Positions 1-64,000 of a DNA stretch of 64,000 bases are shown here, in pieces. The translations under genes and the position numbers were made by a program. Source of the DNA: an uncultured delta proteobacterium (GTDB taxonomy: Bacteria > Desulfobacterota > Binatia > Binatales > Binataceae); NCBI GenBank assembly GCA_963842085.1, contig CAWJET010000001.1:2688001-2752000 (forward strand), written 5' to 3'. A model generated the notes under the pieces. It was given only the letters and a program-made list of their open reading frames with translations. It had not been told where the DNA came from and ran no database searches. Positions within the stretch are counted from its first letter, which is position 1, and each line of letters starts with the position of its first letter.

Positions 1-678
1 TTGATCGCTGGAATCGCCGCTGCACTTGCGACGCGCGCGCCCAACGCCGAAGTGATCGGCGTCGAGGCTGCAGGCTCACCGCAACTGTCCGCGAGTCTCG
101 CCGCCGGCGCGCCCGCATCGATCGGCCATCCCGTCGACACTATTGCCGACGGTCTGGCCACCGGCCGTATCGGCGCGATTCCGTTCGAGGTGATGCGCGG
201 CCGGGTCAGGCGCGCCGTCACCGTCGACGACTTCGAAATAGGCGAGGCCGTCCTCCTGCTGCTCGAGCGTCTCAAGCTTCTCGCCGAAGGCGCCGGCGCT
301 GCCGCGCTTGCGGGCGCGCTCAAACTCAAGGACGAGCTGAAAGGCAAGACCGTGGTGCTGGTCGTGAGCGGCGGAAATATAGACATGAACCTGCTTGACC
401 GGATTATCGGCCACGGACTAGTGAAGGTCGGGCGGCTGTTTCGAGTCGCCGTCGATTTGCGCGATCGCCCAGGCGAGCTCGGCAAGTTACTGTCAGTCGT
501 CGGCGCGACCGGCGCCAACGTCCGCGCGATCAATCACGATCGCACCCGCCGCGACGTAGCGATCGGCGGCGCCCGCGTGATGCTCGAACTGGAAACTCGC
601 GGCCCCGCCCACATCGAAGGGATCCGCGAGATGCTCAAGCGTCACGGCTATGAGTTTACAGTTCCAGCGCTCGGCTGA
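1..678 (+). CDS. ilvA: Threonine ammonia-lyase (PLP fold II) with C-terminal ACT domain, 5' end outside the window
   Basis: DTIADG, EGAGAA and VSGGNID motifs; ACT domain DRPGELGK...LELETRG. Confidence 0.85.
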   Translation: MIAGIAAALATRAPNAEVIGVEAAGSPQLSASLAAGAPASIGHPVDTIADGLATGRIGAIPFEVMRGRVRRAVTVDDFEIGEAVLLLLERLKLLAEGAGAAALAGALKLKDELKGKTVVLVVSGGNIDMNLLDRIIGHGLVKVGRLFRVAVDLRDRPGELGKLLSVVGATGANVRAINHDRTRRDVAIGGARVMLELETRGPAHIEGIREMLKRHGYEFTVPALG

Positions 679-696
679 ATTTGGAATTTAATCGTG

Positions 697-719
697 GTGA
701 AACCCGTCGTGGGTTTCAC
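697..719. terminator. Perfect hairpin GTGAAACCC-GTCGT-GGGTTTCAC between convergent genes; second copy at 47701-47729
   Basis: 9-bp perfect inverted repeat in the intergenic gap between ilvA and the ferredoxin gene. Confidence 0.6.
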
Positions 720-728
720 ACTTCCTTG

Positions 729-761
729 GGCAGGGGTGACCCCTGCACCCAATGTTAAGAG
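729..761. repeat. REP-like palindromic element, left arm of an inverted pair (partner 1781-1813)
   Basis: GGCAGGGGTGACCCCTGCACCCAATGTTAAGAG; its reverse complement matches 1781-1813 at 30/33 positions. Confidence 0.75.
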
Positions 762-1634
762 TCACGAGAACATCGACGCGATGCCGGTCGGCCTCACCAG
801 CTTGCCTGCCGGCTTCATCGAATGTGCCAGCGCTTCCAGCTTTTGCTTGAACGCTTCCATCTCGGCCGCCTGCTTGGCTTCGAACGCCGCGGCCTCGCGC
901 GCGCGCTTGCGCTCGAATGCTTCCCGATCCGCCCGCCGCCGATTGTAGAAACCCTCGAAAGTCTCTTTCACGGCTCGGTACATCGCGGTTTTCGGCACGA
1001 ACGATCCCGAGCACGACGGGCAATGGAAGACCACGCCTTTCTCGAACAGGCGATACGGAATCGTCCACGGCTCGTTGCAATCCTTGCAGATGACAGGCAC
1101 TTCCCATGTCAGCGGATTGAATTCCGCGTTATCTGCTGAAGTCGGCGCGGCCGCTGCTGGAGCGGCCGCCGCGGGCTTGGGCGCCGCCGGCGTTGGCTTG
1201 GGCGCAGCCGCCGCTGGTGCGGACTTGGGCGCGGCCGGCGTCACTGCTGCGCCATTGGTCTTCGCTTCCGCGCCGCCCGCTGCCGGTGCCGGCGCTGCGC
1301 CTTCCTTGCGAAAGCGCGACGGCGCGTCGTCGGCGAACGTCTCGTCGGGATGCAACTGCCGCGCGCGCGCGAGCAACACGGCCTCGGTCTCGAGATTAGC
1401 CGGGTCGGGGATGCAACAATCTACCGGGCATACCGCGGCGCACGCTTCATGATCGTAAAAGCCGACACATTCGGTGCACTTCGACGGCACGATGTAATAG
1501 ATGTCCTGCGCGATCGCAGCACTGGTCGCTCCATTAAGCTCCCACGGCACTCCGCCCGCGTATATCGCCGTGTTCGGACACTCCGGCTCGCACGCTCCGC
1601 AGTTGATACATTCGCTCGTGATCGTCGTCGCCAT
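762..1634 (-). CDS. YfhL-type 2x[4Fe-4S] ferredoxin fused through an Ala/Pro linker to a CxxC...CxxC zinc ribbon and a charged helix
   Basis: CINCGACEPECP and CTECVG...CAAVCPVDCC; C-terminal CKDC...CPSC. Confidence 0.85.
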   Translation of the reverse strand: MATTITSECINCGACEPECPNTAIYAGGVPWELNGATSAAIAQDIYYIVPSKCTECVGFYDHEACAAVCPVDCCIPDPANLETEAVLLARARQLHPDETFADDAPSRFRKEGAAPAPAAGGAEAKTNGAAVTPAAPKSAPAAAAPKPTPAAPKPAAAAPAAAAPTSADNAEFNPLTWEVPVICKDCNEPWTIPYRLFEKGVVFHCPSCSGSFVPKTAMYRAVKETFEGFYNRRRADREAFERKRAREAAAFEAKQAAEMEAFKQKLEALAHSMKPAGKLVRPTGIASMFS

Positions 1635-1780
1635 CTGGTGAACCCCGGTCTATCGAGAAGTCTCGCGTGTGATCAACTTGAAACTCTAACAACGGTGATT
1701 TCAGCGGGCAATCGCTCCCCCACTAACTGTTCCAATAAGACCCTACGGCGTCTCGCCCAGGGTAAACTCCGCCCGCATCT

Positions 1781-1813
1781 CTCTTAACACTGGGTGCATG
1801 GGTCACCTCTGCC
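1781..1813. repeat. REP-like element, right arm of the inverted pair around the ferredoxin gene
   Basis: CTCTTAACACTGGGTGCATGGGTCACCTCTGCC. Confidence 0.75.
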
Positions 1814-1897
1814 TTTTCGCCGCGCCGCGGTTTTGACTATGCTGGGCGCGAAGCCGCGGTACCAAACGTCGCTCACGACCGCAGGAGTGTCTCGCAC

Positions 1898-3085
1898 ATG
1901 GATCTTCAATTCACGGCCGAAGAAGAAGCATTTCGACTCAAGGTCCGCGGATGGCTCGCCGAGAACATGCCGGCCAGCGGCCTCTCCGATAATCGCGAGG
2001 GCCGCGACGACAAAACCTGGCTGATCCGGGCCAAGGCCTGGCAGCGCCGCTTGTACGACGCCGGCTACGTCGCGCTCGCGTGGCCGAAAGAATACGGCGG
2101 GCAGGCGATGGACCCCGTGCGCCAATCGATCGTCAACGACGAGATGGTCCGGGCCAGGGCGCCGTACCTCGTCGGCGGGTCGGGACTCGGGATGCTCGGG
2201 CCGACGCTCATCTCGTGGGGCAGCGAGGAACAGAAGCAGCGCTACCTGCCGAAGATTCTCACCGCCGAAGAAATCTGGTGTCAGGGCTATTCGGAGCCGG
2301 GCGCCGGCTCAGATTTGGCTTCACTGAAAACACGTGCGGAAATCGTCGGCGACGAGTTCGTCGTCAACGGCCAGAAAGTCTGGACCTCGGGCGCGCAGTA
2401 CGCCGACATGATGTTCTGCCTGGTGCGCACCGACCCCGAGGCGCCCAAGCATCGCGGCATTTCATACATCCTCATCGACATGCACACGCCCGGAATCACC
2501 GTGCGTCCGCTCGTTCAAATGACCGGCGATCGCGGCTTCAACGAAGTCTTTTTCGACAACGTCCGCGTGCCGCGCAAAAACCTGGTCGCCAAACTCAACG
2601 AGGGATGGATCGTCGCCAACGCCACGCTCTTTCACGAGCGCAACATGCTCGGCTCCGCCAGCGGCAGCGAGCAGCGCTTCAATCGTCTGCTCGCGCTGGC
2701 CAAATCGATCACGCGCGGCGGACGCCCGCTCACCGAGGATCCCGTGTTCCGCCAGCGGCTTGCGGACCTGGAAATCCGTGTCGAGGCGATGCGCTTTCAC
2801 GCGCTGCGCCAGCTCACCGATCAGATTCGCGGCAAGAATCCGGGCGTCGAGGCGATGATCAACAAGCTGGTCGGTACCGAGCTGAATCACGACCTCGCCA
2901 CCGCCGCGATGGAAGCGATGGGCGACTACTCGATGCTCGCGCGCGAGGACGAAGCTGCACTAGATCACGCCTACTGGCCGTACGAATGGATGTTCTCGCT
3001 AGGCCTGGTGATCGGCGGCGGCACTTCGCACATCCAGAAAAACATAATCGCCGAGCGCGGCCTGAAAATGCCCAAATCCCGCTGA
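1898..3085 (+). CDS. Acyl-CoA dehydrogenase (FadE-like, probable catalytic subunit)
   Basis: WCQGYSEPGAGSDLA, NGQKVWTS, FNEVFFDNV, IGGGTSHIQKNIIAER; SD AGGAG upstream. Confidence 0.92.
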   Translation: MDLQFTAEEEAFRLKVRGWLAENMPASGLSDNREGRDDKTWLIRAKAWQRRLYDAGYVALAWPKEYGGQAMDPVRQSIVNDEMVRARAPYLVGGSGLGMLGPTLISWGSEEQKQRYLPKILTAEEIWCQGYSEPGAGSDLASLKTRAEIVGDEFVVNGQKVWTSGAQYADMMFCLVRTDPEAPKHRGISYILIDMHTPGITVRPLVQMTGDRGFNEVFFDNVRVPRKNLVAKLNEGWIVANATLFHERNMLGSASGSEQRFNRLLALAKSITRGGRPLTEDPVFRQRLADLEIRVEAMRFHALRQLTDQIRGKNPGVEAMINKLVGTELNHDLATAAMEAMGDYSMLAREDEAALDHAYWPYEWMFSLGLVIGGGTSHIQKNIIAERGLKMPKSR

Positions 3086-3093
3086 CCTGACCT

Positions 3094-3158
3094 ACCTCGC
3101 CCGTTACACGGGAGAGGTCGCGGACGACGACCAGTCGGCCGAGGGTGAGGGTGCAGCG
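3094..3158. repeat. BoxC-like intergenic palindromic repeat
   Basis: ACCTCGCCCGT-TAC-ACGGGAGAGGT...GGGTGAGGGTGCAGCG; related to 34040-34081 and, degenerate on the reverse strand, 11896-11935. Confidence 0.6.
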
Positions 3159-3184
3159 AGACAAGCTGAATCAAAGGACCAACA

Positions 3185-4288
3185 ATGGATTTCGGACTAA
3201 GCGAAGAACAGCAGCAACTCAAGGAAAGCGCGCGCGCATTTCTGAGCGGCGAATGCCCCACGACGTACGTGCGAAAAGTGATGGCCACCGACGACGGCTA
3301 TCCGCGCGAACTCTACGACCAGGTCGCGAAGCTCGGATGGACCGGGTTGATTGTTCCCGAGAAATTCGGCGGCGCGGGACTCGGGATGCTCGACATGACG
3401 ATGATTCTCGAAGAGAGCGGCTACGCCGCGATGCCGGGGCCATTCCTGTTCTCGTCGGCGCTCGCAGCGAGCGCACTCAAACTAAGCGGCTCTGAACAGC
3501 TCAAGTCAAAGTGGCTCGCCGCGCTCGCGGAGGGCACCGCGGTCGGCGCCGTCGCGGTCGTCGAAAGCGCCGGCAGCATCGATGCGCGCGATATCAACGC
3601 AATCGCGATGAAAGGCGGCGGGGGATGGCATCTCAACGGGGCCAAGATGTTCGTTCCGTATGCCAACGTCGCCAACTTCATTGTCGTCGCCGCCAAACAT
3701 GATTCTGCGATTTTCCTGTTCGTTGTCGACACGAAATCGCCGGGCGTCACGATCCGCCCGCTCAAGAACCTCGATCTGACGCGCCGCGTTTCCAGCGTCG
3801 AACTCAAGAGCGCTCCCGCCGAGCGGCTGAAAGGTGGTACTGATCTCTTCCCAAAGCTGATCGACGTTGCCGCTATCGCCGTCGCTGCCGACTCGCTTGG
3901 CGGCACCGAACGCGCACTCGAGATGGCCGTTGACTACTCGAAAGTCCGCGAGCAGTTCGGCAAGCCGATTGGCTCGTTCCAGGCGCTCAAGCACGCCGCT
4001 GCCGAAATCGTCGCCGACCTCGAACCCGCGCGCGCGATGCTCTGGTACGCCGCCTATGCATTAGACACCGGCGCCGCCGATGCCTCGCGCACGGCCGCGA
4101 TGGCGAAAGCGCGCCTGTGCGATATCTACAGCCGCGGCACCGATCGCGCCGTTCTGATGCACGGCGGAATCGGCTTCACCTGGGAGCACGACATGCATCT
4201 GTGGTTCAAGCGCGCGCGCTTCAACGAGTCCTGCTTCGGCTCGCCCGCGTTCCATCGCGAGCGTGTCGCCATCCTTGGCGCGTATTGA
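3185..4288 (+). CDS. Acyl-CoA dehydrogenase family protein (short partner subunit of a heteromeric ACAD)
   Basis: MDFGLSEEQ, REQFGKPIGSFQALKH, HGGIGFTWEHDMHL. Confidence 0.9.
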   Translation: MDFGLSEEQQQLKESARAFLSGECPTTYVRKVMATDDGYPRELYDQVAKLGWTGLIVPEKFGGAGLGMLDMTMILEESGYAAMPGPFLFSSALAASALKLSGSEQLKSKWLAALAEGTAVGAVAVVESAGSIDARDINAIAMKGGGGWHLNGAKMFVPYANVANFIVVAAKHDSAIFLFVVDTKSPGVTIRPLKNLDLTRRVSSVELKSAPAERLKGGTDLFPKLIDVAAIAVAADSLGGTERALEMAVDYSKVREQFGKPIGSFQALKHAAAEIVADLEPARAMLWYAAYALDTGAADASRTAAMAKARLCDIYSRGTDRAVLMHGGIGFTWEHDMHLWFKRARFNESCFGSPAFHRERVAILGAY

Positions 4289-4298
4289 GGCGGCCCGC

Positions 4299-5318
4299 GT
4301 GAAGTTCGACATCTTCTACCAACTCCCGGAAGCTGCCAGTCAAATCACCAGCGAGCGCTATCGCGAGCTGATCGCGGAAGCGGCCGAGGCCGACCGCCTC
4401 GGCTTCAACACGGTGTGGCTCGCCGAGGTGCATTTCGCGCCGCGCTTTTCCGTGATGCCGACGCCGCTGATGCTGCTGGCCGCGATCGCCGAGCGCACGA
4501 CCAACATCCGCCTCGGCATGGCTGTCAACCTGATGCCGCTGCATCATCCGATTCGCCTGGCCGAGGAGGTCGCGACGCTCGACGTGCTGAGCGGCGGTCG
4601 CGTCGAGTTCGGCGCCGGCCGCGGCGCGTTCCCGCTCAACTATCGCGGCTACGGCGTCGAGATGGCGAACAGCCGCAAGCTGTTCGAAGACGGACTCGCA
4701 ACCGTCAAGGCGGCATGGACGCAAAAGCGTGTTGACGGGGTCGAGGTTGTTCCTAAACCTCTTCAGCGGCCTCATCCGCCGATCCGGCTCGCCGCCAACA
4801 GCGCCGACACGTTCACTTTCGCAGGCGCAAATCGCTATCCAATCTTCGCCGGCGGTCCGGTGAATCCCATCCCCGTACTCGCCGAGCGGCTCAAGATTTA
4901 CGAGACCGCGCTAAGAAGCGCGGGACACGAGCGGCCCGACGATTGGCTGGCCGCGGCGCTGATGGTGTTCGTCGGACGCGATCGCGCGCATGTCCGCGCC
5001 ACGATCGAGCCAAGCATCCGCAACTACTTCAACGCGGTCAGCGAAATCATCGAGCCTGAGAGCCTCGCCGCCGGCCATCAGGCGGAATTCCAGAAAGTCC
5101 GCGACCGCCTGCGCACGATCGACTACTCGACCGTCGATTCGATCATGGGAATTTTCGGCGACCCCGAATACTGCATCGACCGGATCGCGCAACTGAAAGA
5201 GCAATTCGGTTTCACCCGCCTGGTTTGCTGGTTCGAAATAGGCGGCATCAGCGGCCACCAGCACGTACTAACCGCAATGCGCCAATTCGCCGACCGCGTG
5301 ATGCCCAAATTTCAATGA
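4299..5318 (+). CDS. LLM-class (luciferase-like) flavin-dependent oxidoreductase
   Basis: GTG start at 4299 after GAGG; WLAEVHF, HPIRLAEEVATLDVLSGGRVEFGAGRG, PKPLQRPHPP. Confidence 0.88.
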   Translation: MKFDIFYQLPEAASQITSERYRELIAEAAEADRLGFNTVWLAEVHFAPRFSVMPTPLMLLAAIAERTTNIRLGMAVNLMPLHHPIRLAEEVATLDVLSGGRVEFGAGRGAFPLNYRGYGVEMANSRKLFEDGLATVKAAWTQKRVDGVEVVPKPLQRPHPPIRLAANSADTFTFAGANRYPIFAGGPVNPIPVLAERLKIYETALRSAGHERPDDWLAAALMVFVGRDRAHVRATIEPSIRNYFNAVSEIIEPESLAAGHQAEFQKVRDRLRTIDYSTVDSIMGIFGDPEYCIDRIAQLKEQFGFTRLVCWFEIGGISGHQHVLTAMRQFADRVMPKFQ

Positions 5319-7072
5319 TGCGGCGCTTCTGCCGCCATTTTCACCGCGCGCAGGATATCGGTCTTGGTTACGATTCCTTGCAGAGCGCCGGCGCCGTCCG
5401 TCACCAGCAGCATCTGCGCGCCGCGCTCGCGCACCAGTAGGCGCAAGGCCTCGCTCAGATCGCAATCCTCCATCACGCGAATCGCGTCGCGGTCCGTGAA
5501 TTCGCCGACGGTGGTTTTGTCCCAATTCTCGGGCGCGGCTCGGCTCACATCGGATACCGAAATCGTGCCCGCGACTTTGTCGCCCTCGTACACCGGGAAG
5601 ATTGTGTGCCGGTGATGGGCCACGACACTCGCGGCGAACTCGCGAATCGTTGACCTGTCTTGCACGGAGATTACGCGCCGCTGCATCACATCTCGCACCG
5701 CCATTCCGGATAGCTCCGCGAGTTTGGCCGTCTCGTGAAGATGCTGATCGCCGGAAACCGACGCTTCGCCCGAGATTGCGTACGCGACCGCAGCGCCGAT
5801 GAGGCTTGGGATGATGTACGAATGGCCGCCGGTGGTTTCCGCGACGAAGACCACGGCCGTGAGCGGGGCTTTGTAGCCAGCCGCGATGAACGCCGCCATC
5901 CCGACCGCAGCGTAGAGGTCGTGCGTCGGCGCGTGAACGATCGATTGCCCGTAGGCGTTGCCGATCGCTCCGCCGACCAGTAACAGCGGCACGAACATCG
6001 CGCTGACTCCTCCCGAGCCCAGTGAAAAAATCGTCGCGAGCAGCTTCAACGCGGCGAATGTCAGCAGCACCTCGGTCGGCAGCGGATGCTTGAGCACGTA
6101 GCGCACGGCCTCGTAGTTGGGGCCGATCGGAATGAGCGGCCCGTTGTAAATCGTCACGAACGCGAGGCCGCACAGCCCCGTGCCGAGCCCGCCGATCGTG
6201 AGCTTCAGCCAATGCGGTATCCGTCTGGTTATGGAAAACACGCGCACGCGGCGAAACGTGATGTCGTAGATGATCGCGAGCAGCCCGATTCCGGCGCCCA
6301 GCAGCGCCGACCAGGCGATGTCGACGGCCTTGAAGCTGGTGCTGCCCGCGAAACCGAACAACGGCTGCGCGCCGACGATCGACACCAGCGTCGCGTAAGC
6401 AACCACCGACGCGATCAGCGACGGCAGCAGCGCTTCGTGCGCGAGGTCGTCCTTGTACGGCATCTCGAGCGCGAACACGATGCCGGTCAGCGGCGCGCGG
6501 AAGACGGCGGACATTCCAGCCGCCGCGCCGCTGATCAGCATGATGCGGCGGTCGCGAACTTCGAGACCGAAACGGCGCAGCTTGGTCCATAGCCACGATC
6601 CAATCGCGCCGCCGCTGTAGATGCTCGGTCCCTCGAGCGCCGCGCTGCCGCCCGAGCCGACGGTGGTCACGGCGGCGAGCAGCTTCCACCAGAACGAACC
6701 GATGTCGATGTCGCCCTGATGCTCGTGGTAGGAGCGCACGATCTCCTCGGTCGAGTGTACGTCGGGGTCGGGTGTGCGGAACTGCATAATCAAGCCCGTC
6801 ACCGAGAAGCCGACGACAAGTCCGACCACGATTGCCCAATGATGATCAAGATAGTAGGGAAGTAATGCCGCCCAGATGACGTCGAGAATGAGTACGGCGA
6901 TTCCGGTGACGATGAGGCCTGCCAGGATGCCGATGATCGGCGCGACGAGAAGCCACTTCTGGATGTCGCGCGAGTACGTTGCCGTCAGGTCTTCATTGAC
7001 CAGCGCGGTGTACTTTCGCAGTAGGGGATGTTTGAAAAACCTCGAATCCAGGAAGTTCGCGAAGATTCCCAA
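5312..7072 (-). CDS. CLC-family chloride channel/antiporter with C-terminal CBS pair
   Basis: GSGGSAALEGP, GAAAGMSAVFRAPLTG, many TM helices; CBS motifs VRDVMQ and GIVTKTDIL. Confidence 0.9.
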   Translation of the reverse strand: MGIFANFLDSRFFKHPLLRKYTALVNEDLTATYSRDIQKWLLVAPIIGILAGLIVTGIAVLILDVIWAALLPYYLDHHWAIVVGLVVGFSVTGLIMQFRTPDPDVHSTEEIVRSYHEHQGDIDIGSFWWKLLAAVTTVGSGGSAALEGPSIYSGGAIGSWLWTKLRRFGLEVRDRRIMLISGAAAGMSAVFRAPLTGIVFALEMPYKDDLAHEALLPSLIASVVAYATLVSIVGAQPLFGFAGSTSFKAVDIAWSALLGAGIGLLAIIYDITFRRVRVFSITRRIPHWLKLTIGGLGTGLCGLAFVTIYNGPLIPIGPNYEAVRYVLKHPLPTEVLLTFAALKLLATIFSLGSGGVSAMFVPLLLVGGAIGNAYGQSIVHAPTHDLYAAVGMAAFIAAGYKAPLTAVVFVAETTGGHSYIIPSLIGAAVAYAISGEASVSGDQHLHETAKLAELSGMAVRDVMQRRVISVQDRSTIREFAASVVAHHRHTIFPVYEGDKVAGTISVSDVSRAAPENWDKTTVGEFTDRDAIRVMEDCDLSEALRLLVRERGAQMLLVTDGAGALQGIVTKTDILRAVKMAAEAPHH

Positions 7073-7375
7073 TTCGGCGATCCTTTCCCGGCCCGGAGCC
7101 GGCTCGGCGCGTCACCTACGGCAGCAACGATCAATAGCATGTATCGGGGTGGCACACTCGCCGCAACGAGTGTAGCAGAATTGCCACAAGCAATTAGTTG
7201 CGGAGGGATTGACATATCGAGGAATCGGCAGCGGGTGTGCAGTGTGAAGCGATGTTCAACGTCCAAATTAAGGATTTGCGGGCTATCGAGGGCTTCAATC
7301 GCCTTCGCAACACCATACGTCGGCTAGGCTTAATGTTCCGCTTCATGTCATGATTCGAACTTAAGCTCAGATAAA

Positions 7376-7391
7376 TGGCACGGCAATTGGA
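7376..7391 (+). promoter_or_regulatory. Candidate sigma-54 (-24/-12) promoter of the response regulator
   Basis: TGGCACGGCAATTGGA matches TGGCAC-N5-TTGC except GG for GC at -12; about 95 nt upstream of the ATG. Confidence 0.4.
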
Positions 7392-7485
7392 TCATCAGCC
7401 ACTAGGGATTTCACCCGGTTTCGTCTAGGCAACTTTCATTGAGGGTTTGAAAACCGGCTGCTCCGGTGTTCGTTAGGCGGGGACT

Positions 7486-7962
7486 ATGAGCGACCAAGAA
7501 AAAGAACAAGGCAAAGAAGCCAGTCTATTGAGTCCTGCGGTAAGGATATTTCTCGTTGAGGACAATCCGGACCACGTTTTTATCGCGCTCACCGTGGTGA
7601 GGCAGGTGCTGGGCGATGATATCGAATTGGTGCATGCGCAGAATGCCGACGAGGCGTTGCTGATGATTGCGCAGTTCACCGAGCACGACCGCCCGGATTT
7701 GTTCCTGGTGGATTTACGCCTGCCTGACAACGGCGGCTTCTCCGTGTTGCAAGCCGCGTGCGCGAACGAGGCGCTCACGGCGGTGCCGATGTTTGTGATC
7801 ACCAGCTCGCTCTACGACCGCGACATCGCGGAGAGCTATCAACTCGGTGCGTCCGCGGTTCTGTGCAAGCCGCTCTCGCGCGCCAAGCTGCGCGACGAAC
7901 TGGTGCGCGTGGGAGCACTGCCGCTATCGGAGCGGCCGGACGATCCCGCATATCGCCACTAG
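7486..7962 (+). CDS. Single-domain response regulator (receiver domain)
   Basis: LVEDN, PDLFLVDLRLP (phospho-Asp), ITSS, LCKP. Confidence 0.9.
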   Translation: MSDQEKEQGKEASLLSPAVRIFLVEDNPDHVFIALTVVRQVLGDDIELVHAQNADEALLMIAQFTEHDRPDLFLVDLRLPDNGGFSVLQAACANEALTAVPMFVITSSLYDRDIAESYQLGASAVLCKPLSRAKLRDELVRVGALPLSERPDDPAYRH

Positions 7963-8127
7963 TCAAGTCTGATTGCATACCTTATGCGGGCCGTGAGTCG
8001 AGCAACTCACGGCCCGTTCGCTTTTGCCGGCTTGACGCTCGCGACAGCAAATAGGATTCTCGCTGACGGTCCGCCCGACCGAAGGCGGGACCAGCATTGC
8101 GGCGAAAATCATCGCACAGGAGTTGCC

Positions 8128-9369
8128 GTGAAACCCTACACCTTCGAGAACAGCGACGCGCTCATGGAGCGCGCCAGGAAAGTTATCCCCGGCGGCATCT
8201 ACGGCCATCAGACGCCGCTGGTGCTCACCAAGGGCGCCTATCCGTCATTTTTCGCGCGCGGTGAGGGTTCGCACGTCTGGGACGTCGATGGCAACGAGTA
8301 CATCGACTACATGTGCTCCTACGGCCCAATCGTGCTCGGCCATCGGCATCCCAAGGTCGAGGAAGCGGCGCGCCGCCAGATGGATCTAGGTAACTGCTTC
8401 AACGCGCCGGCACCGGTGTGGGTCGAGCTCGCGGAGCATCTTGTCTCGATCACGCCGTTCGCCGACTGGACGGTGTTCGCGAAGAACGGTTCCGACGTGT
8501 GCACCTGGGCGACCGAGGTCTCGCGCCACGCGACCGGGCGGCCGAAGATCGCGATGTGCTCGGGCGCGTACCACGGCACCCATGCGTGGTGCACGCCGCT
8601 GCCCGGAGGAGTGACGCCGGAAGATCGCGCGAACGTGGTTTATTTTCGATACAACGATCTCGACAGCCTCCGCCGCGCGGTCGAGGAAAACAGCGGCCAG
8701 ATTGCGGGCGTAATCGTGTCGCCGTTCAAGCACGACGCCGGCCACGACTCGGAGCTGCCGGTCGAAGGATTCCTGTCGGGCGTGCGCAAGATCTGCGACG
8801 ACAACGGCATCGTCCTCATCCTCGACGACGTGCGCGCCGGCTTCCGGCTGCACATGGGCGGCTCGGGCGAGTTGTTCGGAGTGCGCCCAGACCTCGCGAC
8901 TTACTGCAAAGCTATTGCCAACGGCTATCCTCTCGCCGCGTGCCTTGGGCGTGACAGCCTGAAGCAGGCGGCGCAGGAAGTGTTTTTCACGGGGTCGTAT
9001 TTCACCAGCGCGGTGCCGATGGCGGCGAGCCTGGCGAATCTCAAGGAGCTGCAGGCGAGCGGCGGAATCGAGCGTATGCGCGCGACGGGCGAGAAGCTGC
9101 GCACGGGGCTGCTCGCGCAGGCGCGCAGCACCGGACTCGAGGTGACGTACTCCGGGCCGCCGGCGCTGCCGTACATGACGTTCAAGGCCGACGCCGGGCA
9201 CCACGATCGCGCCAAGGTTTTCTGCGGCGTGTGTTCGCGCGGCGGCGTGTACTTTGCTCCGCGTCACAACTGGTTCATCTCGGCCGCGCACACCGAGCGC
9301 GACATCGAGCAGACGCTGAATGTCACCGAGCAAGCGTTCGCAGCCGTGCGCAAGCAGTTCGGCGCGTAG
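8128..9369 (+). CDS. Class III aminotransferase, glutamate-1-semialdehyde aminomutase-like
   Basis: GTG at 8128 with SD AGGAG; WDVDGNEYIDY, GPIVLGH, LILDDVRAGFR, YCKAIANG. Confidence 0.85.
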   Translation: MKPYTFENSDALMERARKVIPGGIYGHQTPLVLTKGAYPSFFARGEGSHVWDVDGNEYIDYMCSYGPIVLGHRHPKVEEAARRQMDLGNCFNAPAPVWVELAEHLVSITPFADWTVFAKNGSDVCTWATEVSRHATGRPKIAMCSGAYHGTHAWCTPLPGGVTPEDRANVVYFRYNDLDSLRRAVEENSGQIAGVIVSPFKHDAGHDSELPVEGFLSGVRKICDDNGIVLILDDVRAGFRLHMGGSGELFGVRPDLATYCKAIANGYPLAACLGRDSLKQAAQEVFFTGSYFTSAVPMAASLANLKELQASGGIERMRATGEKLRTGLLAQARSTGLEVTYSGPPALPYMTFKADAGHHDRAKVFCGVCSRGGVYFAPRHNWFISAAHTERDIEQTLNVTEQAFAAVRKQFGA

Positions 9370-9377
9370 GCGCGGAG

Positions 9378-10454
9378 TTACTCGCCGCTAAGGAATCGAT
9401 AGACGAGCTTCTGGAAGTGCTGGATGCCGCGTTCGCGCGACAGCATCAGGTGCCCGTGCTCGATCGTACCCGAGCGCAGGCCGCGCTGCACCGATTCGCA
9501 CAGCACGACGTCCTCGCGGGTTACGAGATCGCTGAATTCCACGTACTCGCGCATCTGTTCGTCGGTCAGATTCTCGGCGAAATAGTAGTCAACGATCTGC
9601 CGGCTGTGGCCCGCATCGATGGGGATGGCGGAGATCACCTGCATGCTCGGTGGATTGCCCGAGAGCGAGAACATCACGTTGGGCCATAGTGTTGCGTAAG
9701 TTACGCCGCGGCCGGGCGACCGCAGGAGAGGGCCGTAGTAGGTGGAGTAGTATTCGTGCTCGGCGTCGACGCGATAGCTGTCGGTGTCGATCACTGATGA
9801 AAACTTCGGATGCGCGATCGGGCAGTGGTAGCATTCGTTGAAATTCTCGACGACGACTTTCCAGTTCGACGCCAGGTCGTAGGTGTCGCGGCGCAGCATC
9901 CGCATTTTTGCGAGATCGATTCCCGCGCGCTCGAAGACAGTCGGCAGTTCGCCCAGCACGTCGCGCATGGGAGCGGCCGCCGGGGACGGATTGACGAAAA
10001 TCAGCGGTCCCCAGGTCTCGACCGCGAACGGTGCCAGCGAAAAGGTTTGCTTCGCGAACGATCGCTGCTCGTTCTCGCGCGGCGCGGTGCGCAGCGTGCC
10101 GTCCAGGTTGTAGGTCCATCCGTGATAGTGGCACTGCAGCGTCATCCGGTTGCCGGCGCATTCGAGGACGACCTCGCTCCCGCGATGACGACATACGTTG
10201 GCGAACGCACGAATCGCCCCGCCGGCATCGCGTACGATGACAACCGGCAAATCGCCGGGCCGGGTAGTGAAAAAATCGCCAACGCTCGCCACCTGCCCGA
10301 TATGTCCGACGTACTGCCACGTGCGACGGAAGATGCGCTCCTTCTCCGCCTGAAAAACGTCGGGATCGACGTACCAGCGGGCAGGCAGCGTATCGCCGCG
10401 CTCAAGCGCGCTCGCGATTGCCGGGTCCGCGCATGCATTTGATGCCAAAGTCAT
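9378..10454 (-). CDS. Rieske ring-hydroxylating oxygenase alpha subunit (choline monooxygenase-like)
   Basis: CRHRG...CHYHGW Rieske motif; NWK..ENFNECYHCPIAH mononuclear iron motif. Confidence 0.9.
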   Translation of the reverse strand: MTLASNACADPAIASALERGDTLPARWYVDPDVFQAEKERIFRRTWQYVGHIGQVASVGDFFTTRPGDLPVVIVRDAGGAIRAFANVCRHRGSEVVLECAGNRMTLQCHYHGWTYNLDGTLRTAPRENEQRSFAKQTFSLAPFAVETWGPLIFVNPSPAAAPMRDVLGELPTVFERAGIDLAKMRMLRRDTYDLASNWKVVVENFNECYHCPIAHPKFSSVIDTDSYRVDAEHEYYSTYYGPLLRSPGRGVTYATLWPNVMFSLSGNPPSMQVISAIPIDAGHSRQIVDYYFAENLTDEQMREYVEFSDLVTREDVVLCESVQRGLRSGTIEHGHLMLSRERGIQHFQKLVYRFLSGE

Positions 10455-10483
10455 TTATTTGGTGACGCCGAAACCTGAATCTA

Positions 10484-11026
10484 CTAAATTGCGCGACAAA
10501 TTTCCTTAACGAGATCTTGCAACGGTCGCGTCCCGTCGAGTCGCACTACGCGGCATGGTAGCTCGGCAAGCCATGCCTGATGCCGCGCGAGATTGCGTCC
10601 CTCGCGAGTGCCGTCATCGTAGTGCGAGGCCCACTCGATGAATTCTTCCGCCTGCCGGTGGAGCGAGCCGCCCGGAGCGACAGCATCAGGACCCAAGCGC
10701 CGAGCCTCGCGCTCCCGCAAGCGTTCGAGGCGAATCACGGTCGGCGTGTACACGAACACCACCAAATCGAGGAACGCAACGATCGGGTCGCCCCAACCGT
10801 CGAGCGAGCCGCTCAGCACCCAGTCCGGCCGCTCCAGGAACATCTCGCGCATCAGACGGAGACGATCCGGAACTTCGCGCATCTCGCGATACGGCGGATT
10901 CGTCGGCCGCCAGAAGTAATCGTCGGTGTCGTGATGCGGGATCGCAAGCGCATCCGCCGCCGCGCGTCCGAGGCTGCTGACGCCGGCTCCAGAAGCCCCC
11001 ATGATGTGCACGCGGCAAGTCTTCAT
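10484..11026 (-). CDS. Adenylate kinase-like P-loop protein
   Basis: HIMGASGAGVSSLG, DTDDYFW, WVLSGS. Confidence 0.75.
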   Translation of the reverse strand: MKTCRVHIMGASGAGVSSLGRAAADALAIPHHDTDDYFWRPTNPPYREMREVPDRLRLMREMFLERPDWVLSGSLDGWGDPIVAFLDLVVFVYTPTVIRLERLREREARRLGPDAVAPGGSLHRQAEEFIEWASHYDDGTREGRNLARHQAWLAELPCRVVRLDGTRPLQDLVKEICRAI

Positions 11027-11388
11027 CTAGCCGCTGTCAGATCGCGCAGAATGTCCAGTCGCAGCTTCAACTTCTCTCCCAGCCACAGGGCGTTGACGGC
11101 GTGATCTGTGTAGGCGTCTGTCGTTTCGGGATGGACCAGGATATTCAGGCCGGCGCGGTTCAGCATCAACCACGGCACGATTTTGGCGAACTCTTCCGGA
11201 TCGAATTTCACCTGGTACATCGATTGCGGATGCGGCCCTACCGGCTGGTCACGCCATCGGCCCATTTGGACCTTGAAGGTGCGCCCGATTGCTTCGCGGA
11301 TACGTGCGGCGGTGTCGCGCGACGCATCGTCGTAGTAGATGTGCGCGTGATAGCAACTTATGATCGCGGGATCGATCGCGTCCGCCAT
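11023..11388 (-). CDS. DOPA 4,5-dioxygenase family protein
   Basis: YHAHIYY, VGPHP, WLMLNR, LVHPET, ALWLGE. Confidence 0.88.
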   Translation of the reverse strand: MADAIDPAIISCYHAHIYYDDASRDTAARIREAIGRTFKVQMGRWRDQPVGPHPQSMYQVKFDPEEFAKIVPWLMLNRAGLNILVHPETTDAYTDHAVNALWLGEKLKLRLDILRDLTAAR

Positions 11389-11405
11389 CGCGATTACTCA
11401 GTCGC

Positions 11406-11837
11406 CTACATGCGCTCCAGAACTATCACCGGGATCTGACGCGTCGTGTTCTTCTGATATTCCGTAAAGTTGGGCATCACTTTGGCCTGGGCGTCGAACA
11501 GGCGCTGGCGCTCGGGGTCGGTGGTGATGACAGCCTTGGCCTGGAATTTTTCCTTGCCGAGCTCAATCGTAACGGTCGGGTGAGCCTTCAGGTTGTGGAA
11601 CCAGGCGGGATTTGTCGGGAAGCCGCCCTTCGACGCGATTATGACCATGCGATTGCCGTCCCTCGTGTACACCAGCGGCGTGGTGAAAGGGCGTCCGCTT
11701 TTCGCGCCCGTAGTAGTCAGCAGAAGCAGTGGGGCATTCACAAACGGGCCGCTCAGGACCTTGCCGCCGTTGGCGCGAAACTCCTTGATCAGGTTCTGGT
11801 TGAATTCGTGCATCGCTTTTTCGTTGAACTCGGGCAT
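11406..11837 (-). CDS. Deazaflavin (F420)-dependent nitroreductase family protein (Ddn-like)
   Basis: EFRANGG, LLLTTTGAKSG, IASKGG..NPAWFHNL, YQ..TTRQIPV; SD AGGAG. Confidence 0.9.
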   Translation of the reverse strand: MPEFNEKAMHEFNQNLIKEFRANGGKVLSGPFVNAPLLLLTTTGAKSGRPFTTPLVYTRDGNRMVIIASKGGFPTNPAWFHNLKAHPTVTIELGKEKFQAKAVITTDPERQRLFDAQAKVMPNFTEYQKNTTRQIPVIVLERM

Positions 11838-12015
11838 GGTGGTCTCCTATTTTTTCAGTTGAATGATACAGCGGCGAGTGCCGCTTCTTAATCACGCATC
11901 CTCACACCTCGCCGTACTCGGCCTCCTCCCCCGTGAATAGTGGGCTGGCCAGGAAAAAGAAAGGGCCAGTCGTCGCCGGCCGGCCGCTTCCTGATTCAAG
12001 CCGTTGCAGTTGCGA

Positions 12016-13014
12016 CTATGCTGCCGACGCCATCTGCATCACGCCGAGCTGCTGATACCACGACTCGGTGCGCTCGTTGATCAGATCGATTTGCCGCAGG
12101 CATGGGATGATCGTGTCGACGAACAGGAATGAGTTGAACTGCTTTTCCATGTTGTTCTCGGCCGCGGCCCACGCCGGGTTGCGATGCATCTCGTCCTCGA
12201 TGTCCTTGATCGAGATGCCAACTTCCTCGAACACTGCCGAGCCTGACAGGAAGCCGTCCTTGGGCACGCCGTCGACGACCTTGGTCACCATCATGTCGCA
12301 GGCGGCGAAGGCGAAGTCCTCGAGATCCTTCTTGTCCTTGCCCTTGAGCTTGGTGACGGCGTCGCGCAACGCGAGCATGCCGAAGCCGACGTGGCGCGCC
12401 TCGTCCTTCATGATGTACTCGAGCAGTTCCTTCAGCAGCTCGTCCTTGGTCTCGCGCTGCATGAAGCGGAACGCCGCGATCGCCAGTCCCTCGGCGACGA
12501 CCTGCATGCCGACGTACTTGGGCTCCCAGCGCTCGTGCTCCATTACCGCGGTAAGCAGCCGCTCGAGCGTGGGATCGATCGGGTAGATGCGATCGAGCTT
12601 GGTGATGTACTTGCGGAAGCCCTCGACGTGACGCGCTTCGTCGAAGACCTGCGCCGCCGCGTTCATCTTGGCGTCGAGGTCGGGCACCGCGTCAACCAAC
12701 TGCCCGCAGACCATCAGCGCGCCCTGCTCGCCGTGCAGGAACTGCGAGAGCCGCCAGGCGGCGAACTTGCGGCCGAGCTGGTACTTGTTCTCTTCGCTCA
12801 GCGATCGATAAAGCTCGGTCTGGAACATCGGCATCACCGTCATGTCCAGGACTTCCTTCTCGATCGGGCGGTCCCAGTTGATGGTGGTCGAGACGTTCCA
12901 CTGATCGCGCTTGGCGTTCTCGTACAGCCGATCCATCTGCGGGAACTTGACGCTGTAGTCCCAGTGGAAAACGCTTTCGAGGTCCGTGTTAACAATCGTG
13001 TGGTCGTGAGACAT
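12016..13014 (-). CDS. Ferritin-like diiron protein (AurF/N-oxygenase-like family)
   Basis: SQFLHGEQGAL, DEARH twice, VAEGLA; SD GGAGGA. Confidence 0.82.
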   Translation of the reverse strand: MSHDHTIVNTDLESVFHWDYSVKFPQMDRLYENAKRDQWNVSTTINWDRPIEKEVLDMTVMPMFQTELYRSLSEENKYQLGRKFAAWRLSQFLHGEQGALMVCGQLVDAVPDLDAKMNAAAQVFDEARHVEGFRKYITKLDRIYPIDPTLERLLTAVMEHERWEPKYVGMQVVAEGLAIAAFRFMQRETKDELLKELLEYIMKDEARHVGFGMLALRDAVTKLKGKDKKDLEDFAFAACDMMVTKVVDGVPKDGFLSGSAVFEEVGISIKDIEDEMHRNPAWAAAENNMEKQFNSFLFVDTIIPCLRQIDLINERTESWYQQLGVMQMASAA

Positions 13015-13039
13015 CGTGCAAATCCTCCGGATTCACTTT

Positions 13040-13657
13040 TCACTTTTCACTGGGCGCGAGCCGTGCTGCACGCTCGAGTCCGCCCAGGGCAAAATTTACA
13101 GTGACGTTTTTTAGTTCCGCGTGAGAAAGATCGCGGCTCGCGAGCAGCCACGAAATCGCCTGCGACAACATCCCGATCGTGAGATGCGCAATCGCGTCGG
13201 CGCGCTCGCCGACCGCGGGCGCGAGATCATTGCGGAGGTCGTCGATGAATACCTCGTGGACGCGGACCATCAGATCCAGGAACGCGGGGCTGTGGCCGAA
13301 GACGATCCGAAACAGTTCCGGCGCCTGCGCCGCTGCGTCGAGAATCGTGTCGATCGTGATTTTGAGCTTTTCGGCCGGCGTGTGGACGCCCGCCTTGGCC
13401 TCGGCGAGGTTGCGCCGCAGTTCGGCTGCGCCATGCTCGATCAGCTCGATAAAGATTTCGTTCTTGGTTTTGAAGTGGAGGTAGAAAGTGCCGAGGCCCA
13501 CGTCGGCTTCGGTCGCGATGTCGGCGATACGCGTCTGATGGTAACCCTTGCTCGAGATGACGCGTTCCGCCGCCCGGATTAGATCGACGCGCGTTTTTTC
13601 GCGGCGCCGATCGAAACGGTTTGGCGCATCGCCGGCCTGACGCGCAATTTGTCCCAT
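13040..13657 (-). CDS. TetR/AcrR transcriptional regulator
   Basis: HTH IADIATEADVGLGTFYLHFKTK. Confidence 0.92.
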   Translation of the reverse strand: MGQIARQAGDAPNRFDRRREKTRVDLIRAAERVISSKGYHQTRIADIATEADVGLGTFYLHFKTKNEIFIELIEHGAAELRRNLAEAKAGVHTPAEKLKITIDTILDAAAQAPELFRIVFGHSPAFLDLMVRVHEVFIDDLRNDLAPAVGERADAIAHLTIGMLSQAISWLLASRDLSHAELKNVTVNFALGGLERAARLAPSEK

Positions 13658-13664
13658 TTGGATA

Positions 13665-13693
13665 CAGTTAGTTCAAAGTGAATTGTGTGTCAA
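13665..13693 (-). promoter_or_regulatory. Candidate sigma-70 promoter, probably giving a leaderless tetR-ferritin transcript
   Basis: Minus strand TTGACA-17 nt-TAACTG, ending 7 nt before the ATG. Confidence 0.5.
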
Positions 13694-13841
13694 TTACGAC
13701 TTTTCATTCATTGCTGAAGAGAAATTCATATATGAAGCGGACCTATCGGGAGTGAAAACTAACGCCATTCAATGCAGAATCTTGAGTTGAGCCGGTAGTC
13801 TAATCAGACAGCAAATACGCCGAAAAACAAGGATAAAACCG

Positions 13842-14648
13842 CTATGGCGAGCTGCCGGTGGCGTCGGGACCGGATTGATCTGGGGGAGCGCCAGACTGGT
13901 CGGGAGATTGGTCGGGAGGCGGGTTCTCGGTTCCCGCATCCTGAGTCGTATCGGGCAGAATCACCGGCTCGGGGAATTCAGCGGTCACGTTGCAGCAGAG
14001 CAGGTAACTGCTGCCCGCGCGAGGCTGAGCGTTGTAGGCCTGCAGGGAGCCATCAGCGAGCACCTTGACCGCCTGGTAACTGGTCGAGCCCGATACACGC
14101 TCGATTTGAAAGACGTAGTAAGCGCCGCGATCGAGAGGCTCGGGCGGCCCTTCCTCCGGCAGTATCTGCGTGAAGTGCGTGGGCACTTTGGCGTACTCGA
14201 TACTCTTGATCGAGTACTTGGCCGAACCGACTCCGGTGATAGAGCCAAAGGTACCTTCGTCGGCCTTGAACTCCCAGATAGGAACGCCGCCGTCGAATCG
14301 CACGACAGACTCAGTATGCGACGCGTCGCGTTGATGGTTGGCGATCACTTCGGCGCCGAAGAACTTGATTACCGTGGCGCGTGAGAGCGCGTCACCGGGG
14401 TGCCGGTAGCTGATCGCGACATGGGCTACGGGCGGGGGCAGCGGTTCACCTTCGTCGGCGTTGGCCGCATCGTCTAGATCGGATGAGTCGTCGCCTGAGC
14501 TCCACATCGACTTGACGTACGAGGTGACTGACGAGCATCCCTGCGTCGCCAGCGTGAGCGCCAGAATCAGCGCGACTGCGACAGACCAGTGCAACAGGCG
14601 GCATTCACGCATCGGCGGCACTGTGCGGTCAAAAGTCCTCATCGCCAC
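13842..14648 (-). CDS. Hypothetical lipoprotein with PDQS repeats in the C-terminal tail
   Basis: Hydrophobic signal and lipobox-like TQGC; tail PPDQSPDQSGAPPDQSG; start uncertain. Confidence 0.65.
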   Translation of the reverse strand: MAMRTFDRTVPPMRECRLLHWSVAVALILALTLATQGCSSVTSYVKSMWSSGDDSSDLDDAANADEGEPLPPPVAHVAISYRHPGDALSRATVIKFFGAEVIANHQRDASHTESVVRFDGGVPIWEFKADEGTFGSITGVGSAKYSIKSIEYAKVPTHFTQILPEEGPPEPLDRGAYYVFQIERVSGSTSYQAVKVLADGSLQAYNAQPRAGSSYLLCCNVTAEFPEPVILPDTTQDAGTENPPPDQSPDQSGAPPDQSGPDATGSSP

Positions 14649-14684
14649 CTCGAAAGGCGCGTCGCAGCGTAAATCGCAATCGCT

Positions 14685-16094
14685 TTGTATATGCGCATGT
14701 CTATCGGGTACTCTCTGCGGCCTGTGGCAAACCGGGATTCGAGCGAAAAGATTGGCCTTCGTCCCCTGTTAATTTACGCGCAGGCGCAGACCGGCCTCAA
14801 CCTGTGCGTGACGCTGATCGGTCTGCACCTTCTCTATTTCTATACCGATCGCATGGGGCTCTCTCCATCGCTGGCCGGACTTGCATTTTTCATCGCGCTG
14901 GTGCTGGATGCGCTGACCGACCCGCTGGTCGGCAATATTTCCGATCGCGCGCGCTTCAAGTCGGGCCGGCGGCGGCCGTTTTTCTTCGCGTCGATTCCGA
15001 TGGCGCTCTGCTACTACCTGCTGCTGTCGCCGCCGCCGCTCAAGGCGGGGTTGTTCGTATGGTTCTTATGTTTTTACTTCCTGATGCTCACGTCGCGGAA
15101 GTTTTACGAGACCGCGTACGGCGCGCTGATGCCGGAACTGACGCTCGACTACGACGAACGCACCAAACTCTCCACCTTTCGCATGCTGCTCGGCACGCTC
15201 GGCGACATCAGCGGCGCGCTGCTGCCGTTTGCGGCGACCTATCTGTTCGCGCGCGGCACCGACTTCAAAGTGACTGGCGCGGTTTGCGCGCTGGTGGTCG
15301 CCGGCGGCGCGATGGTCGCGTACACGGGCCTTCGCGAGCGCACCGAATTTTCCACCCGCGAGCGCTCCCGGCTGTTCGCGTCGATCAAATCGATGGCGGG
15401 TAACCGGCCCTTCATCATTCTGCTCATCGCCACGACGCTGGCCATCATGGCCATCAACATCCCGACGGTGCTGCTGCGCTTCCTCGCCAAGTACTGGTAT
15501 CACGACGAGAACGCGGCAGCGCGATGGTTGATGGCGTACTTCGCCGGCTCGGTCATCTCGTATCCGTTCTGGTTCAGAATCACAGTCAGGTTTGAGAAAA
15601 AGCCGGCCTTCGTGGTCGCGATGATCTGCAACGCGATGGGCTCGCTGGCGTTCATGCTGATGACCCGCCAGAGCACTTTGGGACTTTATTTTTTGATGGC
15701 GTTCAGCGGATTCTCGGCCATCGGAATCTGGGTCACGCAAATGTCGGCGTCGGCTGACGTGATCGAATGGGACGAGGAGCGCACCGGCCAGCGCCAGGAA
15801 GGTGCCTACGGCGGAATCACCTCGATGTCGATAAAGATGGCGACCGCGGTCACGCTGCTGATGGTCGGGCCGGTGATGAGCTGGGTCGGCTACAAGCCCG
15901 GCGGCGGTATCACGCCTCAAGCGGGGGAGAATCTGCGCGCGCTGTTCGCGATCGGCCCCGCGTCGATCTACCTGATGAGCGCGCTGGTCTTCTCGCGCTA
16001 CCCGATCACGCGCGAAAGCCACCGCGCAATGCGCGACCGGCTGGCTGCCCGCAGCGCCGCCACCGAAGAAGAAAAAGCAAAATCCATCGCGTAG
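14685..16094 (+). CDS. MFS transporter, GPH (MelB/UidB) family
   Basis: DALTDPLVGNISD, GRRRPF, PELTLDYDERT, ADVIEWDE..TG.RQEG; start uncertain. Confidence 0.88.
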   Translation: MYMRMSIGYSLRPVANRDSSEKIGLRPLLIYAQAQTGLNLCVTLIGLHLLYFYTDRMGLSPSLAGLAFFIALVLDALTDPLVGNISDRARFKSGRRRPFFFASIPMALCYYLLLSPPPLKAGLFVWFLCFYFLMLTSRKFYETAYGALMPELTLDYDERTKLSTFRMLLGTLGDISGALLPFAATYLFARGTDFKVTGAVCALVVAGGAMVAYTGLRERTEFSTRERSRLFASIKSMAGNRPFIILLIATTLAIMAINIPTVLLRFLAKYWYHDENAAARWLMAYFAGSVISYPFWFRITVRFEKKPAFVVAMICNAMGSLAFMLMTRQSTLGLYFLMAFSGFSAIGIWVTQMSASADVIEWDEERTGQRQEGAYGGITSMSIKMATAVTLLMVGPVMSWVGYKPGGGITPQAGENLRALFAIGPASIYLMSALVFSRYPITRESHRAMRDRLAARSAATEEEKAKSIA

Positions 16095-16128
16095 GCGTTT
16101 TGCGATAGTTCATCCAATCGGCGAACAA

Positions 16129-16161
16129 AGAGGGCCGCGGGTTCGTCACCCGCGACCCTCT
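16129..16161. terminator. Hairpin between convergent genes, probable terminator
   Basis: AGAGGGCCGCGGGT-TCGTC-ACCCGCGACCCTCT, one mismatch. Confidence 0.6.
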
Positions 16162-16187
16162 GGTCGCTCAATCTTAAATCGTCGCGA

Positions 16188-17315
16188 TCAGCCCAGCAGG
16201 GACTTCGCCACCGTCTCACGATGTACTGGCGCGTTGCCGAAGTTTGCTTCTCCCGCCAGCGCGCGCCGGTGGTACAGGTGCATGTCGTGCTCCCAGGTGA
16301 ATCCGATGCCGCCGTGCACCTGGATTGCCTCCGACGTGACGTTCTTCGCCATGTCCGATGCGTACGCTTTCGCCATCGGCACGGCAGTCGCCGCTTCGGC
16401 ACCGCGTGTATCGACGGTCCAGCATGCGTAGTAGGTCAGCGAACGCGCGTTCTCGACCGCGACCATCATGTCGACGCACTTGTGCTTGACGGCCTGGAAC
16501 GATCCGATCGGCTTGCCGAACTGCACGCGCGTCTTGGCGTATTCGACCGACATGTCGAGCGCCTTCTGCGCTGTCCCGACCATCTCGGCCGCAAGCCCCG
16601 CGGTCGCGATGTCGAGCGTGCGCCGCAGGATCGGCCATCCCTCGCCTTCCTTGCCGACAAGTTCCGAGGTCTTCACATTGTCGAACTTCACGTGGCACAG
16701 CCGCCGCGTCATATCGACAGTCTTGAGCTGAGTGATCGTGACGCCCTTCGTCTTCGAATTGAGGGCCAGGATCGTGATTCCCTTTTCGCCGCTGCCGCCG
16801 GTGCGGACCGCAACCGCCATCCCGTTGGCGACGTGGGCGTCGGGCACGAAAAACTTCTCGCCAGTGATCGTGTATTCGTTGCCGCTCTTGGTCGCCTTGA
16901 GCTGGATTCCGTCGGCGTCGAAGCGGCCCGCGGCTTCGGCGATCGCGACGGTGCCGATAAACTCGCCCTTCGCCATCCGCGGCAGCAGATCTTTCTTTTG
17001 CTGGTCCGAGCCGCCCTCGATTAGCAGCGGCGCCGCGAGCAGCGCGGAAGTGAAGAAGGGCCCCGGCACGAGAGCCTTACCGGCCTCTTCGACAATCACC
17101 GTCATGTCGAGGAAACTGCCGCCTTGGCCGCCGTAGCTCTCCGGGATGAGCAGCCCGGGCCATCCGAGATCGACCAGCTTCTTCCAGAAAGCGGCGTCGT
17201 GTGCGGTCGCGTCCGCCATCATCTGGCGGACAAACTTGGTCGGGCAGTTGTCGGCCAGAAAGCGCTTGGCCGCGTCCCGGAGCATCTCTTGTTCCTCAGA
17301 AAATCCGAAATCCAA
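16188..17315 (-). CDS. Acyl-CoA dehydrogenase family protein, paralog of 3185-4288
   Basis: TTG start with SD GGAGG; RVQFGKPIGSFQAVKH, HGGIGFTWEHDMHL. Confidence 0.9.
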   Translation of the reverse strand: MDFGFSEEQEMLRDAAKRFLADNCPTKFVRQMMADATAHDAAFWKKLVDLGWPGLLIPESYGGQGGSFLDMTVIVEEAGKALVPGPFFTSALLAAPLLIEGGSDQQKKDLLPRMAKGEFIGTVAIAEAAGRFDADGIQLKATKSGNEYTITGEKFFVPDAHVANGMAVAVRTGGSGEKGITILALNSKTKGVTITQLKTVDMTRRLCHVKFDNVKTSELVGKEGEGWPILRRTLDIATAGLAAEMVGTAQKALDMSVEYAKTRVQFGKPIGSFQAVKHKCVDMMVAVENARSLTYYACWTVDTRGAEAATAVPMAKAYASDMAKNVTSEAIQVHGGIGFTWEHDMHLYHRRALAGEANFGNAPVHRETVAKSLLG

Positions 17316-17490
17316 CTTGCGTTCCTCCGTTTTTTCGATGGGGAATCCTGCGGCTTGAAACCGCTCGAATCCATGTTTCAGGTACCATTAAGGCTTTCAG
17401 GCGTGCAAGCGCCGGAAATCCCGCAAGGCGCGGGTTGCGCGCTTGATTCGCGCGCGGGAACCGCGAGAATAGGCGACTCGGACCGCTCCT

Positions 17491-18276
17491 ATGGAACACA
17501 AAGATCTCGTGCGCGAAGAGTTCACCCGGCAGGCCAACGACTACGCAACGGCGCCCGCCATCCTCGACGCGGAGCATCTGCGCAAGCTGGTCGAGCTTGT
17601 CGCCCCGCCGCGCGATGCGCGCGTGCTGGAAGTCGCGACCGGACCGGGGCACGTCGCGATGACGTTTGCGCGGGTGTGCCGTGAAGTCGTGGGAATCGAT
17701 CTGACTGACGCGCCGCTCAAGATTGCCGAGAAGATGCGCGCGGAGCGGGGAATCGCCAACGTCCGTTTCCAGAAGGGCGATGTCGAGTCGCGCCTGCCGT
17801 TCAACGACGGGGAATTCGACGTCGTCGTGTGCCGGTTCGCGGTTCATCATTTTGCCGCGCCGGAAAAAGTGATCGCCGAGATGGCGCGAGTGTGCCGCGC
17901 CGACGGACTGGTGGCAATCGAGGATTTGATTGCCAGCGAACAGCCGGCGCGTGCGGCGTACTACAACCAATTCGAGCGGCTGCGCGACACCTCGCACACC
18001 AACGCGCTTGCGATGAGCGAACTGATCCGAATGATGGGCGCGGCCGGCCTCGAGATAGTCAGGTTCGCGTCGCACGGGTACCGCACCGCGGTATCGCAAT
18101 GGATCAAGGCTGCGCATGCGTCGCCGGAGCGCGCGGCCAAGGCGATCGCGATGGTCGAGCGCGATGCGGACGAGGATCTAAGCGGCGCGCGTCCGCTCCG
18201 AATCGATGGCGAGCTGTATTTCACCTACCGGATCGCGATGCTGGTGACGCGCAAGCTGGCGTCACGCGCGGCTTAG
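17491..18276 (+). CDS. Class I SAM-dependent methyltransferase (UbiE-like)
   Basis: VLEVATGPG, LPFNDGEFDVVVCRFAVHHF, EMARVC. Confidence 0.88.
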   Translation: MEHKDLVREEFTRQANDYATAPAILDAEHLRKLVELVAPPRDARVLEVATGPGHVAMTFARVCREVVGIDLTDAPLKIAEKMRAERGIANVRFQKGDVESRLPFNDGEFDVVVCRFAVHHFAAPEKVIAEMARVCRADGLVAIEDLIASEQPARAAYYNQFERLRDTSHTNALAMSELIRMMGAAGLEIVRFASHGYRTAVSQWIKAAHASPERAAKAIAMVERDADEDLSGARPLRIDGELYFTYRIAMLVTRKLASRAA

Positions 18277-19454
18277 GATTTCCTTCCCGAGATCAGTGCG
18301 AGGACGCCCGAGTATTGGAGCAGAGAAGTCTGCTCCGCGAGCGAGCTGATTTCGAAACCGGTGAAGAAGCCGGCGATCGGAACAGGTCCGAGGTAGCGCC
18401 TGATGTACGCGGAATCGTGACCGGGGATGTTGTAGAGGCCGGCGCCGCGCGAGACGCAATCGAAGTACAGGCCGAACGCGGGCGGCGCGTCCAGGCGGTC
18501 GCTTAATTCTTGCAGCGTTGCCTTCAAGTCCTCGCGCGAGCGTTCGGCGTCGCGCAGCACGAACCCGACCGTGTCGCCCACTTTGGGCTGGAACGCGACC
18601 GCGATAACGCCGTGCTCCTCGCTGGCGCCGACGATATTGCGCACAACGAACTGTCCCCGCTCGATCGTCTGCGTGTTCTCGTACACGGGAACCGCAACGA
18701 AGACGTAGGCCAGCGCGCGCCGCAGATCGGCAGCCAGGGGTCCGGCGGCCTCGGCGAAGACTTCGTAGGCCGGCCGGCCGTCGAGCTCGATCACGATATT
18801 GTCGCGCGCGGCGGTCACGCGATGCGCCGTTCCGATCAGGCCGCATGCGATCGAATTCGCCAGCGTCAGGTCGAAGTCGCCCGCCAGCAGCATCCCGGAG
18901 ACCGCATTCGAGCTGATCGTGTCGCCGCAGAAAACAAACGTCTCGCCAATTGAGCCGTCCTCGCTGGCGCCGCCGCCCGCGATCTTCACGCCGGGCAATT
19001 CAGTCCGGAGAGCCTCGAGCGTGGCCTCGGCTTCGAAGTTGTAAGTGTCGGCAAAAAGAATCAGCAGGTTCGTTTTGCCGAGATTGGAGCGCACCGCCGA
19101 CGCCACGTCAGCGGCGACGCCCGCGGCCCGGCCGCGCAGCGTCGGCGCGAAGAATCGAGTCGCGTGAATGTCTTCGCCGCCGAACACCATCACGGCGAGC
19201 GCGTGTCCGGACTCGATTTCGGTCTCGCCGGCGATGACGCCCATGCTCGAGCATCCCGCGACTTCGCGCGTATGCGCTTCGGAAGCCACCGCGCGCAGAA
19301 TCATCGGGTAAGCCGCGCCGTACGCGGGAGTTGCGAAACAGAGTGCGCCCTTCGCGCGGCTGAGCCCCGCCTGCGCCATCGCGGCGGCGGCTGCCTCGGC
19401 GGCGGCGATCCGCGGATTCAGCGCGGCCGAGAAACCGACGCCCGCTCGAATCAT
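18273..19454 (-). CDS. FIST domain protein (FIST-N plus FIST-C)
   Basis: VAGCSSMG, IAGGGAS, IELDGRPA, YFDCVSRG, AGFFTGFEI. Confidence 0.88.
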   Translation of the reverse strand: MIRAGVGFSAALNPRIAAAEAAAAAMAQAGLSRAKGALCFATPAYGAAYPMILRAVASEAHTREVAGCSSMGVIAGETEIESGHALAVMVFGGEDIHATRFFAPTLRGRAAGVAADVASAVRSNLGKTNLLILFADTYNFEAEATLEALRTELPGVKIAGGGASEDGSIGETFVFCGDTISSNAVSGMLLAGDFDLTLANSIACGLIGTAHRVTAARDNIVIELDGRPAYEVFAEAAGPLAADLRRALAYVFVAVPVYENTQTIERGQFVVRNIVGASEEHGVIAVAFQPKVGDTVGFVLRDAERSREDLKATLQELSDRLDAPPAFGLYFDCVSRGAGLYNIPGHDSAYIRRYLGPVPIAGFFTGFEISSLAEQTSLLQYSGVLALISGRKS

Positions 19455-19462
19455 TGCATCAC

Positions 19463-20950
19463 CTATTGGCGGCCTCCGAAAATCTTGAGCAACTCTACCA
19501 TCCGTTGAATTCCGTCGGCGAGTTCCTTGACGCCGATTCGCTCGTTGATCCCGTGAACGCCCTTAGCCTCGACGGGAAGCACTTCGATTGGGATGAAGCC
19601 GTAGGAGACGATTTTCTTCTGGCGGAAGTAATGGCTGTCGGTGAACCCGATGATCATCGAGGGCACGACGCTGGCCTGGTCGTGGTCTTTGGCCAGCCTC
19701 GCAATCGCGGTCATCAACGGCGAGCGCGACGGCGACGAGATCGGCGGGAAGTTCAGCATCACGTCGATCTTGATGGTATCGTCGCCGATCACTTTTTTGA
19801 TGTCGCTCATGACCTTCTTGGGATCGCTGCCCGGCAGCAGCCGGCAATCGATTTCGGCGTACGCGGTCTCGGAAATCACGTTGGTCTTGGGGCTGGCGGA
19901 CAGCACCGTGGGCGTGATGGTGTCGCGCACCCGCGCGTTCTGGCCTGGATCGGAGAGAAACGTCTTGAGATAGGCGGGACTCTTCAGCGCGGCGGCGAGA
20001 TCGAGAAACGGCCGGGGGCCATTATCGAGCTCGGCCATCGCGTGAAAGTAATCCTGTACCGGGCCGACGACGTGGATCGGCGTTTTGTAGTCGATCAATT
20101 TATCCAGCGCCCGAACCAGGCGCGTGACCGCGGTTTCCGGCGGCGGATCGGAGGCGTGCCCGGCCGGGCCGCTGGCCGTAAGCTTGAGCCACAGCGGCGT
20201 TTTTTCGGTGACTGACACCACGTAGGCTTTGCGGTTGCCGGTCAGCCCGCGAATTCCGCCGCCTTCGTTGAGCAGGTAGCCGGCGTCGGAGAAGACGTTG
20301 GCCTCGTGATCGACGAACCATCCCGCGCCATTCTTACCCCCCTCTTCTTCGTCGCCGGTAGCGACAAACAGCACGTCGCGATCGAGCAGGATGCCCGCGC
20401 GCTTGATCGCGAGCATCGCCATCAACTCGATCACGCCGGGGCCCTTGTCGTCGATCGAGCCGCGTCCCCAGATTTTTCCATCCTTGACGGCGCCCGAGAA
20501 CGGCGGCACCTCCCATTCCTTGGGATTGGCCGGCACCACGTCCATGTGGCTCAGCAGGATGATCGACTCGGTATGCTTGCCGATGCCGCGCAAACGCGCG
20601 GCGACAATTCCGCGTCCGTGCTGCGGCTCCCAGGTTGTAGCGGGAATTCCGTCGGTCAGAAATTTCTCCTTGAGCATCCGCGCCGCGCCCAGCTCGTTGC
20701 CGGGCGGATTGGTCGTGTCGATCTGGATATACTTCGACAGCAGGTCGGTCGCTTCCTGCGTGACTTTGTCCCAGTTGATCGGCTGAGGGGGCGGCGCCTT
20801 GGACACGCTCTTGGACTCAGCGGGCAGAACGTTCGAAGTGGCCGCCGGAGAGGCGGCGAAGGCAGACCCGTAAGTCGCGAGACAGGCCAGCATACAGGCG
20901 GCGGCAATCGCGATCGCGCGGCATCGCGCGAAATTTACGATTTCGGTCAC
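19463..20950 (-). CDS. Secreted M20/M25/M40 metallopeptidase/amidohydrolase
   Basis: Signal peptide; SHMDVVP, WGRGSIDDKG, DEEEGG, GFTDS, HGINER. Confidence 0.9.
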   Translation of the reverse strand: MTEIVNFARCRAIAIAAACMLACLATYGSAFAASPAATSNVLPAESKSVSKAPPPQPINWDKVTQEATDLLSKYIQIDTTNPPGNELGAARMLKEKFLTDGIPATTWEPQHGRGIVAARLRGIGKHTESIILLSHMDVVPANPKEWEVPPFSGAVKDGKIWGRGSIDDKGPGVIELMAMLAIKRAGILLDRDVLFVATGDEEEGGKNGAGWFVDHEANVFSDAGYLLNEGGGIRGLTGNRKAYVVSVTEKTPLWLKLTASGPAGHASDPPPETAVTRLVRALDKLIDYKTPIHVVGPVQDYFHAMAELDNGPRPFLDLAAALKSPAYLKTFLSDPGQNARVRDTITPTVLSASPKTNVISETAYAEIDCRLLPGSDPKKVMSDIKKVIGDDTIKIDVMLNFPPISSPSRSPLMTAIARLAKDHDQASVVPSMIIGFTDSHYFRQKKIVSYGFIPIEVLPVEAKGVHGINERIGVKELADGIQRMVELLKIFGGRQ

Positions 20951-21044
20951 GCCATGAAAGAACTACGGCGCGAGCGCGCCGTCAACCGCTCGACGGTCGA
21001 AAGTGCGGCTGAAGCGAACGCCTCAATCACAAGGCGCGCGTTAA

Positions 21045-21069
21045 TTGACCGCATACCGGGATTCGGTAT
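21045..21069 (+). promoter_or_regulatory. higBA promoter with palindromic operator
   Basis: TTGACC (-35) followed by ATACCG-GGATT-CGGTAT running into a TATATA -10-like box. Confidence 0.55.
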
Positions 21070-21084
21070 ATACGATTAAACGTT

Positions 21085-21362
21085 GTGATTCGTTCCTTCG
21101 GCGATGAGCAAACCAGGGTATTATTCGCCGATCGCTTCGTGCGCCAGTTCCAGGGCGTGGCCCGTCGTGCGAAGCGCAAGCTGGAGGCCCTGAATGCGGC
21201 GGGTCGGCTTGAAGATCTAAGGGTGCCTCCTTCGAATCGGCTGGAAAAGCTGAAAGGCGAACTGAAAGACTTCTACTCGATTCGAGTGAACGATCAGTGG
21301 CGCGTGATTTTCAAGTGGAGCGATGGTGACGCCGAGGAGGTAGAGTCGTTGACTACCACTAG
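21085..21362 (+). pseudogene. higB: HigB (RelE/ParE, plasmid maintenance killer) toxin, frameshifted near its 3' end and reading into higA
   Basis: DLRVPPSNRLEKLKG..YSIRVNDQWRVIF; the conserved VDYH-stop lies out of frame at 21348-21362. Confidence 0.75.
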
Positions 21363-21372
21363 GAGAGTTTCG

Positions 21373-21675
21373 ATGAAGAATGAATTTGCGCCCGTCACTC
21401 CCGGCGAGATGTTGAAGGAGGAATTCCTGGCCGAATATGGGCTGTCGCAAAATCAGCTTGCGAAGGCAATTGGCATTTCTCCGAATCGGATCGCCGAGAT
21501 CGTGAACAACCGTCGCCGGATAACCGCTGACACGGCGCTGCGATTGGGATTGTATTTCGGTAACAGTCCGGAGTTCTGGCTGAATCTTCAGACCCACTAC
21601 GATCTCAAGATGGCGCGCAAGAATCTCAGGCCCGAGGCCGTGAAGCGGAGCGCGCAGCCTGAACGACCTAGCTGA
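21373..21675 (+). CDS. higA: HigA antitoxin (HTH-XRE)
   Basis: Own SD AGGAGAG; PGEMLKEEFL, RRITADTALRL, SPEFWLNLQ..YDL. Confidence 0.85.
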   Translation: MKNEFAPVTPGEMLKEEFLAEYGLSQNQLAKAIGISPNRIAEIVNNRRRITADTALRLGLYFGNSPEFWLNLQTHYDLKMARKNLRPEAVKRSAQPERPS

Positions 21676-21697
21676 GATTGATTCGACAGATCGACAG

Positions 21698-22411
21698 ATG
21701 GCATCGGCTAAGAAAACCGAAACGTCGCGGAGTCCGACGACGCGGCGGGCGCCGCTTGATGCGCGCATGGTGAGTCGCGTGCTGCGCGTGCTCAGGCGCG
21801 AGGCGCCGAAGTGGAACGCGCCGATCGTGAGCTTCATCGCGGTGCAGCATCGCGATCCGTTCCGCACGCTCATCTCGTGCATCCTGAGTCTGCGCACCAA
21901 GGACGCGACGACGGCGGCGGCGTCGACTCGATTGTTCGCAAGAGCGCATACGCCCGAAGCGATACTTTCGCTGGCGCCCAAGACGCTCGAGCGGCTTATC
22001 TTTCCGGTGGGCTTCTATCGCACCAAGGCGCGCGTCATCCGCGGAATATGCCGCGACCTGATCGAAAAATTCGGCGGCCGCGTGCCCGACGAAATCGACG
22101 CGCTGCTGACGCTCAAAGGCGTCGGGCGCAAGACCGCCAACCTGGTCGTGACCGAGGCGTACGCCAAGCCGGGCATCTGCGTCGATACTCACGTGCATCG
22201 AATTTCGAATCGGTGGGGCCTGGTGCGCACCAAGACTCCCGACAAGACCGAGATTGCGCTGCGCGCGGTGCTGCCGTTGCGGCATTGGATTGAGTACAAC
22301 GGGATCCTGGTGGCGTTCGGCCAGACGATTTGTCATCCGACGTCGCCGTGGTGCTCGCGATGCAAAATCGCGTCGCTGTGCCCGCGGATCGGAGTCGTAC
22401 ATTCGCGCTGA
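21698..22411 (+). CDS. nth: Endonuclease III
   Basis: HhH GVGRKTAN, VDTHVHRI, FeS motif C..PWCSRC....CP. Confidence 0.92.
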   Translation: MASAKKTETSRSPTTRRAPLDARMVSRVLRVLRREAPKWNAPIVSFIAVQHRDPFRTLISCILSLRTKDATTAAASTRLFARAHTPEAILSLAPKTLERLIFPVGFYRTKARVIRGICRDLIEKFGGRVPDEIDALLTLKGVGRKTANLVVTEAYAKPGICVDTHVHRISNRWGLVRTKTPDKTEIALRAVLPLRHWIEYNGILVAFGQTICHPTSPWCSRCKIASLCPRIGVVHSR

Positions 22412-22474
22412 CCCCGAAGTCGCCGCGTAGTCGAATTCATTGCGACAGGCGGGCCGAGTGATAGCCTGAATTTT

Positions 22475-23371
22475 ATGACACATAAGATCGGATTTGTCGG
22501 ACTGGGCGCGATGGGTCTGCCGATGGCGGCGAACCTGCTGGCCGCGGGATACCATCTGACGGTTTACAACCGCACCGCGTCGAAGGCGGAGCCTCTCGTT
22601 GCCAAGGGGGCGCATCGCGCAGCCCGAGCGGGCGACGTCGCGCATTCGGGGGGTGTCGTGGTTTCGATGCTTGCGGATGATGCGTCGGTCAAGGCGCTGG
22701 TGACAGGCGAGGATGCGCTCGCCGAGCATCTGGCGCCTGACGGGATTCATATCTCGATGAGCACGGTGTCACCGGCGACTACGCGGGAACTCGCCGCATA
22801 TCATGCGTCGCGCGGGAGCGTGATGTTGGCGGCGCCGGTGTTCGGGCGGCCGAACGCTGCACAGGCGAAGCAGTTGCGGATCTGCGTTTCGGGGCCGGCT
22901 GACGCGAAGGCCAAGGTGAAACCGCTCCTCGATGCGATGGGGCAGGAGGTCTTCGACTTTGGCGACAATCCCGGCGCGGCGAACGTGGTAAAGCTCGCGG
23001 GCAACTTCATGATCGCGGCCGCGCTCGAGTCGATGGGCGAGGCGGTCGCTATGATGCGCAAGAGCGGCGTCGATCCGGCGGCGGCGCTCGAGATGCTGGC
23101 GAAAACGATCTTTGCGGCGCCGGTGTACCAGGGCTACGGCCCAATCATCGCTCATGGGCGGTTCACGCCGGCGGGGTTTCGGCTGCCGCTCGGACTCAAG
23201 GATATCGACCTCGTGCTGCAGACCGCATTTGCGGCGAACGTGCCGATGCCGACGGCAAGCCTGCTGCGGGATCGATTCGTCTCGGCGATTGCCAAGGGGC
23301 GCGCCGATCTGGACTGGTCCGCGATCGCTTTGGGAGCGGCCGACGACGCCGGACTCAAGGAACCGCGTTAG
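22475..23371 (+). CDS. NAD(P)-dependent oxidoreductase, beta-hydroxyacid dehydrogenase family
   Basis: GFVGLGAMG, VYNRT, APVFG, KLAGN, LGLKD. Confidence 0.9.
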   Translation: MTHKIGFVGLGAMGLPMAANLLAAGYHLTVYNRTASKAEPLVAKGAHRAARAGDVAHSGGVVVSMLADDASVKALVTGEDALAEHLAPDGIHISMSTVSPATTRELAAYHASRGSVMLAAPVFGRPNAAQAKQLRICVSGPADAKAKVKPLLDAMGQEVFDFGDNPGAANVVKLAGNFMIAAALESMGEAVAMMRKSGVDPAAALEMLAKTIFAAPVYQGYGPIIAHGRFTPAGFRLPLGLKDIDLVLQTAFAANVPMPTASLLRDRFVSAIAKGRADLDWSAIALGAADDAGLKEPR

Positions 23372-23392
23372 AGGACTTCATCCGAGACGCCG

Positions 23393-24175
23393 GTGGCGAA
23401 GTACGTCCGTCATATTTTTGCGCTCGCGCTGTGCCTCGTCGCGATGCTCGCGGTTGCGCGTCCGTCGCACGCGATCGACTTCTATGAAATTCAGATTTAC
23501 GACACGGATACTGCGCCGGTCGGTCACCTGACGCTTGAATTGCATTCAAACACGACCTCGACGGCGACCGGGCAGTTGGCGAAAAGCCAGACGGATGTTT
23601 ACCAGGTGCACGAGACGGTCGAGGGCACCTACGGAGTCGTCCGCTGGCTGGAGGTCGGCCAGTATTTCTGCACCGCGAAGCTATCCAACGGCGGCTACGA
23701 ATACTCGGGGTCGCGCACGAAAGTTCATTTCGGAATCCCGCAGACGTTCGAGTGGCCGGTGCAATTCGGCGGCAATATCGAGCTCGACTACATGCGGCAC
23801 GCGGCCGAGGAAAATCCGACGACGCTCGAGCTGCGGCCGATCGCCGGCGCGAGCTACAAGGGATTTCGGCTGGTCGGGAACTTCGCCTTCGAGGATCCGT
23901 TCAGCGGTCCGGGGGCGCATCGCGGAATGCAATTCGATCCGTCGGGCATGCTGGTTTACAAGCTCAACGACTGGCTTTCGCCGGCGCTCGAATACTACGG
24001 CGACATGGGCTCGATTCAGCCGCTGGCAAAGGTGCAGGAGCAGCAGCACTTCATCGTGCCGGCCCTGAATTTTGATTTCATTCCGCAACTCGAGCTGAAC
24101 CTGGGCGTGGGCATCGGAGTGACTCGCGCGAGTAACGGGCTATTTCTTAAATCGATCGTAGGCTGGACGTTTTAG
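23393..24175 (+). CDS. Exported hypothetical protein, probable outer-membrane beta-barrel
   Basis: Signal peptide, amphipathic beta pattern, C-terminal VGWTF. Confidence 0.6.
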   Translation: MAKYVRHIFALALCLVAMLAVARPSHAIDFYEIQIYDTDTAPVGHLTLELHSNTTSTATGQLAKSQTDVYQVHETVEGTYGVVRWLEVGQYFCTAKLSNGGYEYSGSRTKVHFGIPQTFEWPVQFGGNIELDYMRHAAEENPTTLELRPIAGASYKGFRLVGNFAFEDPFSGPGAHRGMQFDPSGMLVYKLNDWLSPALEYYGDMGSIQPLAKVQEQQHFIVPALNFDFIPQLELNLGVGIGVTRASNGLFLKSIVGWTF

Positions 24176-24224
24176 ATTCATCGTTGCGTGACCGGCGGAG
24201 CTAAACTATCCTCGATCCACGCGC

Positions 24225-25595
24225 TTGGCGCCTTCGATGTCGTTCTCCTCACAAGACAGGCGAGCTGACGAGAAACTCGGGTTAATCCTGGGTAAAGTCG
24301 GTTCCGTACGCACGCGACTGAACTCGCTGGCAATCCAGCATGCGATTTTCTACACCCTCGCGATCGCGATCGCAGGCGGCGCCGTCATATTTGCCGGCGC
24401 GTCCTTGCTGTCGCCGCTCCCGTTCCTGATTGGCAGCTCGGTGCTGGTGGTTATCGCAGCCGTCGGCATTGTGGGCGCGATCGGCGCAGGCTGGAAAATG
24501 CGCGCCAGCGCGGTGCGCGCCGCGGCGGTGGCCGACGATCGCGCCGAGCTGAAGGGCCGTCTCTCGACAATCGTCGCGCTCGAGCGCAGCGAGGGCCGTG
24601 GCCCGCTGTGGCCATACCTGGTTGAGGATACGCTTGCCTGCCAGGACCAATTCGAGGCTGCGCGGATCGAACGGCGCCGAGTCTCGCGCGCGATCTATCC
24701 TCTGGCTGGAGCAATCGTGCTGGCGGCGCTCGCGCTTCCGATTTCGAGGATCAAGCGCGCGCCACAAATCATCCCGGGCGACGGGCAGAACGACGTGACG
24801 GTCGATCTGGACGACCTGCATTTGCGGCCGGCCGAACCGGGCGATGGATCGGGAATGCAGGTCACGGCCAACGCCGCGACCATGCGCCGGCTCGAGGACA
24901 AATTGGCGCGCGAGGGCGCCGCGAATGGCGACGCCGGCGGCAATTCGCTGAACCAACTGGTGAATCGTGCGCGCGACATGGCCGCGAACTTACAGAGCAA
25001 GCTGACCGGACAGCGGGCGCCCTCCAAGCAGCGCCTGACCTTGCGGCTGGCCGACGCCGGCAACGATCAGGATCGGAACGAAATTCATCGTGCGCCCGAT
25101 TCGCAGACGAATCGGCACAGCGACGTTGCGGGACAGTTCAAACAGGAACAGCCAAGTTCCAACCACGAAATCGATCTGCCCAAGCAGGACGATTCGCGTC
25201 AGCCGAATTCGGAGCCGTCGCCCGGCGGCAACGGTGAGGCGAGCGTAGAGTCCGACGCCGGCAACAACAATCCCAATCAGGACGAGAGTGCGACCGATCG
25301 CAGCGTCCAGCAAAGCGGCGAGAACAGCAGCAACGGCGGCTCGGCGCATGGAATCGGGGCCGATCCCGACAGCCTGTTCGGCGCGCCCGCAGCGGCGAAA
25401 CTCGGCAGCGAGGGTTTCGAGATCGCAATCGAAGCGCGACCGGTCGATCGCGGCGCGAAGGGCGCCGGCCGCGCCTACGTTCCTCCCAAAGTGCGCACGC
25501 CGCTCAGCCTGAACCAGGAGCCGGACGAGCCGGTGGCGCGCGCCGCGGTGCCGGCCGACGATCGAACCACTATCAAGCGGGTATTCGAAAGATGA
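24225..25595 (+). CDS. Membrane protein with a long acidic low-complexity region, first gene of the MoxR operon
   Basis: Three TM segments, DDRAELKGRLST, Q/D/N/S-rich tail; ATGA overlap with moxR. Confidence 0.7.
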   Translation: MAPSMSFSSQDRRADEKLGLILGKVGSVRTRLNSLAIQHAIFYTLAIAIAGGAVIFAGASLLSPLPFLIGSSVLVVIAAVGIVGAIGAGWKMRASAVRAAAVADDRAELKGRLSTIVALERSEGRGPLWPYLVEDTLACQDQFEAARIERRRVSRAIYPLAGAIVLAALALPISRIKRAPQIIPGDGQNDVTVDLDDLHLRPAEPGDGSGMQVTANAATMRRLEDKLAREGAANGDAGGNSLNQLVNRARDMAANLQSKLTGQRAPSKQRLTLRLADAGNDQDRNEIHRAPDSQTNRHSDVAGQFKQEQPSSNHEIDLPKQDDSRQPNSEPSPGGNGEASVESDAGNNNPNQDESATDRSVQQSGENSSNGGSAHGIGADPDSLFGAPAAAKLGSEGFEIAIEARPVDRGAKGAGRAYVPPKVRTPLSLNQEPDEPVARAAVPADDRTTIKRVFER

Positions 25596-26632
25596 GCGAG
25601 GTGCAGGCGGAAACGCCAACGGTGGCGGATTTCGCCCGGACGTTTCGGCGCATCCAGGCCGAGATCCACAAGACGATCATCGGGCACGAGCAGGCCGTCG
25701 AGGAGTTGTTGTCGGCGCTGTTTGCGGGCGGCCACGTGCTGATCGAAGGCGTGCCCGGCACCGGCAAGACGACCCTGGTCAAGACACTGGGGCTGGCGCT
25801 CAACCTGAGCTTCAACCGAATTCAGTTCACCGTCGATCTGATGCCGGCCGATATAACCGGCACGCGCGTGATTTTGTCGGGCGAGGACGGGCGGCGCGAA
25901 TTCACCTTTCAGCCGGGGCCCGCGTTCTGCCACATCCTGCTGGGTGACGAAATAAATCGCGCGACGCCCAAGACGCAGTCCGCCCTGCTCGAGGCGATGG
26001 CGGAGTTGCAGGTGACCGTATCGGGCACGACTTACCGCCTCAAACCGCCGTACTTCGTGATGGCGACGCTCAATCCGATCGAGATGGAGGGCACTTATCC
26101 GCTGCCGGAAGCGCAGCTCGATCGCTTCCTGTTCAAAGTCCGCTTGAACTATCCGGACGAAGGCGAACTGACTCGAATCATCTCGTCGACCACCGGGCCC
26201 GAAGAAGCGGGAATCCAGCCGATTTTCCACGCCGACGAAGCGGCCGAGCGAGTCGAGGCGCTGAAACGGCTGGTGCGCGAGGTGATCGCGGCGCCGGCGA
26301 TGGAGATATACGCGGCGCGGCTGGTGCGAGCGACGCAGCCGCAGAACTCGCGCTTCGTGACCGACGAAGCCCGGGCCGTGCACGACGAGATGGTCAATCG
26401 CTACGTGATGTTCGGCTCGAGCCCGCGCGGTGCGCAGGCGCTTATCCTGGGCGCCAAGGTGCGGGCGCTGCTCGACGGGCGCGCCAATATCGCGCATGAA
26501 GACATCGAGCAGGTGGCGGTTGCCGCGCTGACCCATCGCATCATGCTCAACTACGCCGCGCTGTCCGACGGAATCGACGCCGCGCATATTGTCGAGCGCG
26601 TCGTCAAGTCGGTTCGCGCTGCGAAGTTGTAG
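25592..26632 (+). CDS. moxR: MoxR-family AAA+ ATPase
   Basis: EGVPGTGKT, RIQFT.DLMPADITG, DEINRATPKTQSALLEAM, YPLPEAQLDRF. Confidence 0.95.
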   Translation: MSEVQAETPTVADFARTFRRIQAEIHKTIIGHEQAVEELLSALFAGGHVLIEGVPGTGKTTLVKTLGLALNLSFNRIQFTVDLMPADITGTRVILSGEDGRREFTFQPGPAFCHILLGDEINRATPKTQSALLEAMAELQVTVSGTTYRLKPPYFVMATLNPIEMEGTYPLPEAQLDRFLFKVRLNYPDEGELTRIISSTTGPEEAGIQPIFHADEAAERVEALKRLVREVIAAPAMEIYAARLVRATQPQNSRFVTDEARAVHDEMVNRYVMFGSSPRGAQALILGAKVRALLDGRANIAHEDIEQVAVAALTHRIMLNYAALSDGIDAAHIVERVVKSVRAAKL

Positions 26633-26642
26633 GCGGTCGACA

Positions 26643-27548
26643 ATGCTCGAGGTGCGCGCATTCGAGCCGGAGTTTTTGCGCAAGCTCGACCGCCTGGTGC
26701 TGGGCATCAAGCGTGCCCGCACGGTGCGCGCGGGCCAGCGTGCGCTGGGCAGAGTCCAGGGACTCGGAATCGAACCGGAAAATTTCAAGGAGTACGCGCT
26801 CGGCGACGATTTGCGGTTTCTCGATTGGAACGCGTTCGCGCGGCTTGACGAATTGATGCTGCGGACCTACCGCGCCGATCGCCAGATCGAGGTCACCTCG
26901 CTGGTCGATGCGAGCGCGTCGATGGGTTTGCCCGAGCGCGACGACAAGCTGGGGCTCGCGCTGGCCATTGGCGCGTCGCTCGCCTACATCGGGATGGCCG
27001 ACAACGACGCGGTTCGCATCGGCACGTTCTCGATGCACCGCGGCGCGATGAAGTTCGAAGCGACGCCGTTCCATCGCCGCCGCGAGTCGTACCTCAACTT
27101 CAAGCCGTTCGTCACGTCGGTGAAAGCGGGCGGCGAGACCCGCCTCGGCGCGGCGGTCGATCAGTTGCTCCTGCAGCGCCGGCCGGCAGGAACGGTGGTG
27201 GTCATTTCAGATTTCCTGGCGAGCGAAAGCGACATCGAAGACGCGCTCAAGCGGATGGTGGCGGCCCGCTGCGACGTAAAGGTTATCCACGTGATGGGTG
27301 AGCAGGAGAGCACTGCTGCGTATCCGCCGGGAATGTTCCGCGTGCGCGACGCGGAGACCGGCGAAGTCCGCGAGACCGTGCTGGGGCCGGCTGCGGTCGC
27401 CGCGCTGCGGCGCAAGGTCGAGAAGATCGCCGCACGCATACGCGAGATTTGCACCGCGCACGCGATTACCTATGCGCAGGCGTTCGGCGCGGGCAATCTG
27501 GACAGTTTTATGGAACGCGAACTCCCGCTGCTGGGAATCGTGAGATAG
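26643..27548 (+). CDS. DUF58 family (vWA-related) protein
   Basis: EY..GDDLRFLDWN, VDASASM, VVISDFL. Confidence 0.88.
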   Translation: MLEVRAFEPEFLRKLDRLVLGIKRARTVRAGQRALGRVQGLGIEPENFKEYALGDDLRFLDWNAFARLDELMLRTYRADRQIEVTSLVDASASMGLPERDDKLGLALAIGASLAYIGMADNDAVRIGTFSMHRGAMKFEATPFHRRRESYLNFKPFVTSVKAGGETRLGAAVDQLLLQRRPAGTVVVISDFLASESDIEDALKRMVAARCDVKVIHVMGEQESTAAYPPGMFRVRDAETGEVRETVLGPAAVAALRRKVEKIAARIREICTAHAITYAQAFGAGNLDSFMERELPLLGIVR

Positions 27549-27550
27549 CC

Positions 27551-29443
27551 GTGGGCCTGCTCAACCCGCGCAACCTCGCTTATGGACTCAGCCTCGCGCT
27601 GTTGGTGCTGATTTACCTGCGCTCGCGCTCGCGTCCGACGATCGAAGTGTCGAGCCTGATGCTGTTTGACGAAGCGCCCGCGCCGGTCGCGAGCGTCCGT
27701 CACGTGCGGCTCGATCCGCTGTTCTGGCTCGAGATGGCGACGCTGTCCGCGCTGACGCTTGCGATTGCGGGACTGTACGTGATGAGCGCGCCCGCACCGG
27801 GTCACGGCCGCAGCCATGCGCTGGTGTTCGATCTCGGCGCCGGGATGAGCGCGCGCGACAGCGCCGGCACAAGACTGGAGCAGGCCCGGCGCGATGCAAT
27901 GGATATAATCGATCAAGCGCCGGTTGGAGACGAGTTCAGCGTTATCGCGTACGCGCTGGAGGCGCAGGTGCGTCATCCGCAGACGGCGAACCGGGCCGAT
28001 TTGCGCAAAGCGCTTGGCGAGCTGATTCCGATGGCGGTGCCTGCACGCACGGCGGCTCTGAGAGCCGCGCTGATTCGCGCGCGCGGCACGTCGGAAATCG
28101 ATCTGTTCGCCGATCGGCCGCCCGCGCCGACGCTCCTTGCCGACGCCGGCTCGATCGCACGCATAAATTTCCACCAGGTCGGCTCCGGCGACTCGAACCT
28201 GGCGATCGTATCGCTCGATCCCGGCGTGCCGGGCTCGACGCGTGGCCGCGCTGTGATTCGCAATTTCTCTGCCCGGCCTCATCCTGCCGAACTGGCCATC
28301 GACCTCGGCAACAGCGAAGTGTTTCATCAGACCCTGATGCTCGCGCCGCGTGAACAGGTGGTGGTGGGGTTTGGACCGCTCCCGACCGGGGGTCTGCTGC
28401 ACGCGCGAATCCTGACTCCTGATGCGATCGAAGCTGACAACAGCCGATACGCCTACGCGCCGTCCGAGCAGGCGGCTCGGGCGCTGGTGCTCTCCCCCGA
28501 CCCCGCGGTGCGCGACGACATCGCGCGCGTGCTGCTTGCGGTAAACGGGAATTTCCAGATCGAGGCCGCCGATCCCGCCACGTATCTGGCGCAGGCAAAT
28601 TCATCCGGCGCGAACGCGAAGCCGTTTGACCTGGTTGTAATGCACGATTGCTATGCGCCAGTGGCAGGGGCCGGGTCGATGCTGCTCATCTATCCGCCGC
28701 AAAACGTGAAGAATTCTCCGTACGCTGGCGTCGGAATCTCCGTCAATGGAACGATGGCGAGCGCGGATATTCGCGGTGACCAGATGGATGAATCGGCGGG
28801 AATCGAATCGCTGGCGCTGGGCCCGACGCGAATTGTCGCGCTCCCCGAATGGATGGATCTGCTTGCGACCGCTACCGGCCCCGGTCAGTCGTCGATTCCT
28901 CTGGCCGCGGTCGGACGCGCCGCGGGCGGTCCCGTCGGCGTACTGGCATTCGACGTGCGCGATCATCTTCTGCTTGCGCCCGATCATCTCGACGCGCTGG
29001 TGCTGACGGTCAATCTGATCAAACAACTGACCGCGCCGCGCGACATCTTGATCGTGCCAACCGGCGCCGATGTGAGCGTACCCGCAACTGGAACCGCGCG
29101 AATCACCCAGCCTGACGCAAGCGTACGCACCATCACAGCCGACAAATGGGGCCGTGTGCGAATCCGTCCGCTGCAGGCCGGTCGCTACGCCGTCGAGTCG
29201 GGCGGCGCGACGACGCAGGTGCTCGCCAACTATTACGACGCCGCCGAGTCCGACCTCGGTGCGAAACCGCAGGCCGAAGCGAACGCGCCTGCGGCAAAGA
29301 CCGCGGCCGCATCGAGCGCGCCGTCGGCCAAGGAAGTGCAGCCGCTGGTTTTCATTTTGATCGCGCTGGTGCTGCTCGCCTTGACCGTTGAATCCGCGAT
29401 GCTGATTAGCCACGCCGGCCGCTGGGGGATGCGCCATGTTTGA
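27551..29443 (+). CDS. BatA-like N-terminus / vWA domain membrane protein
   Basis: GTG at 27551; LLVLIYL..R.P...VSSLMLF; degenerate MIDAS DLGAGMS; C-terminal TM. Confidence 0.75.
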   Translation: MGLLNPRNLAYGLSLALLVLIYLRSRSRPTIEVSSLMLFDEAPAPVASVRHVRLDPLFWLEMATLSALTLAIAGLYVMSAPAPGHGRSHALVFDLGAGMSARDSAGTRLEQARRDAMDIIDQAPVGDEFSVIAYALEAQVRHPQTANRADLRKALGELIPMAVPARTAALRAALIRARGTSEIDLFADRPPAPTLLADAGSIARINFHQVGSGDSNLAIVSLDPGVPGSTRGRAVIRNFSARPHPAELAIDLGNSEVFHQTLMLAPREQVVVGFGPLPTGGLLHARILTPDAIEADNSRYAYAPSEQAARALVLSPDPAVRDDIARVLLAVNGNFQIEAADPATYLAQANSSGANAKPFDLVVMHDCYAPVAGAGSMLLIYPPQNVKNSPYAGVGISVNGTMASADIRGDQMDESAGIESLALGPTRIVALPEWMDLLATATGPGQSSIPLAAVGRAAGGPVGVLAFDVRDHLLLAPDHLDALVLTVNLIKQLTAPRDILIVPTGADVSVPATGTARITQPDASVRTITADKWGRVRIRPLQAGRYAVESGGATTQVLANYYDAAESDLGAKPQAEANAPAAKTAAASSAPSAKEVQPLVFILIALVLLALTVESAMLISHAGRWGMRHV

Positions 29444-32021
29444 TCGGCCGTATCTGCTCTGGCTGCTGGTGCTCGTGCCGCTGGCCGCGACGCCGGGAAT
29501 TCTCGCGATGCGCGCCGGATTGCGTCTGGCGGGCGCTGCGGCTGCGACCCTTCGCGCGGCGTGCGTCGTAGCTCTGGTCGCGATGCTCGCGGGGCTGCGC
29601 ATTCCGGGACGAATCGCTGCGCGGAGCGTCGTGGTAGTCGCGGCGCTCGACGAGTCGCGTTCGGTGTCGCCCGATCAACAGGATTGGATGCGCAGCCAGA
29701 TCGAACGGCTGAAGTCCTCGATGGCTCCGACCGACCGGCTTGCGATTGTCGGCTTTGGCCGCGACGCGCGGCTGCTGGCGCCGTTGACCGATCCCCGGCT
29801 GTTGGGTCACTTCGGCGACGGTGTCGATGGGGGAGCCACCAACATTGCCGGCGCGCTTACCGCGGCTGAGAGCCTTTTCCCGTCGGAGGCGGACAAGCGA
29901 ATCGTGTTGCTGAGCGACGGCAACGAGACCGAGGATTCCGCGATGACGGAAGTTCCTGCGATGCTCGAGGATGATGTGCGAATCTTCGCCGCCGCGCCGC
30001 CGCCATCGGCGAGCGAGAGAATCGCGGTCACCAATTTCTATTCCCCGGACACGGTCCGCGCCGATCAGCAGTTTGCATTCAGAATCGACGTTGAAAGTGA
30101 ATCGCAGTCTCCCGTTGTCGCCCTGCTCAAGCTCGACCGCGATGGCGTCGCGGTCGGCGGTGAATCGATTACGCTCAAGCCGGGGCTGAACCGCTTCGAG
30201 CTGCCGTATCGGCTGGCGCGCCCGGGCGCATACCTGATGAGCGCGGAAGTGTCGATTGCTGCGCCGCGGGTGGCGCTGAATCCGCGGGTCGAGGCCGCGA
30301 TTTCGGTGACCGGCGCGCCGCGGATTCTCATCGCCTCGGCCACGCCGCCGGAAAGCCTCGTGACCGCGCTCAGGATGCGCAACTACCGGATAGATTTCGT
30401 GTCGCCACGCAGCCTGAGCGAGCACCCGGCGGACTACCTGCCTTATCAACTGGTGATCCTCGACGATGTACCCGAGGGCTCACTGACGCCCGCGGCGCAG
30501 CACGCCCTGAATCGCTACGTTGCCGACTACGGCGGCGGACTGGTCGCCACGGGCGACACCTTGCGCGACGACAAACTAGCCGGCGGCGAGCTGGAAAAAG
30601 CATTGCCGGTGAAGTTCGTGCCGCAGCCGCCGCCCCCGTCGCGCGAGCCGATCGCCGTTTATCTATGCATCGATCGCTCGAACTCGATGAGCTACGACTC
30701 GCGCTATCCGGCGGTGCGCGATGGCGAGCGTATCCGCTACGCCAAGCAAGCGGCCATCGCCTTGCTGCGCCAGCTCGACGACACCGACTTCGCCGGCGTG
30801 ATCGCCTTCGATTCGCAGCCGTACGTGCTCGCGCATCTGCAGCCGCTCGGCGACGATCGCGGCGAGCTCGAGAACCGCATCGACCGCCTGCAACCCGGCG
30901 GCGGCACCGACTTCAAGGAAGCGCTCGAAATCGCGGAACGTGAGATTCTGCAAAGCGGCATCCCGGTGCGCCAGGTGATTCTGCTCACCGACGGCGACAC
31001 CAACCGCCAGTACCACGACCACGACGATCTGATCGCCGAATTCGCCCGCCAGCACATCCCGGTCTCGACCATCCGCATCGGCCCCGACCTCGCCAATCTG
31101 CAACTGCTGCAGGACTTCGCGCAGGCGACCGGCGGCATCTTCTATCGCGTGCAGGATATCGAGAAGCTGCCGCTGCTGCTGGTCGGGCTCACGCGCGAGG
31201 CGATGAACCGGCGCAAGCAGGATCGCACTACCGTCGAGGCCGGCCAGGCGTCCGCGATGCTCTCCGGCATTACCATCAAGGAGATTCCGCCGATCGATTT
31301 TTTCGCCGCGGCCGAGCCCAAGGACGGTGCGCAAGTCGCGCTCAAGATCGTGCGCGCCGACAAAACTGCACCGCTGCTCGCGTCGTGGCAATATGGACTC
31401 GGCCGCACCGCGATTTTCGCCGCCGATCCCGATTCGCTCGGCACGCTTAGCTGGATTCGATGGAACCGCTACGCGGAATTCTGGTCGCAGATGGCGGGCT
31501 GGACGATGCGCCAGGGCGACTCCGGGATGTTCACGATGCGCGCCCACGGCGCACCTGACGGCTCGATCAGCGTCGAGGCTGAGAAGGCCGATCCCAATCC
31601 CGCGAGCAACCTGGTCTGCCGGATCACAGGACCGCGGCGGGCCGTCGATGTTGCGATGACCGAGACCGACGCCTCGGTCTATCGCGGCGAAGTCGGGCCG
31701 CTGCCACGCGGCAAGTACGTCGCGACGCTGATGTTCAAGGCGGGCGATTCCGAAAAAGTCCTCGAGCAGCGCGAATTCGCCGCCGCCGGATCGATTCCAG
31801 CCGACGGCGCCGAGTTGCGCATCAAGCCGCCCAATCTCGAACTCTTGCGCCGGCTATCGACCGCGACGCACGGCGCGTTCGACGCTCCCGCCGCGACGAT
31901 TGCCCGCCACAGCGGTCGGACCGTGGCATTTCGCCATAGCGCGAATTCGTGGCTGATTCCAATTGTCATTATGCTGTTCCTGGGAGAAGTTTTCGTGCGA
32001 CGCCGCTATCTCGAAAATTGA
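29436..32021 (+). CDS. Double vWA domain protein with glutamine amidotransferase-like segment
   Basis: DESRS, LLSDG, DRSNSM, GGGTD, LLTDG, WQYGLGR. Confidence 0.85.
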   Translation: MFDRPYLLWLLVLVPLAATPGILAMRAGLRLAGAAAATLRAACVVALVAMLAGLRIPGRIAARSVVVVAALDESRSVSPDQQDWMRSQIERLKSSMAPTDRLAIVGFGRDARLLAPLTDPRLLGHFGDGVDGGATNIAGALTAAESLFPSEADKRIVLLSDGNETEDSAMTEVPAMLEDDVRIFAAAPPPSASERIAVTNFYSPDTVRADQQFAFRIDVESESQSPVVALLKLDRDGVAVGGESITLKPGLNRFELPYRLARPGAYLMSAEVSIAAPRVALNPRVEAAISVTGAPRILIASATPPESLVTALRMRNYRIDFVSPRSLSEHPADYLPYQLVILDDVPEGSLTPAAQHALNRYVADYGGGLVATGDTLRDDKLAGGELEKALPVKFVPQPPPPSREPIAVYLCIDRSNSMSYDSRYPAVRDGERIRYAKQAAIALLRQLDDTDFAGVIAFDSQPYVLAHLQPLGDDRGELENRIDRLQPGGGTDFKEALEIAEREILQSGIPVRQVILLTDGDTNRQYHDHDDLIAEFARQHIPVSTIRIGPDLANLQLLQDFAQATGGIFYRVQDIEKLPLLLVGLTREAMNRRKQDRTTVEAGQASAMLSGITIKEIPPIDFFAAAEPKDGAQVALKIVRADKTAPLLASWQYGLGRTAIFAADPDSLGTLSWIRWNRYAEFWSQMAGWTMRQGDSGMFTMRAHGAPDGSISVEAEKADPNPASNLVCRITGPRRAVDVAMTETDASVYRGEVGPLPRGKYVATLMFKAGDSEKVLEQREFAAAGSIPADGAELRIKPPNLELLRRLSTATHGAFDAPAATIARHSGRTVAFRHSANSWLIPIVIMLFLGEVFVRRRYLEN

Positions 32022-32035
32022 CGATTGAGCAGATC

Positions 32036-32593
32036 ATGAAAATTTCCGCCGCCGATCTTCCTCATCTTCTCGCGGCTGCCGTTCTCATGGCCGCCGTGGC
32101 CGTGCCCGCCGCGACCGCCCGCGCGGCCACGTCAGCTCGCGACGCCGACGCCCTGGCCAAGGCCACTTACATCTATATTGCGACGGTCCGCAAAGACGGC
32201 AACCAGAGCAAAGCCGCGCCGGTCTGGTTCATCACGACCGCCGACAACCAGGTCCTGATCGAAACCTCGCCGACCAGTTGGAAAGCCAAACGAATCAAGC
32301 GCGGCAGCCCGGCGCTCATCTGGATCGGCTCGAGCACCGGCCCGGCGTTAATCGGCAAAGCGGAAATCGTCCAGGACGAGACGCTGCAGGACGAGGTGAT
32401 CGAGCAGTATCCCAAGAAATACCTGCTCGCGCGAATCGGTTTTGCGCGTCCCTCACGCGCCAAGCTGGATTCGGGCCAAATAGTCGTGATCCGAATTTCG
32501 CCGGCGCGCGATTTGCCCGACGGATTTCAGTCCACGCCTGGCACTCCTGCGCCCCTCCTTGACGAGAAGCCAAAGCCCGCTACCGCCCAATAG
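32036..32593 (+). CDS. PPOX/PNPOx-like split-barrel flavin/deazaflavin protein with signal peptide
   Basis: YIATVRKDG...PVWF, SWKAKRI, YPKKY; N-terminal LLAAAVLMAAVAVPAATARA. Confidence 0.72.
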   Translation: MKISAADLPHLLAAAVLMAAVAVPAATARAATSARDADALAKATYIYIATVRKDGNQSKAAPVWFITTADNQVLIETSPTSWKAKRIKRGSPALIWIGSSTGPALIGKAEIVQDETLQDEVIEQYPKKYLLARIGFARPSRAKLDSGQIVVIRISPARDLPDGFQSTPGTPAPLLDEKPKPATAQ

Positions 32594-32637
32594 AGCGCGT
32601 CTTGAAATTGGCTTCCTATTAGGCCAGCATCCTGCCT

Positions 32638-33575
32638 ATGCGTTCAGTTCGACTGGGTATGGCTTTGGTCGTCATCGCGTTGCTAACCAGCACGACCGGC
32701 TTTGCGGAGGACTTCGGATCGCTGCGGGTGTCGGAGGCCGATTTGCTTACACCCGCGCAGCATCAATTCGACGTCGAGGTTGGCGACACCTATCAGTTCC
32801 TGGTTGGCAACAACACGCTCCGCCGCCGCATCAACTCGTTTCCCGACAGCGCGATCAGTTTGCAGCACGATCAGGGCGTCTCGCAGATGCAGGTGCCCGA
32901 AGTGCTGGCCACATTCTGGTTCGACGACGTCAACGCGGCGCAGTTCCAGTTCAGATACTTCGGCATCTACGGCAGCAAATTTGAAACTCAGCCGCTCGCG
33001 TTTGGCGGGACGATTATCTCCCCGAATCAGAAGCTGAATCCCGGCGGCACGCGCTGGTACACGTTCGGTGGATACTACGAGCGCCGCCTGACGCCGCTGT
33101 ATCAGGATCGCGAAGATGGATTGCCGCAGTTTCTGCAGGGATGGGACTCGCGCGCAAAGCTCGGCCTCGAGTTCACCTACAACGATTATCGAATCAACGA
33201 CGGGTCGCCGAACTTCAGCCAATTCTCGCAGTACGAAGCCCGAATCCGTTTCCACGACAAGGGACTGCCGATTCCGGTGATCGGTATCGAGGAGCGGCAT
33301 TGGCTGGGGGCCAACTTCGCGTTCGAGGTGACCGCGCAAGGCTATTGGGCCAACGGAATTCAGGCCGCAGCGAGGGCGGCACGGTCTACGACTCCCAATC
33401 GGGTTTCGAGACTCACTGGCGCGTCATTTACTCAAACCGGGAGTGGCGCGGCTTCGCCCCATTTGCCGGCCTGAATTACTACTACTCGAAGTACACGCAG
33501 ACGTCGTCGGGGGTGGGCAACTTCCTGCGCGTGCAGATGTACGGTCCTGAAGTCGGCTTCAACTGGAGCATCTGA
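32638..33575 (+). pseudogene. Exported, probable outer-membrane beta-barrel protein with a frameshift near 33355
   Basis: Signal peptide; beta-rich sequence to GYWAN continues in another frame as NSGRSEGGTVY...YGPEVGFNWSI-stop. Confidence 0.65.
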
Positions 33576-33630
33576 TCCCCGCGCGAAATAGTGGCTGGCC
33601 TCATACGCGCCGCGGAGTAAGATCAGGATC

Positions 33631-34029
33631 GTGGCGAATGATTCCGCATACGCGCTGATCAAGTGCGCGCTCAATTGCCGATGTCCGCTCTGCCGTAATG
33701 GCGCGATTTTCCGCTCGCACTTCACAATGAATCGCGAATGCCCGCGATGCCACGCCGTGTTCTGGAAAGATCCGGGAGAGACCTTGGGCGCGATGTATCT
33801 CGACTTCGCCGTGGCCGCCGGCTCGTTCCTGGCGTGCTGGGCGCTCCTCGCCCTCGCCACGCACCTTTCTGACGTCGTCGAAATTTTCATTCTGTGCGCC
33901 ATCGCATGCGGCAGCGTGCTGCTCTGCTACCCGCTCACCCGCAGCGCCTGGACCGTGCTGGTCTATTTATCGGGCGGCATCGAGCGCCCGCCCTTGCGCA
34001 CTATCCAGGGCGGCAAGAAATCGGCCTGA
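33631..34029 (+). CDS. DUF983-like zinc-finger membrane protein
   Basis: RCPLC..G.IF..F.MN.ECPRC followed by two TM helices. Confidence 0.75.
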   Translation: MANDSAYALIKCALNCRCPLCRNGAIFRSHFTMNRECPRCHAVFWKDPGETLGAMYLDFAVAAGSFLACWALLALATHLSDVVEIFILCAIACGSVLLCYPLTRSAWTVLVYLSGGIERPPLRTIQGGKKSA

Positions 34030-34039
34030 TCATTCTGTT

Positions 34040-34081
34040 TCCTCTCCCTGCAAGGGAGAGGATGACGGTGAGGGTACAGCG
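34040..34081. repeat. BoxC-like palindromic repeat between convergent genes
   Basis: TCCTCTCCCT-GCA-AGGGAGAGGA..GGTGAGGGTACAGCG. Confidence 0.65.
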
Positions 34082-34116
34082 CGCATTTTTCCGCACGATT
34101 CAAGCTTCTGCGTATC

Positions 34117-35319
34117 TTACGAATTTTTCCTGCTCTCGAATTTCGAACGCGCTGCCAGTTTCTCCTGCAGATGGCTCAGCCGCTCGGCCGCTGCCGCAAT
34201 CGTCTCGTCGCTTTTCGAAAACGTGAATCGAATCTTCCGATGCCCTAATTCCGCCCGATGGTAAAAGCTTGAACCGGGCACTGCGGCGACTCCCACTTGG
34301 TCGAGCAGGAAGTCTGCTGCCGCAAAATCGTCTTTGAATCCTAGCCCGCCGATCTCCGCCACGATGTAGTACGCGCCGTCGGGCTTGCTGCATTCCAGGC
34401 CCGCCCGCGTGAGCGCCGCGTACAGCGCGCCGCGTTTGCGCTCGTACATCGCGGTCAGCGCCGCGTAAAACGATTCCGGCAGGCGCAGCGCGACGGCGCC
34501 GGCTTCCTGCAGCGGATGCGGCGCGCCGACGGTCAAAAAGTCGTGCACCTTGCGAATCGCCGCTGTGATTCTTTCGCTGGCGATCGCGTACGCCAGCCGC
34601 CATCCCGTGATCGAATAGGTCTTCGACAGCCCGCTGATCGTCACCGTCCGCTCGGCCATTCCCGCAAGGCTCGCGATCGAGATGTGGCGCGCGCCGCCGT
34701 AAATGATGTGCTCGTAAATTTCGTCCGTGATCGCCAGCGTGTCATGGCGTTGGCATAACGCGGCGATCGTTTCGAGCTCGGCGCGGGTGAACACCTTGCC
34801 GCTCGGATTGTGCGGAGTGTTGATCACGATTGCCTTGGTGCGCGGCCCGAACGCCGCTTCGAGCTCGGCGCGATCGATCGAAAAATCCGGGTCGCGCAGC
34901 ACCACGTAGCGCGGCGTCGCACCGGCCAGGATCACGTCGGGGCCGTAGTTCTCGTAGAACGGCTCGAAGATGATCACCTCGTCGCCCGGGTTGATCACCG
35001 CCAGCATCGTCGCGATCATCGCCTCGGTCGCGCCGCAGGTCACCGTGATGTTGCGGTCGGGATCGCACGCGATGCCGTTGTAGCTGCGCACCTTGTCCGC
35101 GATGGCGCGCCGGAAATTCGGCGAGCCGTGCGTGATCGCGTACTGATTGTATTCCTCGTCGATCGCGCGCTTGGCCGCTTCCTTGATTTCGGCCGGCGCC
35201 GCGAAGTCGGGAAATCCCTGCGCCAGGTTCACCGCGCCGCAGTTGAGCGCCCGCCGCGTCATCTCGCGGATTACAGATTCGGTAAACAGCCGGGTCTTGG
35301 CGGAAATGTCAGTCGGCAT
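34117..35319 (-). CDS. PLP-dependent aminotransferase class I/II (YbdL/DapC-like)
   Basis: NLAQGFPDF, NTPHNPSG, DEIYEH, SKTYSITGWR. Confidence 0.92.
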   Translation of the reverse strand: MPTDISAKTRLFTESVIREMTRRALNCGAVNLAQGFPDFAAPAEIKEAAKRAIDEEYNQYAITHGSPNFRRAIADKVRSYNGIACDPDRNITVTCGATEAMIATMLAVINPGDEVIIFEPFYENYGPDVILAGATPRYVVLRDPDFSIDRAELEAAFGPRTKAIVINTPHNPSGKVFTRAELETIAALCQRHDTLAITDEIYEHIIYGGARHISIASLAGMAERTVTISGLSKTYSITGWRLAYAIASERITAAIRKVHDFLTVGAPHPLQEAGAVALRLPESFYAALTAMYERKRGALYAALTRAGLECSKPDGAYYIVAEIGGLGFKDDFAAADFLLDQVGVAAVPGSSFYHRAELGHRKIRFTFSKSDETIAAAAERLSHLQEKLAARSKFESRKNS

Positions 35320-35440
35320 GAGTCAGTTGTCGCAGTCTAACCGCGCATGCGTGCGCGCGACAACTTGCGCGAGATGAGCTTGAAATCGAAAACTAACTGC
35401 GGACTACGATTCGTGAAAAAATTACGCTCGTGAAAGCCCG

Positions 35441-35644
35441 CTAATCGGCCGCTTCTTCTTCCAGCACGCCGGGCCCCTGCCGAAGCCGCCACTCATCGAT
35501 TACCTCGACGTTGAAGCGCCAGTCGCTTCCGATCTTGAAACCGGGCAACTGGCCCTTCTTTAGCAGACGATAGATTGTCGAGCGATGCACTCGCAGATAT
35601 TCGGCTAGCTCGTTGACTGTTAGGACTTTCGTCGAGGATGGCAT
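35441..35644 (-). CDS. Stand-alone excisionase-like HTH_17 DNA-binding protein
   Basis: LTVNELAEYLRVHRSTIYRL...LPGFKIGSDWRF; SD AGAGGA. Confidence 0.88.
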   Translation of the reverse strand: MPSSTKVLTVNELAEYLRVHRSTIYRLLKKGQLPGFKIGSDWRFNVEVIDEWRLRQGPGVLEEEAAD

Positions 35645-35835
35645 CCGTTCATTTCCTCTTTAATGGGCCTATCCGTCCCTAGGCTGGCAAATAGACTATC
35701 ATAAAAGTTGAACTGCGCTATAGACCCTCTTATTGGACTATTTCCTGCATAAAATCAAGCCCCAGGTAGAATTTACAAAGCCCGTTTGCACTATTCGGCA
35801 CAGAATCGCGCGCTTTTTCGTGCTTTGGGAACGAT

Positions 35836-37296
35836 CTAGCCGAACAGTCGGTTGGCGGCTTCCCTCAGCTCCGCGCGATGATCCGGGTGAGCAATCGCGA
35901 TCAGTTCGGCGGCGCGCTCGCGATGGTTCTTGCCGAGCAGCCGCGCGATTCCGAATTCCGTAACCACCGTGTCGGCGAAATAGCGCGGCACTGTTACCAG
36001 CGCGCCGGCTTCGAGTTGCGGCACGACGCGCGAGATCGCGCCGCCGACCGCGGTCGATTGCAGCAGCGTAATGGCGCGGCCGCCGGGGCATAGAAACGCG
36101 CCGATATGAGTTTCCGGCTGTCCTCCCGTCCCGTTCATCATTCGCGCGCCGAGCACGCTCTCCGAATTGATCTGTCCGGTCAGATCGATCGCGAGCGCAT
36201 TGTTGATCGACGTCTGCCGGTAATTCGCGGACAGCGTCGCGATCTTGAGCACGTACTCGGGATCGTAAAGCTCGAACGCCGGGTTGTCGTCGATTATGCG
36301 CAAGTCGTCGGGATCCGAGCCCGACCACGCGACCGCCACCGCCTTGCCGCGATGGCTCGTCTTGCGCCGCCCGTTGATGATTCCCGCGTCAACCAGTCGC
36401 GCGATTCCCGGCGCGACCATTTCGGTGTGAAGCCCCAGGTCGTGCTTGGTGTCGAACGCGCCCAGCCGCGGCATCTGCGAGCTGGGGTCTCCGACTCCGA
36501 TCTGGATCGTCGCGCCGTCTTCGAGGAGTTCGCTCAGGTATCCCGCTATCGCCTTGAACTCCGCGGGCGGTGGCGTAAGGCCGAGCAACACGCGCAAATT
36601 CGCAAGTGGAGTGCGTTGCAGATACTGGACCAGCGGCCAGATCCGTTCGACGCCCACTTCCGCGATTACCGCGCGGATGCCTTCGCGCTTGTCGGCGTCC
36701 ATTGCCGCCAGCGCATTCTCGATCGCATTCAGGTCGGGCGGTGGCGGAGTTCCCTCGACGAAATAATTGAACTCCGAGACATGCATGTAAACGTCGCCGT
36801 AGGTGCGCGTCATGCTCGCGTCAACTTCGGCGATCGCGTGGCGCGCGCGCCGCGCGTACATCCGCTTGTTCCACTGATGCGGCCCGAAGCTGACGAAGCC
36901 CTTGGCATTGGGCGTGGTAACGTTGACGAACGTGAAATCCACCGGCTTGTCTTCGGCGGGCCGCTCGTCGTGCGGCTTGAAACCGGTCGAAAATAAATTG
37001 GGCAGGTAGGTGGCCGCATTTCGGTCGTGCACCGGACGTCCCATATTGCCGATAAACAGCTCGAACTCGATCTTGAAATGCGCCGCGGCTTCTCCGCCGA
37101 GCCATCCCGGATCGATCAGCGGTGACGACATCCTGAGATCAACCACGCCGCCTATTTGCCTGCCCCGCGCCGCCAGCGCGCGCTGCATCACGGTGCCCGC
37201 CGCGAGCGGGAAAACCACTCGCATCCCCGTTTTTACCATCGCGGCCGCTTCCTCGGCCGCAATCGTGCGCGATCGGTAGTACTCCTGCCAGTTCAT
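35836..37296 (-). CDS. Acetyl-CoA hydrolase/transferase family (4-hydroxybutyrate CoA-transferase-like)
   Basis: Start MNWQEYY; DGATIQIGVG, DLGLHTEM, INNALAIDLTGQ, GTGGQ, VVTEFGIA. Confidence 0.88.
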   Translation of the reverse strand: MNWQEYYRSRTIAAEEAAAMVKTGMRVVFPLAAGTVMQRALAARGRQIGGVVDLRMSSPLIDPGWLGGEAAAHFKIEFELFIGNMGRPVHDRNAATYLPNLFSTGFKPHDERPAEDKPVDFTFVNVTTPNAKGFVSFGPHQWNKRMYARRARHAIAEVDASMTRTYGDVYMHVSEFNYFVEGTPPPPDLNAIENALAAMDADKREGIRAVIAEVGVERIWPLVQYLQRTPLANLRVLLGLTPPPAEFKAIAGYLSELLEDGATIQIGVGDPSSQMPRLGAFDTKHDLGLHTEMVAPGIARLVDAGIINGRRKTSHRGKAVAVAWSGSDPDDLRIIDDNPAFELYDPEYVLKIATLSANYRQTSINNALAIDLTGQINSESVLGARMMNGTGGQPETHIGAFLCPGGRAITLLQSTAVGGAISRVVPQLEAGALVTVPRYFADTVVTEFGIARLLGKNHRERAAELIAIAHPDHRAELREAANRLFG

Positions 37297-37405
37297 TTGT
37301 GCATTCCATTTTTTGACGATCAGCGTCTTCGAGCCGACACAATGGCCCAAACCTGCCGACGCTGGCAAACTTGTCCGCCTCCACCCGAGCGGTTAGCTTT
37401 CGAGC

Positions 37406-37999
37406 ATGCTCATTGCCGACGGCGAATTCCGCTACGACATCCGCCGTGCCGGCGAGGTGATAGCCGTTGAAACTGAAACCCTGGCCGCGGGACGGATTCA
37501 CGGCCTTCGGCATCCGGCGAGCGGCTCCAACGTTTACGAAGTCGAAGCCGAGCTCGACGACACCGCGCTTGTCCGCCGCTTGGTCGTTAGCTACAGCCGC
37601 GGCCCCTTCACTCGCAACGCGACCTACGAATCAGCCGACGGTTTTCTGCGCGGCAACGTCAGCGCGGGGGGCAGCCGCAACGACTTGACCACCAAGCTCG
37701 GGCGCTACGGCGAAGTGGACGCTGACCTGGTCATCTTCCGCGCCCTGACCATCGCGCATGTCCGCGAACGGGGGCAGACACGATGGACCGGGCGGGTGGC
37801 GGCGATCGATCCGAATACGCTCGTCGCCGCGACCAGCAAGCAATCGTGCCGGCAGCGTGGCAACGATCCGTACGTGTGGATTTTCGAGCCGCGGATGGGC
37901 GACTCCGAGGAAATTGAGATTGACGACGCGGGACACGTGCTACGACGCCGTGATTCACGCGGCATCGAAACCGTGCTGGTCTCGACGTCTCCCTGCTAG
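37406..37999 (+). CDS. Hypothetical beta-rich protein
   Basis: 197-aa ORF filling the gap between flanking genes with host-like codon bias; no motif recognised. Confidence 0.6.
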   Translation: MLIADGEFRYDIRRAGEVIAVETETLAAGRIHGLRHPASGSNVYEVEAELDDTALVRRLVVSYSRGPFTRNATYESADGFLRGNVSAGGSRNDLTTKLGRYGEVDADLVIFRALTIAHVRERGQTRWTGRVAAIDPNTLVAATSKQSCRQRGNDPYVWIFEPRMGDSEEIEIDDAGHVLRRRDSRGIETVLVSTSPC

Positions 38000-38006
38000 G
38001 CGCCCC

Positions 38007-38348
38007 TCACGCCGCCAGCTTCTTCGTCGGCATCTTGCAATCGCCGTCGAACTGCGCGCCCTCGTTGAGCACCAGGCTCGGCGTGCTGATCGTGCATTGC
38101 ACTCGCGCCGTCGCCATCAACTCTACGCGTTCGCGCGCCGTCACTTCGCCGCTGAAGGCGCCCGCAATCGTCACCTTGCTCGCGGAAATCCGCGCGCTCA
38201 CCACCGCGCCGGCCGCGATTACAACTTCCTCTCCGGTGATCTCGCCTTCCGCTTCGCCTTCGATTTTCACCGGGCCGCGAAAATTGAGTTTGCCCGAAGC
38301 CTTGGTGCCTTTTCCGATTCGTGATTCGAATTCTTCGTTGAGCGCCAT
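38007..38348 (-). CDS. Bactofilin (polymer-forming cytoskeletal protein)
   Basis: IGKGT..SGKL.F.GPVKIEG...GEI...VVIAAGAVV...EGAQFDGDCKM. Confidence 0.88.
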   Translation of the reverse strand: MALNEEFESRIGKGTKASGKLNFRGPVKIEGEAEGEITGEEVVIAAGAVVSARISASKVTIAGAFSGEVTARERVELMATARVQCTISTPSLVLNEGAQFDGDCKMPTKKLAA

Positions 38349-38523
38349 ATGCTGATTGCCTTTCCCGGTTGGGGGTTTCACTATTGCGGGAATGAGCAAG
38401 CACACGCAATCCTTCCTGGCCGGATCGCAAATGTGAATGAAACATTAAGTAGTGCGCCGTAAGTCGCTTGCACGCGTCATGTCGCGCAGCGCAATGTTTT
38501 TCAACAAGGAGACTCTGCTTCAA

Positions 38524-40443
38524 ATGAATCGCGAATCCGACCAACGGCGCGAGCATGGACCTGAACGCCGCGGCGGCCAGGGACTCGATCCGCATCAGTA
38601 CGATTCCGGCGACACGACGATCCTTGGGCTGCTCGCTGAGACTCCGGCTGCCGACCACGTCGATCTCGTGATCACGTGGCGCGCCGACGCGTACGAAGTG
38701 TGGTCGCGGCGCGGCATGATTCGATTCAAGCGCTTAGCCGACGAACGCGGTGCGCTGTCATTCAAGGTCGTCGAGCAAATCGGCGAGAACCCGATCGCAA
38801 ATCAGGATCCGTTCATCGTCTCGACGATCGGCGAGGAACTCGACGCCGCCGCCCGCAGCGGCAATCGCACCGACGATCCGAATCACGCGTACTTTGAGCC
38901 GCACGTGATGAGCCACCCTTATGCGTACGAGCGAATCGCGCAGCTCTTCGACAGTCCGCGCGCGCCCGACCTGATCGTCAGCCCCAAAGCCTACGCCTAC
39001 GGAATTCAGCCGGGGCAGCACGGCGCGCTCGACGTGGTGCAATGCCGCGCGCCGCTGGTCTTCAGCGGCCCGGGCGTTCGCCGCGGACTCTTCAAGCTGA
39101 ACGCCCGCCAGGTCGACGTCGCGCCCACGATCGCGCGCATCGCGGGACTCGCGAAAACCGCCGGCCTCGACGCGTCGGGCTCAAGCGCCCAGGTCTATCT
39201 GAAGCGACAGGACGGACGTCCGCTCGACGAAATCATCGATGACAAGGCGGACCGCCCCAAGCGCGTGTACATGATTCTCCTCGACGGCCTGTCGCATTCG
39301 GAACTGCGCCATCAGCTCGACAACAGTCCCGGCGCCATTCCAAACATCGCCGGCCTCGTCGAGCGCGGCGCGATGCTATCGCACGGCTCGATCGTCAACT
39401 TCCCCAGCATCACGTGGCCGAGCCACTCGACGATTCTGACCGGCGCGTGGTGCGGGCATCACGACGTCGTCAATCCCACTTTCCACCTGCGCGAGCATCG
39501 CGAGACCGTGCCGATCCAGGGCAACATCTTCGAGACCGAGCGCTATCTGAGTCACGACGTCGAGACGCTCTACGAGGCCTTCAAGCGCGCCGGCGGCCCC
39601 GGCGCGATCACCGCCTCGATCCATGAGCCGCAGGGGCGCGGCGCCGATCACGCGGTGTTCGAGCGGCGGATCGTCGGCGACAAGGCGCGTCTCAAGACGC
39701 TCACCGCCGAGATGGTTTCCGACGTGAGCCCGCGATGGGCGGCGGACAACATTCCCGCAATGACCCGCGAAGAGATCGTAGACATCCGCGGCATGGCGCA
39801 AGTGATCAATCTCTTCGACCATTGCACCGGCGACGCGCCCGTGTTTGTCGCGCACGAGTTCGTGCTGACCGACGGCGCCGGTCATGACTACGGCCCGCAT
39901 CACGAGGGGCTGCGCGAGGCGCTCTATCGCACCGACAAACGAATCGGCGCGGTGCTCGAGTTGTTCCGCGCGCGCGGCTTGCTCGAATCCACACTGTTCG
40001 TCGTCACTTCCGACCACGGGATGGCGGCGCAGCGCGTCGAGCTGAAGGCGAATCCGGCGCGCGAAGCCGAGCGCGCTGGTATCCAGGGCGTGTTTGCCGA
40101 GCCTATGATCTATCTGCGCGACCTGCGCGTCGAGGTCGAACGTGCGCGCGACCTGCGTAGCATCCGGGTCACCGTGCTCGACAACGATCACCTGCCCGAC
40201 GGCGAGCATCCGCCGGTCGCAGGCGCGCGCGTAACGCTGCACGGCCGCGGCGATGCCGTCATCGGGGAAGCCCGCACGCCGGAGAGCGGCCAAGTCGCGT
40301 TCGCGACCCCAGCCGACGCCTCCGACGCGGAGCTGACGATCGGCGTCGAGCTGAAGGGCTTCAACTCGCGCAAGCTGCGCGCCGACGGCACGTCGCTCGC
40401 CAAAGACATCCGGAAAATTCTCTACGCGAACTTGAGCTCATAA
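38524..40443 (+). CDS. Alkaline phosphatase superfamily (nucleotide pyrophosphatase/phosphodiesterase) protein, circularly permuted, with C-terminal beta-sandwich domain
   Basis: LLDGL, FPSITWPSH...TG, DGAGHDYGP and TSDHG, preceded by PDLIV..GQHG..VDVAPTI. Confidence 0.8.
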   Translation: MNRESDQRREHGPERRGGQGLDPHQYDSGDTTILGLLAETPAADHVDLVITWRADAYEVWSRRGMIRFKRLADERGALSFKVVEQIGENPIANQDPFIVSTIGEELDAAARSGNRTDDPNHAYFEPHVMSHPYAYERIAQLFDSPRAPDLIVSPKAYAYGIQPGQHGALDVVQCRAPLVFSGPGVRRGLFKLNARQVDVAPTIARIAGLAKTAGLDASGSSAQVYLKRQDGRPLDEIIDDKADRPKRVYMILLDGLSHSELRHQLDNSPGAIPNIAGLVERGAMLSHGSIVNFPSITWPSHSTILTGAWCGHHDVVNPTFHLREHRETVPIQGNIFETERYLSHDVETLYEAFKRAGGPGAITASIHEPQGRGADHAVFERRIVGDKARLKTLTAEMVSDVSPRWAADNIPAMTREEIVDIRGMAQVINLFDHCTGDAPVFVAHEFVLTDGAGHDYGPHHEGLREALYRTDKRIGAVLELFRARGLLESTLFVVTSDHGMAAQRVELKANPAREAERAGIQGVFAEPMIYLRDLRVEVERARDLRSIRVTVLDNDHLPDGEHPPVAGARVTLHGRGDAVIGEARTPESGQVAFATPADASDAELTIGVELKGFNSRKLRADGTSLAKDIRKILYANLSS

Positions 40444-40447
40444 CCTC

Positions 40448-41227
40448 ATGGGCGACCTCGACGGAAAAATCGCACTGGTGACCGGCGGCACGCGCGGGCT
40501 CGGCCGCGCGATCGCGCTCCGAATGGCGCGGATGGGCGCGACGGTCGCGATGAACTATCGGCGCGACGAAGCAAGCGCGGCGAAAACGTTCGTCGAGGTC
40601 CGCGCGATCGCACCGCGCTCGATCCTCGTCAAGGCCGACCTCGAAGACGAAGCCCAAGTCCGCGCGATGGTCACGCGCGTCGCCTCTGAGCTGGGTGGCC
40701 TCGACATTTTGATCGCGAACGCGGCTGCAACCGCATTCAAGCCGCTGCTGGAGGCCAAGTCGCACAACCTCGTGCGGACCTTTGCGCTATCGGTCAATGG
40801 ATTCGTCGCTATGGTGCAGGAGGCAAATAAGGTGATGCGCGCCGGCGGGCGCGTGTTGATGATCTCCGGGATCGACTCGATTCGCAATCTCCCCGGCCAC
40901 GGCGTGCTTGGCGCCGCGAAGGCCGCGCTCGAGAGCATGGTGCGCGACTTCGCCTTCGAGCTCGGCCCGCGCGGCATCACGGTCAACGGTCTCAATGTCG
41001 GTTACATCGACACCGACTCGGCGCGCTTCTACGCGAATTATCTCGGCGACAATTACGAAGATTTTCAGCGCCGATGCGCCGAGCGCTCCGCGCTCAAGCG
41101 GCTGCCAACCCTCGACGAGATTGCAGCGGTCGCGTGCCTGATCTGCTCGCCCGCCGCCAGCTACCTGACCGCGCAAACAATCATGGTCGACGGCGGCTTC
41201 ACGCTGAGCTTCCCCGGCGCGATGTAA
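40448..41227 (+). CDS. SDR oxidoreductase, enoyl-ACP reductase (FabL)-like
   Basis: TGGTRGLG, LIANAA, GAAKAALE, VDGG; the usual catalytic Tyr position reads H/L. Confidence 0.82.
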   Translation: MGDLDGKIALVTGGTRGLGRAIALRMARMGATVAMNYRRDEASAAKTFVEVRAIAPRSILVKADLEDEAQVRAMVTRVASELGGLDILIANAAATAFKPLLEAKSHNLVRTFALSVNGFVAMVQEANKVMRAGGRVLMISGIDSIRNLPGHGVLGAAKAALESMVRDFAFELGPRGITVNGLNVGYIDTDSARFYANYLGDNYEDFQRRCAERSALKRLPTLDEIAAVACLICSPAASYLTAQTIMVDGGFTLSFPGAM

Positions 41228-41843
41228 TTTCGTCCCACTGAATTGTTTCTCTCGCGGGAAGCGAGAAGAGTCGTGCTGACGAGCGGACCGCGAGGGATAC
41301 GACGAACACTCCCGACATCACGTAGTAGATGGGCGCGGGGTGGGTGGGGCCCTTCAGGCGGCCGAGATAGGTGAGCAGAAAAATCAGCCAGATGTAGTAG
41401 ATGCCGAACGAGTGCAGGTGCTTCCAGTTTCGGCCGAGCGTACGCACTGCCCGATCGTTCGACGTAATCGCCATGAGCGCGATCAGCAGGTAGCCAACGC
41501 CACCGAGGATTGGGACAAAGATCGGCGGCTTTATGCCGCCCTTTGCGAAGTAGGTAAGGATCGCCGCCAAATGAACGGTGTGTGCGCCGGTAAACCCGAG
41601 ACCGATACCGCGCCGCTCACGCAGCACAGCAACTGCGGTTGCGGACGGCAGTATTCGCGCCAACGGTCGAGCGAGAAACGCGCTCAAAAATAGGCAGGCA
41701 GAAAAACGCGCCGTCAACTGCGTGGCACGATGCCAGCCTTCAACTCCCGTTCCTTTGGCGAGGATGCTCGCGGCAAGGAGCAGGGCATTCGCCCAGGTCC
41801 CCGTCGCCAGGAGCAAGCCGCTGTGGCGGTGGGCAGATGCCAT
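41199..41843 (-). CDS. Ferric reductase-like transmembrane (MsrQ-like heme) protein
   Basis: RRGIGL...HTVH, AITSND, WKHLH..GIY; coupled to the VOC gene stop. Confidence 0.72.
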   Translation of the reverse strand: MASAHRHSGLLLATGTWANALLLAASILAKGTGVEGWHRATQLTARFSACLFLSAFLARPLARILPSATAVAVLRERRGIGLGFTGAHTVHLAAILTYFAKGGIKPPIFVPILGGVGYLLIALMAITSNDRAVRTLGRNWKHLHSFGIYYIWLIFLLTYLGRLKGPTHPAPIYYVMSGVFVVSLAVRSSARLFSLPARETIQWDEITSRRGSSA

Positions 41844-42304
41844 TACCCTTTGAAAGATTGGTCGTAGCGGCGCTGCATCTCTTTCGGGCTCACCGACTCC
41901 CTGCGCGTAGCCAGAAACCATTGGTGGCCGAAGGGGTCGGCGATCATGCCGGAGCGGTCGCCGTAGAACTGATCCGCAGCGGGGCGCAGCACGGTTGCGC
42001 CCGCCGCTGCGGCCTTCTTGATGACCGCATCGACGTCGGCCACGTAAAGGTGCAGCCGCGTGGGTGAGCCGCCGATGGTCGGCGGCGCCAGCGCGCCAAA
42101 CTCGGGCGATTCGTCGTTGAGATAGATTTCGCCGTCGCCGATCTTGAGTTCCGCGTGGCCGACGTGTCCGGTGGGAGCGGTCAGGCGGAACACCTCGACC
42201 GCGTCGAAGACCCTTTTGTAGAAGGCGATCGCGCTGGCGGCGCCCTTCACCGTGATGTGCGGGGTCAGGCTCATTGGACCTTTGCGCGGCTGATTTGTCT
42301 TCAT
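41843..42304 (-). CDS. VOC/glyoxalase family protein (PhnB-like)
   Basis: AIAFY..VF, HAELKIGD, DQFYGDR...DPFGHQW. Confidence 0.9.
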   Translation of the reverse strand: MKTNQPRKGPMSLTPHITVKGAASAIAFYKRVFDAVEVFRLTAPTGHVGHAELKIGDGEIYLNDESPEFGALAPPTIGGSPTRLHLYVADVDAVIKKAAAAGATVLRPAADQFYGDRSGMIADPFGHQWFLATRRESVSPKEMQRRYDQSFKG

Positions 42305-42331
42305 GGCAATTGCCTTTTCCGGTTGAATTGA

Positions 42332-42352
42332 TACGATACGTACCGTAACGTA
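42332..42352. promoter_or_regulatory. Probable TetR operator in the divergent intergenic region
   Basis: TACGATACG-TAC-CGTAACGTA, 8/9 inverted repeat in a 54-bp gap. Confidence 0.7.
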
Positions 42353-42358
42353 ATTAAT

Positions 42359-42973
42359 GTGTCAAGCATGTCTGCCGAAACCAAATCCCACCCGCGGCGC
42401 GGACGGCCGCGCGATCCGAAAGCGCGAAAAAAGATTCTCGCGGCCGCGTCCGCGTTGCTAAACGAGGGCGGTATCGGTGCGGTGACGATGGAGGCGATTG
42501 CCGAACGCGCCGGCGTCGGCAAACCGACCATCTATCGCGAATGGCCGAACGCGCCGGCGGTCGCGATGGCCGCCTTTCTGGAATCGACCAGGCCGCTGGC
42601 TCCAGCCGCGCGCAAGGGCAGCGTACTCGACGCGCTGCGCGTTCATCTGCGGAAGGTGGCCGAAACGTTCGCGACGCGGGCGGGCCGCAACACCGCCCTG
42701 ATGATCGCGGCGGCGCAGAACGACAGCGAGCTTGCGAAGGTCTTCCGAAATCATTTCATCATGAAGAGCCGCGAAGACGGCCGGGCGCTGCTCGAACGGG
42801 CGATTGCGAGCCGGCAGTTGCGGAGCGATCTCGATATCGAAGCGGCGTTAGACCTGCTTTACGCGCCGCTCTATTTTCGTTTGCTGATCGGACACGGCCT
42901 GCTCGACGCGAACTTCACCGACGCGATCGTCGACGCCGCCCTCAACGGCCTCAAGCGCCGCCGCCGAACCTAG
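42359..42973 (+). CDS. TetR/AcrR regulator (TetR_C_11-like)
   Basis: RGRPR, TMEAIAERAGVGKPTIYREW, LYAPLYFRLL. Confidence 0.92.
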   Translation: MSSMSAETKSHPRRGRPRDPKARKKILAAASALLNEGGIGAVTMEAIAERAGVGKPTIYREWPNAPAVAMAAFLESTRPLAPAARKGSVLDALRVHLRKVAETFATRAGRNTALMIAAAQNDSELAKVFRNHFIMKSREDGRALLERAIASRQLRSDLDIEAALDLLYAPLYFRLLIGHGLLDANFTDAIVDAALNGLKRRRRT

Positions 42974-43065
42974 CTGCAGACCGACGGGGCTTTACGCGGA
43001 CATTCCCCGACGCGAAGTGCTTTGCGGCTATTCGTATTCCTTTCTCAGTTTCCTGAGCGCTTTGC

Positions 43066-43824
43066 CTAGCGTGCGGTCGTCGCAATCCGGATGTTGCCCC
43101 ATTTGCCGACCGCGCCCTGGCCGTGGCATGAGATGCTGCCCTTGCCCGGCACGATGTCTTTTTCGCTCATCAGGCCGAGCGCGAGCGTGCACGGTCCGAG
43201 TTTGAACGGGACGTTGGAATACTGGCGCACCTGCGTGCCGTCAACCGAGAAAGTCACGCGGTCGGCGGCGGAGTCGTAGGCGATTTCAAAATGATGGAGC
43301 TGGCCGGGCGCGGTCGCGTCGCGAATCTCCTCGAACAGGCAGAAATGGCGCGGGCCGTGCGCGGGCTCGACGAGCGGCACGCCGGGAAATGGCAGTTTGC
43401 CGTATACCGTCGCGATCGTCTTGTTGCCGACGAAGAAGTCGAGCGCGGCGCCGGTCGAGAAATCGAGCACGTTGAACGACACGAAGCCGTCGTAGAGGTC
43501 GCCGGGCGCGCCGGCGATAATCGTGGCGGCGAGGTCGATCGCAAACGTAATCGTGCCGCCGTCCGGGCATGCGAAGGTGCGCGTGCTGAAGTACATGTGC
43601 TTGGCGTTGTCGAGGAATTGGATGGTGTCGTGGCCGCGCGTGTAGGGGACGGCGGCGACGCGCAGAAACCCGTCCTGCACGATGACGACGGCGTCGGGTT
43701 CGCGATACTGCCAGAAACCGCCGTCGGGCAGCGGGAAGCCGGCAGGCATCCAGTCGCCCTCTCCGGTGACGACCGAGGCGAAGTTCGAGTATTCGGTAAT
43801 CTGCGGTACTGCGGGCTTGCTCAT
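43066..43824 (-). CDS. Conserved hypothetical protein (DUF6081-like, beta-sandwich)
   Basis: WQYREP.A, QFLDNAKHMYFS, DGFVSF..LDF, S..HGQG. Confidence 0.65.
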   Translation of the reverse strand: MSKPAVPQITEYSNFASVVTGEGDWMPAGFPLPDGGFWQYREPDAVVIVQDGFLRVAAVPYTRGHDTIQFLDNAKHMYFSTRTFACPDGGTITFAIDLAATIIAGAPGDLYDGFVSFNVLDFSTGAALDFFVGNKTIATVYGKLPFPGVPLVEPAHGPRHFCLFEEIRDATAPGQLHHFEIAYDSAADRVTFSVDGTQVRQYSNVPFKLGPCTLALGLMSEKDIVPGKGSISCHGQGAVGKWGNIRIATTAR

Positions 43825-43855
43825 GTGGGGAGAAGATACTGGATACCGAATGATG

Positions 43856-43999
43856 AATCACCTTCGCGGTGGGCGGCAAGGGGTGACCCCTTGCAACCCG
43901 GTGACTTTGCGAAGGATGCGGTGCTGGGCGCCTGTTAGCGCTTTTCGTTGTGGTCATTGGGTGCAGGGCTCAGCCCGCCGCCCCACCGCGCAGGTGATT
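43856..43999. repeat. REPIN/MITE-like element with ~48-bp imperfect inverted arms around a ~47-bp spacer
   Basis: 43856-43905 aligns with the reverse complement of 43953-43999; arms contain the same core as 729-761. Confidence 0.7.
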
Positions 44000-44068
44000 G
44001 CGCGGATTTCCCGGCGGCGAAAGAATGGTTTATTGGGTCTGGGTCAAGGACAGTCGCGGAGGTTCGCA

Positions 44069-44503
44069 ATGGCGCCACAGACTAAAGATTCGGATCGCGC
44101 GCGGCAGGCCGATCAGGAAAAGCATCAGGCAAGGCATCCGCATCACGAAAATTTTCTGGCCCAAGGCGGATTGATCGCGGTCGATGTCGGCGCAGAGATT
44201 GCGCGGCTCAAGCGCGAGCCCGCGTGGGCAGGCAACGATCGGCATGGCAGCTCGCTCGTCAAAGGAGACGGGATCAACGTGGCGCTGATGATGCTGAAGA
44301 AGGGCGCCAGGCTGCAGGAGCATCACACGCGGGCGCCGATCACCGTGCAGGTAATCGAGGGGCGGATCAATTTTGTCACGAAGGGCAGGACGCAGCTGCT
44401 GACGCCGGGAATGATTGCCGCGCTGGATCGCGCAATCGAACATTCGGTCGAGGCGCTCGAGGAAAGCGCGATCGTGCTGACCGTTGGCGGCGAGCAGATG
44501 TAG
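44069..44503 (+). CDS. Cupin domain protein
   Basis: SD GGAGG; LQEHH....ITVQVIEG, IEHSVEALEES. Confidence 0.82.
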   Translation: MAPQTKDSDRARQADQEKHQARHPHHENFLAQGGLIAVDVGAEIARLKREPAWAGNDRHGSSLVKGDGINVALMMLKKGARLQEHHTRAPITVQVIEGRINFVTKGRTQLLTPGMIAALDRAIEHSVEALEESAIVLTVGGEQM

Positions 44504-44508
44504 CCGCA

Positions 44509-45285
44509 ATGGCTTTGTACGACCGGATTGGAGTGGGATACGACACCACGCGGCGGGCCGATCCGTACCTGCTGTCGCGGCTGCTCCATCATCTGCGTCC
44601 GCGCACGAGCGGCCGTTACATCGACATCGGATCGGGAACGGGGAATTACACGATCGCGATGCATCAGGCGGGCGTGCCGATACGCGGGCTCGAGCTTTCG
44701 GCGACGATGCTTGAGCGGGCGAAGGAGAAAGCCCCGGCGATCGCGTGGCACAACGGCCGTGCCGAGGCGCTCCCGTTTGGGTCGAGCAGTTTCGACGGCG
44801 CGACCTGCACCTTCGTGCATCATCACATGGCGGACCCGGTCGCGGCGTTCAAGGAGGTTCATCGCGTGCTGAAGCCGGGCGCGCGGTTCGTGATTCTCAA
44901 CGGCACGGCCGAGCAGATGCGGCATTACTGGCTGAACGAATATTTCCCTCGCATGATGGAAAAGGCGACGGCGCCGTACCGGCGATTCGTCACGATCGAC
45001 CTGCTCGAGTCGGCCGGTTTCCGAATCGAGTGCGAGGAAAAATACGACGTCACTCCCGACCTGAAGGATCTTTTTCTCTGTTGCGGGAAGCATCAGCCTG
45101 AGCGGTATCTCGACCCGCGCATCAGGAGCGGCATCTCGAGTTTCGCCGACGCTCCCGACCAGGACGAAATTGCGCGCGGAGTGCAGCGCATCGCCGATGA
45201 CATCGAGTCAGGGCGCATCAACAACGTGATCCGCAGGTTCGCCTACGACGGCGGCGATTACATGCTCACCGTCGCGGAACGCTAG
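44509..45285 (+). CDS. Class I SAM-dependent methyltransferase
   Basis: YD.TRRADP, IDIGSGTGNYT, AEALPF...FD, HYWL.EYFP. Confidence 0.88.
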   Translation: MALYDRIGVGYDTTRRADPYLLSRLLHHLRPRTSGRYIDIGSGTGNYTIAMHQAGVPIRGLELSATMLERAKEKAPAIAWHNGRAEALPFGSSSFDGATCTFVHHHMADPVAAFKEVHRVLKPGARFVILNGTAEQMRHYWLNEYFPRMMEKATAPYRRFVTIDLLESAGFRIECEEKYDVTPDLKDLFLCCGKHQPERYLDPRIRSGISSFADAPDQDEIARGVQRIADDIESGRINNVIRRFAYDGGDYMLTVAER

Positions 45286-45294
45286 CGCGAATCT

Positions 45295-46080
45295 TCACAC
45301 GCGGGCGCGCAGGGCGCCGTCGACTGCGATCGATTCGCCTGTCACGAAGCCTGCCGCGGGCGACACCAGGTAGAGCAGGGCACCGCCGAGTTCCTCGGGC
45401 TTAATGAGGCGATTGTCGGGCAGGTACTTGAGCAGGTTCTTGCTGAACTCATCGTCCTTGTTGGCCGGACTCGATTCGTCGTCGAGCCATCCGGCCTGGA
45501 TCGCGTTGACGCGGATCCCCTTGCGCGCCCATTCGAGCGCGAGCGCACGCGTCAGGTTCAACACCGCAGCCTTGGCCGCGCAGTAGAGCGCGGCGTTGGG
45601 GACGCCGCGCTCGGCGAGGATAGAAGTGACGTTGACGATGACGCCGCCGCCTTGCCGGAGCATCACGCGCGCGCCCTCCTGGCACGACATCCAGACCGTC
45701 TTGAGATTGTTCTCCATGATTCTGTCGAAGGCGGTGTCGTCGCCGGCTTCGGCCGGTCCGAAGGCGGGGGCGTCGAGCGCGTTGACGAGAATGTGCAAGC
45801 CTCCGAGCTGCTTGGCGGCCAGGTCGGCGGTGGCGGACAGATCCGCGCGCAAGGCCGCGCTCTGCACGCGAACGACGGGCTTGATGCCGGCGGCGGTCAC
45901 CAGCCTGGCGACATCCTTGAGTTGCTTGTCGGTGCCGGGCTCCTGCGACGCGAGCAGAATTTTTGCGCCGGCTTCGGCGAGCGTGACGGCCGCGGCGCGG
46001 CCGATGGCATGCTCGGCGCCGACGATCAGCGCGCTTTTGCCTTCGAGCGAGAAGTCATTCGACGGGTTGGAGGAGGCCAT
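45295..46080 (-). CDS. SDR oxidoreductase (atypical NAD-binding loop)
   Basis: VGAEHAIGR, YCAAK, GIRVNAI, TGESIAVDG. Confidence 0.85.
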   Translation of the reverse strand: MASSNPSNDFSLEGKSALIVGAEHAIGRAAAVTLAEAGAKILLASQEPGTDKQLKDVARLVTAAGIKPVVRVQSAALRADLSATADLAAKQLGGLHILVNALDAPAFGPAEAGDDTAFDRIMENNLKTVWMSCQEGARVMLRQGGGVIVNVTSILAERGVPNAALYCAAKAAVLNLTRALALEWARKGIRVNAIQAGWLDDESSPANKDDEFSKNLLKYLPDNRLIKPEELGGALLYLVSPAAGFVTGESIAVDGALRARV

Positions 46081-46113
46081 GTTAGCTCCGCTGTTGTCAG
46101 TTTTGACCGGCGC

Positions 46114-46917
46114 CTAGCTGGAACTCTGAGGCGATACTCCGGTCGGCGCGATGCCGCCGGCCAAGCCGCCGCCGTCGATCGCGATCAGTTCGCCGTTGAC
46201 GTGATTGGACGCGTCGGAGGCGAGGAACACGGCGAGCGGACCGAGTTCGCTGTCGTCGCCGACGCGCCCGATCGGAATAAACTTGCCGCCCTTGAAAAAC
46301 TGCATCATCTCTTCGTTGTGCGGGAAGATGCCGGGAACGATGCAGTTGGTCTGGATGTTGAACTGCGCGTAGGTCAGCGCCATCGAGCGCGTCAACTGGA
46401 TGGTGCCGCCCTTGGCGCAGGCGTACATGAAATTGTGCTTGCCGCCGCGAAGGCCGTAGCCCGACGCGACGTTGATAATCTTGCCGCGCTGTTGCTTGAC
46501 CATCTGCGGGATCACCGCGCGGCATCCGTAGAACTGGCTGCTCAAGTTGGTGTCGATGCCGCGGCGCCACTCGTCGTCGGTGATTTCCGGGAGCTGCTTG
46601 CCTCGGCTGCCGTCGCCGCCGCCGGCGTTGTTAACCAGGATGTCGATTTTGCCGAACTCCTTGAGGGTCGCCTGGGCCAGCGCGTTGACTTGCACCGAAA
46701 CGGTGACGTCGGTCGGCACGATCAGGCATTTGCGTCCGGTTTTTTTGACCGCGTCGGCGGTCTCGTCGAGCTGCGACTGGGTGCGTGCGGCGGCGACGAC
46801 ATCGGCGCCCACTTCGGCAAACTTCACTGCCATCGCGCGGCCGAGACCGCGGCCGGCGCCGGTGATGATGGCAACTTTGCCGTCGAGCTTGAGCGAATCG
46901 AGAATCATGGGCGTCAC
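46114..46917 (-). CDS. SDR oxidoreductase
   Basis: TGAGRGLG, LVNNAG, YACAK, IDGG. Confidence 0.92.
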   Translation of the reverse strand: MTPMILDSLKLDGKVAIITGAGRGLGRAMAVKFAEVGADVVAAARTQSQLDETADAVKKTGRKCLIVPTDVTVSVQVNALAQATLKEFGKIDILVNNAGGGDGSRGKQLPEITDDEWRRGIDTNLSSQFYGCRAVIPQMVKQQRGKIINVASGYGLRGGKHNFMYACAKGGTIQLTRSMALTYAQFNIQTNCIVPGIFPHNEEMMQFFKGGKFIPIGRVGDDSELGPLAVFLASDASNHVNGELIAIDGGGLAGGIAPTGVSPQSSS

Positions 46918-47061
46918 CTCAATCGAAATCGCGCGCGGTGGCTCTGCCAGCTAATTAACATAGCTGCGGCGTTGCGGAAAATGACCGATAGCCACGGCGT
47001 GCACAGGCCTTTTGACCGCGCTCCAGAGCGAGTCCTATATTCAACGGAAGAGGATGGTTAC

Positions 47062-47679
47062 ATGGCGCTGAAGATCGTGATGTTCTCGGACTACATCTGT
47101 CCGTTCTGCTACGTTGGCTTCGAAACGATACGAAAGCTGAAGCCGGAGTTCGATTTCCAGCTCCAATGGCGCGGCTTTCAGATTCATCCCGACTGGCCGG
47201 TCGAAGGAATCCCGACCGACAAGTTACTCGAGGCGGGTGACGGCGCGTCGCGTCAGGCGCTCTGGAAGCGGATCAGCGCGATGGCCGAGGCGGTTGGATT
47301 TTCGATGAAGCCGCCCGCCGTGCTGACCAACTCGCGCGCCGCGCTGGCGGCTACCGAGTTTGCGCGCGAGTCGGGCGGCGACGAAGCGCTCGAAGAGCGA
47401 ATCTACCGGGCGTACTTCAACGACGGCGAGAATATCGGCGACGCGGAAGTCGTCGTGCGGCTGGCGGGAGAAGCGGGGCTGGACGCGGGCGCGGTTGCGG
47501 ACGCGATAAAATCGCCCAAGTACGAGATGCGGCTGAAGAACAATTCGCTGGCGGCGCATCAGCGCGGCGTCACCGGCGTGCCGACGTTTTTCATCGGCGA
47601 ATTTCCGCTGGTGGGGGCGCAGAGCCTGGATGCGATGCGCGCGATTCTCAAGCGCGCGACCGAGCGGTTCGCGAGCTGA
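47062..47679 (+). CDS. DsbA/FrnE family oxidoreductase
   Basis: SDYICPFCYVG, GVTGVPTF, GAQ; SD GAGGA. Confidence 0.9.
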   Translation: MALKIVMFSDYICPFCYVGFETIRKLKPEFDFQLQWRGFQIHPDWPVEGIPTDKLLEAGDGASRQALWKRISAMAEAVGFSMKPPAVLTNSRAALAATEFARESGGDEALEERIYRAYFNDGENIGDAEVVVRLAGEAGLDAGAVADAIKSPKYEMRLKNNSLAAHQRGVTGVPTFFIGEFPLVGAQSLDAMRAILKRATERFAS

Positions 47680-47700
47680 CACGGCCGGACTTGTTCGTTC

Positions 47701-47749
47701 AACGTGAAACCCACCGTAGGTTTCACGTTTCCTCGGGGTCACCCTTGCC
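47701..47749. repeat. Second copy of the 697-730 hairpin element plus a truncated REP core overlapping the neighbouring stop codon
   Basis: AACGTGAAACC-CACCGTA-GGTTTCACGTT; 47704-47737 matches 697-730 at 28/34 positions, all differences transitions. Confidence 0.7.
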
Positions 47750-48437
47750 GTGCGATATAAAGGCCACGGCCCATCAGGCCCTCGGTGTCGTAACGCACTT
47801 CCATATTCGCCGACTCGAACGCACGCGTCATCTCGTCGCGCGTGAACAGTCCGAGCTCGAGGCGCTCGCTGTAGTGCTCGATGCCGTCGGGCCTACCCCT
47901 TAGATAGTGCAGCGACAAGACGGACAGGTTGCCTTCCTGGCCGCTGTGGCTCATGCGGCAGACTTTGTCGGCGCCGATTTCACCCGCATGAATGAAGGTT
48001 GCGCCGGGCTTCCAGTCATCCGGAGTGAGCCAGGGCTCGACGATGAGCACGCCGCCGGGCTTTACGTGACGCGCCATGCATGCGACGGCGCGATTCATGC
48101 GGTCGACGGTGCGGACGTAGCCGATTGCGCTGAACAGGCACGTCACCGCGTCGTAGGTCGTCGCCAAATCGAAGTCGGTCATGTCGGCGCGTATGTAGCG
48201 GCCGGCGGGATTCTTCACGCGCGCGGCGTGCAGATAATTTTCGTTGAGATCTATGCCGTCGACCGCGTAGCGCTCCTTCAGAAACTTATCGTGTTCTCCC
48301 GTGCCGCACGCGACGTCGAGAATCGTGCGCGCGCCAGGCGTGGCTACCGCGATCACGGCGCGCAAAACCTCGCACTCGCGCGCGTAGTTCTTGAAGTGAT
48401 AGATGGCGTCGTAAAGCTCGGAACTTTCGAGGAACAT
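47739..48437 (-). CDS. Class I SAM-dependent methyltransferase (TylM1/DesVI-like)
   Basis: LDVACGTG.H, DMTDFDL...YDAVTCLFSAIGY, IVEPW. Confidence 0.85.
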   Translation of the reverse strand: MFLESSELYDAIYHFKNYARECEVLRAVIAVATPGARTILDVACGTGEHDKFLKERYAVDGIDLNENYLHAARVKNPAGRYIRADMTDFDLATTYDAVTCLFSAIGYVRTVDRMNRAVACMARHVKPGGVLIVEPWLTPDDWKPGATFIHAGEIGADKVCRMSHSGQEGNLSVLSLHYLRGRPDGIEHYSERLELGLFTRDEMTRAFESANMEVRYDTEGLMGRGLYIARQG

Positions 48438-48503
48438 CGGCCAAGCTTATCGATTCCGCGCGGCGGATTCACGGGCGCGCGATATGGTAAGAATCATGCA
48501 GGC

Positions 48504-48743
48504 ATGGAAGCGCGCGGCAAAGCTTCGGTTGTTCGCCTCGATCTGCGAGGCGTCAAGTGTCCGCTCAACTGGGCGCGCGCGAAGGTGCGGCTCGAGCAGA
48601 TGGCGCGTGGCGAGGTCCTGGAACTGACGCTCGACGATCCGCGCGGTGCTCGCGACATCCCGGATGCGGCAGAGGCGGAGGGCTACGTGATGCTCGAATC
48701 CAGCGTGCGCGGCGGCATCTTCCACTTACGCATCGAGCGCTAG
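48504..48743 (+). CDS. TusA/SirA family sulfur carrier
   Basis: LDLRGVKCPL, LTLDDP...DIP. Confidence 0.85.
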   Translation: MEARGKASVVRLDLRGVKCPLNWARAKVRLEQMARGEVLELTLDDPRGARDIPDAAEAEGYVMLESSVRGGIFHLRIER

Positions 48744-48793
48744 CGGCAAGCTCGTTTGCACAGCGCGGTCCGTTCGCGTTAGAAATCACGCCG

Positions 48794-49636
48794 ATGCGCG
48801 TAAACATTGGCGATGTGCGGTTGTTCTTCGACGTTGAGGGCGCGAAGCTGCGGCCCGACGGCGCGAAGATGCGCGAGGTGCCGACGCTCGTCCTGCTGCA
48901 CGGCGGCCCCGGCTTCGATCATTCGAGCTTCAAGCCCGACTTCTCGCGCCTGGCGGAGATCGCACAGGTTGTATATCTCGACCATCGCGGCAATGGGCGC
49001 AGCGATCGCGGCGATCCGGCGAAATGGAATCTCCCGCAATGGGGTGACGACGTGCGCGCGTTTTGCGAAGCGCTGGAAATCGAGCGCCCGATTGTGATGG
49101 GCTTATCGTTCGGCGGCATGCTTGCGATGTCGTACGCAACGCGCCATCCCGAGCATCCTGGCAAGCTGGTGCTGAGCAGCACGGCGGCGCTGACGCGGCA
49201 GGATCGATCGCTGGCAATGTTCGAGCGGCTGGGCGGGGCGGAAGTGCGTGAAGTGGCGCGGCGATTCTTCGAGAATCCCGGGCCGGAAGCAATGGCCGAC
49301 TATCAGAAAAAGTGTCTTCCCCTTTACAACCGGACGCCATCGGGGCCCGAGCTCATCCAGCGCTCGGTGATGAATCCCAAGTTGATGGCGGATTTTTTCC
49401 TGCACGAAGCGCACACCTTCAACTTCATCCCGGATCTTGTGCGGATAAAATGCCCGACGTTGATTGCCGCGGGCGAACTCGATCCGATCCTGCCGGTTGC
49501 CGACTCGAAGGACATCGCCGCGGCGATGGCGCCGGGCGTGGCGCGGCTCGAAGTATTCGAGAATGCCGGCCACGGGGCGCATCGCGACCAACCGGAGCGC
49601 TTCTTCAAAGTTCTGAACGAATTTATCCTGGCCTGA
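48794..49636 (+). CDS. Alpha/beta hydrolase (proline iminopeptidase-like)
   Basis: LHGGPG, DHRGNGRS, GLSFGG, AGH. Confidence 0.88.
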   Translation: MRVNIGDVRLFFDVEGAKLRPDGAKMREVPTLVLLHGGPGFDHSSFKPDFSRLAEIAQVVYLDHRGNGRSDRGDPAKWNLPQWGDDVRAFCEALEIERPIVMGLSFGGMLAMSYATRHPEHPGKLVLSSTAALTRQDRSLAMFERLGGAEVREVARRFFENPGPEAMADYQKKCLPLYNRTPSGPELIQRSVMNPKLMADFFLHEAHTFNFIPDLVRIKCPTLIAAGELDPILPVADSKDIAAAMAPGVARLEVFENAGHGAHRDQPERFFKVLNEFILA

Positions 49637-49646
49637 AGCGCAAGCG

Positions 49647-50333
49647 ATGGCACGACGCTACTTCAGTCCGCGATTTTTCGAATTTTTCGAGGAGCTGAGC
49701 CGCAACAACAATCGCGATTGGTTCCAGCAGAACAAGCCGCGCTACGAGCACGACGTGCGCGAGCCGATGCTCGCGTTCATCGCGGACTTCGCGCCGCGGC
49801 TCAAAAAGATCAGCGCGCACTACGAGGCGGATCCGCGCCCGACCGGCGGCTCGATGATGCGCATCTATCGCAATCTGCGCTTCTCGCGCGACAAGACGCC
49901 GTATCATACCAACGCGTCCGCCGCGTTCGGTCATCGCGACGGGGCACACTTCAACTCGCCGTCGTTCTATCTGTCGCTGTCGCCGGCCGAGGCTTTCGCC
50001 GGCGTTGGCGTGTGGCATCCGCAGGGCGACACCGTCGCAAAGATTCGCGATGCGATCGTCGCGCGGCCCGCGAAATGGAAGAGCGCGGTCAACGATCGAA
50101 AATTCAGGGCGCGATTCGAAATGATGGGCGACATGCTGTCGCGTCCGCCTAAGGGCTACAGTCCCACTCATCCGTTGATCGAAGATCTTAAGCGCAAGGA
50201 CTTTATCGGTGGCACGGAGTTCACGCGCAAGGAAGTCTGCTCGGCGGAGTTCCTGGATTTGTTTTCCCGCGTGTGCGCCGCGTCCGCGCCCTTCATGAAG
50301 TTTCTCACCGAGGCGATGGGCCTCAAGTGGTGA
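49647..50333 (+). CDS. DUF2461 (TIGR02453) family protein
   Basis: NNNRDWF, RIYRNLRFSRDKTPY, PPKGY...HP.IEDLKRKDF. Confidence 0.9.
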   Translation: MARRYFSPRFFEFFEELSRNNNRDWFQQNKPRYEHDVREPMLAFIADFAPRLKKISAHYEADPRPTGGSMMRIYRNLRFSRDKTPYHTNASAAFGHRDGAHFNSPSFYLSLSPAEAFAGVGVWHPQGDTVAKIRDAIVARPAKWKSAVNDRKFRARFEMMGDMLSRPPKGYSPTHPLIEDLKRKDFIGGTEFTRKEVCSAEFLDLFSRVCAASAPFMKFLTEAMGLKW

Positions 50334-50406
50334 GCGCGGAAACGGTCTCTTAGCTCCTCTTCCTGCGGTTAGGCCAAAGGGGGCCGTCGAGATAAAATCA
50401 AGCGCG

Positions 50407-53400
50407 ATGCGATGCTCGAGTTGCGGCACGGAAAATCCGGCTGGGATGAAGTTCTGCGGCAATTGCGCGGCGGCGCTTCGCAACAAATGTCCGCGCTGCG
50501 GATTGGAAAATCCTCTCGGCTTCAAATTTTGCGGCGAATGCGGCGCGGCGCTGACGCCGGTTCCAGGAGCCAGCGCGAACGCCAGACCTTCTGTGTCGGT
50601 CGCGGAACCATCGGTACGGGTGCGATTAGACGAGGCCGCCGCGAACGAGCCAGGCGGCGAGCGCAAGACCGTGACCGCGCTGTTCGCCGACATCAAGGGC
50701 TCGATGGACCTGATGGAAGGACTCGATCCCGAAGAGGCGCGCGCAATTGTCGATCCGGCGCTGAAGCTGATGATCGACGCCGTGCATCGCTACGACGGTT
50801 ACATCGTGCAATCGACCGGCGATGGAGTCTTCGCGTTGTTCGGCGCTCCGGTCGCGCACGAAGACCATGCCCAGCGCGGACTCTATGCGGCGCTGCGCGT
50901 GCAGGAGGAGATGAAAAAGTATTCGGCCGGCCTGCGCGCGGCGGGAAATCCGCCGGTCGAAGTCCGGGTCGGACTCAACACCGGCGAGGTGGTGGTGCGC
51001 TCGATTCGAACCGGCGACGCGCATACCGAGTACACGCCGATCGGGCACTCGATGAGTCTGGCGGCGCGAATGCAGATGCTTGCACCGACCGGGTCGATCG
51101 TCATCACGGAGCAGACCCAAAAACTCACGGCCGGCTACTTCGACTTGAAACCGCTCGGCCCGGCGCGAATCAAGGGCGTCAGCGAACCGGTCAACGTGTA
51201 CGAGGTGATTGGGATCGGCCCGCTCAGGACACGGCTTCAGATGTCGGCGTCGCGCGGGCTGTCAAAGTTCGTGGGCCGGCGCGCGGAGCTTGAGCAGCTC
51301 GACAAGGCGCTCGAGCTGGCGCGCGCCGGACACGGTCAGATCGTCGCGGCGATGGCCGAAGCTGGAGTCGGCAAGTCGCGCCTGTCTTACGAATTCAAGA
51401 TGCGCAAGCAGAGCGAGGCGCTCGTGCTCGAAGCGTTCTCGTTCTCGCACGGCAAAGCGTCGGCATATCTACCGGTGGTCGATTTGCTCAAAACCTATTT
51501 CCGAATTGCCGATCGCGACGACGAGCGGACCCGACGCGAAAAGGTCACCGGCAAGGTGCTGGCGTTGGACCGCGCGCTGGAAGATACGCTGCCGCATCTG
51601 TTCGCGCTGCTCGGGATTCCGGTTGGCGACGCCCGGCTCGACGAGATGGATCCTTCGATTCGACGCCGCCGCACGCGCGAGGCGGTCAAGAGTCTCATCG
51701 TGCGCGAGAGCCTCAATCAGCCGTTGATTGTCATCTTCGAGGACCTTCACTGGATCGACGCCGAGTCCGAAGCGCTGCTGAACCTGATTGCCGACTCGCT
51801 CGGCACCGCGCGAATCCTAATGATGGTCAACTACCGGCCCGAGTACCGGCACAACTGGGGCAGCAAGACCTGCTACACGCAGATACGGCTCGATCCGCTG
51901 GGCGCCGAGAATACCGCCGAACTGCTGTCGGCGATGTTGGGCGACGAACGCGCGCTCGCTCCGCTGAAGGCGACGATCATCGAGCGCACTCAGGGCAATC
52001 CATTTTTTATCGAGGAGATGGTGCAAGTGCTCTTTGACCAGGGCGTGCTGGTGCGCGACGGCCCGGTGTCGCTGGCCAAGCCGCTTACGTCGATCGAGAT
52101 ACCCTCGACCGTCAAGGGCATCCTGGCCGCGCGAATCGACAAGCTCGCGCCGGCCGACAAGGATTTGCTGCAGTCGCTCGCCGTGATCGGCAAGGAATTT
52201 CCGATTGGCCTGATACGGCGCGTGGTCGGCAGGTCAGATGACGAACTCGCTCCCATGCTATCGAACTTGCAGGCCGCCGAGTTCATCTACGAACAACCGG
52301 CGTTTCCCGAAAACGAGTACACCTTCAAGCACGCGCTGACGCAGGAAGTCGCTTACGGCTCCGTGCTGATGGAGCGGCGCAGAATTCTTCATGAGCGCAC
52401 GGCGGCGGCGCTCGAAGCGATGTTCGCGGCGACGCTGGACGATCACCTGGCGGAGCTTGCGCATCATTATGGCCGCAGCGCCAACGTGCCCAAGGCGATC
52501 GAATACCTGCGCCGCGCGGCGGAGCAGGCGGGCGCGCGTTCGGCATATAACGACGCCATCGGGTACGGGCGCGAGGCGTTGCGCTTGATCGGGATGATGC
52601 CGGAATCGCTCGAGCGCGATCAACGCGAGCTGAAGATCCAGATGATGCTGGGTCCTCTGCTCGTCGCGGTCCAGGGATTTTCGTCGCCGGAGACCGCAGG
52701 CAATGTCGTGCGCACGCAGGAACTTTGCCGCCGCGCGGGTGAGACGCCCGAGGTCTTCGGCATGCTGTTTCAGCTGTGGAGCTTCGATCATGCCAGCGGG
52801 AAATTGCGCGAGAGCCGGGTGATAGCGGAGCAGTTGCTCGGTATGGCTGGACGCATGAACAGCGACATCGCGACGGCGGCCGCGCACAACGCGATGGGAT
52901 CGACGCAGCTTGAGATGGGCGAATTTTCAGCGGCGCGCGAGCACCAGGAGATAGTCGCCGAAATCTACAACCGCGACATTCCGCGCTATCTGCCGTCGAT
53001 GCAGGCGCCGGTGATACCGTCGCGGTGCCATCTCGCGTGGGCGCTGCATATAGGCGGGGATCCGGAGCAGGCGAGACAGCGGATGCGCGAGGCAAACGCG
53101 CTTGCGGCGCAGCTCCGCCGTCCCTTCAGCCTTGCGTTTGTTCACCTGTACGCGATCGTGCTGAGTCATTTCCGGCACGAGTACGCGGAAGTGCGTGCCC
53201 GGTCGGAAACACTAATCGAAATTTCGACCGAATATGGATTTCCGTATTGGCTGGCGGCGGGGAAAATGTGTCTCGCGCGCACGATCGCCGGCGAAGGCTA
53301 CGCCCGGGGCGACGAAAGCGCTCTGATGACCGGACTCACGATGATGAAAGAGGCCGCCGAGCACCTGGCCGTCAGCAACGCCGACCTGATCTATTCGTTC

Positions 53401-53796
53401 TCATTTGTCCTGCTCGCGGAACTGTACCTTATGATGAAGCGTCCCGATGAATGTCTTCGAGAGCTCGAGCAGGCGACTCAGCGGGCCGAGCAAATGGACC
53501 ATCGATTACTCGAAGCAGAAGTTCACCGGCTCCGCGGCGAGACGATGCTCACCATTCCGAACGGCGACGACGAAGCCGAGCGATGCTTTCGGCATGCGAT
53601 CGAGATCGCACGGCGGCAACACGCGCGCTCGTGGGAGTTGCGCGCCGCGGCGAGCCTGGCGCGGCTGTTGGAGCGCACCGGTAGACGCGACGAGGCTCGC
53701 GCAACCCTGGCGCCGGTATTCGCGCAATTCACCGAAGGGTTCGATACGATCGATCTGCGCGACGCGAAGGCACTGCTCGAGCAATTGGACGCGTAA
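50407..53796 (+). CDS. Double zinc ribbon - class III nucleotide cyclase - STAND ATPase - TPR protein
   Basis: Four CxxC pairs; FADIKGS, GDG; Walker A AGVGKS, Walker B FEDLHW; GNPFFIEE, FKHAL; TPR tail ending FTEGFDT.DL..AKALL. Confidence 0.92.
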   Translation: MRCSSCGTENPAGMKFCGNCAAALRNKCPRCGLENPLGFKFCGECGAALTPVPGASANARPSVSVAEPSVRVRLDEAAANEPGGERKTVTALFADIKGSMDLMEGLDPEEARAIVDPALKLMIDAVHRYDGYIVQSTGDGVFALFGAPVAHEDHAQRGLYAALRVQEEMKKYSAGLRAAGNPPVEVRVGLNTGEVVVRSIRTGDAHTEYTPIGHSMSLAARMQMLAPTGSIVITEQTQKLTAGYFDLKPLGPARIKGVSEPVNVYEVIGIGPLRTRLQMSASRGLSKFVGRRAELEQLDKALELARAGHGQIVAAMAEAGVGKSRLSYEFKMRKQSEALVLEAFSFSHGKASAYLPVVDLLKTYFRIADRDDERTRREKVTGKVLALDRALEDTLPHLFALLGIPVGDARLDEMDPSIRRRRTREAVKSLIVRESLNQPLIVIFEDLHWIDAESEALLNLIADSLGTARILMMVNYRPEYRHNWGSKTCYTQIRLDPLGAENTAELLSAMLGDERALAPLKATIIERTQGNPFFIEEMVQVLFDQGVLVRDGPVSLAKPLTSIEIPSTVKGILAARIDKLAPADKDLLQSLAVIGKEFPIGLIRRVVGRSDDELAPMLSNLQAAEFIYEQPAFPENEYTFKHALTQEVAYGSVLMERRRILHERTAAALEAMFAATLDDHLAELAHHYGRSANVPKAIEYLRRAAEQAGARSAYNDAIGYGREALRLIGMMPESLERDQRELKIQMMLGPLLVAVQGFSSPETAGNVVRTQELCRRAGETPEVFGMLFQLWSFDHASGKLRESRVIAEQLLGMAGRMNSDIATAAAHNAMGSTQLEMGEFSAAREHQEIVAEIYNRDIPRYLPSMQAPVIPSRCHLAWALHIGGDPEQARQRMREANALAAQLRRPFSLAFVHLYAIVLSHFRHEYAEVRARSETLIEISTEYGFPYWLAAGKMCLARTIAGEGYARGDESALMTGLTMMKEAAEHLAVSNADLIYSFSFVLLAELYLMMKRPDECLRELEQATQRAEQMDHRLLEAEVHRLRGETMLTIPNGDDEAERCFRHAIEIARRQHARSWELRAAASLARLLERTGRRDEARATLAPVFAQFTEGFDTIDLRDAKALLEQLDA

Positions 53797-53806
53797 GGCG
53801 CGGCGC

Positions 53807-55057
53807 CTAGAGCATGCGGCCGATCTTCTGACGCAGGCGGCCGAAGAATCCCGCGCGAGTAACGCCCGCTTTGCTGACTATCGGAATGGTTGCTTGTGGC
53901 TTGCCGTCGAGTAGAACCGCCAGATCGCCGACCTGATCTCCCGGGTGGACCGGCGCTTCCAGATATCTCACTGCGGGCTCGAATTGGACCGTCACCTTGC
54001 TCTCTTCGCCCCGCCCGAGCGTGAACACTGCATCGCCGTTGGGTCCGATGGCGACGGTCTCGGCGACGCCGTCGTGCACGGGTATCGCCGCGGGCATCGC
54101 TTTCTTCAAATCGGGCCGGTAGCTGACAAAAGTCCGAAACGCCCACTCGATTAATTTTTCGGTTTCAGTGCGGCGCCGCTCCGCGCTCGGCGCACCCATC
54201 ACGGCCGACAGCAGATTCATCCCGTTCGACGATGCCGACGCGACCAGATGATAGCCCGCTTCCTCGACATGCCCGGTCTTTATCCCGTTCACGCGCTTGT
54301 CGTAGAACAGCAGCGTATTGAAGTTGGGTTGCTTGATCTTGTCGAAAGCGAATTCCTTGTCCGAAGTGTACGTGAGCGCCTCCGGATGATGGTTCACGAG
54401 CGAGCGCGCAAGCGCGACCATATCCGCCGCGGTTGTGAATTCGCCTTCCTCGGGCAGTCCATCGGGGTTGTCGAAGTGAGTCTCCTTGAGCCCGATTTCT
54501 TTGGCCTTGTCGTTCATCATCTGCGTGAACGCGTCGGTGCTGCCGCCGAGGTATTCGGCGAGCGCCACGGCGGCGTCGTTGCCCGACGATACCATCAGGC
54601 CATACAAGAGATCGTTCACGGCGACCTTTTGTCCGACGCCGAGAAACATCCGCGAGACGGTGTCGTCCATGGACAGCCGCCAGGCCTTTTCGCTGATCGT
54701 GACGTCGGTAGAAGAAGCGATCTTGCCCGCCTTCAGCGCGTCGAGAGCCAGGTAGAACGTCATGATCTTGGCGAGGCTGGCGGGCGGCATCTTCTCATGC
54801 TCGTTGTACGCGTACAGCACCGCGCCGGTATCGGCGTCGATCATCATGGCGGCCTTTGCGTCGAGGGCAAACGGCGCCGGCCTGTCTCCGAGCACATGGA
54901 TGGCGGTCAGCGGGACCGCCGGAGCTTCTTCCTGCGCGGCGTGCTTCGATTCGACCGGATGGCGGTGAATCACCCGCGCAAATAACGGAGTGGAACTAGC
55001 TGCCAGAAGACAGATCGCTGCAAGCGCAATAGTTTTCGACATTAATTTCTTCCGCAC
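53807..55057 (-). CDS. D-alanyl-D-alanine carboxypeptidase (peptidase S11)
   Basis: Signal peptide; PASLAK, SGN, KTG; PBP5 C-terminal domain. Confidence 0.93.
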   Translation of the reverse strand: MRKKLMSKTIALAAICLLAASSTPLFARVIHRHPVESKHAAQEEAPAVPLTAIHVLGDRPAPFALDAKAAMMIDADTGAVLYAYNEHEKMPPASLAKIMTFYLALDALKAGKIASSTDVTISEKAWRLSMDDTVSRMFLGVGQKVAVNDLLYGLMVSSGNDAAVALAEYLGGSTDAFTQMMNDKAKEIGLKETHFDNPDGLPEEGEFTTAADMVALARSLVNHHPEALTYTSDKEFAFDKIKQPNFNTLLFYDKRVNGIKTGHVEEAGYHLVASASSNGMNLLSAVMGAPSAERRRTETEKLIEWAFRTFVSYRPDLKKAMPAAIPVHDGVAETVAIGPNGDAVFTLGRGEESKVTVQFEPAVRYLEAPVHPGDQVGDLAVLLDGKPQATIPIVSKAGVTRAGFFGRLRQKIGRML

Positions 55058-55170
55058 GCCCGTTTCCCCATCCCCCTCATGATGTTACACCGCAAGCGCC
55101 CCGGGCGCGACGTTCCCAATTCGGCATATTCCCTTTTCTCTCGTTCGAGCATAAAGGAAACTGAGCCCGC

Positions 55171-56481
55171 ATGGACGTGTCCGTAATTCTACCGGTCGTG
55201 AACGAGGCCGAAAACCTGAGGATCCTGATCCCCAGGCTCATCGCGCTGTTTGACCGCGAGCGGCTGAGTTACGAGATCGTCGTGGTCGATGGCGGGTCAA
55301 CCGACGGCACTCGCGAAACGGCGGCGGCGCTCGGCGCGCGAGTCGTCGGGGAACGCCGGCGCGGATTCGCGGGCGCGATGGAGACGGGCATCGCTGAGGC
55401 GCGCGGCGACTACGTGCTTACGCTCGACGCCGACCAGTCGCACGATCCCGATTTCATCGTCAAGATGTGGCGGGCCCGAACGCGCGCTGACATCGTGGTC
55501 GCGTCCCGCTACGCGCTCGGCGGCGTCGCTTACTCAGATTTCATCCGCCGCTCGACGAGTTGGCTGCTGAACCTGGTGCTGCGGCGGATTCTCTCGATGC
55601 CGGTGCGCGACGTGTCCAGCGGATATCGCCTGTACCGGCGTGAGGCGTTGGCGAACCTCGAACTCACATCGTCGAATTTCGAGGTGCAGGAGGAAATCCT
55701 GGTCAAAGCCTACGCCAGCGGGTTCAGCGTCGTCGAAGTTCCGTTCACTTATTTCCCGCGCGGGGCGGGCCGCTCGCACGCCAAGCTGATCAGCTTCGGC
55801 TGGAAGATATTCCGTTCTTCTCTGTCGCTGTGGAAAATCCGCAACTCGCTCGCGTCCGCCGACTACGACGAACGCGCCTTCTACAGCCTGATTCCGCCGC
55901 AGCGCTACTGGCAACGCCGCCGCCATCGCATCACGGTGTTATGGGCGCGCGGCGCGGAACGCGTGCTGGATGCAGGATGCGGTTCCAGCCTGATCGTGCA
56001 GAGCCTCAACAACGTCATCGGCATGGATTTCAACTACGCCAAGCTCCGCTTCCTGCGCCGCTACGAAATCCCGCTGGTCAACGGCTCCGCCTTCGCACTG
56101 CCATTCAAGGATGGTTCGTTCGACTGCGTGATCAGTTCGCAGGTCATCGAACATATTCGATACGACGAGTCGCTCTTCAGTGAGATGCGCCGGGTGCTCC
56201 GGACCGGCGGCACACTGATCCTCGGAACGCCCGACTACTCGACGATCGGCTGGCGCGTTATCGAACCGATTTACGGTTTCCTGATGCCCGGCGGATACAA
56301 GGACGAGCACATCACGCATTACACGCTGGACCAGCTTCGGGAGATACTTGCCCGCTACGGAATTACGATCGAGGATGTTGCCTACATCGCGCGCAGCGAG
56401 CTTATCCTTCGATGTCGCAAGGATGAACTCGAGGTTCGCGCCGGCGTCAAGGTCGACGCGGTCGCCTCGACGGCGGTCTGA
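55171..56481 (+). CDS. GT2 (DPM1-like) glycosyltransferase fused to a class I SAM methyltransferase
   Basis: VVDGGSTDGT, LDAD.SH, DVSSGYR; then VLDAGCG, LPF..GSFD, VIEH. Confidence 0.88.
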   Translation: MDVSVILPVVNEAENLRILIPRLIALFDRERLSYEIVVVDGGSTDGTRETAAALGARVVGERRRGFAGAMETGIAEARGDYVLTLDADQSHDPDFIVKMWRARTRADIVVASRYALGGVAYSDFIRRSTSWLLNLVLRRILSMPVRDVSSGYRLYRREALANLELTSSNFEVQEEILVKAYASGFSVVEVPFTYFPRGAGRSHAKLISFGWKIFRSSLSLWKIRNSLASADYDERAFYSLIPPQRYWQRRRHRITVLWARGAERVLDAGCGSSLIVQSLNNVIGMDFNYAKLRFLRRYEIPLVNGSAFALPFKDGSFDCVISSQVIEHIRYDESLFSEMRRVLRTGGTLILGTPDYSTIGWRVIEPIYGFLMPGGYKDEHITHYTLDQLREILARYGITIEDVAYIARSELILRCRKDELEVRAGVKVDAVASTAV

Positions 56482-56497
56482 ATCCGCACGAGTCCTG

Positions 56498-56932
56498 ATG
56501 ATGGCAGCACCCTGCATACCGAGATTTGCCGGGACCGCGGCGCTGGCCATCCTGGTGGCGATCGCGACTTGCACCGCGTCGTGCTCGAGCAACAAGCCGC
56601 CATCGGGAACGGACTTGGCAAACATGCAAATAGCGCCCGCGACAACCGAATCCTGCGAGATCGATGCGGTGAAGATGTGCCAGGCCACTGGAGGGCCGGC
56701 GCTGGCACAGTCGTCGCAGTCCGCGACGACACCGATGCCTGGTTCATACGCGCCGCCGAGCGCTCCCGAGTCCGTCGAATTCCAGATCCCTGCGGGGCAA
56801 GCCATCAAGCTGATGTGCTATTACAATCCGCAGCACAGCTCGGTCTACCGGGCCGACGCTACGGCAGAGTCCCCGCTGACCGGGAACTCCGTCGAGTACA
56901 TGAAGAAGCAGGGATTCTGCACTAACAAATAG
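56498..56932 (+). CDS. Hypothetical Cys-containing lipoprotein
   Basis: Hydrophobic signal ending TASC; four further Cys residues. Confidence 0.6.
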   Translation: MMAAPCIPRFAGTAALAILVAIATCTASCSSNKPPSGTDLANMQIAPATTESCEIDAVKMCQATGGPALAQSSQSATTPMPGSYAPPSAPESVEFQIPAGQAIKLMCYYNPQHSSVYRADATAESPLTGNSVEYMKKQGFCTNK

Positions 56933-56971
56933 AGTGGACGGCCGTCGGCGCAGCCCGCAGAGGAAATCGAA

Positions 56972-57787
56972 ATGCCAAAGATTCAAGTCGGCGAAGTGAA
57001 CCTCAACTACGACGTTGCCGGGAAGGGCGAGCCGCTCCTGATGATCATGGGTCTGGGTGCCAGCTCGGCGGCATGGGATCCCGAGCTGATAGTCGAACTC
57101 GCACGCACGTTTCGCGTGATCACTTTCGACAATCGCGGCACTGGGCAGAGCGACAAGCCTGACGCTCCATATTCGATCGAGATGTTTGCCGATGACACGG
57201 CGGGGCTGCTCGGGAAGCTCGACGTTTCGCGGGCGCACATCTTTGGCGTCTCGATGGGCGGAATGATCGCGCAGGAGTTCGCGCTGCGGCATCCAGCTCG
57301 AACGGCGACGCTCACGCTGGGATGCACCACCGCGGGTGGCACGCACTCCGTGCCGCCGCCGCCCGAATCGCTGAAAATTCTGACCGCGCCGCGTGTAGGT
57401 GTTTCGCCGGAGGACGTGATTCGCCGCGGATGGCCGCTTGCGTACACGCCAAAATACATCGCCGAGAATCGTGCGGTGCTCGAAGCCGGGATCCCGCGCC
57501 TGCTGAAGTATCCAACGCCGCCGTTTGCGTTCCAGCGCCAACTCGAAGGGACCTACACGCTGAAGACTTTCGACCGCCTGCCGCAAATCAAGGCGCCGAC
57601 GTTGGTCATCACGGGTGCCGAGGACGTGCTGCTCCCGGCGAGGAACTCCGAGATAATCGCGGCTCAGATACCCGGCGCGAAATTGCACATCATCCCCGGC
57701 GTCGGACACGCGTTCATGGCCGAAGGCCGCGATGCATTCCTGAAAGTATTTCTGCCGTTCGTAAAATCGCATCCAATGGGCGCGTAG
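56972..57787 (+). CDS. Alpha/beta hydrolase (enol-lactone hydrolase-like)
   Basis: FDNRGTGQS, GVSMGG, ED, VGH; SD GAGGA. Confidence 0.9.
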   Translation: MPKIQVGEVNLNYDVAGKGEPLLMIMGLGASSAAWDPELIVELARTFRVITFDNRGTGQSDKPDAPYSIEMFADDTAGLLGKLDVSRAHIFGVSMGGMIAQEFALRHPARTATLTLGCTTAGGTHSVPPPPESLKILTAPRVGVSPEDVIRRGWPLAYTPKYIAENRAVLEAGIPRLLKYPTPPFAFQRQLEGTYTLKTFDRLPQIKAPTLVITGAEDVLLPARNSEIIAAQIPGAKLHIIPGVGHAFMAEGRDAFLKVFLPFVKSHPMGA

Positions 57788-57806
57788 GCGCCGATCCGCG
57801 CGGCGC

Positions 57807-57835
57807 TTGCCATGCAGGCATATTTTCGCTATATC
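57807..57835 (+). promoter_or_regulatory. Candidate sigma-70 promoter of the deaminase cassette
   Basis: TTGCCA-17 nt-TATATC; predicted start near 57842-57843. Confidence 0.5.
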
Positions 57836-57914
57836 TTCGCCTATGAGCGAGGGCGACATTCGAGTGATCAAGACGCCTTCTGCCACTCATTCTTATCTTA
57901 TATTCTCTTAGTTC

Positions 57915-59435
57915 GTGCCAAAGGCAAAAAAGAAGCGGCGGCGGCAGCGGCGGATTGACGGGCGCCTTCGACCCGAAATTATCTTCGGATTGGTCGCCGC
58001 AATCGGCACCCCGATCGATCTCTTCACGGAAACATTATCAGAAGCGCTATCCGTGAGGGGTTACAGGAGCGAAACGGTACCCCTGAGCTACTTCGCAAGG
58101 GGCATCCGAATGGAAACTGCACCGCCGCCGGAAGGAGCCGCAGAATATGAGCGCTTGGACAGTCTGATAAAACTGAACAACGAGCTGCGAGAGAAAACCG
58201 GCCGAGGCGATATTCTTGCCCGCTTCGCTGCCGCGAGCATAGGCGCAAAGAGATCCGGGCCGACAGCAGCGATCAGGGATACCGCGTTCATTCTTCGTCA
58301 ACTCAAACATCCGCACGAAGTCCAACTTTTGCGCGAGATATACGGTGAAAGATTTTACCTCATCGGTCTGTATTGCGGCCGCGACGAGCGAGAGAACACT
58401 CTCCACGTTCACGGTAAAATGAAACTGGAACAGGCTCAAGAATTGATAGAGCGAGATCAGTATGAGCCACCGAAATTCGGGCAGAAGTTCCGGGACACAT
58501 TTCATCGCGCGGACGTGTTTGTTCCGTTTTCTCAATCCTCCGATGTGCAGGAAAGGCAGCGAAAGCAAGTCGAACGATTTCTAGCGCTAGTTTTCGACGA
58601 GGATCTGCTGACGCCCACGAGAGATGAATACGGGATGTTTATGGCATTTGCTGCGTCGCTCCGCTCGGCGCAGCGGTCTCGTCAGGTAGGAGCGTCGATA
58701 TTATCTGATAGGGGTGAGGTCTTAAGCGTTGGCACCAATGAAGTCCCGAAGTTTGGGGGCGGCGAATACTGGGAAGGAGACGATCCAGATCAACGCGACC
58801 ATAAACGCGGAGAAGACTCTTCCGAGAAAATGAGAAACAGTATTCTTAATGAAGTTTTCCAGGTTCTCCGTCCCGAATGGAACTCGCTAAGCGAATCTGA
58901 TCGCTCAAAAATCGTCGCTGATACTCGCGAGAAATTAGAGTCCGCCGATGCCCGGATCATGAAACTCACCGAATTTGGTCGCGCTGTACATGCCGAAATG
59001 GCGGCCATTGTGGGGGCTGCGCGCGTGGGGATGTCTGTCTCCGGCGCTACGCTTTATACCACCACCTTCCCATGTCATGTTTGTGCGAAACACATCATAG
59101 ATGCGGGCCTGAAGAGGGTTGTGTACATCGAACCATACCCTAAGAGTTTGGCCGGAGAGCTTCATGAAGACTCTTTGTCGATCGACGAATTCGCTGGTGC
59201 AGGCAAGATTGCCTGCGAACCTTTCTTGGGAATAGCCCCAAGACGTTACGTGGATTTCTATTCAATGACGACGAGAGAGGGGCTGTTGAAAATAAGCGGC
59301 GAGCGCTCTGGAAGTGCGCAAGAAGGCCAGCTAGCCTCCGAAGTCGCGGCGGCAGAATTATCATACGTTCAAAGGGAACGCCTTGCAGCTAAGTTACTGC
59401 AATCGATCTTGCCGAGCGGAACGGGAGGAGGATGA
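57915..59435 (+). CDS. avcD: Anti-phage dCTP deaminase (AvcD-type P-loop kinase-like domain plus Zn deoxycytidylate deaminase)
   Basis: EIIFGLVAAIGT, QLKHPHEV..LR.IYG, SRQVGA, NEVPKFGGG, RAVHAEM, TTFPCHVCAKHII, YIEPYPKS, APRRY; AT-richer than the flanks. Confidence 0.88.
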   Translation: MPKAKKKRRRQRRIDGRLRPEIIFGLVAAIGTPIDLFTETLSEALSVRGYRSETVPLSYFARGIRMETAPPPEGAAEYERLDSLIKLNNELREKTGRGDILARFAAASIGAKRSGPTAAIRDTAFILRQLKHPHEVQLLREIYGERFYLIGLYCGRDERENTLHVHGKMKLEQAQELIERDQYEPPKFGQKFRDTFHRADVFVPFSQSSDVQERQRKQVERFLALVFDEDLLTPTRDEYGMFMAFAASLRSAQRSRQVGASILSDRGEVLSVGTNEVPKFGGGEYWEGDDPDQRDHKRGEDSSEKMRNSILNEVFQVLRPEWNSLSESDRSKIVADTREKLESADARIMKLTEFGRAVHAEMAAIVGAARVGMSVSGATLYTTTFPCHVCAKHIIDAGLKRVVYIEPYPKSLAGELHEDSLSIDEFAGAGKIACEPFLGIAPRRYVDFYSMTTREGLLKISGERSGSAQEGQLASEVAAAELSYVQRERLAAKLLQSILPSGTGGG

Positions 59436-59620
59436 TGGTAGACCTAGTTCGTGAAGATTCGACGAAAGAAGGTCGTAGGATCTGGAAACTAGTCGAGAAG
59501 GTTGCGGCAGGAGCTCCAAAGGATGCGGCGCTGCAGAGCGATCAATTGGAGATAGGCGAGTTCGCTCGCACCCCTTCCGCAAAGGAACAAAGATCTGTCA
59601 AGCGCCGGCGCGGTCGCTGA
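59432..59620 (+). CDS. Small hypothetical protein translationally coupled to the deaminase
   Basis: GGAGGAGG SD (59424-59431) and ATGATG overlapping the deaminase TGA; start at 59432 or 59435. Confidence 0.65.
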   Translation: MMVDLVREDSTKEGRRIWKLVEKVAAGAPKDAALQSDQLEIGEFARTPSAKEQRSVKRRRGR

Positions 59621-59759
59621 TTATGCGCTAAATCCCTTTCAGCTCGTAGATCAAAGGCCCTCTGCTCTACCTAGAAGCATAGGCCCTCGGTCCCAATCGG
59701 GGGGAGGCGCTAGCTTGCGGCGCTTGCGCGAGGCGTCGCGGGCGGCATTAATCTCGTAC

Positions 59760-61457
59760 GTGCCCTCGTTTTACGACTTCGCAATCGTCTGCCAGTCGCT
59801 CAGCCAGACCCAGAGCCGGATTCAGATGGCCGAGACGGTGGGCTCGTTCCTCGCCTCGCTCGATGTCGATGAAGCGGAGATCGCGGCGCGATTCATAGTC
59901 GGCCGCGCGGTCGAGCAGGGCGAGGAGAAGCGCCTCCAGATAAGCGGCCGCGCGATCTGGAAAATCGTTGCGGAGATGACGGACAGCGCCGATCAGGGCG
60001 AGGACATCTTCATCGCCGCCGAAGACTTCGGCGAGGCGGTCGAGATGACGCTCAAGCTTCGCGCCGCCGACCCCGAACCGACGCTCACGATTCGCGAGCT
60101 CAACGAAAAATTCGCCGCGATTGCCGCGATCGAGGGGCGCCACGCACGCAAGCGCAAGCTCGACGCGCTGCGCGAGCTGTTCACGCGCGCGTCGGCATTC
60201 GAGGCCAGGTACATCGCGAAAATTCTGATTGGCGAGATGCGCCATGGGGTGAGCGAGGGCTTGATGCTCGAGGCGATTGCCCGGATGGGCGGGCGGCCGG
60301 TCAGCGAAGTTCGCCGGATTCACATGCTGGAGGCCGACCTCGGCCGCGTGGTGCGAATCATGCGCTCGCCGGGCGCGGAAAAGTCTGTCGCGGAGAAACC
60401 TCTGGCGGACGGGGTCGCCCCTCGCACGCGCGCGGTCAAGCCGCTCAAGCCGATGCTTGCGTTTCCGATCGCGGACGTTGCGGAAGCGTTCGCTACGCTC
60501 GGCCCGGAACTATCATTCGAGCACAAGTTCGACGGCGCGCGCGTGCAGATACATCACGCGGGCGACGGCGGCGTGCGAATTTTCTCGCGCAGGCTGAACG
60601 AGATTACCGAGAGCATTCCCGACGTGGTCGAGGTTGTGAATCGAATCGGCGCGCGCCACGCGATTCTCGACGGTGAAGTGATCGGCGTCGACGCGTCGGG
60701 GCGGCCGGCCGCATTTCAGGATCTGATGCGGCGCTTTGGACGCACGCGCGGCGTCGAGCAGGCACGCGCCGAGCAGGCGCTTAAACTCTACGTGTTCGAC
60801 CTGCTCGCGCTCGACGGCGCGTTGACGATCGATCGCCCGTGGACGGAGAGAATTTCCATGCTCGAGGAACTGCGGTCGTCAGCCGGACTGGAGATTGTCG
60901 AGCGCATCATCAAGCCGAATCTCGCCGATGCCGAAAAATTCTACGCCGACGCAGTCGCCGCCGGATACGAAGGCGTGATGGCGAAGTCGCTCGCGAGCGC
61001 GTACACGCCGGGCGCGCGCGGCCGCGGATGGCTCAAGATAAAGCACACGCACACGCTGGATCTGGTGATCGTCGCGGCCGAGTGGGGCTACGGCCGCCGC
61101 CACGGCTGGCTTTCCAACTACCATCTGGCGGCGCGCGACAAGAGGGGAGGGTTCGCGATGCTCGGCAAGACTTTCAAGGGGCTCAGCGACGAGCAATTCC
61201 GCGCGATGACCGAACGGCTGCTCGCGCTCAAGACCGCCGAGTCGCAAGGCGTCGTGACGGTTCGTCCCGAGGTCGTCGTCGAGGTTGCGTACAATGATAT
61301 CCAGCGCAGTCCGAACTACGATGCCGGAATGGCGTTGCGATTTGCGCGCATCGTGCGCATCCGCGACGACAAATCACCCGAGCAGGCGGATTCAATCGAT
61401 ACTGTGACTGCGAACTACCAGCGGCAGGCAATAAGGCCGCAAGCGGACAAAGCCTGA
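59760..61457 (+). CDS. ATP-dependent DNA ligase with N-terminal DNA-binding domain (LigB/archaeal-like)
   Basis: KPMLA, EHKFDGARVQIH, LDGE, FDLL, EGVMAK, WLKIK, LRFARIVRIRDDK. Confidence 0.93.
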   Translation: MPSFYDFAIVCQSLSQTQSRIQMAETVGSFLASLDVDEAEIAARFIVGRAVEQGEEKRLQISGRAIWKIVAEMTDSADQGEDIFIAAEDFGEAVEMTLKLRAADPEPTLTIRELNEKFAAIAAIEGRHARKRKLDALRELFTRASAFEARYIAKILIGEMRHGVSEGLMLEAIARMGGRPVSEVRRIHMLEADLGRVVRIMRSPGAEKSVAEKPLADGVAPRTRAVKPLKPMLAFPIADVAEAFATLGPELSFEHKFDGARVQIHHAGDGGVRIFSRRLNEITESIPDVVEVVNRIGARHAILDGEVIGVDASGRPAAFQDLMRRFGRTRGVEQARAEQALKLYVFDLLALDGALTIDRPWTERISMLEELRSSAGLEIVERIIKPNLADAEKFYADAVAAGYEGVMAKSLASAYTPGARGRGWLKIKHTHTLDLVIVAAEWGYGRRHGWLSNYHLAARDKRGGFAMLGKTFKGLSDEQFRAMTERLLALKTAESQGVVTVRPEVVVEVAYNDIQRSPNYDAGMALRFARIVRIRDDKSPEQADSIDTVTANYQRQAIRPQADKA

Positions 61458-61475
61458 AGTTCGGCGCGCCGCGAA

Positions 61476-61694
61476 TCAGTGGTGATGATGCTGGACGTGG
61501 TTGGGCTCGTGCGCGTCGCTCAGCGCCATCCCGATAGCTTCGATCTCCGATTGGCCGAAATCCTCGAGCACGAACGCCTCGATGCCGGCGTCGGTTTCGA
61601 CTCGCTCGTAAAGGTCGCAACACCACCAGTCGGGACTCAATTGGCGCGTCCGAAGGACGAAAACGTTACCACCAACCACTTCAACCCGTTCCAT
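61476..61694 (-). CDS. Small acidic hypothetical protein with WWCC motif and His tail
   Basis: SD GAGGAGG 8 nt before ATG 61694; ends HEPNHVQHHHH. Confidence 0.7.
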   Translation of the reverse strand: MERVEVVGGNVFVLRTRQLSPDWWCCDLYERVETDAGIEAFVLEDFGQSEIEAIGMALSDAHEPNHVQHHHH

Positions 61695-61753
61695 AAAAGC
61701 CACCTCCTCGGTCTTGGAATGGCTGCAGGTGCCGGGGTACCAGGATAAATAAA

Positions 61754-61780
61754 TTAGCAGAATTTCATCTATATTGCTAA
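61754..61780. promoter_or_regulatory. CIRCE-spaced inverted repeat
   Basis: TTAGCA-N15-TGCTAA (27 bp) in the AT-rich region upstream of the small gene. Confidence 0.5.
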
Positions 61781-61844
61781 TGCCCGAAGTGTGAAAAGTT
61801 AGCTTGATCGGCGAAGTTTTCAGGTAAATTCGAGGCGCAGATCC

Positions 61845-62405
61845 TTAGCGCTCGGAACGAGTCGAGGCGACCCAGGCAGTCAAGGCATCCGTCGTTGTCG
61901 GGAAGGCGAGGTCGTGCCATGGGATGTCGTCGGGCGCGAAGTAGCGGATCTCGGTTGCCTCGTCGGAGAGCGCTGGTGCGTCGAGCCCTGGTTCGGCGAG
62001 ATAGACGACGACGGTCAGCGATGGGTTCATCGAGTCAGTAAACACTCCCAGCAGCGCCCCGAGCGCGACGCGCATTCCGACTTCTTCACGCGTCTCGCGA
62101 ACGGCGGCGTCGGCGGAGTTCTCGCCGAAATCGACGTAGCCGCCCGGGAACGTCCACTTGCCCACGGCAGGCTCGATGCCGCGGCGGAGCAACAGCACGC
62201 GCCCGGTGTCGATGATGAAGCATCCGGCGACCAGCTTGGGTCCGGGGAAGAGCACGAAGCCGCATCGCGTACAGGCCTTGCGCTCCACGTTCTCGGGCAT
62301 CAGCATTCGAGGCGCCATCGCGTCGCCGCACAGCGGACAGAATTTCACCTTGGCGGGATAGTCGCGCTGCACGCGATGGTTGGCGTGAACCGGGCCGCGT
62401 TTCAT
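61845..62405 (-). CDS. NUDIX hydrolase with N-terminal zinc ribbon
   Basis: FCPLCG...CTRCG; Nudix box GGYVDFGE...AAVRETREEVG; LAFPT. Confidence 0.9.
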   Translation of the reverse strand: MKRGPVHANHRVQRDYPAKVKFCPLCGDAMAPRMLMPENVERKACTRCGFVLFPGPKLVAGCFIIDTGRVLLLRRGIEPAVGKWTFPGGYVDFGENSADAAVRETREEVGMRVALGALLGVFTDSMNPSLTVVVYLAEPGLDAPALSDEATEIRYFAPDDIPWHDLAFPTTTDALTAWVASTRSER

Positions 62406-62409
62406 CGCA

Positions 62410-63996
62410 CTACGCAGTGAGGCGCCGGACCAGCGCTTCGCCAATAAGCAATATCATCGCGGCGACGAGCAGGTACGGATTCATCGAGACACGGCGCTCG
62501 AGCGTGGCGCGCTCGGTCGAGACCTCGGCCGTCGATGGATTGAGACGCCCGCCGGTCGCGGACGCGAGCTTTTCGAGCAGTCCGTAGTTCGGCTCCGGGC
62601 GCGGCAGTTCAGCGTTGACGGACGGGCTGACCGTGAACGCGAGCGGCGGGAACTTCTTGTCCTTGCCGGCCGGCGAACGCACTTCGAAGTAGTAATTGCC
62701 GGGCGCGGGCGCGTCGATCGACCCCGACAGCTCGCCCACGACTTCTTCGGTGAGCGCGGTCTCGGTCGTGGTCCCGTCGGGCCGCGTCACCAGCACCGTC
62801 ACGAGGCGGGCCGCATTGCCGGGCTCGGCGCTGTAATCGGTGAGCTTGATGTTGATGCGCCCGGCGTTGTAGCCGAGTGCGACGTCAATCTTCGGCTCCG
62901 CGGGCATCTCCGGCGTCATCCACGCGAGCAGGCGATCCCAGAGCGGCTGAAAGACATTCGCGGTGACCCACGTTCCGGACCATCGACCGCTCGCGTCCGT
63001 CGTCACCGCCATCACCTTGCCCGCGCCGTACCTCCAGCTCGCGATGACGGGTTCGCGCGTGCCGCCACGCTCGACGTACATGTCCATCGTGGCGCGCGGC
63101 TTGATCTCGGTGGAGACGTAGCCCCTGAGCGGCGGCATCTGCCGCGCCGCGAGATCTTTCAGAATCGCGTCGGGGCTTTCGGAGCGCGGTGTGAATTCCT
63201 TTTCGACCATCGTGATCTCGCCGCCGTGCGCGCGAAAATCCTCGACGAAAAGCTGCGGCAGATTGGTCGGGCTGTCGGTCTGATAGTAGGAACCGCCGCC
63301 GTACTTCGCGATCGCCTGGAGCAGGTCCACGTTGGCGTCCCGGCCGACCGCGATCGTCGAGATCGTCGTGTCTCCATCATGATGCATCCGCGAGACGAGG
63401 TCGTAGTACATCTCGGCGGTGCCGCCGGTCTCGCCGTCGGTGAGGATTACGACGTGCTTGACCTGTGTGCCGCTGTTGCCGAGCGTGCGTTCGGCCTCGC
63501 GCAGCGCGGGAATCAGGAAGGTCTGGCCGTGAGCTGAGAGCCGGTTGATCATCTGATCGAAATACGGCCGGCTCTGCGCAACCGACTGCAGCGGGATGAC
63601 GACAAACGGTTGCGAGTCGAACCCGATGACGCCGATCAAGTCGTTGTCCTTGAGCGTTTTGGTGACGGTCTCGGCGGCGGCCTTGGCATAAGTGAGTTTG
63701 TCGTTGCGGCCCATCGAGCCCGACTTGTCGATGATCAAAACCAGCGCGCGTTTCTTTTCCTTGTGCTGCGGAGGCTTCATCGTAACCGGCATGACGGCGG
63801 CAAGTGGACTGTCCGAATAGCCGCCAAGGCCGAAACTCGAATCGCCGCCGACCATCGCGAGCGAACCGCCGCGACTCACGTACGCCGCCATCGCGTTCTG
63901 CGCGGCCGGCGCGATCCGTTCGCTCGGCACGTTGTTGATCAATACCGCGTCGTAACCCGCGACGGAGCCGTTCCACGTCCCGCCGGTGACGGGCAC
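62410..63996 (-). CDS. vWA / glutamine amidotransferase-like protein, paralog of 29436-32021, 5' end outside the window
   Basis: DKSGSM, FDSQP, ILTDG, WRYGAG, PNYGLLEKLA.ATGG. Confidence 0.88.
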   Translation of the reverse strand: MPVTGGTWNGSVAGYDAVLINNVPSERIAPAAQNAMAAYVSRGGSLAMVGGDSSFGLGGYSDSPLAAVMPVTMKPPQHKEKKRALVLIIDKSGSMGRNDKLTYAKAAAETVTKTLKDNDLIGVIGFDSQPFVVIPLQSVAQSRPYFDQMINRLSAHGQTFLIPALREAERTLGNSGTQVKHVVILTDGETGGTAEMYYDLVSRMHHDGDTTISTIAVGRDANVDLLQAIAKYGGGSYYQTDSPTNLPQLFVEDFRAHGGEITMVEKEFTPRSESPDAILKDLAARQMPPLRGYVSTEIKPRATMDMYVERGGTREPVIASWRYGAGKVMAVTTDASGRWSGTWVTANVFQPLWDRLLAWMTPEMPAEPKIDVALGYNAGRINIKLTDYSAEPGNAARLVTVLVTRPDGTTTETALTEEVVGELSGSIDAPAPGNYYFEVRSPAGKDKKFPPLAFTVSPSVNAELPRPEPNYGLLEKLASATGGRLNPSTAEVSTERATLERRVSMNPYLLVAAMILLIGEALVRRLTA

Positions 63997-64000
63997 GACG

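Follow-up and report, generated by a model that had tools for sequence, protein, structure and literature searches.

Our best explanation of the segment 57800-59727 of the window (the whole 64,000-nt stretch of DNA analysed here) is that of a horizontally acquired, self-contained two-gene anti-phage cassette, whose small protein serves as a dedicated partner of the enzyme, most likely as a labile inhibitor; we consider this reading somewhat probable. As its components we envisage a promoter of its own, a dCTP deaminase as effector and, coupled to it in translation, a protein of 62 aa. The type of enzyme is already known, while its small partner has previously gone unremarked and probably controls the enzyme. 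Family membership of the deaminase, insertion of the segment as well as coupling, conservation and purifying selection of the small gene are directly apparent from the data presented below. The coordinates of all features are given in Table 1.

Table 1. Features of the cassette and its surroundings. Positions are nucleotides of the window unless residues are indicated.
Feature	Position	Strand	Remarks
Hydrolase gene	56972-57787		upstream of the insertion
Gap between hydrolase stop and deaminase GTG start ("leader")	57788..57914	+	127 nt
Left copy of the 11-nt direct repeat GCGGCGCTTGC	57800..57810	.	bounds the insertion
Promoter-like element	57807..57843	+	hexamers read by eye; not called by the consensus promoter scan
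Anti-phage dCTP deaminase gene (predicted by sequence), 506 aa	57915..59435	+	GTG start; NF041025, PADLOC dCTPase, Pfam dCMP_cyt_deam_1
Deaminase, basic N-terminal tail	residues 1-20		
Deaminase, kinase-like N-domain	residues about 21-230		
Deaminase, zinc deaminase domain	residues about 235-460		
Deaminase, long C-terminal helix	residues 470-498		
Catalytic zinc motifs HAE and PCHVC	58989..59084	+	from translation and alignment
Shine-Dalgarno-like GGGAGGAGG	59423..59431	+	in the final part of the deaminase gene, immediately ahead of the small ORF
Small partner gene, 62 aa	59432..59620	+	start inside the deaminase stop codon (ATGA overlap)
3' arm (from the small gene to the right repeat)	59621..59716	+	no homology with the G028 copy
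ATP-dependent DNA ligase gene	59715-61457		downstream of the insertion; annotated TTG start
Right copy of the 11-nt direct repeat GCGGCGCTTGC	59717..59727	.	overlap with the start region (annotated TTG) of the ligase gene

The first-pass annotation had described a 506-aa protein with a degenerate P-loop N-domain and intact HAE/PCxxC motifs and had assigned it to the nucleotide-depleting defence family, and both statements agree with our results. The degenerate P-loop GLVAAIGT is located at residues 25-32; HAE occupies residues 359-361 (nt 58989-58997), followed by PCHVC at 386-390 (nt 59070-59084). H359, A360, E361, P386, C387 and C390 are invariant in 15/15 aligned family members. The NCBIfam model NF041025 matches residues 21-453 with 441.8 bits against a cut-off of 400 (442 bits in a six-frame search), PADLOC returned dCTPase (PDLC02373) with 506.3 bits, and Pfam dCMP_cyt_deam_1 matches as well. 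The AlphaFold model of the deaminase has a mean pLDDT of 77.4. Using Foldseek, the N-terminal half retrieved 3h0k (TM 0.80), 3lw7 and 1t3h, i.e. adenylate-kinase-like folds and dephospho-CoA kinases, and the C-terminal half the dCMP deaminase-like structures 2w4l, 7fh4 and 1vq2. Judged by these sequence features, the enzyme belongs with the AvcD-like anti-phage dCTP deaminases and not with the housekeeping dCMP deaminases.

A grouping with housekeeping dCMP deaminases (ComEB/Dcd type), which the first-pass annotation had itself named as an objection to its proposal, is contradicted by the family scores: ComEB TIGR02571 yields only 55.8 bits against a cut-off of 219.45. We give next to no credit to an ordinary housekeeping dCMP/dCTP deaminase followed by a chance downstream ORF. 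The resemblance of the C-terminal domain to dCMP deaminases is in line with it, but the ComEB score, the sporadic distribution, the low-GC insertion and the conservation of the small ORF across the clade are not. Moreover, contig 2 of the host genome carries another deaminase-domain ORF, of 173 aa, and a short ORF of this kind, mostly of 142-313 aa where listed, is present in most relatives. A full-length homologue of the 506-aa enzyme was found at E <= 1e-60 in 3 of the 61 related genomes; a fourth, weaker match among them (G056) consists of two pieces with one TAG inside. In the phylum sample, 6/401 genomes contain a homologue at E <= 1e-30. The distribution of the deaminase is sporadic and the gene mobile.

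The segment had been noted as AT-richer than its surroundings and as inserted between the hydrolase and the ligase gene, and it proved to be both. GC content is 0.51-0.55 over 57800-59600 and 0.60-0.67 on either side in the window. The segment is an insertion because the hydrolase and ligase genes adjoin in relatives without it and because an 11-nt perfect direct repeat, GCGGCGCTTGC, bounds it at both ends, the two copies being 100% identical with a spacing of 1917 in the repeat search. The insertion of low GC thus spans 1,917 bp, with a cassette of about 1.8-1.9 kb. An empty site with a single copy of the 11-nt repeat is seen in genome G028 (L041). Both junctions are bridged by soil-metagenome contigs from two studies, and the insertion is therefore not an assembly artefact. 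No empty-site joint was seen in four soil sequencing runs that were searched for insertion polymorphism. No RNA data set carrying the locus turned up in the list of sequencing runs. The host of the cassette is a soil bacterium. In genome G016 the same slot is occupied by a type II restriction-modification system (MTase_II 516.7 bits, REase_II 314.3 bits). DNA homology with the deaminase copy of G028 (80% identical) is confined to 57967-59616, that is to the deaminase and the small ORF up to its last codon. The 3' arm that follows contains an 11-nt direct repeat with imperfect copies at 59652-59662 and 59678-59688.

Upstream of the deaminase 127 bp are available, as had been stated, but the description of this leader as structured did not hold. 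The RNA fold of 57788-57930 has a z of -0.62 with 52/200 shuffles folding as well, and an Rfam search of 57000-60500 came back empty at E <= 1. Neither promoter nor terminator was called in the leader by consensus scans; the sole terminator-like hairpin (57805-57819) sits at the left repeat and is within shuffle expectation. Promoter-like hexamers were read by eye, a -35 TTGCCA at 57807-57812 and a -10 TATATC at 57830-57835, separated by a 17-nt spacer. The only upstream stretch kept with respect to the G028 copy is the 20 nt from 57824 to 57843 (95% identity), which in each copy precede the start codon by ~90 nt; outside this promoter-like element no leader homology to the G028 copy was found. 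Likewise, a blastn-short comparison among 9 clade upstream regions gave one match, namely these 20 nt of the window-G028 pair. As the RNA leader is unsupported, the proposed three-part layout of structured leader, deaminase and coupled small gene reduces to promoter, deaminase and small gene, with its second and third part standing as described.

These data also bear on an AvcID-like type III system, in which the small-ORF region or the 127-nt leader would give rise to an inhibitory RNA, the ORF itself being incidental or of dual function. There is a precedent for it in the family, AvcI (PMC10511110, PMC12409362), and an upstream gap with a conserved 20-nt element inside is present. Nevertheless we regard such an RNA as very unlikely: neither the fold nor Rfam supports it, the leader is not conserved save for the promoter-like 20-mer, the 9 clade upstream regions share no sequence except in the window-G028 pair, and the small-ORF region evolves as protein (pN 0.19 vs pS 0.69). 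An RNA antitoxin was not found at the locus by the Rfam search, the fold test and the comparison of leaders.

In the tree, the deaminases linked to this small ORF form one clade (support 97/98). The tightly coupled small gene that had been claimed for the window recurs in the same overlapping arrangement in 12/12 complete loci of this clade, covering at least three taxonomic classes. They comprise 9/9 complete loci from the genome contig set (ORF of 55-68 aa), the window, L067 and L071. L016 was dropped because a contig end cuts the locus, and L027 (16 in-frame stops) and L025 (apparent frameshift) were left out of alignments and counts. In L067 the ATG of the small ORF lies 7 nt before the end of the deaminase stop codon; in L071 the overlap is TTGA. 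Purine-rich stretches comparable to GGGAGGAGG precede the small ORF in related loci. As to the conservation of the flanking elements, on which the first-pass annotation had made its proposal depend, the answer is divided: the small ORF is kept throughout the clade, the leader beyond its 20 nt is not.

The small protein consists of a conserved N-terminal module (residues about 1-31, with R7, R15, W18, A25 and A28 invariant) and a variable, mostly basic tail. Between the window and G028 the small ORF shows a pN of 0.187 and a pS of 0.693 (dN/dS about 0.11), and between L017 and L018 a dN/dS of 0.23; it evolves as a protein under purifying selection. No match was obtained in Pfam, NCBIfam, PADLOC or PHROG, and no DNA-binding or antitoxin domain was found. 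The best lead from the ESM Atlas, to the PSK antitoxin family PF07704, reached only 0.81, below the 0.9 mark. Homologues of the small protein comprise 58 clusters without family name and, in a further search, 108 representatives. Two loci, L066 and L068, retain the small ORF, whereas no more than the final 70-135 nt are left of the deaminase gene; such remnants are few (2), and that of L068 depends on weak tblastn matches (E 0.1-0.3). A clade deaminase without the small ORF occurs in 0/12 complete loci. The asymmetry of orphan small ORFs and no orphan deaminases fits an antitoxin. In the literature searched, a protein partner of a defensive dCTP deaminase found no mention.

The complex of deaminase and small protein was modelled with a score of 0.75 (three runs: 0.75, 0.73, 0.75), while three control complexes all scored 0.00. 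This mark was reached by 58/80 solved complexes and 2/110 mismatched pairs, a calibration that is only rough for this model, whose alignments were made by hand and had just 15 and 10 rows. At least 54% of contacts recur among the runs, and the partner pLDDT is 58 or more. No solved like complex or full-length homologue was found, and the pass is therefore unlikely to stem from memorisation. In the model, the N-terminal helical module of the small protein contacts the N-domain and the C-terminal helix of the deaminase. The invariant W18, A25 and A28 of the small protein fall in the predicted interface. On the side of the deaminase, the predicted-interface residues T95, R97, D99 and A492 are invariant in 10/10 clade members and different in all 5 sequences outside; mean clade conservation of the predicted-interface residues (0.63) is not above that of the rest of the deaminase (0.70). 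Binding of the small protein to the deaminase is thus a prediction of the model. The suggestion that the locus is controlled by a miniature RNA and/or a small protein survives in its latter half, with a small protein that is conserved, coupled and a predicted binder, and loses the RNA leader.

From these observations and by analogy to the tested members of the family we propose the following mechanism. The small protein, whose helical module the model places as a clamp on the kinase-like N-domain and the C-terminal helix of the deaminase, would most likely be an antitoxin-like brake in the role that the AvcI small RNA plays for AvcD, a role that we assign by analogy. Being continually made, it would keep the enzyme off. 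Once a phage shuts off host gene expression, synthesis would stop, the presumably labile small protein would decay and the enzyme would be released. As inferred by homology to tested members, the enzyme would then deaminate dCTP (and dCMP), and the loss of dCTP would starve phage DNA synthesis.

Coupling, conservation and predicted interface fit a positive partner equally well. In this case the small protein would be a sensor or adaptor whose module docks on the kinase-like domain, and the basic tails of both proteins, disordered in the case of the small protein, would bind nucleic acid or a phage component, thereby switching on or targeting the enzyme. We judge this unlikely on the whole, though it deserves attention. 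The tails of the small proteins carry a net charge of +4 to +6 in 9/10 cases, and the N-terminal extension of the deaminase is net positive in 7/8 delimitable clade members and 0/4 outside, the start codons of these extensions being uncertain. The occurrence of the module behind other defence genes also suits a generic sensor or adaptor better than a dedicated antitoxin. On the other hand, remnant loci with the small gene and without the enzyme fit an antidote better than an activator, and tested family members are freed by the loss of a labile inhibitor (PMC10511110, PMC12409362).

The module is not exclusive to the deaminase. Its 30-residue consensus reads K-L-V-R-N-T-S-x4-R-x-W-W-x-A-V-x2-A-A-x2-A-P-K-L. 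Within the class of genome G456, 2/13 matches follow other defence genes, BrxL (120-nt gap) and PDC-M19B (36-nt gap), and the module is also found downstream of PDC-M19A. Among the 108 representatives 24 are longer than 100 aa; some of them embed the module, one protein twice. Ten long module-bearing proteins were all unnamed singletons in a cluster look-up, and a metagenome scan gave one 1.3-kb contig, uninformative as to gene context, encoding a 231-aa protein that embeds the module. Other branches of the deaminase family are without the small protein: compared by hhalign with the small-protein alignment, small ORFs downstream of the deaminase at three distant loci reached probabilities of 0.1-0.2, and Pfam returned no match for five small downstream ORFs of other branches. 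Neighbouring small ORFs unrelated to it occur in other branches at L021, L022, L024, L051 and L055, and on plasmid NZ_CP148280 as a 60-aa gene located upstream.

The small gene might hence be an independent one that is frequent at the 3' ends of defence cassettes, for example as a mobility factor, as a small regulator or with some other role. It would then have no action on the deaminase, and the predicted complex would be a false pass. The positions downstream of BrxL and PDC-M19A/B, the embedding in unrelated larger proteins, the unrelated small ORFs behind other deaminase branches and the 2/110 mismatched pairs that reach the mark as well are all compatible with independence. However, the stop-start overlap in 12/12 clade loci of at least three classes would be hard to reconcile with it, as would the G028 DNA homology block stopping exactly with the small ORF, the three complex controls at 0.00 and the clade-specific invariant residues within the predicted interface. 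In addition, each of the 5 genomes searched yielded one match, always the copy beside the deaminase. Independence of the small gene appears quite improbable to us.

More speculatively, the module may be a portable clamp that keeps defence effectors off. It would have replaced the AvcI RNA as a protein antitoxin in the deaminase clade, variants would close BREX BrxL and PDC-M19 operons, and larger, fast-evolving carriers (one with the phage-type domain phrog_7775) would be antidote mimics of phage counter-defence that hold the enzyme off during infection. We put this forward as a long shot. A degenerate DNA pattern of the module had 2 matches in viral contigs, both chance; the query proteins P0059 and P0129 have no relatives in viral contigs, and P0120 matches viral contigs and phage records only via its C-terminal phrog_7775-like domain and not via the module. 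Among 50,697 phage records, a 34-aa query of the module had no match at E <= 10. A phage origin of the module was rejected, these searches of viral contigs and phage records having given no module match.

Returning to the small protein as inhibitory partner, its predicted grip on the regulatory half of the enzyme makes it a concrete candidate for control in another branch of the family. The size of the cassette and its putative own promoter suit cloning. If the presence of the module behind defence genes and in larger proteins is functional, this could be a sign of a more widespread motif of regulation or counter-defence.

We take NF041025 and PADLOC dCTPase to be the enzyme of Tal et al. 2022, which has reportedly been treated as a single-gene system. 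The deaminase of the window resembles this system in scoring above the curated cut-off, in its kinase-like N-domain with degenerate P-loop followed by a zinc domain (HAE, PCxxC) and in being sporadic, mobile and located in a defence slot. It differs in that here, as in the whole clade, a conserved 55-68-aa protein is coupled to the 3' end and forms a predicted complex with the enzyme. Type II toxin-antitoxin pairs with reversed order, such as higBA and hicAB, encode the toxin first. They are similar to our locus insofar as the small protein directly follows the enzyme, is translationally coupled, is a predicted binder and can survive as an orphan. Unlike in those pairs, it is without a recognisable DNA-binding domain or antitoxin family, and toxicity and neutralisation are putative.

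To our knowledge, restraint and infection sensing of defensive dCTP deaminases are known only for the Vibrio AvcID, via a labile RNA. A table of a 2026 review gives the sensing of dCTP deaminase as unknown (PMC13276650). AvcD is kept inactive by an unstable RNA next to it, and a shut-off of transcription releases the enzyme (PMC10511110, PMC12409362). The AvcID systems of V. cholerae and V. parahaemolyticus (type III, AvcD with AvcI RNA) and the cassette share the same effector family and likely the same logic, in which a small labile product encoded beside the enzyme restrains it. In contrast to AvcID, the adjacent element here is a protein-coding gene downstream of the enzyme and not an RNA. 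If our reading is true, RNA and protein alike can serve to control one and the same effector.

To judge from its sequence, the 506-aa protein of the cassette belongs to an established defence family and is nothing out of the ordinary within it. It reaches 441.8 bits with the NCBIfam model NF041025 'anti-phage dCTP deaminase' (cut-off 400) and 506.3 bits with the PADLOC dCTPase model, and Pfam places a cytidine/dCMP deaminase zinc region in it. The first-pass annotation, which had read a defence dCTP deaminase with intact HAE/PCxxC motifs, is borne out on both points. The protein is not a housekeeping dCMP deaminase: with the ComEB model it reaches just 55.8 bits, where the cut-off is 219. Two halves can be told apart in an AlphaFold model (mean pLDDT 77.4). 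According to Foldseek the C-terminal half resembles the dCMP deaminases 2w4l, 7fh4 and 1vq2, the N-terminal half adenylate-kinase-like and dephospho-CoA kinases (3h0k, TM 0.80). Structure searches including Foldseek found no solved structure of a full-length relative.

Full-length homologues (E ≤ 1e-60) are present in 3 of 61 related genomes, namely G000, G028 (79% identity to the window copy) and G010 (35%). A more distant full-length relative in G056 of the same class (locus L004, C32:150445-151617) aligns as two pieces, both weaker, contains one TAG and may be a broken copy. Most relatives also carry short deaminase-domain ORFs, mostly of 142-313 aa where listed, and a separate one of 173 aa lies on contig 2 of the window genome. 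In an even sample of the phylum the family is matched in 6 of 401 genomes (E ≤ 1e-30).

Features of the cassette and its borders (window positions unless residues are indicated)
Feature	Position	Strand	Basis or location
alpha/beta hydrolase gene	56972-57787		upstream of deaminase ORF
Deaminase ORF, 506 aa, GTG start	57915-59435	+	ORF call
Zinc motif HAE	residues 359-361		translation; invariant across 15 aligned relatives
Zinc motif PCHVC	residues 386-390		translation; invariant across 15 aligned relatives
Small ORF, 62 aa, ATG overlapping deaminase TGA	59432-59620	+	ORF call
ATP-dependent DNA ligase gene	59715-61457		downstream of small ORF
Perfect 11-nt direct repeat GCGGCGCTTGC bounding the insertion	57800-57810 and 59717-59727		repeat search

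The segment with both genes is an insertion into a slot, the hydrolase-ligase junction (57788-59727), which is variable across the genus. Comparing positions 57000-60700 with 40 genus relatives, the unpublished genome G023 counted in, matched the flanks in all 40. By our own reading of the matches listed, hydrolase and ligase pieces share a contig in 34 relatives; among these matches they abut exactly in 11 of the 34 (e.g. G028, G001, G027 and G036), at query positions 811 / 2715 corresponding to 57810 / 59714, in 20 a distance of 0-381 nt separates the aligned pieces, and in three they enclose 1.2-2.4 kb of other DNA. In G016 (L043) the slot is occupied by a type II restriction-modification pair (PADLOC MTase_II 516.7 bits, REase_II 314.3 bits); G025 (L045) has a TetR gene there together with a hydrolase, and G021 (L044) an unassigned 357-aa gene. 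The AT-richer segment noticed earlier between hydrolase and ligase (GC 0.51-0.55 over 57800-59600 vs 0.60-0.67 on both sides) is confirmed as an insertion by the empty sites. G028 exhibits a single copy of the 11-nt repeat at its empty site and harbours its own cassette elsewhere in the genome, where the neighbours are DUF3987 genes, a primase-like gene and an IstB fragment. At the DNA level the two cassettes are homologous only over 57967-59616, a block that runs from codon 18 of the deaminase to the last codon of the small ORF. In soil metagenomes of two studies both junctions are spanned by contigs (X2 record 1, 57300-60058, 4 differences; X3 record 6, 57530-59769). The insertion ends where the ligase gene is annotated to start with TTG (59700-59760), so that what originally lay upstream of this gene has been displaced. 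In its place, the right end of the insert supplies a G-rich Shine-Dalgarno-like stretch ahead of the gene, for which an in-frame GTG at 59760 offers another start.

Linkage of the small gene to the deaminase was evaluated on 17 loci from genome contigs, ten of them at 45-80% identity and nine of these complete; the tenth, L016, is cut by the contig end and stands outside the count. All nine show an overlapping ORF of 55-68 aa with ATGA or GTGA over the deaminase stop. Together with L067 (whose ATG precedes the end of the stop by 7 nt), L071 (TTGA) and the window, coupling is found in 12 of 12 complete loci, and these deaminases form one clade (support 97/98). The small proteins share an N-terminal module of ~30 residues with invariant M1, R7, R15, W18, A25 and A28, followed by a variable tail with a net charge of +4 to +6 in 9 of 10. 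Window and G028 copies differ by pN 0.187 and pS 0.693 (53 codons), L017 and L018 by dN 0.088 and dS 0.376; by these substitutions the small gene evolves as a protein. It has no family match in Pfam, NCBIfam, PADLOC or PHROG. A profile search yielded 58 clusters of 52-85 aa, named 'hypothetical protein' at most, and 108 matches at E ≤ 1e-3 among 1.84 billion representatives. In 5/5 genomes examined the gene is single-copy and adjoins the deaminase. Within the phylum sample a convincing match is confined to G000 (three more at E 0.003-0.008 look like chance), and deaminase family members occur in five further genomes; the small protein thus marks one branch of the family.

Near-identical soil metagenome strains differ at 59574 and 59597, both in the tail of the small ORF (P48R and V56I in our reading of the frame), and once in the deaminase (58081). 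Clade deaminases carry a strongly basic, variable N-terminal extension (57915-57974 in the window; N-termini of L011-L019) mirroring the basic tail of the small protein; with start codons uncertain, its net charge is +10 in the window, and it is positive in seven of the eight clade members with a delimitable extension vs 0 of 4 outside. In other branches of anti-phage dCTP deaminases (L021, L022, L024, L051, L055) unrelated ORFs of 53-77 aa begin within 17 nt of the deaminase stop, and on the 4.6-kb E. coli plasmid NZ_CP148280 (L056) a hypothetical gene of 60 aa (705-887) is annotated 55 nt ahead of the deaminase. It may be general for members of the family to have a variable small partner.

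Modelling of deaminase and small protein as a complex scored 0.75 (runs 0.75, 0.73 and 0.75), the best of three controls 0.00. Of 80 solved complexes 58 attain the mark applied, of 110 mismatched pairs two; this calibration holds only roughly here because our own small alignments served as input. The runs have at least 54% of contacts in common, with partner pLDDT of at least 58. Residues 3-42 of the small protein are predicted to contact the kinase-like domain (60-66, 91-111, 134-142, 187-188) and the C-terminal helix (482-503) of the deaminase, with the invariant W18, A25 and A28 making some of the best-defined contacts. In the part of the predicted interface contributed by the deaminase, T95, R97, D99 and A492 are invariant in 10/10 clade members and differ in 5/5 outside relatives; within the clade the interface is not more conserved than the rest of the protein (mean 0.63 vs 0.70).

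The 127-nt leader (57788-57914) does not fold better than its shuffles (z = -0.62; 52 of 200 equally good) and has no Rfam match. It shares with the G028 copy a single stretch of 20 nt (57824-57843), ~90 nt ahead of the deaminase start in either copy, around which a sigma-70-like promoter (TTGCCA, 17 nt, TATATC) can be read by eye; a consensus promoter scan gave no call for this element. Apart from this pair, no sequence is common to any two of nine clade upstream regions. A conserved structured leader is therefore not supported. Of the layout and control proposed in the first-pass annotation, the structured leader and miniature RNA thus find no support in fold, Rfam search or conservation; the tightly coupled small gene is borne out, and control by a small protein is probable.

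A survey of the GTDB class holding L012-L015 and L017-L019 (225 genomes; NCBI labels these MAGs variously, which is misleading) detected the small protein in 13 genomes. In nine the gene is coupled to a deaminase. In two it survives beside a mere 70-135 nt from the 3' end of the deaminase gene: in L066 (G511) homology to L014 sets in 74 nt ahead of the stop, and TTG has replaced ATG as the start of the small ORF, and L068 shows weak C-terminal deaminase matches ending just before the small ORF. The other two have it after different defence genes, BrxL (L069, G674; PADLOC 233.7 bits, 120-nt gap) and PDC-M19A/B (L070, G523; M19B 362.4 bits, 36-nt gap). Orphan small genes without orphan enzymes are the pattern expected of an antidote, albeit in small numbers.

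The small proteins after BrxL and PDC-M19A/B carry the S-T-P-E / S-T-E-E module variant and close their operons; the BrxL gene seems spread over two reading frames, and PDC-M19B is preceded by the DUF488 gene PDC-M19A. Downstream of both the L014 cassette and the L066 remnant come genes for a ParD-like antitoxin and a zeta-toxin/AAA_33 kinase. L066 has a second, partial zeta-like copy upstream and, by eye, an apparent part of a tRNA gene at its deletion edge. Among 108 module-bearing representatives 24 exceed 100 aa; P0059 has the module twice, and P0120 joins it to a C-terminal domain matching phrog_7775 (E 4.8e-11), a type of domain that occurs in viral contigs. Unrelated larger proteins of 167-556 aa embed the module (P0059, P0074, P0120, P0123, P0129, P0135, P0159, P0154), as does the product of L050 522-1217; all are unnamed metagenome singletons, and searches of viral contigs and phage records did not support a viral origin.

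According to the AvcID literature, the Vibrio AvcD deaminates dCTP and dCMP; AvcI, a labile RNA encoded beside it, holds it in check post-translationally, and phage shut-off of host transcription releases it (PMC10511110, PMC12409362, PMC11951105). By analogy we infer a similar logic for the window cassette with protein in place of RNA: the small protein would be a brake on the deaminase, coupled translation would supply it along with each enzyme molecule, and its decay after shut-off would free the enzyme. Less probably, the small protein would have an activating or sensing role, or one independent of the enzyme. The literature searched mentions no small-protein partner of a defensive dCTP deaminase. 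Taken together, the cassette resembles AvcID in an effector from the same deaminase family and, putatively, in the logic of inhibition and release, but differs in that these analyses revealed no RNA element and in its conserved, coupled protein partner with a predicted docking site on the enzyme.
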